From the NCBI RefSeq assembly GCF_006345805.1, contig NW_021833280.1:12035-76034 (forward strand): a stretch of DNA of 64,000 bases, given 5' to 3'. The notes beneath the pieces were generated by a model, which was given only the letters and a program-made list of their open reading frames with translations, made no database searches and was not told where the DNA came from. Shown piece by piece: positions 1 to 64,000 of the stretch (its first letter is position 1; each line of letters starts with the position of its first letter). This DNA comes from Octopus sinensis. Taxonomy: Eukaryota. The position numbers were made by a program, and so were the translations under genes.

Positions 1-449
1 TAGGGCTAAAATTCAGATTTACCCTGACATCACTAATCCTATTTAAAGTGTCTGCGTTGGTGAAGTTCGACTCCAAAACATGTTCCGGTTTCGATCTCAA
101 TGTCCGACCTGTGTCTTGGACATTGAATGTGTTTTGTGGATGACCGACTGAACCCATTGCATGGTCCCTTGCTGGCTCTTCAGTCTGGTCTCTAACAAGA
201 GGTTAACCTGATATCCAGACCGAGAAAATGCCCCACCACCATTAGAAACAGCTCATGACATGTTACCATTTCCCTATTCTTAAACTTACAGCTCAATGCA
301 TTTTTTTGTTATTTTGAAATTTCGTTACAAATTTTTCGATGAGTAACAAAAATTACCAGAAAATAAAAACTGAAAAAAAAAAGAAAATAGAAAACGAGGA
401 GGATCGTTTCATTGGCTGTTGGGGATAAAGCATAAAAAAAAACAGGAAA

Positions 450-506
450 CTATATTAAGAAAAGACTAAAAATAACAATAGCTGAAACCACCCCCACCAC
501 CACCAA

Positions 507-548
<42 letters not shown>

Positions 549-1070
549 CACCACCACCATCACCGCCGCCGCCACCACCACCACCATCACCACCACCATC
601 ACCACCACCACTACTACTACTACCACCACCACCACCACCACCACTACCACCGCTACCACCGCCACCACCACCATCACCACCACAAGCAACACTACTACTA
701 CTACTAGCATCATCGTTAAAGTTAAGACTGCCTCTACCACTCACACCACCACCATCAACGCCATCAACATAACCATGAACATTACCATCGAAACCGCTAC
801 CACCAACACCACCTCCACCGCCACTATCGCAACCAACACCAATACCCCAACAGTAACCATTCTACCAAAACAACTACCACCCACATTATTCTCTCCATAC
901 AAACACTATCCCCCTCACCACCACAATTTATTACCACTAATTCCCCCACCACCACAAAACACTACTACCACCACCAACACGATCACCATTACCACACCCA
1001 CCACCTTCTAATACCATTATCAAGCAGCTCCACAACCTATACCATCATCATCACCACCGCCAACAACAAC
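450..1070. repeat. Low-complexity (CAC/CTA/CAT)n trinucleotide tract
   Basis: Imperfect CAC/TAC runs; the poly-Val, poly-Gly and poly-Thr ORFs are translations of them. Confidence 0.9.
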
Positions 1071-1074
1071 AATA

Positions 1075-1423
1075 AGTGGAGGCGCAATGGCCCAGTCGGA
1101 GGATCGCGGTTTCGATTCCCAGACCGAGCGTTGTGAGTGTTTATTGAGCGAAAACACCTAAAGCTCCACGAGGCTCCGACAGGGGCTGGTGGTGACCCCT
1201 GTTGTACTCTTTTGCTCCAACTTTCTCTCACTCTTTCTTCCTGTTTCTTGTCCCCGACTTCCTACGCAACCGCTGAGCCTGGATGTTCATTCATCCATCC
1301 GTCGATGCTCTCGGTGTCTGATTTCTCTTCTGCGGGTCTTACGAATAGCAAAGGACCACGTTTCGGATTTCGCCCATCTTGCGAGCTCTAGGACGAAGAC
1401 CGTTCGCTCAACAGCGACAGCAA
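1075..1423 (+). mobile_element. tRNA-derived SINE, family C, copy 1
   Basis: Head TGGAGGCGCAATGGCCCAGT...GGTTTCGATTCCC (B-box-like), with part of the head deleted relative to copy 2. Colinear with 50356-50608. CAACAACAACAATA occurs on both flanks (1061-1074 and 1424-1437). Confidence 0.8.
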
Positions 1424-1444
1424 CAACAACAACAATACCAATAT

Positions 1445-1600
1445 GCAGGCGTGGCTGTATGGTAAGAAGTTTACTTCCTAAACACTCCTTCCGGGTTCAG
1501 TCAAACAACGTGGCACCTTGGGCAAGTTTCTTCTTCTATAGCCTCGAGTAGACCAAAGCCTTATTGAGTGGGACACGGAAACTGAAAGAAGCTCGTCGTG

Positions 1601-1656
<56 letters not shown>

Positions 1657-1850
1657 CCTACCGCTCCTTGATAACCTGTGCTGGTGTGTTTACGTTTCCG
1701 TAACTCAATGGTTCGGCAAAAGAAACCTATGGAATAAGTAATAGGCTTTTAAATGAAATAATTAATGGGTTTGATTAAGTCGATTGAAATTCTCCAAGCT
1801 GGTGCTTCAGCATGGCCGTAGCCAACCGACTGAAGTAAGTAAAATATAAA
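1445..1850 (+). mobile_element. tRNA-derived SINE, family A
   Basis: GGCGTGGCTGTATGGTAAG...CCGGGTTCAGTC head, internal (TA)n(TG)n, and a CAGCATGGCCG tail; homologous to 22230-22650. Confidence 0.85.
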
Positions 1851-2467
1851 AGAATTGCACCAGATGCACCAGAAACGCCGTCCTATGCACCACCATCACT
1901 AACAACTACTGCAACAGCAGCAGTAGTAGCAGCAGCAGCAAGAAGAGCAACAGGAATAAAGAACAGCGAAAGAAGTGACGAGGTGTTTTGGAAACAAAAA
2001 GCGAAGAACATAGAGGAAGTTAATTAAAATTGGTTGGCGATGTATGTGTGGAAGGAAGAATGATTCTGGAAGAACTGGGACAACAATAATGGCGCTATTC
2101 AAAACAACTTGACTCCTCCAGCGAGAAAATAAATACCAAGATATATAGAGCAGAGTGTTGAGAGAGAGAGAAGAGAGAAGAGAGATGATAGGAGAGAAAG
2201 AAGGTAGAGTTAGAGGGTGGTGGGCGTGGATACATCTGTTAGGCGGTCTCTGAGTGCGAGTGAAGCGCCGCCAGGAATTGATTGCGGCTGATTCAACAGA
2301 CATCAAAGGATTAGGATGACGATGTGTAAACAGCGGTTGTTGGAGCGTGCCAGGCCATCAGTTTTACACACTGCACTACATGCGGTTCTTACCCGCTGAG
2401 CCACAAGAAAACACCAAAAAAAAACCCCACGAACAACGTCGACGATATCGTCGTCTAAAAACAAAAA

Positions 2468-2543
<76 letters not shown>

Positions 2544-2577
2544 ATTCTACTACTACTACTACTACTACTACTACTAG
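2468..2577. repeat. (CTA)n microsatellite
   Basis: Near-perfect CTA array. Confidence 0.95.
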
Positions 2578-3346
2578 TGTAGCATCGATGATAGCAACCT
2601 CGTGTTATTACTGCTATCTCTAATACTATGAAACACCAAATGAATGCAAGACTATTTTTCAGTAACACACCCACCTCCACCACCACCACCCCCACCCCCG
2701 CCGCCAGCACCCCCACCAATATCAATAAGGTAAGACTAACACCATCCATCACCATCACCACCACCACCACCAATAACAACAACAACAATACTACTATCAC
2801 CATCGTCACCATCATCACCACCACGACAGCCCCGAGCAAAATCCACATCAACTTCCTGTAAAAATTTATCCACCCCACTTCGGCTCTGTTCCTATAACCT
2901 GGATAACCACCAATAGTATTGACTCAAATCAAAAGTTGAGGAATGTGTGCGGAAATAGGGTATAACCTCTATTTACGAACGCTTCTCATCACGAACAAAT
3001 TCGGATTACGAGAAATTTTCTGGTTATGAACGTGGCGACAAGCTGAGAGTATCTGCAGGAGGGCATCAGTTGCTGCCAGGTTTTGACTCAACGCATATCT
3101 TTGATCGAATTCGCTGTGCCTTCTTTTGAAATTCCAATGGGGAAAAGCGTTTTGGTTTACGAATATTTCAGGTTCTGAACAGCTTTCAGGAACGAATTAA
3201 ATTTCTATCCACTATGTATAAGTTTTGTTCCACTATGTAAGCTTTGCGAAAGACACAGGAAGTGTCTCAGTGCGCTATATGAAACTGTGAATGATTTACT
3301 GTTTACATTATTTACATTTGACGGATATTTGTCTTCATTTGTTGTT

Positions 3347-3392
3347 AACACAACGTTTCGGCTGATATACCCTCCAGCCTTCATCAGGTGTC
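3347..3392 (-). ncRNA. Minimal type-I hammerhead ribozyme motif (Penelope-like)
   Basis: Minus strand: GACAC-CUGAUGA-A-GGCUG(GAGGGUAUAU)CAGCC-GAAAC-GUU-GUGUU. Intact core; stems I and II pair; palindromic AACGUU stem III. Confidence 0.7.
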
Positions 3393-3428
3393 TTGGGGAA
3401 ATTACACTTTCACGTGCAAGTGCACATA

Positions 3429-3459
<31 letters not shown>

Positions 3460-3774
3460 CATATGACACAACTCACAGGTAATTAGCTACATCTCTTTAC
3501 ATACGTAACGAGTTCAAATCTCCTTGAGACTGAAATTGAAGTCTACCCTTTCAGCTTTAGATAAAATAAAAGTACCTGTTATATAATGGGAATCAGTTTA
3601 ATCAGCTACACTCATACCTCACAAAATGTGTGATTTTGCGCCAATGTTGGAAATGTTAGAAATTATCACAGATTGGCAGAAACGAAACAGAGTCTAGAGT
3701 CTATTGTCTTCCGGGTTCAAATCCTGTTGAGGTCTTGTATGCATGCCGTGCCATTGGCAGAATCTCTGAGATAA

Positions 3775-3808
<34 letters not shown>

Positions 3809-4599
3809 AAGTGTACTATGTGTGTATGTGCAGGAAATGATGACTTATGAATCGGTTCGTCGTTACTCAACAGTATTTCAGAGAGTAACTTAACTGCTTC
3901 TACTGTGCTTAGGCTGTTTCCAGAAGCAAGTGCTGAGCCTCCAAGCATAATTATAAACCTCTCCACTCATAGATACACCAAGGAGAAAAAACAAGTCAAT
4001 ACGCTCAAAGTATCAATGGAATTTCAACAAAAGCCAGATATTGGTTAGGTTTATCCATACATATCTGCCTGAGGGCCCTTCTCTTCGATTTTACTGGACT
4101 AAGGAGTTCATTTCCTTAGCCCTTTTAAACTCAACGGAATTAACTTCGTTCAGATGATCAGCTAAAGACATGAATACCCTCAATTGCCCTTCGTCTTCCG
4201 GGGGCAATTTCCTGGGACTCTAACAGGCGCTACGACTCCAGATCAGAGCAGACTTAGATGTAATAGAGGCCAAGAGGTGACTCATGCTCCTCAAAATCCT
4301 GGGAGTGGCACTTCCGAATCTGGGCCCCACTACTGGATACAGTTTAGAGTCACATCTCAGTCCAATTTATGAATTACTACAGTAAGGATCAATCAAACAT
4401 CGTATTGACTTATCCTCAAATCTTTGATTTGGCTCAAACCTTTGCAAGAACATACTAAATTCAGCTGAAGACTCATAAGGACCATGAGGTGGTGGTTGTG
4501 AATAGAACCACAATGTGGAACTCAGTGAAACCTGGTGGTATTAGACAAGGTGAGAGATTATGCCTGTCACCTAAGAACAAGGTCCCTACAACGGGATTC

Positions 4600-4745
4600 C
4601 ACTCATATTCTGTCAATTGAATTTTGATCGCAAGGCTTTGGTCGACCCAGTTTCAGGTAAAAGAGTATTCCTGCCACATGGTGGAATCGAACCAGAGACT
4701 ATGAAGATGTGAAAGAAAATTCTTAACCACAAAGCCACGACTCCA
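4600..4745 (-). mobile_element. Diverged SINE-A 5' fragment
   Basis: GGCTTTGGTCGACCC...GAATCGAACC...AACCACAAAGCCACG matches the reverse complement of the SINE-A head. Confidence 0.55.
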
Positions 4746-5171
4746 GTAGGCTTACCCTATATAAGAGTGTTTAGTTTACGTGCATTGGGTGCCTTTCAGA
4801 TATGGAAGTATATATGTTTGGGGTTCAATCCCCCCACGGAGCGAAATGATGAATGTCTAGTATTTAGGACTTACATCTAGTAACTAAAATTGGCGAAGGG
4901 CGTGGATGCCCGAAGGGGTATCTGTGTGTATGTGTGTGTGTGTATACAGAAGGGGCGATTCCTGATATTTAAACCAAATCATGCCGTTTTAAAAACAAAA
5001 GCCATATAATTGAATTAGAGTACATGTAGCAGACGTACTCGCCCTGCAGTTGGTTCTCATGAAAATGAAAGACTCTATTAAAATGTTATTTGATATTGGC
5101 ATGTACTTATGTAATATGTTAGGTATGCACTGACTAACTTGTATACGAGAAGAAAAGGTACTGATATATTG

Positions 5172-5231
<60 letters not shown>

Positions 5232-5383
5232 AGATATATATATAGATAGATATAGATATATATGTATATAAGGTATGTAAACAGTAAGTCAAAGATTTAT
5301 CTCATAAAAATGTTACATGTAGTGAACATCGTCTAGACATTTGCGCAAATGGATAAATGGATAATTCAAAATATTTCCTGATG

Positions 5384-5430
<47 letters not shown>

Positions 5431-5442
5431 ATATATATACCG

Positions 5443-5504
<62 letters not shown>

Positions 5505-5612
5505 TATATATACATATATACATACACACAGACATACATATATATATATATACATATATACATATTTACTTACACACACACACATATATATATATACATA
5601 CACACGTGTGTA

Positions 5613-5653
<41 letters not shown>

Positions 5654-6479
5654 ATGCAGATATGTATGTCATTATTCGGTTTTATTTCAAGATCTCTTGC
5701 CAAATAGAGTTGAATTCTAACCTAGATCCAAGCTTCCTTCATTGGAATTTCAACATCAACAACAGTACTTTTGTATGTACTTATGTATGTATGTATGTAT
5801 ATATGCATGTATGTATGTATGTATGTATGTATGTATGTATGCATGTATATATGTATGCATGTATGAACGTATGTATGTATGTATGCATGTACGTATGCAT
5901 TAGTATATCCGTATTGTCAAAAATGCCAACAGTTTTATTAAAAATTAAAAAAGAGCACATTAAAATAATGCGAGAAACCGTTGGTAAATATCAGCAACCG
6001 AGTAAATACGTGTACGTACACCAACTTAATGCACTTCAACACTTTGTTATGGTTTAACGTCTCAGTTTAAAATATCGTCCGTGTGATATACGAAATACCC
6101 ACTTTTCCATGTTCATATAAATCAAAAAGATTTCATGCATACGGATGGTCATTCTCGTGGAATATTTCCCCATCCCCGGACATTATTACTTGGAAGATGG
6201 GAAACGAAAGAACCATTTTGCAGGATAGTGAAAAATTGTTGCTCGATGCCAAGGCAAGGAGACAGTAAATCAGACAAATGAATATACACACGCACACATG
6301 CGCAAACACACGCGCGCGCCGTGCTGCATGGTTGGTGTAACCATGATGTTTCGGTGATCTGATGAGCTAGCTTTCTTTGTTTGCATTGAGTTGTGAATAT
6401 AAAACTGTAATGTATGATGCCGAGCATACATATCAATGTATACACGTAGGCAAATATCTATGAAGGATAACAATTAGTT

Positions 6480-6680
6480 AAATATATAGGGAGAGTTTAC
6501 GAAAAAAGCAAAAGACGAAGACAGGTGGTGTACAAAACAAACAGATGTATTGGTATAACGCTTAGGAATAGAAAAAGTCTTTTACGTTTCGAGCTTACGC
6601 TCTTCTACAGAAAGAGACACAGAAAAAAACAAAAACAAGGAGAGAAAAAAATGTGTGTAGTGGCTATCTTGTCATCTCTT
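6480..6680 (-). mobile_element. ~200-bp hammerhead-bearing repeat unit (motif at 6578-6615)
   Basis: Reverse complement of 35560-35790. Motif UCUUU-CUGUAGA-A-GAGC(GUAA)GCUC-GAAAC-GUA-AAAGA. Confidence 0.7.
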
Positions 6681-6745
6681 ATAAATTCGGATTTTTGTAG
6701 TTCATATATACAAATATTTACGTACACATAGACACACACACACAT

Positions 6746-6905
6746 ATGACGGGCTCCTTTCAGTTTCCGTCTAGTAAATCCACTCACAAAGCTTTGGTCG
6801 GCCCGAGGATATAGTAGAAGACACTTGCCCAAGGTGCCATGCGGAGGGACTGAACCCGGAACCATGTAGCTGGGAAGCAAGCTTTTTGGGACACATCCAC
6901 ACCTG
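6746..6905 (-). mobile_element. SINE-A 5' half
   Basis: Reverse complement of the SINE-A head and body up to the internal microsatellite. Confidence 0.8.
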
Positions 6906-6981
6906 TGTCTCTCTCTTCGCTCCTTTACGCTACATGGGCTCAACTGGAATCCTCATCGTCGCAACCGACAGAGTGCTACAC

Positions 6982-7041
<60 letters not shown>

Positions 7042-7379
7042 GTATGTGCGTATGCATATGTGTATATGTGTATGTATGCGTGCACGCCTATACGCATGTA
7101 TGTATGTATATATCTATATATGTATTATGTACGTATATATACACGTATGTAAGCGTATATACGTTTCCAAAGAGTCTTGGCATGCTTTTGGCAGGGAATT
7201 TGAGGCATAACTAAAAATGCAATTCGTTAAACCGCACGTGTTATTGACGCTAGTGTTGGTCTAATAAATTGTATTGAAGACAAACCTCTGCTAATGATTT
7301 ATAGATGTTTATGTAAGTAAAATTACATATTACATTAGTAATGAAACAATTTGTTCAGGGTCAATCTATTTATTCCTTA

Positions 7380-7500
7380 TATTTCACTTTCCTTCCGTTA
7401 AATGTATGTTATTTCTAATTGGAAACATCTTTTTCTGTGGTTATACTATCGGAGCTATTCTTAGCACTAGAGCTATCCACATAGTGGTTAACTCTCTAAT
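7380..7500 (-). repeat. Single-arm relative of the 55273-55497 palindrome
   Basis: Reverse complement ATTAGAGAGTTAACCACTATG...TGCTAAGAATAGCTCCGATA...ACCAC...ATGTTTCCAAT is colinear with the left arm at 55273. Confidence 0.55.
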
Positions 7501-7504
7501 AATT

Positions 7505-7535
<31 letters not shown>

Positions 7536-7764
7536 GTTCCTCTCACCACCGTCTAACAGTGATTGGATACAATGTCTCCGATACATACATGTAAATATAA
7601 CCCTACGTATACATATATACACGCACGCACAATCATATAAATACGTATACACACTCACATATATAAAGGATAATCTTAAGGTATACGCATATACGCTTAT
7701 CCTTCTACACATATATACGTCACTAACGACGATTAAAATTCAAAAATTTTTATTTTACATATAC

Positions 7765-7857
<93 letters not shown>

Positions 7858-7873
7858 ATAATATACATATATA

Positions 7874-8050
7874 TTTCTTTATTGCCCACAAGGGGCTAAA
7901 CACAGAGGGAGCAAACAAGGACAGACAAACGGATTAAGTCGATTATATCGACCCCAGTGCGTAACTGGTACCTAATTTATCGACCCCGAAAGGATGAAAG
8001 GCAAAGTCAACCTCGGCGTGCTAACGTTTCTGCCAGCTCCCCCCCTTATA
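7874..8050 (-). mobile_element. SINE-B, internally deleted, in a (TA)n tract
   Basis: Tail and GGTCGATAAATTAGGTACCAG body match 24941-25172. Confidence 0.85.
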
Positions 8051-8289
8051 ATATATACATATATATACACACATACTCATACGGGTATGCATGTACACAC
8101 TCAAACACACACCTATACTCACACAATACATACACACACACACACGCTAAAATACACATGCATCTACACATACGTACATACATACCTATGTACACTCATA
8201 CGATTATATATAATTACATATATGTATTTCAGTATCATGCATCTCAATGTGTACGTATGGATTTCTACGCGTAAATGAGAGAAAGGGGT

Positions 8290-8541
8290 GATTATAGATG
8301 GGTACTCCCGAGTGGAATCTGGGTGTTACCCCATTCGGATTTACGGTTGAGGGTGAATTTATATTCCTGCATAGATTTGGTGCATGAGGGAGTTTGATGC
8401 CGCTGCTCTCATCTGCACTTCCTGCTCTGAAGCTGGTTCATCTGGGACACTTCGTAGTAAGAGGTCCAGTATCATTTTGAAAACAACTGCATCCACCCCA
8501 TGCAGGTCTCTCAAGTCCTTCGGGAGGATACTGAAGAGCTG
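8290..8541 (-). mobile_element. 3'-terminal fragment of a CR1-like LINE
   Basis: Encodes [22 protein letters not shown]...[16 protein letters not shown], homologous to the C-terminus of the 883-aa ORF at 58692-61343; the 3' UTR differs. Confidence 0.85.
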
Positions 8542-8772
8542 TGTATATTTATATGCATGTATATTATACACACGCACACGCATATATATATATCCATGTA
8601 TATATATGTATATACATGTGTATATATATCTCCATGTATATATATGTATATACATGTATATATATATCTCCATGTATATATATGTATATACATGTGTATA
8701 TATATGTATGTATATATATATATACATACAATTATATATATATATACAATTAATTATATATATATACCATTA

Positions 8773-8833
<61 letters not shown>

Positions 8834-9052
8834 TATATATAGGTGTGTGTGTGTCTGCAGCATGGAATTTTGTCAGTGAAAAGATCGCGGTCTCTAAGCG
8901 ACGAAAATATTTCGAAAAATAAATTTAAATGTGAGTTAATCTAACGGTCTTTTGTGTGTTTTTGAATGGCTTATAAACACCTTCCACGCTGCAAATGGTT
9001 TTCGTTACATGATCTCAGATCATGTCACTTGCTTTGCAAGTACACCTCCGTA

Positions 9053-9147
<95 letters not shown>

Positions 9148-9149
9148 AT

Positions 9150-10020
9150 ATATTGTTATATTTCGGAATGGTCATTTTGTCAGTTTAGCCAATAAAAACA
9201 CACCACTATATATTTGGTGTAATTTGCTTCAGTGTTATTTATTTTTTACATTAATCTTAATCTTATTTCGTCCAGAGTTCTTTCATCACACTCCTGTGAC
9301 CCCATCAGTGGTCCTTTGTTTTCTTCTTTCTTATTTGTGTCTCCCCTTACTAACCGTCAGCCATTTTGTATTTCTATTGTATGTCTTCTTTTGCGCATGC
9401 TTATATCTCTATGTGCGTCTATGTTTATTTAGTAAGTGTGTGTGGGGGGATGCCTGTGATATTTGTATTTTCTGTTTATATACGTTCATATAATTTGTTT
9501 TTGTTGTTGTTGTTTTTGTTTATTCTTATCTTGTTCATGTGTTTACATCCACTTATTATTATCATTACATATGCTTGTATGTATGTATAACAACAATACT
9601 AGTAATAATAATGATAAATCGGAAAAAATAATAATATAGTTATTTATTTCTATTTGTTTATTTATCTGTGTATTTATTATGTTTTCGGGATCCTCTACCG
9701 TCATATGTTGTGGTGTGTGCTAGTGTTCCATTCTAGTTTTCTATTCAGGCTAGGTTTATTTTCTATTATGTGTCCACACATAGAACAGATGAAACAATCA
9801 GACAAATTACAAAAGATACACATATAAGAGACAAATAAGAAAGAAGAAAACAAAGGACCACTGATGCGGTCACAGGAGTGTGACGAAAGAACTCTGGCCG
9901 AAATAAGATTAAGATTAATGTAAAAATAAATAACACTGAAGCAAGTAGTAACACCAAAATATAGTGCGTGTGTTTTTTTGGCTAAACTGGCAAAATGACC
10001 ATTCCGAAATATAACAATAT
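9150..10020. mobile_element. Inverted pair of ~190-bp hammerhead-bearing units (Penelope pLTR-like)
   Basis: 9150-9338 is the reverse complement of 9831-10020 with roughly 90% identity by eye; motifs at 9270-9314 (-) and 9855-9899 (+). Confidence 0.75.
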
Positions 10021-10073
10021 CTGTTTCAACACACGACTTCACATAAAAATCTTGCACAACTAATATATAAACT

Positions 10074-10187
<114 letters not shown>

Positions 10188-10213
10188 GTATATATATATA
10201 TATATATATATAC

Positions 10214-10950
10214 CATAAGGGACATTAGCCATTTGAATGTGGCTAGGGACAGGGCAGGGTGGTGGGTGTTACTGATGCATTTAGCTCCAGGTGATCATCA
10301 ACGTCACCAGATAGGCTGATACCATCACGGTGTCCTCTATCCTGCAAAGGGAGATCATTCCCCGAAGAAGCGGATGCCACATACGGACCAAGTTTCAAGG
10401 TATTTGCCTATCATCAACGTATGGCAGGCACCGCTCCTCGACGAACAACTTCCTATGCAGGATATTTATATATAGATTTTCACGTAAATACATTTACTGA
10501 TTTCGAAAATCTGTTCGACAGCAATAATAATTCTCTAAACGAGATATAGACAGTAACTGCTCCATAACATAAGGGACATTAGCCATTTGAATGTGGCTAG
10601 GGACAGGGCAGGGCGGTGGGGGTGTTACTGATGCATTTAGCCCCAGGCGATCATCAACGTCACCAGATAGGCTGACACCATCACGGTGTCCCCATACGTT
10701 GATGATAGGCAAATACCTTGAAACCTGGGTCCGTATGTGGCATCCGCTTCTTCGGGGAATGATCTCCCTTTGCAGGATAGAGGACACCGTGATGGTGTAG
10801 CCTATCTGGTGACGTTGATGATCGCCTGGGGCTAAATGCATCAGTAACACCCCCACCGCCCTGGCCTGTCCCTAGCCACATTCAAATGGCTAATGTCCCT
10901 TATGTTATGGAGCAGTTACTGTCTATATCTCGTTTAGAGAATTATTATTG

Positions 10951-10952
<2 letters not shown>
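10214..10952. repeat. Foldback inverted duplication plus an upstream direct copy
   Basis: Arms 10520-10691 and 10782-10952 are near-identical inverted repeats around a 90-nt loop; 10214-10425 is a direct copy covering arm and loop sequence. Confidence 0.9.
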
Positions 10953-10994
<42 letters not shown>

Positions 10995-11001
10995 GCATAT
11001 A

Positions 11002-11362
11002 TTCTTTTATTTGTTTGTCATTTGACTGTCGCCATGCTAAAGCACTGCCTTTAGTTGAGCAAATCGACCCCACGACTTATTCTTTGTAAGCCCAGTACTT
11101 ATTCTACAGGTGTCTCTTGCCGAACCGCTAAGTTATGGGAACGTAAACACATCAGCATCTGTTGTTAACGGATGTTGGGCGAGGGGGGCAAACACAGATA
11201 TACAAACATCTATATACATATATACGATGGGCTTTTTCAGTTTCCGTCTACCAAATCCACTCACAAGTCTTTGGTCGGCCCGAGGCTATATTAGAAGACA
11301 CATGCCCAAGGTGTCACGCAGTGGGACTGAACCCGTAACCATGTAGTTGGTAAGCAAGCTAC
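11002..11362 (-). mobile_element. SINE-A
   Basis: Tail (GTCATTTGACTG...CCATGC), body and most of the head, reverse complement. Confidence 0.85.
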
Positions 11363-11830
11363 AATATAAATCCCGCTCTGTGTGTGTATATGTGTGTGTG
11401 TATGTGGAAACGATTATAACGGCCATATTTTTCAAATGATTTTCTCCAAACTGGGGACATACATTACTTATGTTCCAGTGATGGTTTTAGATTCTTAAAA
11501 TTTTTCACATACTGAGTAACGGGTTCCCCGGATGCAGAAAACACACGTTCCTGGGTTGTGTGGAGAAACGCAGTAACTCTATGCGAAGAAACTTTCGGAA
11601 ATTGCTTGTCTGTCTTACATTCATTGGTCATAAAAAAGATTGTTTTTATGTTAGATTCACGTCTTTGAAAGTTTTTTAAAATATTTACTTCCAGTTTTTT
11701 AGCGTCAGTTACGTCTATATCTTTCTGTCTATATCTCTCTATCCATCTCTATATCTATATCTATCTCTCTTATCCTGCCATCATATCTAACTATCTATAT
11801 CTATCTTATATGTCTCTCTCTCTCTCTTTG

Positions 11831-12137
<307 letters not shown>

Positions 12138-12674
12138 TATAATATTTTACTATAAAAAATTGATTCAATCCTAAATCTGATTTTTCCCTGTAAATTTGGA
12201 TTTATTCCCTATATTTATTATATATATATATATATATATATCACTCACTCTCTATTGTTTTCATTTACATTTTTCAGACGCTATTATTTTCATTTTAAGT
12301 TAAATCTCTATTTTTTTCACTTTAAGTTTCTAATCGCTATTTACAAACACCAACGACAAATTACTGACTGAAAGAAGTTCACAATTACTGATGAATGTAA
12401 TTTCATACATAATTTCCTGACACACGTAACTTCAAAAAATTCACTTAAATCCTTGGACTTAGTTAATTTCCCTAAAGATTTTTATTTACTTTTGCAACGG
12501 TTTTGTGCTTTTCTGTTGTTAGCGGCTTTTTTCTGCTTCCTTCGATACTGGCTCTTTGGTTCACTGGCAAATTTCGCTTCAGCCCGTACAATTCTTTATT
12601 TTCCGTAAAAATTTCTTATTTACTTTCTACCCGTCTTATTAAGAAATATAATTTCCCTTACCCAGTTATTTTCA

Positions 12675-13330
12675 TTGTTGACTATCTTCTGCATCCGTGT
12701 ATTCCTGTATACGCTTATAACCATGCCTAAAAAGAAAGTGTCAAATTTGTCTACAATATCAAGGCGAGCCAAAAGAATGTCTCTGTCCAGGGAAAGAGAG
12801 ACAGCTGCAGAAAGAGAAGCATATCAAGAAACGAAGAGACTGTGCACTACAAAAGTCAGAGCATCTCAAAGGGATGAACAGAGGTATGCATCACTGTCAA
12901 GGAATAGGACCTCCACTGCAGAACGAAGAGCAGTTGCAACAGTTCAGGGAAGCAACTTCTATGAAGCAGCTTTCAATTATGATCCAGCAGTTCATTATGC
13001 AGAGGGCACTAGAATTTCCATTGGTGCAATGACAACTGAGTCCAAACCTTGTAAGGGAGGAAGTGACCTTGAGAGACACCTGCAATGTGTTGCGGTGGTG
13101 GAAAGATTAAACTTCCAGCAATTCCCCAACCTCCAAAGCCATTGAAGAAACTGTTGTCATCAACTGACCAATATTGCAAGCCCTTCCAAATCAAAATTAG
13201 ACAATACAACACTGCACTACAGATGACATCATTTGGAGCCACAAGAGATTTAACTGAGCCAGGATTCATGCAAACTTTCAAGAACCAAGGTCAGATTTAT
13301 CATCAGATTGGCTCTCTACTCTGTCAAATG
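12675..13330 (+). pseudogene. Helitron RepHel N-terminal fragment (frameshifted)
   Basis: Motifs AAFNYD, CCGGGKIKLP..PQPPKPLKKLL and IRQYNTALQMTSFGA...QTFKNQGQIYHQIGSL are typical of the region preceding the Rep domain; no Rep or helicase motifs follow. Confidence 0.8.
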
Positions 13331-13639
13331 AATCACCAAAATCAGTCTATCATTGTTTATAATCTCTACCTGTCTTTTTAGTTATGAAACAAGCTGCACA
13401 AAACGTGCTTTTGAATTGCGTGAATTTACTTTATATACATATATGAGTTGAAAACTTTCTTTTAACACTTCATTTATTTTCTATGTTCCATACTGGCATG
13501 GGTTGGAGAATTATTAATGTAGAAATTTGGTATCTCATCTACTAGCTGTTGAGAACTGCGTAATCTAGACGGCGTTTTTCAATTTCATTATTCTCTTTAA
13601 CCTTTTCAGTAGTTTTGGAAAGACGAAACGAAACTTTTA

Positions 13640-13722
13640 GTAAAATAAAGAAGGAAATAAGTGGAAATTTTACCGGTAGGTCTGTTAAATTTTAAGGCAC
13701 TAAAAGAGAATGACTCTCCCCA
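13640..13722 (+). repeat. Dispersed repeat fragment (second copy ~16050-16130)
   Basis: Shared AAGTGGAAATTTTACC...AAAAG...AATGACTCTCCCCAG. Confidence 0.6.
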
Positions 13723-15366
13723 GTATATATATATATATATATATTGTTACACTAAGAAACGTTGCGTGGAACACGGGTTTTCGATTAGAGTCACAGGTAT
13801 ATGTATATGTATGCATGTACTTGCTTGCACACTCATATTTCCAATTCGTCATACTAGTATCCTGTATGACTGTATGACTACCCCGCATAATTTTCCAATG
13901 TACCATATATGGCACTATCCAACATAAACTCGTCTTTCAAGACGGTAAGATGTAATTTGAAAGATACGTGGCTGCTATTTTTAGCAAAGTGAATTACCAC
14001 ACATTGGCATATATATCTTGATATGTATGTACACACGTATGTATATATATATATCATATACTCACTTAGAGGGACACCATTGAGACACCTACGCACATGC
14101 CCCACTGGCACGCACCGACACACACGAACATAAGTCAATATATGTATGTATGAAAGATAGATACTCATAAGGTGTTCCACTGCGTGTGTACCCCTTAATA
14201 CACACGACAAGTAAACTGAGATTACATTGAGTTGTTCGTAAGGAACAGCTTCAAAAGATATGAAATCCTATAAAATATGTTTAAAGAGAATCAAAGTATT
14301 GTAAGAAGCGGGTGTTTAGTTGAGTGACGGGGTGACATGACAGTTGGTGTAGAATGGATCATTTGTAGTGTCGAGATGTGATGATAAACATGCTGCGGAC
14401 TAGGTGTGCAAAGCCACGTTTTGTGCAAATATATTCTCAGGGGTTCACTGCAGCTGTTTCCTCTGAACAATGTGAGTGCATCTCATCTGTGATCTGAGTC
14501 AGTGTTAGCCAGTTTTCGCCTCCAACCCATCGACATTGTACCGAGATGCAGTTGCTACATCTGTCAAAGAACATGAAGAGGTATTTGACAGAAAAAAGAG
14601 AATTTAGCAGCAGGACGATAAAAATAAAGCGCAGTTCTTACTAGGCATGTTTTAACAGACTTGAAACATTGTCAGGAAGGGCTTACAGGAAGGAAAACCT
14701 ATGACCATATTGTACACAGCACGATAGAAGGAAACACGACACGGAATCTGACAGAGTTCTTCAGATTTGTCAAAATCAAAAGAATGTAATCGTTTGTGTT
14801 GCTTCCTGGAGTGAGACGATTGGAATCCTTGAAACTGCCATTCAAGAAAGCGAAGAAAAGGTATTCTAAATGAACAGCTTGCCCCTGCATTTAACGACGG
14901 TATTATTTCAACTGTAACCCCAAGACACATCTTCTAAATTTAATGATTCTCATTTGCAAAATAAAATTTAAAAGCTACCATTTTTCTCCAAACTATTTCT
15001 ACTTCATTGATAAAAAAAAAAAAAAACTATCATCAAAGCTCGCCACCTGGTGAGAAATTTATCGTTCATATTTCATTAGACCACTCCCACGACAGAGTTG
15101 AGTGGAAAGAGGTAAAAATCAGCAAGATTCTCAAAACAGAGAATGAATAATGGCGGGGTAGGGGGCGCCTCGATTTATTCCTTTTACCTGATAGAAATAG
15201 CAGCCCTATTTTCTTTCCTCACAATATATGCCACTGTCTTAGGCATGGCAGGTCGTATTAAGTTATGTAGCCCAAGATAGCTCTTATCAGAGAGAGTGGT
15301 CATACAGTCCACCCGTTTATCAGTTTCAGGAATTGAAGAATAGGTAAGATGATATAGATCTTTATT

Positions 15367-15597
15367 AGGCGGCGAGTTGGCAGAACCGTTGGCACGCCGG
15401 GCGAATTGCGTAGCCGTATTTCGTCTGCCACTACGTTCTGAGTTCAAATTCCGCCCAGGTCGACTTTGCCTTTCATCCTTTCGGGTTCGATAAATTAAGT
15501 ACCAGTTACGCACTGGGGTCGATATAATCGACCTAATCCGTTTGTCTGTCCTTGTTTGTCCCCCTGTGTTTAGCACCTTGTGGGTAGTAAAGAAATA
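15367..15597 (+). mobile_element. SINE-B, full length, degenerate 16-bp TSD
   Basis: AGGCGGCGAG...GTTCAAATTCC...AAAGAAATA; flanks GATATAGATCTTTATT and GATATAGGTTTTTAAT match at 13/16. Confidence 0.9.
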
Positions 15598-16244
15598 GAT
15601 ATAGGTTTTTAATTGATAGTGCGCATGATCATTTGCAGAGCTTCAGAGAAGAAACAAAAGAAGATGCCTTTACTTATGGGTGAGGGTTGTAGCAGTTTGA
15701 TGTGATGCTTCAGCCCATGTCAGTATTTACAAACCGAACACCCGATCAAAATAACGGAGTGAACTCTTCTAAAGGCATTCAATGGCCAGACGGAAAGGTA
15801 AAACCAAGAGACGGGTTAGGGTGGAAGCGGGGAATAGGTACAGATCTTCCGATGGTCCTCCTCTCGATAGAATTTTCCCTTCCAAGCTTTGAACCAAACA
15901 GCTATGATATGATACGGTGTAATAAACTACAGTGAGGTCGGATCGAAACCGTAAGTGCGTGACTGCAGTACGTTAATCAAAAAAAGAAAATATACTGCAG
16001 AAACTATTCAAAAGGTTGCAAGACGCAACGAAAATTTTAGGAAAATAAAAATAAGAAAAAAGTGGAAATTTTACCTGTGAGTGTGTTACATTATACGGCA
16101 TAAAAAGAAAATGACTCTCCCCAGACACAGCAGAATATGCTTCAACACACGAATTCATATAAAGAATCTTGCAAACCAAATCCCAAAACGAAAGATACTT
16201 AAACATTTCTAAAGAAAAATAAATTATCGATTACATCCGCGACT

Positions 16245-17760
16245 TTCGTGGCCAATTTTCATATACGAGTTCACATCATTGAACAAGTCACGTATTCAAA
16301 TGATTGAACAAAAATGTAATGTGTTCATTTGCAAGCGGCTAGGCCTATTTTGGATATTGAGCAGTTCAGCTTTTTATGGTAAAAGAGTCTCGTTACAGTT
16401 ACCACTGGCGTCAATAGTCGAAATTTATAAACTAGGGAAGGTACGAATGATGATGATACTTAGAGAGACGAAGGACATAGAAATCAAGCGTAATATACCA
16501 GGTGTGAAAACAGCCAGGAATTAGAAAGCAGAGATAGAGACTGATGACATTCTGTCTTCTCCTACACACCGAAATATGGTGGGTGCAACGCAGATTCATC
16601 GGAAAAGACTTGGTTTTGGCGCAGATCGGTTCAGACCATTGCAAGTATGATGCGGAGCGAATGCAAATCTGTTGTTAGCAACAGCGTTAAAACAAGGGAA
16701 AGAGGGAGAAGAGAGCTTTATTTGATCCAATGCACTCCAGAAGGAGGTAAAATAAGTTGGAATGAGATATAGAGGTGGACCACATCTCGGCTATGTTTTA
16801 TGATTCGTTCATCCTATGATGTCTTGCCATCCTATGATGTCTTGCCATCCTATGATGTCTTGCCATTCTATGATGTCTTGCCTTCAGCTGAAATCAGAGA
16901 ATGATATATACAAATGCGGAAAGGTCGGAACACTGAGACATATTCTTTCCAACTATTCACTAGCATTGAATAGGCTTACATAGAGACACAACCTGGTCCT
17001 TAAGGTTATCTTCAGTGTTATAATGAACCAAATTGATCTCAACAAAAAAAAAAATAAATAAATAAAACCGTTGAAAGTTCCAACTAGAGATTTCATTACC
17101 TTCGTGCGCTCAGGACAAAGAAGAACAAACTTCCTGTGAGCGATGAAAAGTGGAACGGCTATTGGGAAGTGGCTACAGATTTACCAGGGTTCCAGGGACT
17201 CTTTCCCATCCCAGTTATGAAGAAACCGTACATTTTAATGTCTGAAAGAAAGAATGTTGTGAATCTGGTCGAATTAACGGTACCTCATGAAGATAACATG
17301 GACACCGCTCGAGCTAGAAAGAGTGACCGTTATGTAAACCTCCTCGAGGAATATGAAGACGCAGGCTGGAAAGATGAGTATTTTCCAATCGAAGACGGAT
17401 GTAGAGGATTCATTGGGCACAGTGTGAGGCGACTGCTGTTATCGTTAGGCCTAACTCACCGTAAAGTAACTAACACCATGACCGATATCCAAACAACAGT
17501 GGAAAAGGCTAGCCACTGGATTTGGTTAAAAGGAGACGATGAGCAATGGCTTGAAGAATATTGAGCTATATGTAATAACCAGTTGATCTAGCAAGAGGGG
17601 GCTCATATCAGTGAGGTGGTGTTGGTGTGCAATGATGCCGTCAAAAGGTCGGCCCCGAAATGGCGCACATTCTGTCTCGATGATGGCTTCCGGTATGCAG
17701 ACCTTTTGACTGATAGCACTTGCACGTGCAAGTTGTTTGCAGAACAACATATAACTTAAA
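16245..17760 (+). pseudogene. HERO-like (restriction-like endonuclease, R2 group) non-LTR retrotransposon, 3' half, decayed
   Basis: LQLPLASIVE..K.GKVR, SYDVLPS, CGKVGTLRHILS...RHNLVL knuckle, and RLE domain KPYIL...VELTVPHED...ARKSDRY...PIEDGCRGF...EKASHWIW; multiple stops and frameshifts. Confidence 0.8.
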
Positions 17761-17778
17761 CTATATCTAATGTTTATT

Positions 17779-18001
17779 AGGGCGGTGAGCTGGCAGAAAC
17801 GTTAAGCACGCCGGGCGAAATGCGTAGTCGTATTTCATCTGCTGTTACGTTCTGAGTTCAAATCCCGCCGAGGTCAACTTTGCCTTTCGGGGTCGATAAA
17901 TTAAGTACTAGTTACGCACTGGGGTCGATGTAATCGACCTAATCCGTTTGTCTGTCCTTGTTTGCCCCCTCTGTGTTTGGCCCCTTGTGGGTAGTAAAGA
18001 A
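17779..18001 (+). mobile_element. SINE-B with 17-bp TSD
   Basis: TATATCTAATGTTTATT (17762-17778) versus TATATCTTATGTTTATT (18005-18021). Confidence 0.9.
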
Positions 18002-19077
18002 TTATATATCTTATGTTTATTACACTATACCTATATATGAAACGGCGTTATCTTTCTACATTATCATAATATATTGAGATCTACATTATCGAAATATGTA
18101 TGTGACTACATTATCTACGCACATTATAATGCTCTATCAAGACTTACATTATTCGACAAAGCTGAAGGGTGATAATTCGGTTGACAATGAAGCGTTGATT
18201 TTTGTCTCTTACGTTCAGAAATGCCTGTGGGAGACCAGTGTCTCATGCAAATGAAGGCACAGTACCCTAAGATGAAAGAAACGTCGACCACCTTCTAGAT
18301 TAATCTTGACTGTATAGAGGGATTAGGTTTATCTGGTGGCGTGTATGTATATGTGCGCGCGTGTGTTTGTCTTTGTGTGTGTATATAAGGGTCTTAGTTT
18401 CGGATGATAAACAACCATAGTGAAGTTGTGGTTAACAAAGGAGGGGGCTAAGTATTTTTAATATCTTTAGAGGTTAGTGATGGCTGATAACTGACATAGT
18501 TGATGAGGAGGATATGGTTAAGAAGGGAGGTCAGTGGATATATTCAATGTCTCCAGAGATGAGCGAATCGCTCGACTGAGTGCAATAAAAGTACGTTATG
18601 ACGTGCTAATGTGACCCAGTTGAATAATTACTGGAATTAGGTCAAGTTTGGGGAGTGGGGTAAAAGTGAACCCTCACTTAAGTGCAACATATGTAATGCA
18701 AACTGGATGTACACCGTAACAGCGTGGTAGATGCTGCGGCTTAACGAGGTGATGTGTCGCCAGGGAGACATCATAGAGTTAGGGAGACATCGTAGGAGTA
18801 AATAAATTCACTGGATGAGTTCCTTAAACACACACGGAAGCACACACGAGCACACACATAAACTCGCGCACAATCATACATGCGAATATACTAGGTGGAT
18901 TTGTATGTATGTATGTACATATGTATACGCACATACACGCATATATCTATGTATGTACCACCGAAGTATAGATGTGTGAGCATGTGTATCTGTATACATA
19001 TGTATGTATCTATGTATATATATATATATACATAAACTTAGATAAACTTAGATATGTTTCGACCAATGATTGGTCCA

Positions 19078-19164
<87 letters not shown>

Positions 19165-19166
<2 letters not shown>

Positions 19167-19209
19167 TTATAGAAGGAGCTTCTACGGACTAGAAGCTCCT
19201 TCTATAAAA
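19165..19209. repeat. Hairpin palindrome with 20-bp arms and 5-nt loop, beside (TA)n
   Basis: TTTTATAGAAGGAGCTTCTA-CGGAC-TAGAAGCTCCTTCTATAAAA. Confidence 0.9.
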
Positions 19210-19296
19210 TAAATTAATTTACTCTGCTATGTATTGAGTACCTTTTACTGTGGTTAACCCCGACTCAACCCGGGACCTACATATAATATATATATA

Positions 19297-19396
<100 letters not shown>

Positions 19397-19524
19397 ATAT
19401 ATACAATATATATATATATACACACACACAGATATATATACACATATATATATATGCATTTATATGTATATATATATATACTTATATATATATATTATAC
19501 ATACATATATATATAAATATATGC

Positions 19525-19562
<38 letters not shown>

Positions 19563-19888
19563 TCACACATTGTCTATTAATCTATCTATCTATCTGTGTG
19601 TGTGTATATGTATGTTGAGGTGCATCTGTTGTTGAGTGAGACGTGGTATTTATTGGTAAATGTTAGCAACTGTTTGACACAGTTCTGCCTGCAATGGACC
19701 AGAAAACGGGACAGAAAGGAACAGACGAGCAGAATTCAATATGTTGGTCGCAATCCAAATATCTCTTGTTGTTCTTACATCTAACATAGATTTATCCAAA
19801 AACCACACACACACAAACACATGTTCGCTTAAATACATTTTTGAAAACCTCAATAGACATTGGCGTACATCTGTACTTACGTAAATGG

Positions 19889-19955
<67 letters not shown>

Positions 19956-20276
19956 GTGTATGTGTGTGTACGTATGCGTGTGTGAGTATGTGTGTGTGTA
20001 AGTGTGTGTATTTGGTAGAAAAGAGAGGATAAATAGGACTCCATACATGAATACATATATACGTTTTGTTATTTTACGAAACAAAGGTTAGAATATGGCA
20101 CAGGGGTCCAGACTATCCCACACAGCGCTTACCAAACTTAGCAAAAATGCTAAATTCCAAACGCCAAGCTCGCGACACTTGAGTCAATTTCTAGCTTCTA
20201 CTGATTAATACAATATAATATATTATATGATACACACACACATGTATATATATATGATATATGTATATATAATATA

Positions 20277-20335
<59 letters not shown>

Positions 20336-20676
20336 CAAGGCATATATATTATTTATGCATTTATATTAATATTCTTTCTATCAGTTTGCGCTGGAACTGT
20401 GTCCATACTAGGGCACCACCAGTTTGCTACAGTTATTATTGAGAGCGAGAGAGCTAATTTTGTTTTGCAAACACCGACATCCACTTTGTGTAGGTCCCTC
20501 GGGCTCCTTGAGAGAATATTAAAAAGCTGTGAATCTTTGTAACTCAGGCTGCTGCAGTAACTGGTCATGAAGCACAACGGCATTCATGGGATCTTTGACA
20601 CGGTGTGGTGGCAACCTGTCCTGTCATTTGTTGGCTTTCAATGCCTAAATTGGCACAATCCCTTCCAATGTGTGTG

Positions 20677-20779
<103 letters not shown>

Positions 20780-20797
20780 ATTTTTATACGTACTAGT

Positions 20798-20826
20798 ACT
20801 ATGACCCGGCAACACCGGGTCATAGT
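20798..20826. repeat. 12-bp-arm hairpin, possibly a Helitron 3' terminal hairpin
   Basis: ACTATGACCCGG-CAACA-CCGGGTCATAGT followed by GCTTGT, one mismatch from the CTAG(T) end; the Helitron assignment is inference. Confidence 0.4.
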
Positions 20827-21049
20827 GCTTGTGCATGAAAATAAAGGACACACACTCAGACAGATATTTTGCTGTTTATATATATAGAGAGATGTATTAA
20901 TATATATATGATATAGATATATATATACACAGATATATATGTACATACATATTTTAATACATATATATATACATATATATATGTATAATGATATATGTAT
21001 ATATATAATATATATATGATATAACTATATATAACATATAGAGAAATAA

Positions 21050-21224
21050 TTTACAAAAGAAAGATGTAGATGGGTGTGTAACAACAGATGCATTAGTTTA
21101 ACGCTGGGGAAGTGAGAAAGTCTTTAACGTTTCGAGCCTATGCTCTTCGAGAGAAAGGAACACAGAAATAAACAGGGAAGGAAAGTAGAAAAAGGTTTAG
21201 TGGTTAACAATTTACCATGGCGAA

Positions 21225-21225
<1 letters not shown>
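21050..21225 (-). mobile_element. Hammerhead-bearing repeat unit with degenerate core (21121-21158)
   Basis: CCUUU-CUCUCGA-A-GAGC(AUAG)GCUC-GAAAC-GUU-AAAGA; flanks resemble the units at 6480 and 35560. Confidence 0.6.
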
Positions 21226-21263
<38 letters not shown>

Positions 21264-21274
21264 TGAGAAAATAT

Positions 21275-21402
21275 TTCATTTAGAGATAGTAGGTCCCTTC
21301 ATCTCACGATATAAAAAAGAATTTTAATTTAAATACTATAGTATTTAAATTTAAATTCTTTTTTATATGGTGAGATGAAGGGGCCTACTATCTCTAAATG
21401 AA
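21275..21402. repeat. 128-bp loopless palindrome within (TA)n
   Basis: Axis 21338/21339 (ACTA|TAGT); 3 mismatches in 64 pairs. Confidence 0.9.
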
Positions 21403-22229
21403 TATATATATATATTATTTATGCATTTATATTACTATATATATATGTAATCAAATATATACATGCATACACACACGCACACGCACATGCGCACACATAC
21501 TCTCACACACATGCATGGGAATTCGTTTTATGCAACATAAATAGTATTAGATTAAAATAGCATCATGTGTGTCATTCTTAAAGTAAATACATCGAGAAAA
21601 TCTACATTAAGTATATACATCTGTAAGTAATATCTCTTATGGACGTACAGTGTTTAAATACAAAACTATATCAGAAGCAGACGAAATTTATTCGGTAGTC
21701 GAGGTGAGAAAGATAGGTGCATATTTCTACTTGTTTCTTCTTTGTCACTATTAAGTCTCTACCACCAATCACATGCCAAGACAAAATCCGTCATCACTGT
21801 CAGAAAAGCAGTCGTTGAACTATTACTGACGTCGCAAATAGCCAGTTGGGCTGAATAAAAATCCGTGTTATGCAACATTGGCAATGGACTTTGTACTAGC
21901 ATGCGGTTGACAGTGAGCTGTGTTGAGAGCTGAATAGAGGAGCTATATATTGGTAGACCGACTCCGTATTCAATCATGGAAAACTCATCTAACAATGCAG
22001 TTCCATATTTTGTGCTTAGAACTGTAAATAATGAAATCAAATCAACCATATGTGCGCGCGCGTGATTGTAGCGTTTGTGCCGCACGTCTTTCCAGTTCAA
22101 CGCGCCGCTTGTCTGAATGTTTCCCTCTCGTTCAAGTTTGCCAGAGTAGTTTCTGTCTACAATGCTGAATACTCGCTCGTTGCTTTCGAAGAGAGTGCCC
22201 CCGTCATATATATATATATAAATATATAT

Positions 22230-22406
22230 AGGAGTGGCTGTGTGGTAAGCAGCTTGCTTACCAACCACATGGTTCCGGGTTCAGTCCCACTGCGTGGCAC
22301 CTTGGGTAAGTGTCTTCTGCTATAGCCTCGGGCCGACCAAAGCCTTGTGTGTGGATGTGATTTGGGTTAGACGGAGAAACTGAAGAAGCCGTCGATATAT
22401 ATATAC

Positions 22407-22443
<37 letters not shown>

Positions 22444-22650
22444 TTGTGTGTCTGTGTTGTCCCCCTAGCATTGCTTGACAACCGATGCTGGTATGTTTAT
22501 GTCCCCGTTACTAGCGGTTCGGCAAAAGAGACGATAGAATAAGTACTGGGCTTACAAAAGAATAAGTCCCGGGGTCGAGTTGCTCGATTAAAGGCGGTGC
22601 TCCAGCATGGCCGCAGTCAAATGACTGAAACAAGTAAAGAGAAAAAGAGT
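22230..22650 (+). mobile_element. SINE-A, full length (reference copy)
   Basis: tRNA-like head, internal (TA)n(TG)n, tail GGCGGTGCTCCAGCATGGCCGCAGTCAAATGACTGAAACAAGTAAA; (TA)n on both flanks. Confidence 0.9.
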
Positions 22651-22673
22651 ATATATATATATATATATATATA

Positions 22674-22719
<46 letters not shown>

Positions 22720-23772
22720 GATCCGCCAAACAGCTTCATCACTGCTGCACTGAAGAACAATGGCTTCTGTAGAACCATGTAACAGATAGAGTGGAAGAAA
22801 AATGAATTCATCGATCCTATGCTCTTATTAGACCACACATTGACACTCTTGGCAAGGCTGATAATTGGTAGGGAAAACGAAGCAAACCCAGAAGTTTCTT
22901 TGATCCAGTGGTTTCTCAAAAGAATGGATCCCCTACGGCTGTGAACAACCAGGCTGATAAAGATAGAGAAGCTGAGGAAGCAACACCCAGAAGTCCCTCT
23001 GTGCCAGTGGTCCTACAAAGGAACGGAGTCCTTACTCCGTTGGACAACTAGAGGAATGCCATTGCTACAACCGGAAAAAGGAAAGAACACGAGCACAAAC
23101 ATAAAGAAGGAAGGGGAGAAAAAGGAGAAGGAAAAAATGAAATAACTAAAACCGAAACCCCAAACCACCAAACAAATAACAGAAAACTCAAATATGGAGG
23201 CTCCAATGGAATGCGAAACCCTAGAGGAGAGAAAAAATTTGGAGTGAACTCAAGGACATGCAAATTTTACCTGCAAGGCAAATGTTGGCATAGGGAAGAC
23301 GGTACAAACTGCCGGTTTGTTCACCCGAGATCCCGCTAAAACTACAGGGGCCTTAAAGAGAAATACTTCTCTGAGGAAGAAAGGCACAAATTGCCTCCAA
23401 GGAAAACGCATACAAATGCAGTGCGCTCATCAGATGTTATGTGCAAGGCAGCAGCTGAGCAAGTGTCTTTTTTGTGCATAGCGCAAAAGATTGTGCAGCA
23501 GCTGACCTGGCTACATCAAGTGCAAATAAGGAACCTTGCCCGCCACTGCGCAAGACCACTACAATCAACGGGATGGTCTCCCTTAACGCTTCCACAGTCG
23601 TCACGCCAATATTTTTACTAAATATTGGGGGTCTTTTGCATCACAAAAACAAAAGAAAAATTTTTTCCTGAGAGGCCTTGCTGCATACAATCAAGCCTTA
23701 TGCATAGCATTCGTGGAAACTCATCCGAGTCCTGATATAGAGGATGCTGAAGTACACGTACCAAAATATACC
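22720..23772 (+). pseudogene. 5' part of a CR1-like LINE: ORF1 remnant with CCCH finger plus APE N-terminus
   Basis: CKFYLQGKCWHREDGTNCRFVH at 23259-23324, then FLLNIGGLLHHKNKRKI/FLRGLAAYNQALCIAFVETHPSPDIEDAEVHVPKY, which carries the conserved APE Asn and ET residues. The left boundary is uncertain. Confidence 0.65.
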
Positions 23773-23945
23773 ATGGTGGTATATATATATATTGGTAAAA
23801 ACGGTAAGATAACAAAAGAAAGAAAGAGACCTCAATATTATGTAAATAGAGGAAATAGAGATAGCCATATAACCGAAGAGATGGTGTTGTGGATTTCCAC
23901 TTCGGCATCTGAAACTCAGAGTTTTATCTTGACTATTGAGTAATG

Positions 23946-23980
<35 letters not shown>

Positions 23981-23996
23981 TACACACACACGCATA

Positions 23997-24281
23997 TCTA
24001 TTATATAAAATCCGTTCTGTCTGTTTGTGTCTGTGTCTTCTAGGATCACGGGGATCCTCCATCCGACTGTGCTCAAATTTTATGTGTAGATACCGACGGT
24101 ATCAGGGCGTGTGTAAGTCTTGAAAAAATTACAAAAATCGATTTCAGGTGAGGAATGCGATCGATAAAGCCGTGGGAACGTACATTTGTACGCGCAAGTA
24201 CATCACCTCTTGCGATCGATACTACGGGTACGTGAGAAAAATGCACGTGCAGTTTGCGCAAAAAAAAAAGAAGCCGGCTAG
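23997..24281 (+). mobile_element. Possible non-autonomous Helitron/DINE-like element
   Basis: A|TCTATTATATAAAA followed by a CTGTCTGTTTGT tract and AAATTTT, typical of such 5' ends; candidate CTAG end at 24278-24281 without a clear hairpin. Confidence 0.4.
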
Positions 24282-24904
24282 CTGGAAATAATGCCACAAA
24301 ATGCAGTATATTTAAGAGACCAAAAAAGTAAGAGAACATCCCGTAAAGTAAGTTAGCTTAAGATTAGTTACTTAGTTCCCTAGCTTTTCATCAAAAATCG
24401 CCCCAAGTTGATTTACTACATGTTTTATCGGATGAACTTATTATTGTCCCGGGTACATTCTCATAAATTCATCATGCTTTTCCATCTAGATTTACCTCCA
24501 GCTAACCCATTTGCATGCATCGTTTTTGTCCTGCTTTTCTTCCGGCAACCTGTACATAACTGCACCATCCGTTTTTTGTTGTTTTTGTACTGCTTAAAGG
24601 CACGTTTCTTTCTTACCAAACTTACTGTTTAAACCATGTTTGTGTCCTCCCAGTCAGCAGCCTTATCATTACTGGTACTTTAAACTCTTCGGTTGCATAT
24701 TTGTGTAAATAAAATCGTTTTTCTTTGGAATAGAAAAAAGTCTATCTTTATTTCTTCTTTTGCTGGTGTTTCAAATTTAAGTTAAATAAGTGTTTCTCAA
24801 AGGGGAGGGCTATGAGACGGTCGGACAAGTTGTTTTGAGAAAATTTGGTTTAAATGTTTGACAACTCACCACCGCCCATTGGAAGGGGGGGCGGCGTTTT
24901 ACTC

Positions 24905-24940
<36 letters not shown>

Positions 24941-24944
<4 letters not shown>

Positions 24945-25172
24945 CGGCGAGCTGGCAGAAACGGTAGCACGCCGGACGAAATGCGAAGCCGTATTTCGTC
25001 TGCCGTTACGTTCTGAGTCCAAATTCCGCCGAGGTTGACTTTGCCTTTCATCCTTTCGGGGTCGATAAATTAGGTACCAGTTACGCACTGGGGTCGACGT
25101 AATCGACTTAATCCGTTTGTCTGTTCTTGTTTGTCCCCTCTGTGTTTAGCCCCTTGTGGGTAGTAAAGAAAT
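24941..25172 (+). mobile_element. SINE-B, full length, inside a (TA)n tract
   Basis: (TA)n-AAGGCGGCGAGCTGGCAGAA...GTAGTAAAGAAATA-(TA)-rich. Confidence 0.9.
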
Positions 25173-25744
25173 ATATACATATATATGTATATATATATGA
25201 GGTCGGTAATGGAAAGTTCCTGGCTTTAAGGCTATCGCAAACGGCCTGGGGGTCGAAATTTCCAAGTTCTTTCACATGGCTTAGAAATACTGAAGGACCA
25301 CTGCAATTAATATGTAAAGCCGGAAGGGGAGAATAAAACCATAATTAACTGATCCTCCTGTATTCTTGTTTTTTTTGCACCCAAAACCAGAAACATCTCA
25401 GCACTCCTTTGTACATACATCTATATGTATTATATGTATATATATGTACGGATATATTGTTTCATCTTTCTTGCTTCTGGTATCTTTGCTTCTTGCCTTC
25501 ATCAGTGGAACTCTGTGTCTCTGTATATGTATGGATATGTGGTGAGGAACGGGCATGTAGGATTATTTTTGCTGTGTGTGTGTTGTGTGTGCGTGAGGTC
25601 GAGTGCGTGTGTACTAATGAGAAAATAATGGCTGCATTAGAATATTTCTTCACATAATTTCGATTCGTAGACGAGAACTTCCACGTCTGTGTGTGTCTGT
25701 GTGTCTACTTCTTATGTATCAATATGCCTATCTTGCTGCACAAA

Positions 25745-25795
<51 letters not shown>

Positions 25796-26089
25796 TCATA
25801 CGCACTCATAAACACACACACGCACATACATACACACACACACATTCATACGCACTCACAAACACACACACGCACATACATACACACACATTCATACGCA
25901 CTCACAAACACACACACATACATACATACATACATACAGAAAGATACGGACAGAGAGTAAGGAGACCGGAAGGAAGAGAACTGCAGAGAACTCTCTAGAT
26001 AGAGGAGATAAAAAAAGAGATCATTTTAATTTAGCGTCCGATTAAGAGGTTTGCACTAACTAACATACAAGGAACTGGTTAATAGGATA

Positions 26090-26126
<37 letters not shown>

Positions 26127-26259
26127 TGTGTGAATGTTTGTGTGTGTTGATGAGGGTGTGTATCTATTAAAGGACAAACATCTTAATGTTGTCTAGCTTT
26201 GGGTAATACAAAGAGGGTTCACCTGTGAGACTAAGATATAGCGAGACAGCGAACATTAA

Positions 26260-26325
26260 TAATAATATAATAATAATAATAATAATAATAATATAATAAT
26301 AATAATAATAATGATGATGATGATA

Positions 26326-26357
<32 letters not shown>

Positions 26358-26496
26358 AACAATGATAATGATGATGATGATGATGATGATAATAATAATA
26401 ATAATAATATTAATAATAATAATAGTAGTAATAATAATAATAATAATAATGATAATAATATTAATAATAATAATAATAGTAATAGTAATAGTAATA

Positions 26497-26533
<37 letters not shown>

Positions 26534-26595
26534 TGATGATGATGATGATGATAATAATAATAATAATAATAATGATAATAATGATAATGATGATG

Positions 26596-26647
<52 letters not shown>

Positions 26648-26675
26648 TAATAATGATAATAACAATAATAAACTA
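26260..26675. repeat. Compound (AAT)n/(GAT)n microsatellite
   Basis: Direct reading of the sequence. Confidence 0.95.
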
Positions 26676-28344
26676 TAATTATAAATGCAATTAATGCTGC
26701 TTAATTACTAGTGTATTATAGCAATAGTTTGCAAGGTTTTTGACAGTTCCAAATATGTTCTGGTGTTATCAGAAGATCAAAGAAGCGATTTACGGACACA
26801 TTCCACCCATCCCAACAGTTATTGCGTTCAACTCAGAATAGGCCTTGCTGTTTCTCTGCCATACTTCTGAATAACAGGTCATATCGTTTTTTTTTATATT
26901 CTGGCGATTCCTTGGAGCCTAACAAAGGACGAAAAGCACTCAACCTATTGGCGATGTATTGGCAGAGACACGCGATATGTAATTGAGGATGTAGCAAAGG
27001 TTAACGGGGTGGGGACAGAGACTGCCGGGAGAGTCGTGTGAGGTGTATGTCTGAAATAAGAGGAGGAGGAGAAGAGGAGGAGGAGAAGAGGAGGAAGGAG
27101 ACGAGTAGGATGAAGAGGCAAAGAAGGAGGAAGAGAATTAAAAAGAAGGAAACGAATGAGGTGGAGGAGAGTAAGGAGGTGGAGGAAAAGGAAGAGTTTA
27201 TGTGTAAGATCTTGGTTGATTGCCAGCACCGCAATAATATAGATAAATGGTAATTAGAGGAACCAAGAACAGGTATGACGTATTTGGTAACGGAGTCGAA
27301 GACAATCGCCAGTGATACTTTTAATCACAGAACCTACTAACATTGATATACTTGCTGGATTTGCTGAAAATGGCAGTGTAAAGGAAGGATACAGTAATTC
27401 TATATATAACATGTCTGAAATATAAACTGCGATATTTATCGCTGGAGGTATCAAGAATGTCAGATTAAGATAAACCCTGGGCTGAACCCTAACAACAATC
27501 GGTTGACATTTGTGGGAGCGATATACATGAATATATATTATTGACGAGACGTTGCGTAAGCAAATCCCAAGGACCAGTATTCGGTGTTGTAGTTCATTAA
27601 ATACAATAATATTATCTTATGTTACTAGAAGGTCACAGATTTTAAGTGAAGTTGGGTGGGTTGCGGAATCGGTGAGAAATATAGCCAATCCGTGAAGTGG
27701 TTCTAATAAATCAACCCGTGCTAGATAAAAAAGAAATTATACCTCAATAGGATTCGAACTCACAACAATTATTAAATACCACAGAACATTTCTCTGATGT
27801 CTACAAATTTCTCCATTGACTAGAAAAATAATAAATAATGCATTGCACCGCCTCCCCTCCCAGCGAAATTCTTTTGATTCCAGGAGGAGTGTTGCTGACA
27901 TTCAATCGGACTCTAATATTTTACTGGTACATTATTTATCAGCCCTGGTAGGATGAAAAGCAACGTTGGTATCGATAGTATTTGAACTCGGAACATAAAC
28001 GAGTAAGTTTCATATTGCCATGTATCTTGTCCAAAAACTGGATTGAAAAAAGGCAAAATAATAACAACACAAGACCCCAAAATTGAAGAAGAGTTACAAA
28101 TGTCGGACTACAAACCCCAATATTTCACAGGTAATTTTTTTCCGTCTTGACTCCTCACAACACTACCAGAAGAAGGAACAGCAATATTGATCCCCATTCA
28201 GTAGGATTCGAACTTACAATATATAAATTTATATTTGAACATTACATGTCCTTTTGTCCACTGCTCTACCATTTCAGCAAATCGAAACCATTGTTTCCAA
28301 GAGTATTGGTTTCAAATTTTGGCAAAAGTCTTGCAAATTGGTGG

Positions 28345-28520
28345 GTAGTGTAGGTCAATAAATCGACCCCAGGACAAAACTGGTACCTATTTTATCGAAC
28401 CCGAAAAGAGGAACTGTAAAGTCGACCTCAACGGAATTTGAACTCGGAACGTGAAAACGAAGGAAATGTCGCTTTGCACTTTTGCTCGGCGTGATAACGA
28501 CTCTATCAGCTCACTGGCCT
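28345..28520 (+). mobile_element. Old SINE-B-related copy (similar relics at ~27925-28010, 30735-30860, 31495-31715, 34192-34322, 48465-48680, 54690-54770, 57445-57565; both orientations)
   Basis: Diverged matches to the ATCGACCCC...GGTAC.TATTTTATCGA.CCCGAAA.GATG...GGAATTTGAACTC core. Confidence 0.65.
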
Positions 28521-28606
28521 AGTGTTACCAAACATATTAATAGGCTTCGCTATTAATTCATAAACAGCCATTCACACACAGACACAGACACACACACACA
28601 CACACA

Positions 28607-28698
<92 letters not shown>

Positions 28699-29135
28699 TA
28701 TACACACACACACACACACATATACAAAACCTCAAACTATACCACTTATTTCATCCGCCGTGATGAAACACTGTTATATAGATATACACTCGCGCATATA
28801 TACATATATGTGTATATATGTATGAATGGATGTTGGCGGACAGGTCTATATGTATATATGCCAATCCGTATATATGCAAGTATGTATGTATGTATGTATG
28901 TATGTATGTATGTATGTATGTATGTATGTATGTATGTATGTATGTATGTATGTATGTATGCAAGTATGTATGTATGTATTTATGTATGTAGAAATATATG
29001 TTTGTATAGAGGGATGTTTGAACGAATGAGTGCGTTCGTGTATATTTGGAAATAGATATACAGAGATGTATAAAAAGATAAAAGGACAGACAGAGGTTGA
29101 TATACAGATAGATTGACAGAGCGAGAGAGATAGAT

Positions 29136-29184
<49 letters not shown>

Positions 29185-31849
29185 AATTGTTGGAAATACC
29201 AGTCGTCACGGGATTATATCAAATGTTAGCCATATTGAAAGTGCGCAAGATATATTTCCAGAAAACATACCGAAACGTGGTATGTAGTATGTTCAGCAAT
29301 TTAACCTTGAAATCTTGGCTGATGTCTTGGAACTGATTCCAGACAATTCTACAGATCTGACGGCTTGCTAACATCTGCCTGCGGCCTGTTTCTAAATATT
29401 TTACAGGATCATATCATCTTTATGGAGCGATTAAATAGCTTGAAACTCAGGTGATTACTACACCTTGCACATGTAATCCGAACCGAAGCAGATGTTGTTC
29501 AAGAAATTGTTTATCCCAGATAGATTTCGGATAAACACATGACTCTCTTCCATTAGCTCTTGTCTCCAAACCCTACCTGTGCCAATGCGCTCAATAAAGT
29601 CAATTGATTTGCGTGAAGGAGCTCCTACGTGGCTTCGCGGTCTGCTAGAATCAGCAGCTAAATTTTCTCATATCTCACTTTAGTGAATCCGACGCAGGTT
29701 TATTTGTCCGTAAATTCCATTAATCAGTGTCCATTCTGTGAAAAATATTCACATCAGTCGAAGAATGGTTTGAAAATAATTTCCGTTCTCCTCATATTCT
29801 TAGCGCACGGTCAAGGAAAGGTCACGAGTCCTGTCCTCCACTAATGGTTAAGTGATGACGCATGGTTTGTGTCAAAAAGATGTGCCAGTATTTCAAAGGG
29901 CCAGCTTTGTCACATTCTGTGTTGCGCTGAATCACCCTGAGAGCGACATTAAGAGTACACAAGTGGCTGTGGAATCCTCAGCCACTTAGCATTTATTTCA
30001 CGAGCAGGTTGTATCGTCAATCGGATCAATTGGAACGCTCATCGTCGCAACCGACCGACGAAGAGCCAATTATTAAGTAAGGTAAAAATAAGAAGGGTTT
30101 GGATGTTGCTACCTTCGAAGCTACGCAGAACCATTTCGGTTAGATTTATTAGGAAGAGATTAAATGATAATATTCTGATTTCATCCAAGTGATCGACACC
30201 ACAAAGAGGACAAATTCAAACGTGAAGAAAATTAACAAAATGTCGCCGGAAAGTAATAGCCCCTTGTGTATCTCCGGTTGACTCTTCTCTCATCTGTTAA
30301 CATTCGATACACCTGAGTGATTTATGTCGATGCTCTGCCCATGTTAAGTAGAAAATTTAGTAAGATATTAGGTGGATCTCACTTCAATATCGAGAATGTT
30401 ACACTGGATGTTTTATAGTATCGAATCAACATTTTAATGTCCATTGGTTTACTTTCGTTCCTTAAGAGCTCACTTTTGTAGGAAAATAAAATCACTTTTT
30501 GAAAATGTAGGCCACTTCATTCGCACAAAGTACTTTCACTTACGCAGGTCCCCAGAAACGAAGAGGAGCCTTATTTCAACAATACTAGTTTAGTTTATAA
30601 ACTAAATATTTTTAAGTATTGGCTATCATTAACCCGAAACCACGTGGTTGCGGAGGAACGTTCTTCATTACACAACTGCGTCTATATTAGACTAAATTTC
30701 ATGTAGAATATTGGTTTCAAATTTTGGCAGCAAGAGGGTAAATCAATTAATGGTACTTATTTTATTGACCCCGAAAGGATGAAATGTAAAGCGGAATTTG
30801 AACTCGGAACGTAAAATTGGACGAAATATCGCTGGGCATTTTGCCCGGCGTGCTAAGAATTACAATTTTGCCTGCTTGTTGCCTTCATTTCATATAAAAA
30901 TCTTATTAAATAGTACAAATTGACAAACTGCAGCAATATAAATTCTAATGGATTAATGTCTTTCATTTTTTACTCGTTGGTTTGTGTGTGTGTGTGGAGG
31001 GGGTATTTTGCCATGATTTTGAAAAAAATTGTTTTAAAATTCCATTACCAAAATTGTAGTCAACCGTGTCCTTTTCTGTCTTGGAGTACACAATCAATTG
31101 TAATATTTTTATTCTTGACAATGTTTCCACTTCCGATTGAATTTTATTTATTTATTTATTCATAGTTTTTTTAATGATCTAGATGTACTAAATATATAAA
31201 AAAAATTATTGTAGAGTAACGAAAAATCGGTTTACGGTTAAAGCTTAAGATTAGAGATTAGGATTTCAAGTAACGCTATCAGAATAGGATTTAGGGTTTG
31301 AGAAATGAGTTGGAGAGGAATTTCAAAGGAACAAAATTGAATTTGCCAATTTTTCTCTCTTTACGAGGAATTCTAAACCATCAAAGTTTAAACAGAAATC
31401 CTAAGAAAATACATTTCTGAATAAATTAAAGATTAACACGATAGGGAGGAGGTGTTAATTACACATCTCTTATAAATATATTATGTATATTACAAAGGCG
31501 GCGAGCTGGCTCGATCATTACACCGCCGGAGAAAATGCTTAGCAGCATTTTATACGTCTTTACGATCTGAGTTCAAAAGCCACCGAGGTCAACTTTACTT
31601 TTCTTCTCTTCGGCGTTGATAAAATAAAGCACCAGTTCTTAAGTGGGGTCGATGAAATCGACTAGCCCCTCAACTAAAAAATCCAGGCCTTATGTCTTTA
31701 GTAGAGAGGATATTACATGTCATTATATATTTCATTTACATGAGACAAAGATTAAAAAGATATTGGCTTGATTGTCGTTGCTAGACGGCATCGTAGTATC
31801 CACTTTAAGCCAGGCTGATTGAAAGACATCGATGATTTGAAAAGTATAT

Positions 31850-31896
<47 letters not shown>

Positions 31897-32016
31897 CGGT
31901 TTAAGTAATTGAGATTCAAGTGAATTCTAATGAATTCACATGAATGTGGTCCTTAACTAGGATGCACCGGAAATCTATATGGTGTTAACCATACGACGAG
32001 TGGTGTGATTACATAA

Positions 32017-32325
32017 CTTCACATAACTTGATTAATAATTCACTATGAACTATATGGACATGCACATATTCTGTAAGTTCAAGACTTTTCATCGGATCTC
32101 CAGGAATCGAACTTCTCTGTGATTCTTGTAAATTTCAATAACAATCTGTTCCTCTACACGATATGACAGTCACTTTGCTTCTTACTCGGATTCTCAGAAA
32201 TTTCGCATGACTGTATCCAAAATTTCTTCACATAACTTGATTAACAATTCACTATGAGCTATATATGGACATGAACAAATTCTGTAAGTTCAAGACCTTT
32301 CATCGGATCTCCAGGAATCGAACTT
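32017..32325. repeat. ~100-bp direct repeat with ~210-bp period
   Basis: 32017-32114 versus 32226-32325: CTTCACATAACTTGATTAA...CATCGGATCTCCAGGAATCGAACTT. Confidence 0.85.
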
Positions 32326-32516
32326 TCTTCAATGCAGTTAAACTTACACCCTCATTTGTATCTACCCCTTTTGGTGTTTGGGAATCCCTGATGTTTTTTC
32401 GGCTAACGAGTACGAGCCATCTATATTTACTGCATTTTTTGTAGCTTATTAAAGATGTCCTCGTACGAAACAATTGTACCGAGATTTTAATCCATTCTTG
32501 TTGCTTTTTTCCCTAT

Positions 32517-32581
<65 letters not shown>

Positions 32582-33046
32582 AAGGTTAGTCGAACGCGCT
32601 CAAACACTGCCAGAACTAAAAGAAAAGGAACTAGAGAAATCTATTTGATCGATCAGATAGCAATAGCAGTCAAAGCTCCTCCTTCAAATCACATCTTGCT
32701 ATTTTCAATAACGTCAGTATTTTTCTAGGGTACTATGAATATCCTCTTCTTTCCTCCCTTCCTTCTTTCTTTCTTCCTTTCTTTCTTTCTTTCTTTCCAT
32801 TTTTAACTCCTTATGCCTGTGATCAAATCATGAAATGTACCACGTGGTATTCTCGAGCGGACAGGTAATGCAAGGGAGATAATCCTTTCTCATACTATTT
32901 GCCAAGATTAGAAGTTTAAATTTGAAATGAAGAAAAAAAAAAGGGTCCAAAGACAACACAGATTAATTTTGTCGTTGTTGTTGCTTCTGAGTCTGTTAAT
33001 TCTTGGATGCCCAGCGGCAGGATCTGTCGCTTACAGATTTTATGTG

Positions 33047-33111
<65 letters not shown>

Positions 33112-33754
33112 GATGTATTTAACTAGAAATTAATCTAACCCATTATATGGTTTGTCAGTTAATATCAACAATTTCCCAAATTCTATTCTTAATGAATTTT
33201 AATTAATTATAATTCCGGATTTATCTTCCTTGCCTTTCTTGTCCAGAATTGTTAATTAAAGCTAATTATTCGTTCCCCTGACCACGACTACAATTATAAT
33301 GAAACTGACTTCACAAAATATGTCAGGCACCAACTTTACCATTTGGTGTCTCGGAGTCTAAAATTCATCAATCACAGAATGATGCTTAAGTTGACAATTA
33401 TCACCCACAGACAGATCCTGTTTATAAAAGACACCAACCCTAACCATTCCATAAAGATGGCGCCAACAGTCTGCTGTTTTGGTGGTCATAGAATTTGACA
33501 AGATTACAAATGGATTTAGCAGCAAAGTAAATTAAAGAACTGCCACAGTGACTTGCCTCGTAGGGTGTCTTGGCTTTTTTCTATTTAAGAAATAATTAAA
33601 TTTATTCCATCATTTCACCCTCACCAAAGTTTGAATTCTTTAATTACAATTTAGAGAGAGAAAATTTGCATTAACAATGACTTCATATATACGGTATACA
33701 TGTACACACACACACACCAACACAACATATATATAATATATAATATATATATAC

Positions 33755-33814
<60 letters not shown>

Positions 33815-34342
33815 ATAAATAAAACATGCATATATACATACATATATGTACGTACCTACCTCTACATGTATATATACATGCATATATGGGTATACATTAG
33901 TTAGTGTATGTATCTTTTAAAATTATTACAGGGAAGCGGTTGTCATACTTATAAATACATCACAATTAACGATCCATATGATTGGGCTATATTAGAGTCA
34001 GAAGCGAGCAACCCCAAAATTGGCGAATTAATAGCAAAGAGAAAATTAATAAAACGGGAAGCACGTGACCCGGGATAAATTACATTTTTCACAGGATTTA
34101 TATTCATATCAATATTGGTTTGTATTATATGTATGTAATAGCAGGATAATACACTAATATATGCTAATCATATGGATCATTAATTAAGGGGGTTAACTGG
34201 TAGACTCATTAGAACGACGGACGTGATAACCTTGCATTATTGGTTTCGGCTCTTTACGTTCGGGGTTCAATTCCCGCTGAGTTAAAGTTCGCCCTTCATT
34301 CTTCCGGGTCGATAAAATAATGTTGCTCTCCTTGGCAATTAC

Positions 34343-34745
34343 TTACTGTTTTACTTGTTTCAGTCATTTGACTGCGGCCATGCTGGAGCACCGCCTTTAA
34401 TCGAGCAAATCGACCCCAGGACTTATTCTTTTGTAAGCCTAGTACTTATTCTATCGGTCTCTTTTGCCGAACCGCTAAGTAACGGGGACATAAACACACC
34501 AGCATCGGTTGTCAAGCAATGCTAGGGGGACAAACACAGACACACAAACACACACACGCATATACATATATATACATATATACGACGGGCTTCTTTCAGT
34601 TTCCGTTTACCAAATCCACTCACAAGGCATTGGTCGGCCCGGGGCTATAGCAGAAGACACTTACCCAAGGTGCCACGCAGTGGGACTGAACCCGGAACCA
34701 TGCGGTTGGTTAGCAAGCTACTTACCACACAGCCACTCCTGCGCC
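34343..34745 (-). mobile_element. SINE-A, full length
   Basis: Reverse complement of 22230-22650. Confidence 0.9.
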
Positions 34746-35179
34746 TATACTTGGAGAAGTTATTAAAATATTGGACAAATGCTTTGTGAAATTTGTTCCT
34801 AATCGCAATGTTCTCATTTCAAATCCTGCTGAGGACAGATTATGAACAAAACAAAAAGGTAAGTCCAACACACTCGGCACTTCTAAGGTTGTTTATAAAA
34901 CAGGTTCTCACATTCCAAAGTCTTTTATTTAGCGTAAAAATAGACGGCATTTGTTGTCAGGGATCGCTTAAATTAATGGCCCAGACCGGTCAGCCTGAAT
35001 TTGAGAAGTACAGGTTTCGATTAGCTGCAGCGGCTTGAAGGCCACTTTGTTTTCCGTCTTCTAAGGGTAGTTACACAATCATCTAAGCTGTTTTCACAAC
35101 TATTATGTGCTCGAGACCTAATTTTCTGTTAAATATATACATTTATTTATAAGTATACACATACACACACACTCCACTG

Positions 35180-35278
<99 letters not shown>

Positions 35279-35359
35279 GTCTATCTGTCTGTCTGTCTGT
35301 CTGTCTGTCTGTCAGTCTGTCTGTCTGTCTCTCTGTCTGTATGTATGTATGTGTGTATG

Positions 35360-35790
35360 TATGATCGTTGGCGATGTTTTTCCCTTCCGTCTTCCTTTTC
35401 TCTTGGACATTCCTCTGTCTCTTGTTTCTGAAGAAGCGCTTTGCTCGAAACGTAAATCTTTCTGTTAATACTTTGCATGTACCACGTCCGCATGTTGTTG
35501 TTTTTTTCTTCGTTGTTTTGTTTTTTTGGTGGGGGGATTATATATATATATATATATATACAGATCGCCATGTTGATTCGCTAGCTTCTGCACGCATTTT
35601 TTTTCTCTCCTTGTTTCTCTCCTTGTTTCTCTCCTTGTTTCTTTTCTGTGTATCTTTCTGTTGAAGAGCGTAGGCTCGAAACGTAAAAGACTTGTTTTAT
35701 TTATATTCCTGAGCGCCATACTAATACAATTGTTTGTTTGTATTCCACCTGCCTTCGTCTTTTGTTTATTTTCATAAAGCTTCCCGTTAT
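35360..35790 (+). mobile_element. Tandem of two related hammerhead-bearing units separated by (TA)n
   Basis: Motifs at 35424-35458 (core CUGAAGA) and 35653-35690 (core CUGUUGA), 230 nt apart on the same strand. Confidence 0.7.
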
Positions 35791-36213
35791 ATATATATAT
35801 ATAATATATATATATATATTATATATATATATTATAATATATATATACGTATTGGTCACACTATCTGAAATTCCAACGATTGTAGATCATCCTAGTCTTT
35901 ATAAGGGCAGATTTACAGAGAAATGAAGTAGTAATGTGGACCGGTTTGAACTGATGTCCTCATGAACAATTTATTTTCTTACTTCAACCATGTTGGTCAT
36001 CAGTTCTTCTGCGTGCGTGTGTGCGTGTGTGCGTATGTGTGTGCGTGTGTATGTGTGTGTGCGTGTGTATCTGTGTATGCATATATATATATATATAATA
36101 TATATATATGTCAATAATAACAAAGGGTAAAATTAATTAATTAAGTAATAATCAATAATTTCACCAAGTAGAATTCGGCATGGAAAAGGACCATTTCACG
36201 GTAAACTTAAGTA

Positions 36214-36389
36214 ATACTTTATAATTAGTGTTCAGCAAAGATTTGCTTTACCACATACCGAAGTTTAGAAATAGCATCCAAAAAACCCAATTTTTAAAGT
36301 AGAGGAAATAGCTAAGGTTTTTTGGCTACTATTTCTAAACTACGATATGTGGCAAAGCAAACCTTTGCTGAACCCTAATTATAAAGTAT
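36214..36389. repeat. Imperfect palindrome, ~72-bp arms and ~28-nt spacer (MITE-like)
   Basis: ATACTTTATAATTAG.GTTCAGCAAAG...AAAAACC versus GGTTTTTTGG...CTTTGCTGAACCCTAATTATAAAGTAT. Confidence 0.85.
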
Positions 36390-36399
36390 ATATATATAT

Positions 36400-36605
36400 A
36401 TCTATAAAGTTAATCCAAACAAGAAAGCACAAAAAACACAACCACGCGAGAACGTGGAACAAATATAGTATTATTGGAGGCTCAGGAAAGAAGGAAAGAA
36501 GGAGGGTTTAACGTTTCGAGCGGAGTTCTTCGTCGGAAACATAGGAGAAGGAAAGATCCAGAGAAGGGAAGACAGAGGAAAAAAAATCGCCAACGGTACA
36601 CACGC
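36400..36605 (-). mobile_element. Hammerhead-bearing unit, inverted relative of 35360-35540
   Basis: GUUU-CCGACGA-A-GAAC(UCC)GCUC-GAAAC-GUU-AAAC at 36506-36540; shared CGTTGGCGAT, TAATACT and CCACGT blocks. Confidence 0.65.
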
Positions 36606-36649
36606 GGTAGAACCCCTTCGGTCACAAATGACCATGGGATTGCACCTAG

Positions 36650-36931
36650 AAAGTAACCCTCCGAGGCAAGGTTGTTTATGGAAGACCAGCAGTAGCCCAT
36701 GCATACCGGCCTCCCCTCTCCACGCCACCGATGTTATCCAAGGGAAAGGCAAAGGGGCCGATACAGCTTGGTACCTGTGACGTCGCAACTCATTTCTACA
36801 GCTGAGTGAACTGGAGCAGCGTGAAATAAAGTGTCTTGCTCAAGAATACACCACGCAGCCCGGTCCGGGATTCGAACTCACAACCTCACGATCGTAATAT
36901 TGACGCTCTAACCACTGAGCCATGTGCCTCC
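36650..36931 (-). mobile_element. tRNA-derived SINE, family D
   Basis: Head GGCACATGGCTCAGTGGTTAGAGCG...GGTTGTGAGTTCGAATCCC (A and B boxes), followed by a CTTGAGCAAGACACT central block; not a foldable tRNA. Confidence 0.8.
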
Positions 36932-37021
36932 ATATGTATGTGTGTGTGTGTGTGTGTATATAAATATGTGTGTGTGTGTGTGTGTGTGTGTGTTTGTGTG
37001 CGTGTGTGTGTATTTATATAT

Positions 37022-37089
37022 AAATCAAAATAAGCAACAATGATATCCAGAGGTATACCTCTGGATATCCTTGTTGCATATTTTGATTT
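37022..37089. repeat. 68-bp loopless palindrome
   Basis: Axis GGTA|TACC at 37055/37056; 2 mismatches. Confidence 0.9.
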
Positions 37090-37181
37090 TAATCCCCTTA
37101 CTTTGAAATTCTATGGATAATACCGTTCTAAATTCTGGTGCTTCTACTTAAGTAACATATTCATCTGAAACTATCTATCTT

Positions 37182-37334
<153 letters not shown>

Positions 37335-37553
37335 ATCTGACAGACAGACGCAAGTCAAATGGGCTCCACGTAAGTTAGTATTTTTGTACGTTCAAAAGTG
37401 TATATTGACAAATATTTTGTGCTTAAAAGTTTGCAACAACATCCACTGTAAACCTTTGATAAATATCGACACAAAATTTTGCCCCTTGTGGAAAATTTAA
37501 AAGAAAAAATTCTCATAGCCTTCGTGGTTTCATTTAGCCATTTTATTTCCAAA

Positions 37554-39649
37554 ATGGCCACTGGTCACCACGAGGCTGAGGTGCAAGTCAAGCGTGACGC
37601 AGAGGCAGAAAAACAGGATGCTCTGTTAGCATACGCTGAACCTGACAACTCCACCACCATCAACATCGACAACAGCAACAAATACAAAACAAAGGTCGCA
37701 AGGCCAAGCACCGTCAACACCATCAGTAAGTCCACCACCAACCACCGACAACAACACCATGGCAGAATCTGCTACTAAAACTACTATCCCTACTAAAGAC
37801 ATCGCCACCAATAACAATACCAACACACCATCACCGCCACCAAAGACCGTGCCGTCAATGCTACTAATACTACTAACACCACCGCCGTCACCAAGAACGA
37901 CAATAACAACAACAACAACAACACAACAACAACGACGACGACAACAACAATTCCCTTCAACCACTGCTCACTCCATCACCAACAAGTGAAAATAACGACG
38001 ACAAGCAAACGAAATGCCGAAATTTGCGCTAATGCAGGACTAAATTACGCAGGCAATTTCCACCCCTTGCTAGTTGCATAATCAGCAACCACAAACCTAC
38101 AACCCACACCCCTGCCATCAACACCAACACCACCGGCAGTAACAACAATAACAAAACAACAACAACTTCGCCGAGGCGATAAAAGAAAAGGTAACAAAAG
38201 TTTCGTTTACTACACAAAGATTAAAGATTGCAGAAACCTTATTACAAATCAAAACGGAAAAATACTCTTACACATACCTCAGCACATACTGAATGAGGAG
38301 AAAAAAAGACAATTGTATATAAAATCACAAATAAAAAAACTAAAAGTCCAGAAAAGGCAAGCACAGACAAAGTCGAAAAGTGCTTGTATCTGGGGATACA
38401 AGGATTGTGTGACTTGGGCGAACAAGTTCGCACACGTACAGGTGGTTTTTCAGAATGAAGAGTTGGCGAAGAAATTCTCAACGATAACCCTTCATTCTGA
38501 TGAACTAACGTTGACACCGAGTTACCTCGGCCAGAAGGTGACGAAAGTCATTATCAGTGGTGTCCCCCAAGTGACTACAACACTGTGGATAACATCCGCC
38601 TTAACATCCGAAATGGAGGACTTAAACATCCTAGATATCGGTGTTTCGGAAAACAAGGACTGGCTGGGAAAGAGAATAGAGTTCCTCTTCCACATAAGTC
38701 AAGAGGACATAAATAAAATCCCCACCCACGTACATCTTGAGGATGGCCGCAAGTTATACGTAGTAGTCGAGGGCAGAAGGCCACGATGCTATACATGTGG
38801 CAGTGAGGCACACCTCAAAAAGGAGTGCAAATCTGCCGCAAAATTACAACAACAACAAGCCACAGGAAAAATCACAAAAGCCAGGATTATTGCCCACACC
38901 ACAATATGGACAGCTAGTCAAGAAGCTGTATGCGGAAATGCAGGAAAAACAACAAAGAACAAGCCAACCCAACCAAACAACACCAACACCAGCGCCAAGA
39001 ACAGAATCATCACCACCAACAACAAATAAACCAATTCCAACACCAAGAATAACAACGAAGAAGACAAGCACCAAGGATGTAGGAGAGACAATAACCACAA
39101 CAAACCCCCCAGCAACACCCTCCCCGCGCACCACAACAATATCTACAACCGCACAAACACACCCAGACGCTTTACCCTTGCCCCCTGCTGATTCGTCAGA
39201 CTTTTCATCTAACGATGAAAGTTCGACAGAATGGCAAATAGCCACAGGGGTAAAAGAAAAAGATCAAGAAAAACCAAACAAGAAATCGCAACCAAAGCAG
39301 GGAGATACCTGAACCCTGAAAACTCCATACACAACAAAACAAGCACCAACACCCACAAAAACAATGCTATCAGCGATAGACACAAAAGACTCCAAACTAA
39401 TGGAGTACATCACAGGATACACAAACATTTGTGAAGATGACTTTAAAAATAGCAATCATCCACGCACTACACCACCCAAACACATCAAAATACTACACAT
39501 CACACAAAACACAACACCACAAACTCAAAGCCCTCTTCCCAAATGCTGTGGGGGGTTTCCAGAAATATCTGTCCCAAAAACTATATAGAAACCTCCTCGA
39601 AGACACATCAAAGAACGAGGAAGCCAAAACTTTCGACACAAGTAAGTAA
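37554..39649 (+). pseudogene. Tx1 ORF1 (gag-like), frameshifted
   Basis: ATG at 37554; Thr/Asn-rich ends; core ...VVEGRRPRCYTCGSEAHLKKEC (CX2CX4HX4C, 38787-38828). Confidence 0.7.
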
Positions 39650-39699
39650 CTCTCTGTACTTTCATTTGTGTGTTTTAAAGCACACACCCCAATAGAATC

Positions 39700-42600
39700 A
39701 TGGTCAAGATTGGTTGTGTGAATGCGCGTGGCTTGGGGTCTCCTTGGAAACAAGGATACCTCCTAAATGACATCAAGTCACATGATTGGGAATCATAGCC
39801 ATAAGTGAGACCAGACTCCACGAGCCACGGGCCCTAAAGTCCATGTTTGGCGGACAGTTTAACATTTATTTCGCTCCCTGTCTGCCGAGGATGGGCGGTA
39901 GTGGCACCGCGGTACTTTTTCACAAGAGCCTGGATCTCGAAGTCAAGACGATATTCGTAGACCCGGAGGGTAGACTGATCGTTCTGGATGTTGACGGCAG
40001 CAATGGGTGCGCTTTTCGACTCGTATCAGTCTACGCACCGGGCGGATTTCTTTCGACGTCTAGAAGTATTCTTGGGAACGTCTCGTCCTTTACTCTTAGT
40101 GGGGGATTGGAATGTACCTTGGACACGCATGTAGACTACGTGGGTAGAGACAGAAACAGAAGGGGATGCAAATGCCTCAGAGACCTGCTCAGACGATTCC
40201 ACTGTCTGACAGGTACCGACTCGACCACCCAAATGCACCAACGTGGACATGGAGCAACCGCAGTGGGTCGTCGAGATCGTATCTAGATAGGATACTGTGT
40301 AGGACAGTAGACAAGGATAACTTAGGATGTCCACAATTCCACACAGTCAGCTACACGGATCACAAATTGGTGACGTGTACGCTAGACTTAGATAAGGCAC
40401 ATAGACAGGGTCCTGGGTACTGGAAACTGAACGCATCATTCCCGTCCAGACAAGTTTTCAGAGACCGGATTAGCACACTAGTAAAGAGGGAGCCATCATC
40501 AACAACAAATGGTGGTTTGCCCTCAAGAGAGCAGTAAAAGCAGAAGCGATTAGGTACAGCAAAGCACTAGCCATAGATAGAAATAGAGTAGAGGGTGAGC
40601 TAGTTAAGAAGCTAGAAGAGGCAATTAGAAGCGGCATCGCATCCGACGTTTTGGCGGCGAGGTTGGCCCTCGACCAACACTTCAACGCCAAACACGAAGG
40701 ATGTGCTGTCAGAGCTAGGATGCGTGCTCTAAGGAACGAAGGTGTTGGAGCCGCGAGAGAGGCCCGGGTGGCAGAGGCGCAACAGGGCAACAAAGCCACC
40801 ATTCGGTCACTGGTAGATGAACAGGGGCGCGAATTGCTCGAGCCAAGTAAAATGTGTGAGGCCTTTCAGCAGCATTTTGCCCGACTGTTCGGGACGAGTG
40901 GAGGGCAAGAACGTAGGGTAGACTTCAGTGCCTACCTACATAGCCTGCCACGACTCTCGACAGGGTGCTGCGAAGGTGCCATCACGGCGGCGGAAGTGCG
41001 GGAAGCGATGGCAGAATGCTCGAGGGACAAATCACCGGGTTTGGATGGTCTACCCTACGAATTTTACTATTGTATGCCAGACTTGTTTGGAGACGTCTTG
41101 GCAGCGGTATACTGCAACTGGCAGCAAAACGGGAGCATACCCGGTTTTGTGAGTCGAGGAGCTGTAACTCTGCTGAAGAAAGATCCAAAGAAGGGAAACA
41201 TTATAGATAACTTTAGGCCAATCACTCTGCTCAATGCAGACCTGAAAATTTTGACAAAGTGTTAGCCAAGAGGTTGGCGCTTGTCATGGAGAAACTGGTC
41301 GACACGCACAAAAACGTGCCTCCATCTGATGCGCTACATCATAGACAGGGTAGTTAACGAACCTGGCATGGGTGGCCCTGATCAACTTGGATCAATCGAA
41401 AGCCTTTGATAGGGTAGACCATCGATACTTGGAGGCAGTCCTGAGAGCGGCTGGTTTCGGTCCCGTCTTCCGCGGCTGGATAGCTGCCTTGTACAGAGGC
41501 ATCCGTTCGGTAATTCGCGTAAATGGACATCTATCGAGACCCTTCGACATTGCACGTTCGGTCCGTCAGGGATGCCCCCTCTCGGCGCTTCTATACGTAT
41601 TGACTCTTGAGCCACTACTGCGGAAGCTGGCGACTCTGAGGGGCATCCCGCGAGAATTAGGATGCGGGACGAGCGTGTCTGCATACGCGGACGACGTCAC
41701 CGTCATAGTGTCAAGCCACGAGCACATCGAGCGGGTCGGCGAGACACTGAAAGACTACGAAGCGGTGACAGGAGCAAAAATCAACCGGAAAAGTCAGTGG
41801 GCTTGCGGCTCGGCACCTGGAGAAGCAAGCCCATGCCGTCCACCAGTACCTCCGTCGTGGGACGCTGGACAGACGGCCCGGTTGAGTTGCTCGGGGTCTG
41901 GTTCGGTCCGGACCTCCAAATGGAGAAGAACTGGAACGAGATAACGAGTAGGGTGGTCACTCTCGCCCAGCAATGGGCCGAGAGGAAACTGTCCCTAAAA
42001 GGTCGGGCGGAGGTGGTGAACGCGTACATCGCGTCCATCATCTACTACCGCCTGACCGTCGTACCTTGTCCCGACCCTACCATCACCAAACTAGAACGCA
42101 TCCTCTTCCGCTTCTTGTGGAAAGGATGCGTCCCGATGGTCAGGCGATCCATTTGCTGTCAACACCCGTTAAAAGGAGGGCTGGGCATGCCGTGGTTGAT
42201 GATGCGCAGACACGCGCTGAGACTGCGACATCTCCGGCTCTATGTAGACGACGGTGAACAGGTGTGGTCGCCGTTTGTGAGGCACGCATTCCCGCAACTC
42301 GTCTCCATGACCGAACTACAGTCGTGGATCAAAAAGAGGCCGAAGAAGGGCGAATGGCACCGCGAGTGTCGCGTTGCTCTCAAGCAACTCTGCCGTCCCG
42401 GGTCGACCTTGAGTGACTTCAACACAACCAAAGCATTCTATAGGGGATTAGTGGAGGGGAGGTACGACGACGAGCTCGGGGCAAACCTGGGCGTCGACGA
42501 GGAATACCTGACCCGCCTGTTTCAAACGACTTTCGGCCCGGGACCTATGGACAACTTCCAGAGATCCCTGGCCTGGCGGTGCTACCGAGAAGCGCTACCC

Positions 42601-43067
42601 GTTCGGGATAAGCTCTATAGGCATGGCTCGAGAAACACGGGCCGACCTGCCCGAGATGCGGGCAGAGCGACGAAACCGCTCTGCACGCAATCGTGCAGTG
42701 TCCAGCAATTTCCCACCTGTGGGCTTATGTCGAACGACTGCTGTCACGTGTGGGACGTGTCGGTTTATCAGCCGAGTCTATCGTTAATATCGTCACGCCT
42801 CCTTCCTTCAAACGGGAAGGAAGAGCTATTTTTATCATACTTGTGGCTATGGCGAAAGAATGTATCTGGTGGACGCGTCTGAAAGGATTAGAGACAAACA
42901 CTTTCCTCTCTGGTCAATCTCTCATCAACTTCTTCAAGTATCACTTGAAGAAAAAAGTGAGAGTAGAGAGGCAAGTTTTGTCTAGTGAATGTTTTAAAAA
43001 AAGATGGGTGAATGTAGCAAGGATGGCACGTATGAATGACGAAGCCACCTTGACTATGATTCTATGA
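39700..43067 (+). pseudogene. Tx1 ORF2 (APE endonuclease, reverse transcriptase, CCHC) with several frameshifts
   Basis: MVKIGCVNARGL, IAISETRL, PGYWKLNAS, KSPGLDGLPYEFY, NFRPITLLNADLKI, LDQSKAFDRVDH, SVRQGCPLS, AYADDVT, CPRCGQSDETALHAIVQC. Confidence 0.92.
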
Positions 43068-43424
43068 ACCGTAAAAATTAATACAGAGAGTTGCTTATTT
43101 GCAAAAAAAAAAAAAAAAAAAAAGATAAAATTGTGACTTCATTGACCGAGGTTACCGTGGTCTTTTCGTAGGCTTTTCTTTCCACGGGTAAACCTCACCT
43201 GTCCTCCCCTTTACACTTCATATTGACATTTCTGTGATAACGATCCCTATGATCAATTTTTTTCTCTCCCCTTTTTTTTTTAACCCCCCCCCTTTTTGTC
43301 CTCTTTCTCTCCTTTTACGATCCCTTTTGATCGACCCCCCCTTTTTTTTTTAACCTCAAAAGAAAAGCTCTACCTTGTAATTTGTTCTATCTGTGTGCAG
43401 CCCTGTGTGGCTAATAAAGAAACA

Positions 43425-43501
<77 letters not shown>

Positions 43502-44445
43502 CTATCTATACTATCTATCTATCATCTACATAATACATACATAAATTACATGCATACATATATATATATATATTATTTAATATATATATATAATATAATA
43601 TTAAGTAGAGACAAAACACTATTTTGCAAAACAAACAAGGAAAGACTTAATCAATACATAAAATTTTATAAAAAGTCAAAAAAACCGCAACTACAATTGT
43701 TTCTGTCGTGATCGACAATCTAATATATATATTAGCTGCTGAAGAGGGGTTTTCTTTGTGTAATTGTCCTGTATTCTATTTTTTTGTTGTTTTAAATATA
43801 TGTCCAGTTCCTTTGGTTGTGTCTATGTTTTCGTTTCTCATTGTTTCGACGTCCTTTGGGTGTCCTGTACTCATAAATGCGTGTATATGTACATGTAGAG
43901 GTAGTATGTACATATATGTTTATATATATGCATATGTTTTTTTATTTATTAATATATTATATATATATAATAATATATATATATATACACGCACACACAC
44001 ATACACACACATACACACACACATAAGTAGTCAGTTACTCTAACTAAAAGAACCCTAACCTCTGTCTTCCGTTCTATAAAAATGTCTGCGCTTGTGTCGT
44101 GTTGAAGGTAAAATGACGAAGAGCGCAGCATTGAATGTCGAAAATGTCATACGCCATGCCGTTCGATGCTAAACCATATGAAATTCTAATAAATCATTTT
44201 CCAAAGTGTCATGTCCATCACCCCGATATATGCACCCGATTGAGGTGTATTTATGTACCCGATAGAAGAGGTGATGTAAACCTTTGCGTTCAAAGACACC
44301 GACGCATATTTGAAGAGTGCTTAGTGCAGTTTAGGTGCTGACATATATACATACATGCATATATATATATGTGTATGTGTGTGTACATATGTACATATAT
44401 GTACATTCATGGATACGTATATTTATATGTATATAAGTCTGTATG

Positions 44446-44516
<71 letters not shown>

Positions 44517-44732
44517 CTAACTATATATATGTGTGTATATATATGTATGTATGTATATATATATATGTGTATATATATGTATGTATATATATATATCTAA
44601 CTCTATATATGTGTGTATATATATGTATGTATGTATATGTATATGAATATATGTATATATGCATGTATATATATGTATGTATATATATATGTATATATAT
44701 AAATATATATATATGCATACATACATAAATAC

Positions 44733-44786
<54 letters not shown>

Positions 44787-45113
44787 TATATATATAATAT
44801 ATATATATATATATTATATATATATATATATATATGAACCAAAGCAGAAGTGATACGACGTAAAATCCGTTAATTGATCGATCGGTGGCGGAATTGGTTG
44901 CAACCGGGTGTGAACGTTTTACACCCGTCTAACTTCAGAAAGAAATAATCGGGAAGAACTAAACCATGAAACGACATTTGTGGAGAGGTCAACCGGTGCA
45001 GATATTGCAAAATATGTCAGATTTGCTTTATAAATACCCCTATGGGTACTATAATCCTTGTCTTCACCCCTTCCTCATTTTGAACATCATCATCATCATC
45101 GTCGTCGTCGTCG

Positions 45114-45146
<33 letters not shown>

Positions 45147-45505
45147 CCATCATCATCGTCCCCACCGCCACTATCACCACCGTCCATCATCTTCATTAGC
45201 AATATCAACTTCATCACGATCAACGTCATCATACACATCAGCATCATCATCATTATCATTATCATAATGATGATGATCATCGGCATCATTTTCATAAACT
45301 TCCCCCTACCACCACCACCACCACCAGCACTATCATCATCATCATCAAAGTGCATCACCACACGACAAGGGTGCAACAAGTCCTGGAGTTTGCTTCCCCC
45401 TCCCCTACCGAATACGATGGTGGGACAAGCAAGACATTGTTATTGGAACCTTCCTTAACCCTTCTCAAAATTCCTGTGGTTCCTTGCTGTTTCTCTCTCA
45501 TCACA

Positions 45506-45584
45506 CTGCCCAGTGGCTAGATCGTTGCGTCGTTTCTGCCCAGTGGCTAGATCTCTGCCACTGCCCAGTGGCTAGATCGTTGCG
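45506..45584. repeat. Three copies of the 18-mer CTGCCCAGTGGCTAGATC
   Basis: Copies at 45506, 45536 and 45561 with unequal short spacers. Confidence 0.9.
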
Positions 45585-46310
45585 ATCCCAGTACAACACT
45601 CTAGGTGTTATATCTAAGTGTGAAGATCTCATTCATATCAACGGCGACACAAGAGGGGCACGTGTCACAAAAACTTATTTTGAAAGCTAACATTGTTGTG
45701 TGGACCAGCGGATATTGGCACCGTAGAATAGAATGCTGATAACAGCAAACATAAGTACTATAGGACAATGTGGTTACTCTAACTAAAAGAAATGGCAACC
45801 AAAATTTTCCTCAAATTCCATTCCACCTTCTGAAATGAGGATGTATTCCATGATGTAGTTATAAAAGAATTAAATATGAAAAAATAATATCGATGGGATG
45901 CTCCTGGCTGGAATGTTTTTTATCATAACTCTGCTGGGTCAGAGCGGAATTGGAGACAAAAAAATAAAAAAAAGGAGAAGTAGCAGCAGAAGTAATAGTA
46001 GCAACAACAGAGAGAGCATTTCTGCGGAAGCATCGACATAGTTTTCGGTCTTCTACCAAAGCCTGCTAATCTAGGAATTGACAGTATTCTACGGAACACA
46101 CAACTTGCTGTCTGGTGTTCTTCAGGCAGGAACGAAATCATCAGTTCTTTTTCCCCAATCAAATTCTTACGCTGTATATGCAAATATGACACAACAACAA
46201 CAACGACAAAAATAATGATGATGATGACGATGGTGATGATGATGGTCACTCCCGTCGATTTCGACCTATGAATTTTGAAGGAGTGGCTTTAAAAAATACA
46301 TACTAATACC

Positions 46311-46544
46311 TATTTCTTTACTACCCACAAGGGGCTAAACACAGAGAGGACAAACAAGGACAGACAAATCTGATTAAGTCGATTATATCGACCCCAGTGC
46401 GTAACTGGTACTTAATTTATCGACCCCGAAAGGATAAAAGGAAAAGCCGACCTCGGCGGAATTTGAACTCAGAACATAAAGACAGACGAAATATGGCTAC
46501 GTATTTCGCCCGGCGTGCTAACGTTTCTGCCAGGTCGCCGCCTT
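46311..46544 (-). mobile_element. SINE-B, full length, perfect 16-bp TSD
   Basis: AATACATACTAATACC at 46295-46310 and 46545-46560. Confidence 0.92.
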
Positions 46545-46569
46545 AATACATACTAATACCATCTCCCTA

Positions 46570-48430
46570 TCCAGCTGAGGTGGTTTTGAGAGAATTTAAA
46601 GAGGGATATTGTTAGGAAATGGAGTGGGAGAGATTAAACACCCACAGTGCATGGACGATTTAAAGCCTTAATGAGAAAATGAAGATCAACTTAACATATT
46701 GGTGAACACAGTAAGAATTGTCACGAATGACAGAGACATGGAATTTGGTATCAATAAATGTGCCATTCTGACATTGAAGAGGGGAAATGCAAAGCAGTGT
46801 GGAGGAATTAAACTGCCAAATAATCAGGCAATGGAAATTCTCGAGAGTTTGGGAATCAGATACCGTCAAAACAGAGAAATAAAGGAAACCATTTTAAATG
46901 AGTTCTTCAGAGGCACCAAGTTAATATTGAAGTCTAAGTTAAATTTTGGTGACTTTGTAAAGGTAATAATTTCGAGATTTGCATCAGTTGTAAGGTATGT
47001 GTCAGGGAAATTGGAAAAAAGAACTGGACGAAGAACAGCATGATATTGAGAGAAAAACTTGGAAAATAATGGTAACTTTGCATAAAAGGGTAGATGTGGA
47101 CGGAATGTACAGGGATTGTAAAAATGGAGGTAAGGGATTGATTATTTTGGAGGATTCTGTGAATATGGAAGGGGAAAGTCTCAATCAGTTAAAGAAAGAA
47201 CTGAAGAATTGTTAGCAGCGGTGAAGAATGCAAACATACAAAGAGAAGGACAAAAAAAAAGAAAAAAAAGATTAAATACTTGAAGAAGGAAGCGAAGTTA
47301 TATGGGAAAAAAAACAACATTTGCAGCCTCAGTTTATGAAGAATGCTGAAGTGGAAAGAAGCGAAGATACATGGAATCGGTTGGAAAAGGGGATTCTCAA
47401 AGAAGCAACAGAAGGATTAATCGTGGAATCTCAGGATCAAACCCTGTGAACAAACAGCACAAAGTGTATATAGCAGGAGTTAATGTGTTGGCATTAAGCA
47501 GGTTGTGTGATGAACGAGGAGAAACAGTGAACCACTAAACATGTGAATGTTCTAAACACACCCAGAAATGGTACAAATCTTGGAAACATAATAATGTTGC
47601 GAAGATCGTGCACTGGGAAATGTGTAAGAATAATGGATTTCCGTCCGGACACGAGTGGTATGAACACGCACCAGAAATAGTGATCCTGAATGATGAATTA
47701 AGTTTCTTGTCCTAGAGTATAACAGACCAGATATTTTTGTGTTTGAGAAGAGAGAGTGGACTTGCTAGTTAGTTGATGTGGTCAGTCCATTTGATACAAG
47801 AATAAAAATATATATATAAAGAAGATAGCTATATAGGCGCAGGAGTGGCTGTGTGGTAAGTAGCTTGCTTACCAACCACATGGTTCCGGGTTCAGTGTCT
47901 TCTACTATAGCCTCGGGCCGACCAAAACCTTGTGAGTGGATTTGGTAGACGGAAACTGAAAGAAGCCCGTCGTATATATGTATATGTATACATATGTGTG
48001 TGTGTGTGTTTGTGTGTCTGTGTTTGCCCCCCCCCCCCAACATCGCTTGACAACCGATGCTGGTGTGTTTACGTCCTCGCAACCTAGCGGTTCGGCAAAA
48101 GAGACCGATAGCATAAGTACTAGGCTTACAAAGTAATAAGTCCTGGGGTCGATTTGCTCGACTAAAGGCGGTGCTCCAGCATGGCCACAGTCAAATGACT
48201 GAAACAAGTAAAAGAGTAAAGAGTAATATACTAAGACATGAAGAGAGAGATTGTTGTATTGCAGAGTAAGTGAAGTCTTACCAATTGTGATTGGAGCTTA
48301 AGGAACGACGGCGAAGAGGTTCAAGGATGGACAGACGAGATAGGCTTGCAGAAGCATATAGAATACATACAAGTTTGTTAGGAAAAGCGAAGATCAAGGC
48401 CCTCAAAGTGCGAGCGATGATCTGCGAATA
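46570..48430 (+). pseudogene. R4/Dong-like non-LTR retrotransposon, 3' part, decayed and interrupted by SINE-A
   Basis: MDDLK, VNTVRIVTND.MEFGINKCA.L.LKRG, LILKSKLN, LHKRVDVD.MY...KNGGKGL, RLCDERGETVNH..CEC...HNNVAKIVHWEMC, PIVIGA.GT. Confidence 0.8.
47832..48226 (+). mobile_element. SINE-A inserted in the R4/Dong relic
   Basis: Head with small deletion, internal (TA)(TG) tract, CR1-like tail with AAAGAGT repeats. Confidence 0.9.
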
Positions 48431-49371
48431 ATGTTTATCATCGAAGAGTAGGCCATGGCAGGATTTGAACTTTTAATGTAAAGAATCAGACAAAAACCAA
48501 CATTACAGAACGATACGTGCAACATTGTAATGTTTAACGTTTCCGAGAATCATGTCTGGTATCTTATTTAACGACCCAGGAAGACTGAAAAGCAAAGCTA
48601 ACCTGGTGAGATTTGAACACAGAACGTATAGTATGAGAATGCATTTCATCTGGCAATCTACTGGTTCTGCTAATTCGTTTCCTGTTTCTTGGGAATCAGA
48701 TAACATTCGGTGACCATGGAGATGACCATCTCTTAAATCCGATGATGAGCGAGGGGCGGTGCCATCCAGTGTAATTACACAGAATCATATAACGTCGTCG
48801 GAGGAATGGCTGAAGCTCACAGAAATATATTCAACGTGTCACAGCGTAACCCGCTGGCATTTTGATCTCTGTTGACAACGCTTCCCGAAAACTTGAAGCA
48901 ACAGTATTATACAGGCATTCCATAGACTCATACATACACACACAAACACACGTAAGCACGCACATGCATATACGCATGCATTAATAAATATTTGCAACCA
49001 ACCATGCATCCATATACGCATAGAAACATACACGCATATTTGCATCTAGACATAACCACGTATGCACACACACATAATTTGTATTCGCACAGAAACGTAT
49101 ATATTACATACATACTAAGTTACATAACAGCAATTTCACATACTCGCTTACACACGTGTACATACATACATACATACATTACATACATACAAACCTACCG
49201 ACATTATCTATATACACATATACATACATGCATGGATACATACTTATAAGCAAACACCCATAAATATATACGTATAGTCATACATACACAATGCATATAT
49301 ATATACTTCCATAAATTTATGAATTCATGTGTACAGGCATACATTACATAATGCGCGTATACATACGTAGG

Positions 49372-49970
49372 CACAAACGTGGCTGTGTGGTAAATAGTTT
49401 ACCTCCTAACCACGTGGTTCCGGGTTCAGTCCCACGGCGTGGCAACTTGATCAAGGGTCTTCTACTATAGCCTCGATCTGGCCAAAGCCTTGTGATGAAT
49501 TTGGTAGACGGAATCTGAAGGAAGCTCGTTTTGCCTTTCATCCTTTCGGGGTCGATAAATTAAGTACCAGTTACGCACTGGGGTCGATGTAATCGACTTA
49601 ATACCTATGTCTGTCCTTGTTTGTCCTCTCTGTGTTTAGCCCCTTGTGGGTAATAAAGAAATAGGTATATATATATATATATTATATATATATATATATA
49701 TAAAACTATCTGCCTGTCTGTCGGACTGTCTGTTATATGTGTATGTATGTTTGTGTCTTTGCCTTAGTGTTTGTACCCCACCACTGATAGACAACTGATG
49801 TTTGTTTTTGTTTTGTTTTTTTTCATCTCAGTAACTTAGCGGTTCGGCAAAAGGGGCCGATAGAATAAATAGTAGGCTTTAAAAAATTAAGTCCTGGAGT
49901 CGATTCATTAAACTAAAAATTCTAGAATTTGGCGCCCTAGCATGGCCGCAGTCTAATGAGTGTAACAAGC
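49372..49970 (+). mobile_element. SINE-A split by a 5'-truncated SINE-B (49529-49665)
   Basis: SINE-A head 49372-49528, SINE-B 3' half, microsatellite, then SINE-A tail ~49760-49970. Confidence 0.8.
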
Positions 49971-50355
49971 AACAGCAAAGATGAAAGAAAAATACACACA
50001 CAGATGCATATATGCATAAATACATAAATACATACAAACATGCGTGTATGCATGCATACTTATGTACATACATACATACATACATACATACATACATACA
50101 TGCATACATACATACATACATACATACATCCGCAGCTCGAAGCGACAAAACGCATATTTGTCGTGAGAGACCATTTATCGAAAATACGATGAATACTATC
50201 TCCATCTTTGGAGCCACAACTATCAGCCCCGGGTAAATAACTGGTTAATCTTGAGATGAATCAACTATGGGAGCCTTTTGTACAAGGTCGTAGGGGTTTT
50301 CGACCGAAACTTGAATTTACCAAGCAGAGACATGGCTGGAAACATCAGCAACGCC

Positions 50356-50608
50356 AGTGGAGGCACAATGGCCCAATGGTTAGGGCAGCGGACTCGTGGT
50401 CGGAGGATCGTGGTTTCGATTCCCAGACCAAGAGTTGTGTGTGTTTATTGAGCGAAAACACCTAAAGCTCCACGAAGCTCCGGCAGGGGGTGTTGGCGAC
50501 CCCTATTGTACTCTTTCGCTCCAACTTTCTCTCACGAATAGCAAAGGACCACATATCGGACTTCTCCCACTACTGGGACGAAGACTGCTTCGCTCAACAA
50601 ACAAACAA
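50356..50608 (+). mobile_element. tRNA-derived SINE, family C, copy 2
   Basis: Complete head TGGAGGCACAATGGCCCAATGGTTAGGGCAGCGGACTC...GGTTTCGATTCCC; internal deletion relative to copy 1; ATCAGCAAC on both flanks (50344-50352 and 50609-50617). Confidence 0.8.
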
Positions 50609-50729
50609 ATCAGCAACACTAAAACCGAAGAACAGATTGAAAACAACAGCTGAACAGGTAAACCGATTATTTCTAGCTATCGTTGTGGATAAAACCGTAA
50701 ATCTTTTTGGAGTTATATATGAGCATGTC

Positions 50730-51574
50730 AAGGCGTCGAGATGGCAGAAACGTTAGCACGCCAGGCGAAATGCTCCGTGGTATTTCGTCTGTCTTTACGT
50801 TCTGAGTTCAAATTCCACCGAGGTCGACTTTGCCTTTTATCCTCTCGGGATCGATAAATTAAGTACTAGTTGCATACTGGGGTCGATCTAATCGACTGGC
50901 TCCCTCCCCCAAATTTCGAGCCTTGTACTTAGAGTAGAAAAGAATATTTATAAGGCGACGAGCTGGCAGAATCGTTAGCACGCCGGGCGAAATGCTTAGC
51001 GGTATTTTGTCTGCCGCTACGTTCTGTGTTCAAATTCCGCCGAGGTCGACTTTGCCTTTCATCCTTTCGGAGTCGATTAAATAAGTACCAGTTACGTACT
51101 GGGATCGATGTAATCGACTTAATCCGTTTGTCTGTCCTTGTTTCCCCCCCTCTGTGTGCAACCTCTTGTGGGTAGTAAAGAAATAGGTATTTCGCCTGTC
51201 TTTACGTTCTGAGTTCTAATTCACCGAGGTCGAATTTGTGTTTCATCCTTTCGGGGTCGATAAATTAAGTACTAGTTGCATACTGAGGTCGATCTAATCG
51301 ACTGGCCCCCTCCCCCAAAATTTCGAATCTTACCTAGAGTAGAAAAGAATATTTATAAGGCGGCGAGCTGGCAGAAACGTTAGCATGCCGGGCGAAATGC
51401 TTAGCGTATTTCGTTTGTCTTTACGTTTCGAATTCAAATTTCGCCGAGGTCGACTTTTCTTTTCATCCTTTTGGGGCCGATAACTTACGTACCGGTCGCG
51501 TACTAGAGTGGATCTAATCGACTGGCCCACTCCTTCAAAATTTCGGGCCTTCTGCTTAGAGTAGAAAAGAATAT
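50730..51574 (+). mobile_element. Head-to-tail cluster of four SINE-B-type units with two alternative 3' tails
   Basis: Units ~50730-50950, 50951-51185, 51186-51355 (headless) and 51356-51574. Confidence 0.85.
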
Positions 51575-52157
51575 GTGCTTGGTTGTGTGTGCAGTGAGCG
51601 GGCGCGCGTCTGTGTGTGTGTAGGTGCGCGCGCACGTGTGTTAAAACTTGAGACGATGAATCACCAGCTTGTCTTAATAAGTAATTAATTATGAATTATG
51701 AATTGGTCTTGCACCAGTGCAGAGCGATGACGTCAGTGGCGTTTGATGGGGAACCTGACCTGAGGACCTGAGGGTGAGAGAGAGAGAGAAGAGAGAGAAG
51801 AGAGAGAAGGGTAAAGAGCAAAAAAGAGAAAGCGAGAGAGAAAGAGGGAGAGAAAATGAGAAAGAAAGACAGAGAGAGAGAGAGAGAGAGATCGCGCACT
51901 GTAGAGAGGATCGAAAAGAGGAGGGAAATGAGGAGGAGAGTAGAGGGGAGAGGAAGGGAGGCGGGACGTGTGAAAGAAGTCCAGATGTTTGTCATCAAAC
52001 GTTGAAGTTAGATTTGGGAGAAGACAATATTAGTTGCAGTTGATGTGTGCAAGCATTACATGCAGCGTTGCACAGTAGACGCAGTTCGTCTGAGCAGTTG
52101 TTCGTGTCGAAGAATTTACATACATACACCCATGCACTCCTGCACGTACATACATAT

Positions 52158-52350
52158 ATCTTCTTCTTCTTCTTGTTCTTCTTCTTGTTCTCCTTCTTCG
52201 TGTTCTTCTTCTTCCGCTTCTTCTTCTTCTTCTTCTTCTTCTTCTTCTTCTTCTTCTTCTTCTTCTTCTTCTTCTTCTTCTTCTTCTTCTTCTTCTTCTT
52301 CTTCTTCCTTTTTTTTCTTCTTCTTCTTCTTCCCCTCCTCCTTCTTCTTG
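52158..52350. repeat. (CTT)n microsatellite
   Basis: Direct reading of the sequence. Confidence 0.95.
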
Positions 52351-52899
52351 AGTGAGAGAGCTATGCATGCCACCAAAGTGACATTGGGATACAAATATAC
52401 GCAACCCAATATACCCATCATGACTACCCGTCTGATAAGGGTACACTAAGCACATGCATCACAACCATATGTGCGCGACATGGTGATCTCACATCAAGAT
52501 AAACAGCACATGGCCTTGCTGGTGGGACCCAGTTAAAAGTTTCTTCAAGTCGATAGCTCATCCCTCTCGAAAGGTCCCTAAATAAGGGTTGTTTATGGAC
52601 ATTGAACAAAACACTCACGTTTACCGAGGTGAATTATCCAAACCTCAAAATAATTCCTCTCAACACATGGCTATGGTTCTCCCCACTACTCCTGCTCATG
52701 ATCAGAGATGCACATATTGTCAGCCATCAAGGAAGATTCTCAACTGGTTAAGGGCAAACAACTGATAAGCAAATCTGACAAGAATATTTACTGTTGCGCA
52801 TCTTTTATTCCAAGACAAAACAATGTACATGATAACAGTTCCAGTCAGTTAAGATCAGAAGCCATGTGGGCCACTGCTTGGTGCTACGTCAGGGCATTA

Positions 52900-53200
<301 letters not shown>

Positions 53201-64000: not shown

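What the first reader, a model, noticed from the sequence alone, without database searches (positions are those of the whole stretch)
43370..49661. SINE-B 3' tail matches the 3' end of the Tx1 LINE
Seen: LINE 43382-43422 TTGTTCTATCTGTGTGCAGCCCTGTGTGGCTAATAAAGAAA versus SINE-B 49621-49661 TTGTCCTCTCTGTGTTTAGCCCCTTGTGGGTAATAAAGAAA gives 34/41 ungapped identity. Both end at the same position and share an upstream CCTTGT. The copy near 51150 even has TGTGTGCAACC. Established: SINEs often borrow the 3' end of the LINE that mobilises them; this is best documented for CR1, L2 and RTE, while mammalian L1 relies on poly(A). Inference: a stringent-type SINE-Tx1 partnership, supported independently by the 16-17-bp TSDs.
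Basis: partly seen in the sequence, partly recalled or inferred. Interest (0 to 1): 0.8.

Follow-up and report, generated by a model that had tools for sequence, protein, structure and literature searches.

The report
Octopus SINE borrows an L1/Tx1-like LINE tail
A short octopus jumping element (SINE) ends in the same ~45-60 bases as a family of L1/Tx1-like LINEs, so it most likely copies itself with that LINE's enzyme; this kind of partnership is well known in general but rarely documented for L1-type LINEs.

Summary
Window 43382-43422 and 49621-49661 match at 34/41 ungapped. The LINE end is the only non-SINE-B site in the window with at least 26/41 matches (background 10.7 +/- 2.9).

Independent copies of the same LINE family end in the same motif, ...GSCCCTTGTGGYYAATAAA(A)GAAA followed by (ATT)n or (ATCT)n. 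These are L003, L029, and three independent insertions in Argonauta hians; L004 carries part of the motif. Their 3'UTR bodies are at chance-level identity (0.43-0.58). The last 45 nt are 0.69-0.81 identical. So the tail is native to the LINE, not an appended SINE remnant.

Seven SINE-B copies in the window carry the tail in register. Two Argonauta SINE families carry it too. Four SINE-B copies have 14-18-bp TSDs and none has poly(A). A small hairpin (loop CUUGU) shows G-C/C-G/A-U exchanges at one pair.

The other LINE in the window is RTE-like and has a different tail, which matches a different SINE (SINE-A). That serves as an internal control.

Caveats:
- The Tx1 clade was not tested by phylogeny; only L1-superfamily architecture was shown.
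- Stringent recognition is inferred.
- No genome-wide LINE library was available.

Verdict: a new member of a known kind, of moderate interest.

The parts
37185..37332 (.). (ATCT)n microsatellite directly upstream of the LINE's presumed 5' end
   Evidence: Sequence read; run located. The same repeat follows the LINE's 3' end.
37336..43422 (+). Degenerate L1-superfamily (Tx1-like) LINE, about 6.1 kb. The 5' boundary is inferred from the edge of the microsatellite; the 3' boundary is firm.
   Evidence: ORFs. Pfam RT. tblastx collinearity with the near-intact Argonauta element in L007. Homologs carry PF00078 + PF13966.
38313..39029 (+). ORF1 fragment with one CCHC zinc knuckle
   Evidence: Pfam zf-CCHC, E = 0.0026, which is below the gathering score. 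It aligns to Argonauta ORF1 (L007 3558-5477).
39700..40540 (+). ORF2 apurinic-type endonuclease region, frameshifted
   Evidence: tblastx to L007 5537-6352. That Argonauta ORF has PF03372 at E = 5e-11.
40651..41944 (+). ORF2 reverse transcriptase region, frameshifted
   Evidence: PF00078, E = 4.8e-19. A relative, P0002, matches human L1 ORF2p at 1.5e-21.
41860..43067 (+). ORF2 C-terminal region (zf-RVT type Cys/His motif in relatives); stop codon at 43065-43067
   Evidence: PF13966 in P0001-P0006 and in the L007 ORF.
43068..43362 (+). Body of the 3'UTR, poorly conserved. It includes an internal A-run at 43104-43124 that is not the element's end.
   Evidence: L001 aligns across and beyond the A-run, to about 43395. 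UTR body identity between family members is 0.43-0.58, against 0.48 for shuffled sequence.
43363..43422 (+). Conserved LINE 3' tail shared with SINE-B. The predicted hairpin is 43399-43412 (AGCC-CUGUGU-GGCU), followed by AAUAAAGAAA.
43426..43501 (.). (ATCT)n run following the LINE tail; a degenerate continuation reaches about 43525
   Evidence: Argonauta L028 has the same GAAACAT(ATCT)n junction.
49530..49661 (+). Tail 49602-49661; hairpin 49639-49651.
49370..49975 (+). SINE-A copy that hosts the nested SINE-B in its internal (TA)n. It ends in an RTE-type tail.
24943..25171 (+). Full-length SINE-B, 96.5% identical to the window consensus, inserted in (TA)n
46313..46542 (-). Full-length SINE-B with a perfect 16-bp TSD, GGTATTAGTATGTATT
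15368..15595 (+). Full-length SINE-B with an imperfect TSD of about 14 bp
17781..18001 (+). Full-length SINE-B with an 18-bp TSD (1 mismatch)
50954..51183 (+). Full-length SINE-B, variant tail with TGTGTGCAACC, inside a head-to-tail SINE cluster
7874..8045 (-). 5'-truncated or rearranged SINE-B with a 13-17-bp TSD
58590..61413 (-). Second LINE, RTE-like, used as an internal control. One 883-aa ORF (APE + RT), a short 3'UTR, and an (AAAATC)n-like end. Its tail matches SINE-A, not SINE-B.

Best explanation
SINE-B is a non-autonomous retroposon of about 230 bp. It has three parts: a pol-III-type head with a B-box-like GTTCAAATTCC, a core of about 75 bp, and a tail of about 55-60 nt. The tail was copied from the 3' end of an octopod L1-superfamily (Tx1-like) LINE family. 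The most likely mechanism is as follows. The LINE's ORF2 protein recognises the last ~35-45 nt of its own RNA. That stretch is a small hairpin, GSCC-CUUGU-GGSY, usually closed by UGUU/AAUA and UCU/AGA, followed by AAUAAAGAAA(U). The protein then starts target-primed reverse transcription there. SINE-B RNA carries the same module and is used in trans. This gives insertions in TA-rich DNA with 14-18-bp TSDs, frequent 5' truncation and no poly(A). Shown here: the shared tail, its nativeness to the LINE family and its selective conservation there, and the TSDs. Inferred: recognition by ORF2p, the role of the hairpin, and which LINE subfamily is the actual driver. The (ATT)n-ended subfamily represented by L029 and L007a fits SINE-B better than the (ATCT)n-ended copy in the window.
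For: (1) The tail identity is in register at the element ends. It is 34/41 ungapped, E = 8e-07, and is the unique non-SINE hit in the window. A profile built from the tails finds exactly the 7 SINE-B copies plus the LINE end in the window at E below 1e-7.
(2) The tail is native to the LINE. Independent relatives are 65-82% identical in ORF2 nucleotides. They come from metagenome contigs (L003, L029, L004 in part) and from Argonauta hians (two independent insertions in L007 and one duplicated insertion in L028). All end in ..CCCTTGTGGYYAATAAA(A)GAAA plus a simple repeat. L001 is collinear through the 3'UTR up to the start of the tail.
(3) Conservation is selective. The 3'UTR body is 0.43-0.58 identical, against 0.48 +/- 0.04 for shuffled sequence. 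The last 45 nt are 0.69-0.81 identical, and the last 600 nt of ORF2 are 0.68-0.73 identical.
(4) The SINE-B consensus is 76-77% identical to the LINE tails over 45 nt and still 66-70% over 60 nt. L029 matches best by eye and by profile score.
(5) Three SINE types with different heads or bodies carry the same tail: Octopus SINE-B, an Argonauta SINE-B-like family, and an Argonauta short tRNA-like SINE.
(6) The hairpin forms standard pairs in 93% of cells, against 82% in shuffles. Pair 43/53 is G-C in 8 sequences, C-G in 7 and A-U in 1. Sliding the partner columns drops pairing to 12-47%. In single-sequence folds the inner stem appears in 17 of 21 tails and the outer UCU/AGA closure in 14 of 21.
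(7) SINE-B has TSDs of 14-18 bp, 5'-truncated copies and no poly(A).
(8) Internal control: in the same window the RTE-like LINE tail pairs with SINE-A, not with SINE-B.
(9) Precedent for stringent L1-clade pairs exists in maize, sorghum and Chlamydomonas (PMC3472496).
Against: - No functional test was possible.
- The thermodynamic support for the hairpin is weak. Single-sequence z-scores run from -0.1 to -2.0, and RNAalifold keeps only 4 bp at -4 kcal/mol.
- The C-G version of the covarying pair is shared by all SINE-B copies, so it may be a single event.
- Octopus SINE-B lacks the (ATT)n/(ATCT)n repeats that follow the LINE tail, whereas classic stringent pairs usually share the terminal repeat.
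- Part of the motif is AAUAAA. That could be conserved in the LINE as a polyadenylation signal rather than for RT recognition.
- The window LINE is a dead copy with several frameshifts. It belongs to a subfamily that looks microsatellite-associated, while SINE-B is dispersed in TA-rich DNA.
- Other LINE clades of this genome (CR1, Dong-R4, other RTE) could not be screened for a better tail match.
Confidence: 0.75

Rival explanations
1. The tail on the window LINE is a SINE-B remnant, or an unrelated insertion, that happens to sit behind this one LINE copy. On this view the true LINE end is the A-run at 43104-43124.
For: There is a 21-nt A-run 37 nt after the ORF2 stop. L1-type elements often end in poly(A).
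Against: L001 aligns across and beyond the A-run as far as the start of the tail. L003, L029, L007 (two insertions) and L028 all carry the motif at the end of their own, otherwise diverged, 3'UTRs, in two genera. No SINE-B core sequence precedes the tail in any LINE copy.
Confidence: 0.03
2. The shared ancestry of the tail is real, but the tail is a relic. SINE-B would be mobilised in a relaxed way through its A-rich end (AAAGAAA), or by a different LINE clade that carries the same or a better-matching tail.
For: L1-clade LINEs are mostly of the relaxed type. [quoted passage not shown] SINE-B lacks the LINE's terminal microsatellite. No genome-wide LINE screen was possible, and scans of public collections returned only chance hits.
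Against: The last 45 nt are selectively conserved within the LINE family across Octopus and Argonauta while the rest of the UTR has randomised. Three different SINE types retain the same tail. The hairpin pairing is kept through base exchanges. SINE-B has no poly(A). The only other LINE in the window has an unrelated tail.
Confidence: 0.17
3. The direction of transfer is reversed: the LINE family captured its 3' end from a SINE, or both took it from a third element. The similarity would then say nothing about who mobilises whom.
For: Template switching can move tails in either direction. A weak tail-like motif also occurs in the LINE's 5' region at 37477-37510 (nhmmer E = 0.02).
Against: The tail is present in all sampled subfamilies of the LINE, which are 65-82% identical in ORF2 nucleotides, and in two genera. 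The SINEs that carry it differ in head and body. Whatever the direction of transfer, a LINE that keeps this end under selection uses it, so any RNA with the same end is a candidate template.
Confidence: 0.05

Closest known systems
Stringent L1-clade SINE/LINE pairs: maize ZmSINE2/ZmSINE3 with LINE1-1_ZM, sorghum SINEs, and Chlamydomonas SINEX-3_CR with L1-1_CR (Ohshima 2012, PMC3472496)
   Same: An L1-superfamily LINE lineage keeps a conserved 3' end of about 45-50 nt while the rest of the element diverges. The 3' end has a putative hairpin with compensatory changes. tRNA-type SINEs carry the same end. My measurement pattern is the same (last 45 nt against the whole element).
   Different: Those cases are in plants and a green alga, and the elements end in poly(A). 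Here the host is an animal (a cephalopod). The LINE tail is followed by (ATT)n or (ATCT)n, the SINE has no poly(A), and the sequence motif is unrelated.
SINEU with Tx1-Mar in crocodilians (Kojima 2015, PMC4494074)
   Same: A Tx1-clade LINE group is inferred to mobilise a SINE family in an animal.
   Different: That inference rests on shared target preference (Mariner-N4_AMi) and shared snRNA-derived 5' heads. SINEU ends in poly(A), and no shared 3' tail is reported. Here the link is the 3' tail, and the SINE does not visibly share the LINE's microsatellite association.
Classic stringent pairs, such as eel UnaL2/UnaSINE1 and zebrafish ZfL2 (Kajikawa and Okada 2002; Hayashi 2014, PMC4176376), and the RTE-tailed SINE-A/RTE-like LINE pair in this same window
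   Same: The SINE and LINE share the terminal ~40-60 nt, including a stem-loop next to the 3' end. The SINE-A/RTE pair is seen directly in the window.
   Different: Those LINEs belong to the L2, CR1 and RTE clades. In UnaL2 the terminal repeat is shared by SINE and LINE and is needed for initiation. Octopus SINE-B lacks the LINE's repeat.
Microsatellite-specific Tx1-clade LINEs Kibi (TC)n and Koshi (TTC)n (Kojima and Fujiwara 2004, as cited in PMC4494074)
   Same: The window LINE has (ATCT)n on both sides. An Argonauta relative ends in (ATCT)n and has degenerate ATCT-like repeats before its 5' end.
   Different: Target specificity is not demonstrated here: only two loci were seen, and no empty sites. 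The repeat could instead be an element-made 3' tail. A sister subfamily ends in (ATT)n without an obvious (ATT)n target at its 5' junction.

Membership tests
SINE/LINE pair with a common 3' tail (stringent type) | The 3' end of the SINE is similar to the 3' end of the LINE, in register with the element termini | tested here: met
   34/41 ungapped. 76-77% over 45 nt against three LINE copies. It is the only non-SINE hit in the window.
SINE/LINE pair with a common 3' tail (stringent type) | The tail is native to the LINE family and more conserved than the rest of the 3'UTR | tested here: met
   Independent LINE copies in at least two genera carry it (L003, L029, L007 twice, L028; L004 in part). 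Last 45 nt 0.69-0.81 identical against 0.43-0.58 for the UTR body.
SINE/LINE pair with a common 3' tail (stringent type) | A conserved stem-loop in the tail, supported by compensatory changes | tested here: inconclusive
   The 4-bp stem pairs in 93% of cells. One pair shows G-C, C-G and A-U, and sliding controls collapse the pairing. But the energies and z-scores are weak, and the longer stem is seen only in single-sequence folds.
SINE/LINE pair with a common 3' tail (stringent type) | SINE and LINE share the same terminal simple repeat | tested here: not met
   The LINEs end in (ATT)n or (ATCT)n. Octopus SINE-B ends ...GAAATA and then the TSD follows. Argonauta SINEs end ...GAAATCTAT(T), at most 1.5 units.
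SINE/LINE pair with a common 3' tail (stringent type) | Tail-dependent trans-mobilisation of the SINE by the LINE's protein | not testable with these tools
   This needs a retrotransposition assay.
L1 superfamily, Tx1 clade | Two ORFs, with ORF2 = APE endonuclease + RT + C-terminal Cys/His (zf-RVT) domain | tested here: met
   PF03372, PF00078 and PF13966 are found in the near-intact Argonauta relative. RT is found in the window copy. PF13966 is found in P0001-P0006.
L1 superfamily, Tx1 clade | The RT is closer to L1 than to other LINE groups | tested here: met
   Among solved structures, human L1 ORF2p scores 1.5e-21 and R2 proteins 2e-12. The comparison is limited to what is in the PDB.
L1 superfamily, Tx1 clade | Phylogenetic placement of the RT inside Tx1 (with Tx1L, Keno, Kibi, Koshi) rather than the L1 M/F or plant L1 lineages | not tested
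   No Tx1 reference sequence could be reached with these tools. The indirect argument is this: octopus and mollusc repeat surveys list 'L1-Tx1' as the L1-superfamily class present (PMC13282606, PMC10294476, PMC11203168). The other LINE classes listed as recently active in octopus (RTE, CR1, Dong-R4, Hero, R2) do not fit this architecture, from my knowledge of those clades.
L1 superfamily, Tx1 clade | Sequence-specific insertion, which is common in the clade but not universal | tested here: inconclusive
   (ATCT)n flanks the window copy on both sides, and ATCT-like repeats sit at both ends in Argonauta L028. No empty site was available, and the (ATT)n subfamily shows no clear target repeat.
tRNA-derived SINE | A 5' head derived from tRNA with internal pol III A and B boxes | tested here: inconclusive
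   A B-box-like GTTCAAATTCC is present in SINE-B. There is no Rfam tRNA match at E <= 1 and ARAGORN finds nothing. The Argonauta short SINE gives sub-threshold tRNA hits (21.8 bits, E = 0.045).
tRNA-derived SINE | Short, dispersed, flanked by TSDs, with 5'-truncated copies and no coding capacity | tested here: met
   Seven copies of up to 230 bp, 92-96.5% identical to the consensus, with TSDs of 14-18 bp; two are 5'-truncated.
Relaxed, poly(A)-dependent L1 mobilisation (Alu/L1 type) | The SINE and LINE end in poly(A) and share no specific 3' sequence | tested here: not met
   No copy of SINE-B or of the LINE family ends in poly(A), and a specific tail is shared.

The most novel reading that the evidence does not exclude
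An animal L1-superfamily (Tx1-like) lineage uses stringent, hairpin-dependent recognition of its own 3' end and has done so since before Octopus and Argonauta split. This one tail module has been captured repeatedly by different pol-III heads, and it underlies a sizeable share of the octopod-specific SINE expansion. This would be the first animal counterpart of the plant and algal stringent L1 pairs. It would support the idea that stringent recognition is ancestral for the whole L1/Tx1 group and was relaxed only in some lineages.
Probability: 0.45. Interest if true: 0.6.

Novelty: new member of a known kind. Interest (0 to 1): 0.5.

Why it matters
Octopus genomes are unusually rich in SINEs. 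A 2026 O. vulgaris annotation puts them at 11.6% of the genome and leaves almost all recently active SINE families unclassified and without a named partner (PMC13282606). Assigning a major tail type to the L1-Tx1 group would tell annotators how to classify these SINEs. It would also identify which LINE's activity limits their spread. More generally, L1-clade LINEs are the standing exception to the common-tail rule: only 3 of 58 known pairs are L1-clade, and all 3 are in plants or algae (PMC3472496). An animal Tx1-like example with a conserved hairpin would make it possible to test in a second kingdom whether stringent 3'-end recognition is ancestral in the L1 group.

Tried and rejected
- The search for related loci on metagenome contigs with an ORF2 C-terminal alignment found no confirmed relative.
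- Exact-pattern scans for the tail in genome contigs and metagenome contigs returned 9 and 10 loci. All match only the pattern itself and are bacterial or chance hits; I estimate about 17 expected by chance in genome contigs. None contains SINE-B.
- A second protein search with the Argonauta APE/RT half gave few hits and no informative names, so it did not help with Tx1 classification.
- Rfam at gathering threshold and ARAGORN found nothing in the window. Rfam at E <= 1 gave no tRNA hit for the SINE-B head.
- A literal search for SINE-B and tail strings in the paper library found nothing.
- I considered whether SINE-B's alternative tail (..CCCTCCCCCAAATTTCGAGCCTTGTAC..) derives from the 3'UTR of the more distant relatives L030 and L031. 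BLAST gave only 9-10-mer matches, and those contigs share no octopus repeats, so I dropped the idea.
- I first read the element at 49370-49661 as a chimeric SINE subfamily. I rejected that in favour of a nested insertion once the rest of SINE-A was seen downstream.
- Albertin et al. 2015 was not available in the library.

Full report
**1. The observation**

blastn inside the window gives E = 8e-07. I slid the SINE 41-mer over both strands. Only the seven SINE-B copies and the LINE end at 43382 reach at least 26/41, against a background of 10.7 +/- 2.9. The 17-mer TGTGGSTAATAAAGAAA with up to 2 mismatches occurs 8 times against 0.06 expected. The upstream CCTTGT is at 43373-43378 and 49615-49620. 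The TGTGTGCAACC variant is at 51153-51163.

**2. What the two elements are**

*The LINE.* It lies on the + strand from about 37336 to 43422.
- It has an ORF1 fragment with one weak CCHC knuckle.
- It has a frameshifted ORF2 with RT (PF00078, 4.8e-19) and a C-terminal region. Close relatives of that region carry PF13966, zf-RVT.
- A near-intact relative in Argonauta hians (L007) has an intact 639-aa ORF1. Its ORF2 is in two pieces with PF03372 (APE), PF00078 and PF13966.
- Among solved structures the RT is closest to human L1 ORF2p (1.5e-21, against 2e-12 for R2).

This is L1-superfamily architecture. I could not run a phylogeny against Tx1 references, so 'Tx1' is an inference. Octopus and mollusc repeat surveys list L1-Tx1 as the L1-superfamily class present (PMC13282606, PMC10294476, PMC11203168). 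From my knowledge of the clades, the other LINE classes listed as active in octopus do not fit this architecture.

*SINE-B.* It is about 230 bp long.
- Its head carries a B-box-like GTTCAAATTCC.
- Its core is about 75 bp (TTTGCCTTTCATCCTTTCGGGGTCGATAAATTAAGTACCAGTT...).
- Its tail is TTTGTCTGTCCTTGTTTGTCCCCTCTGTGTTTAGCCCCTTGTGGGTAGTAAAGAAA(TA).
- Seven copies lie in the window, 92-96.5% identical to their consensus.
- Four copies have TSDs of 14-18 bp and none has poly(A).
- Rfam does not recognise the head as tRNA.

So 49530-49661 is a 5'-truncated SINE-B nested in a SINE-A.

**3.

I fetched DNA around ORF2 homologs.
- L001 is 82% identical in ORF2 nucleotides. It is collinear with the window's 3'UTR across the internal A-run (43104-43124) and up to the first bases of the tail, where the contig stops.
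- L003 (75%) ends ...GGGCCCTTGTGGCCAATAAAAGAAATC(ATT)n.
- L029 ends ...TCTATGTTTAGGCCCTTGTGGCCAATAAAGAAACGATTATT.
- L004 ends ...CTCTTGTGGCCAAT followed by a CA-rich run.
- Argonauta L007 holds a near-full-length copy ending ...GCCCTTGTGGCTAATAAAAGAAATA(ATT)4. It also holds a second, 5'-truncated copy ending ...GACCCTTGTGGTCAATAAAAGAATT(ATT)n.
- Argonauta L028 holds two segmentally duplicated copies. One ends ...GCGCCCTTGTGGCTAATAAAGAAACAT(ATCT)14, the same junction as in the window.

Between the window copy, L003 and L007a, the 3'UTR body is 0.43-0.58 identical, against 0.48 +/- 0.04 for shuffled sequence. The last 45 nt are 0.69-0.81 identical, which is as good as or better than the last 600 nt of ORF2 (0.68-0.73). 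The tail is therefore an old, selectively maintained part of this LINE family. It is not a SINE fragment stuck to one copy.

**4. Which elements carry the tail**

A profile built from the tails finds 8 sites in the window: 7 SINE-B copies and the LINE end. It finds more than 15 sites in 17 kb of Argonauta DNA. The Argonauta sites belong to three kinds of element: the LINE, a SINE-B-like family with a related core, and a short SINE with sub-threshold tRNA similarity that forms a three-copy tandem array. So different heads and bodies share one tail. That is what is expected if the tail is the module needed for mobilisation. The SINE-B consensus is 76-77% identical to the LINE tails over 45 nt and 66-70% over 60 nt. 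The (ATT)n-ended copies, L029 and L007a, resemble SINE-B more than the window's (ATCT)n-ended copy does.

**5. Structure**

RNAalifold predicts a 4-bp stem with loop CUUGV (CUUGU in most copies). It sits at 43399-43412 in the LINE and 49639-49651 in the SINE.
- On 18 tails, 93% of cells form standard pairs, against 82% in shuffles.
- One pair is G-C in 8 sequences, C-G in 7 (all of them SINE-B) and A-U in 1 (an Argonauta LINE).
- Sliding the partner columns drops pairing to 12-47%.
- In single-sequence folds the stem is usually extended by UGUU/AAUA and UCU/AGA. The inner stem appears in 17 of 21 tails and the outer closure in 14 of 21.
- Energies are small and z-scores run from -0.1 to -2.0.

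I therefore treat the hairpin as plausible but not established. Part of the motif is AAUAAA, which could also serve as the LINE's polyadenylation signal.

**6. Control and rivals**

The window holds a second LINE on the minus strand at 58590-61413. It has one 883-aa ORF with APE and RT, and it is RTE-like. Its short 3' end, AATGGCGGTGCCCCAGCATGGCCACAGCTCATTAGCTGAAAC, does not resemble the SINE-B tail. It does match the tail of SINE-A, AAAGGCGGTGCTCCAGCATGGCCGCAGTCAAATGACTGAAAC. So the window contains two separate SINE/LINE tail pairs, and the method tells them apart. I could not screen the remaining LINE clades of the genome. Scans of public collections returned only chance hits. That leaves the main open rival: a relic tail with relaxed mobilisation, or mobilisation by another LINE clade.

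**7. Comparison with what is known**

Sharing of 3' tails between SINEs and LINEs is textbook knowledge for the CR1, L2 and RTE clades. For the L1 clade it is rare. [quoted passage not shown] All three are in maize or Chlamydomonas. The signature there is the same one I measured here: a conserved last 45 nt and a hairpin. For Tx1 proper, Kojima (PMC4494074) inferred that Tx1-Mar mobilises SINEU in crocodilians. That inference rests on shared targets and heads, and SINEU has poly(A) tails rather than a shared 3' sequence. Within the searchable library I found no description of an octopus SINE with an L1/Tx1 tail. Repbase and Dfam entries could not be checked. I file this as a new member of a known kind.

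**8. Verdict**

Three points remain unproven: the clade label, the 'stringent' mechanism, and the identity of the driving subfamily. No step needed referral.

Noticed in passing
window 58590-61413 (- strand); SINE-A copies at about 22230-22650 (+), 34340-34770 (-), 1450-1830 (+), 49370-49975 (+): A second, RTE-like LINE with an 883-aa APE+RT ORF. Its 3' end matches the tail of the large composite SINE-A (about 40 of 50 nt). This is a classic RTE-type SINE/LINE pair in the same window.
   Followed up: partly
window 37185-37332 and 43426-43501; L028 3540-3590, 11787-11806, 12200-12235, 17860-17915: The Tx1-like LINE has (ATCT)n on both sides. Argonauta relatives end in the same GAAACAT(ATCT)n and have degenerate ATCT/GTCT/ATCC repeats before the 5' end. 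This may be microsatellite-targeted insertion, as in the Tx1-clade elements Kibi and Koshi, or an element-made 3' repeat. A sister subfamily ends in (ATT)n.
   Followed up: partly
window 50732-51570; L007 2900-3365: SINEs abut each other head-to-tail. There are four in the window cluster and three tandem short SINEs in Argonauta, separated by spacers of only 9-12 nt. This suggests insertion next to the tails of earlier copies.
   Followed up: no
window 50732-50945, 51186-51345, 51359-51570, 31497-31670: The SINE-B head and core also occur with a different, shorter tail (...CTGGCTCCCTCCCCCAAATTTCGAGCCTTGTACTTAGAGTAGAAAAGAATA). This looks like tail swapping on one SINE body. No partner LINE was found for this tail.
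   Followed up: partly
window 37477-37510: A weak copy of the tail motif (TTTGCCCCTTGTGGAAAATTTAAAAGAAAAAA) lies in the LINE's 5' region (nhmmer E = 0.02). A similar AATTTTTGCCTTGT is present in the 5' region of the Argonauta L028 copy.
   Followed up: no
protein P0003: A protein 64% identical to this LINE's ORF2 C-terminus is deposited at NCBI as a 'zinc-binding domain-containing protein' of a Herbaspirillum MAG. This is probably cephalopod DNA contaminating a bacterial bin.
   Followed up: no
L028 4500-11806 and 13000-17915: Two LINE copies in Argonauta share the same downstream flank for more than 150 nt. This is a segmental duplication of LINE plus flank, not two independent insertions. 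The first copy has lost the end of ORF2.
   Followed up: partly
L030 7380-7400; L031 7255-7275: More distant relatives (35-42% amino-acid identity, non-octopod contigs) lack the terminal motif. They do carry a similar small hairpin, GGC-CTTGT-GCC or GGC-CTCGT-GCC, about 70-90 nt before an AATAAA near their ends.
   Followed up: no
window 43104-43124: A 21-nt A-run lies 37 nt after the ORF2 stop, inside the 3'UTR. It could be mistaken for the LINE's poly(A) end, but relatives align beyond it.
   Followed up: yes
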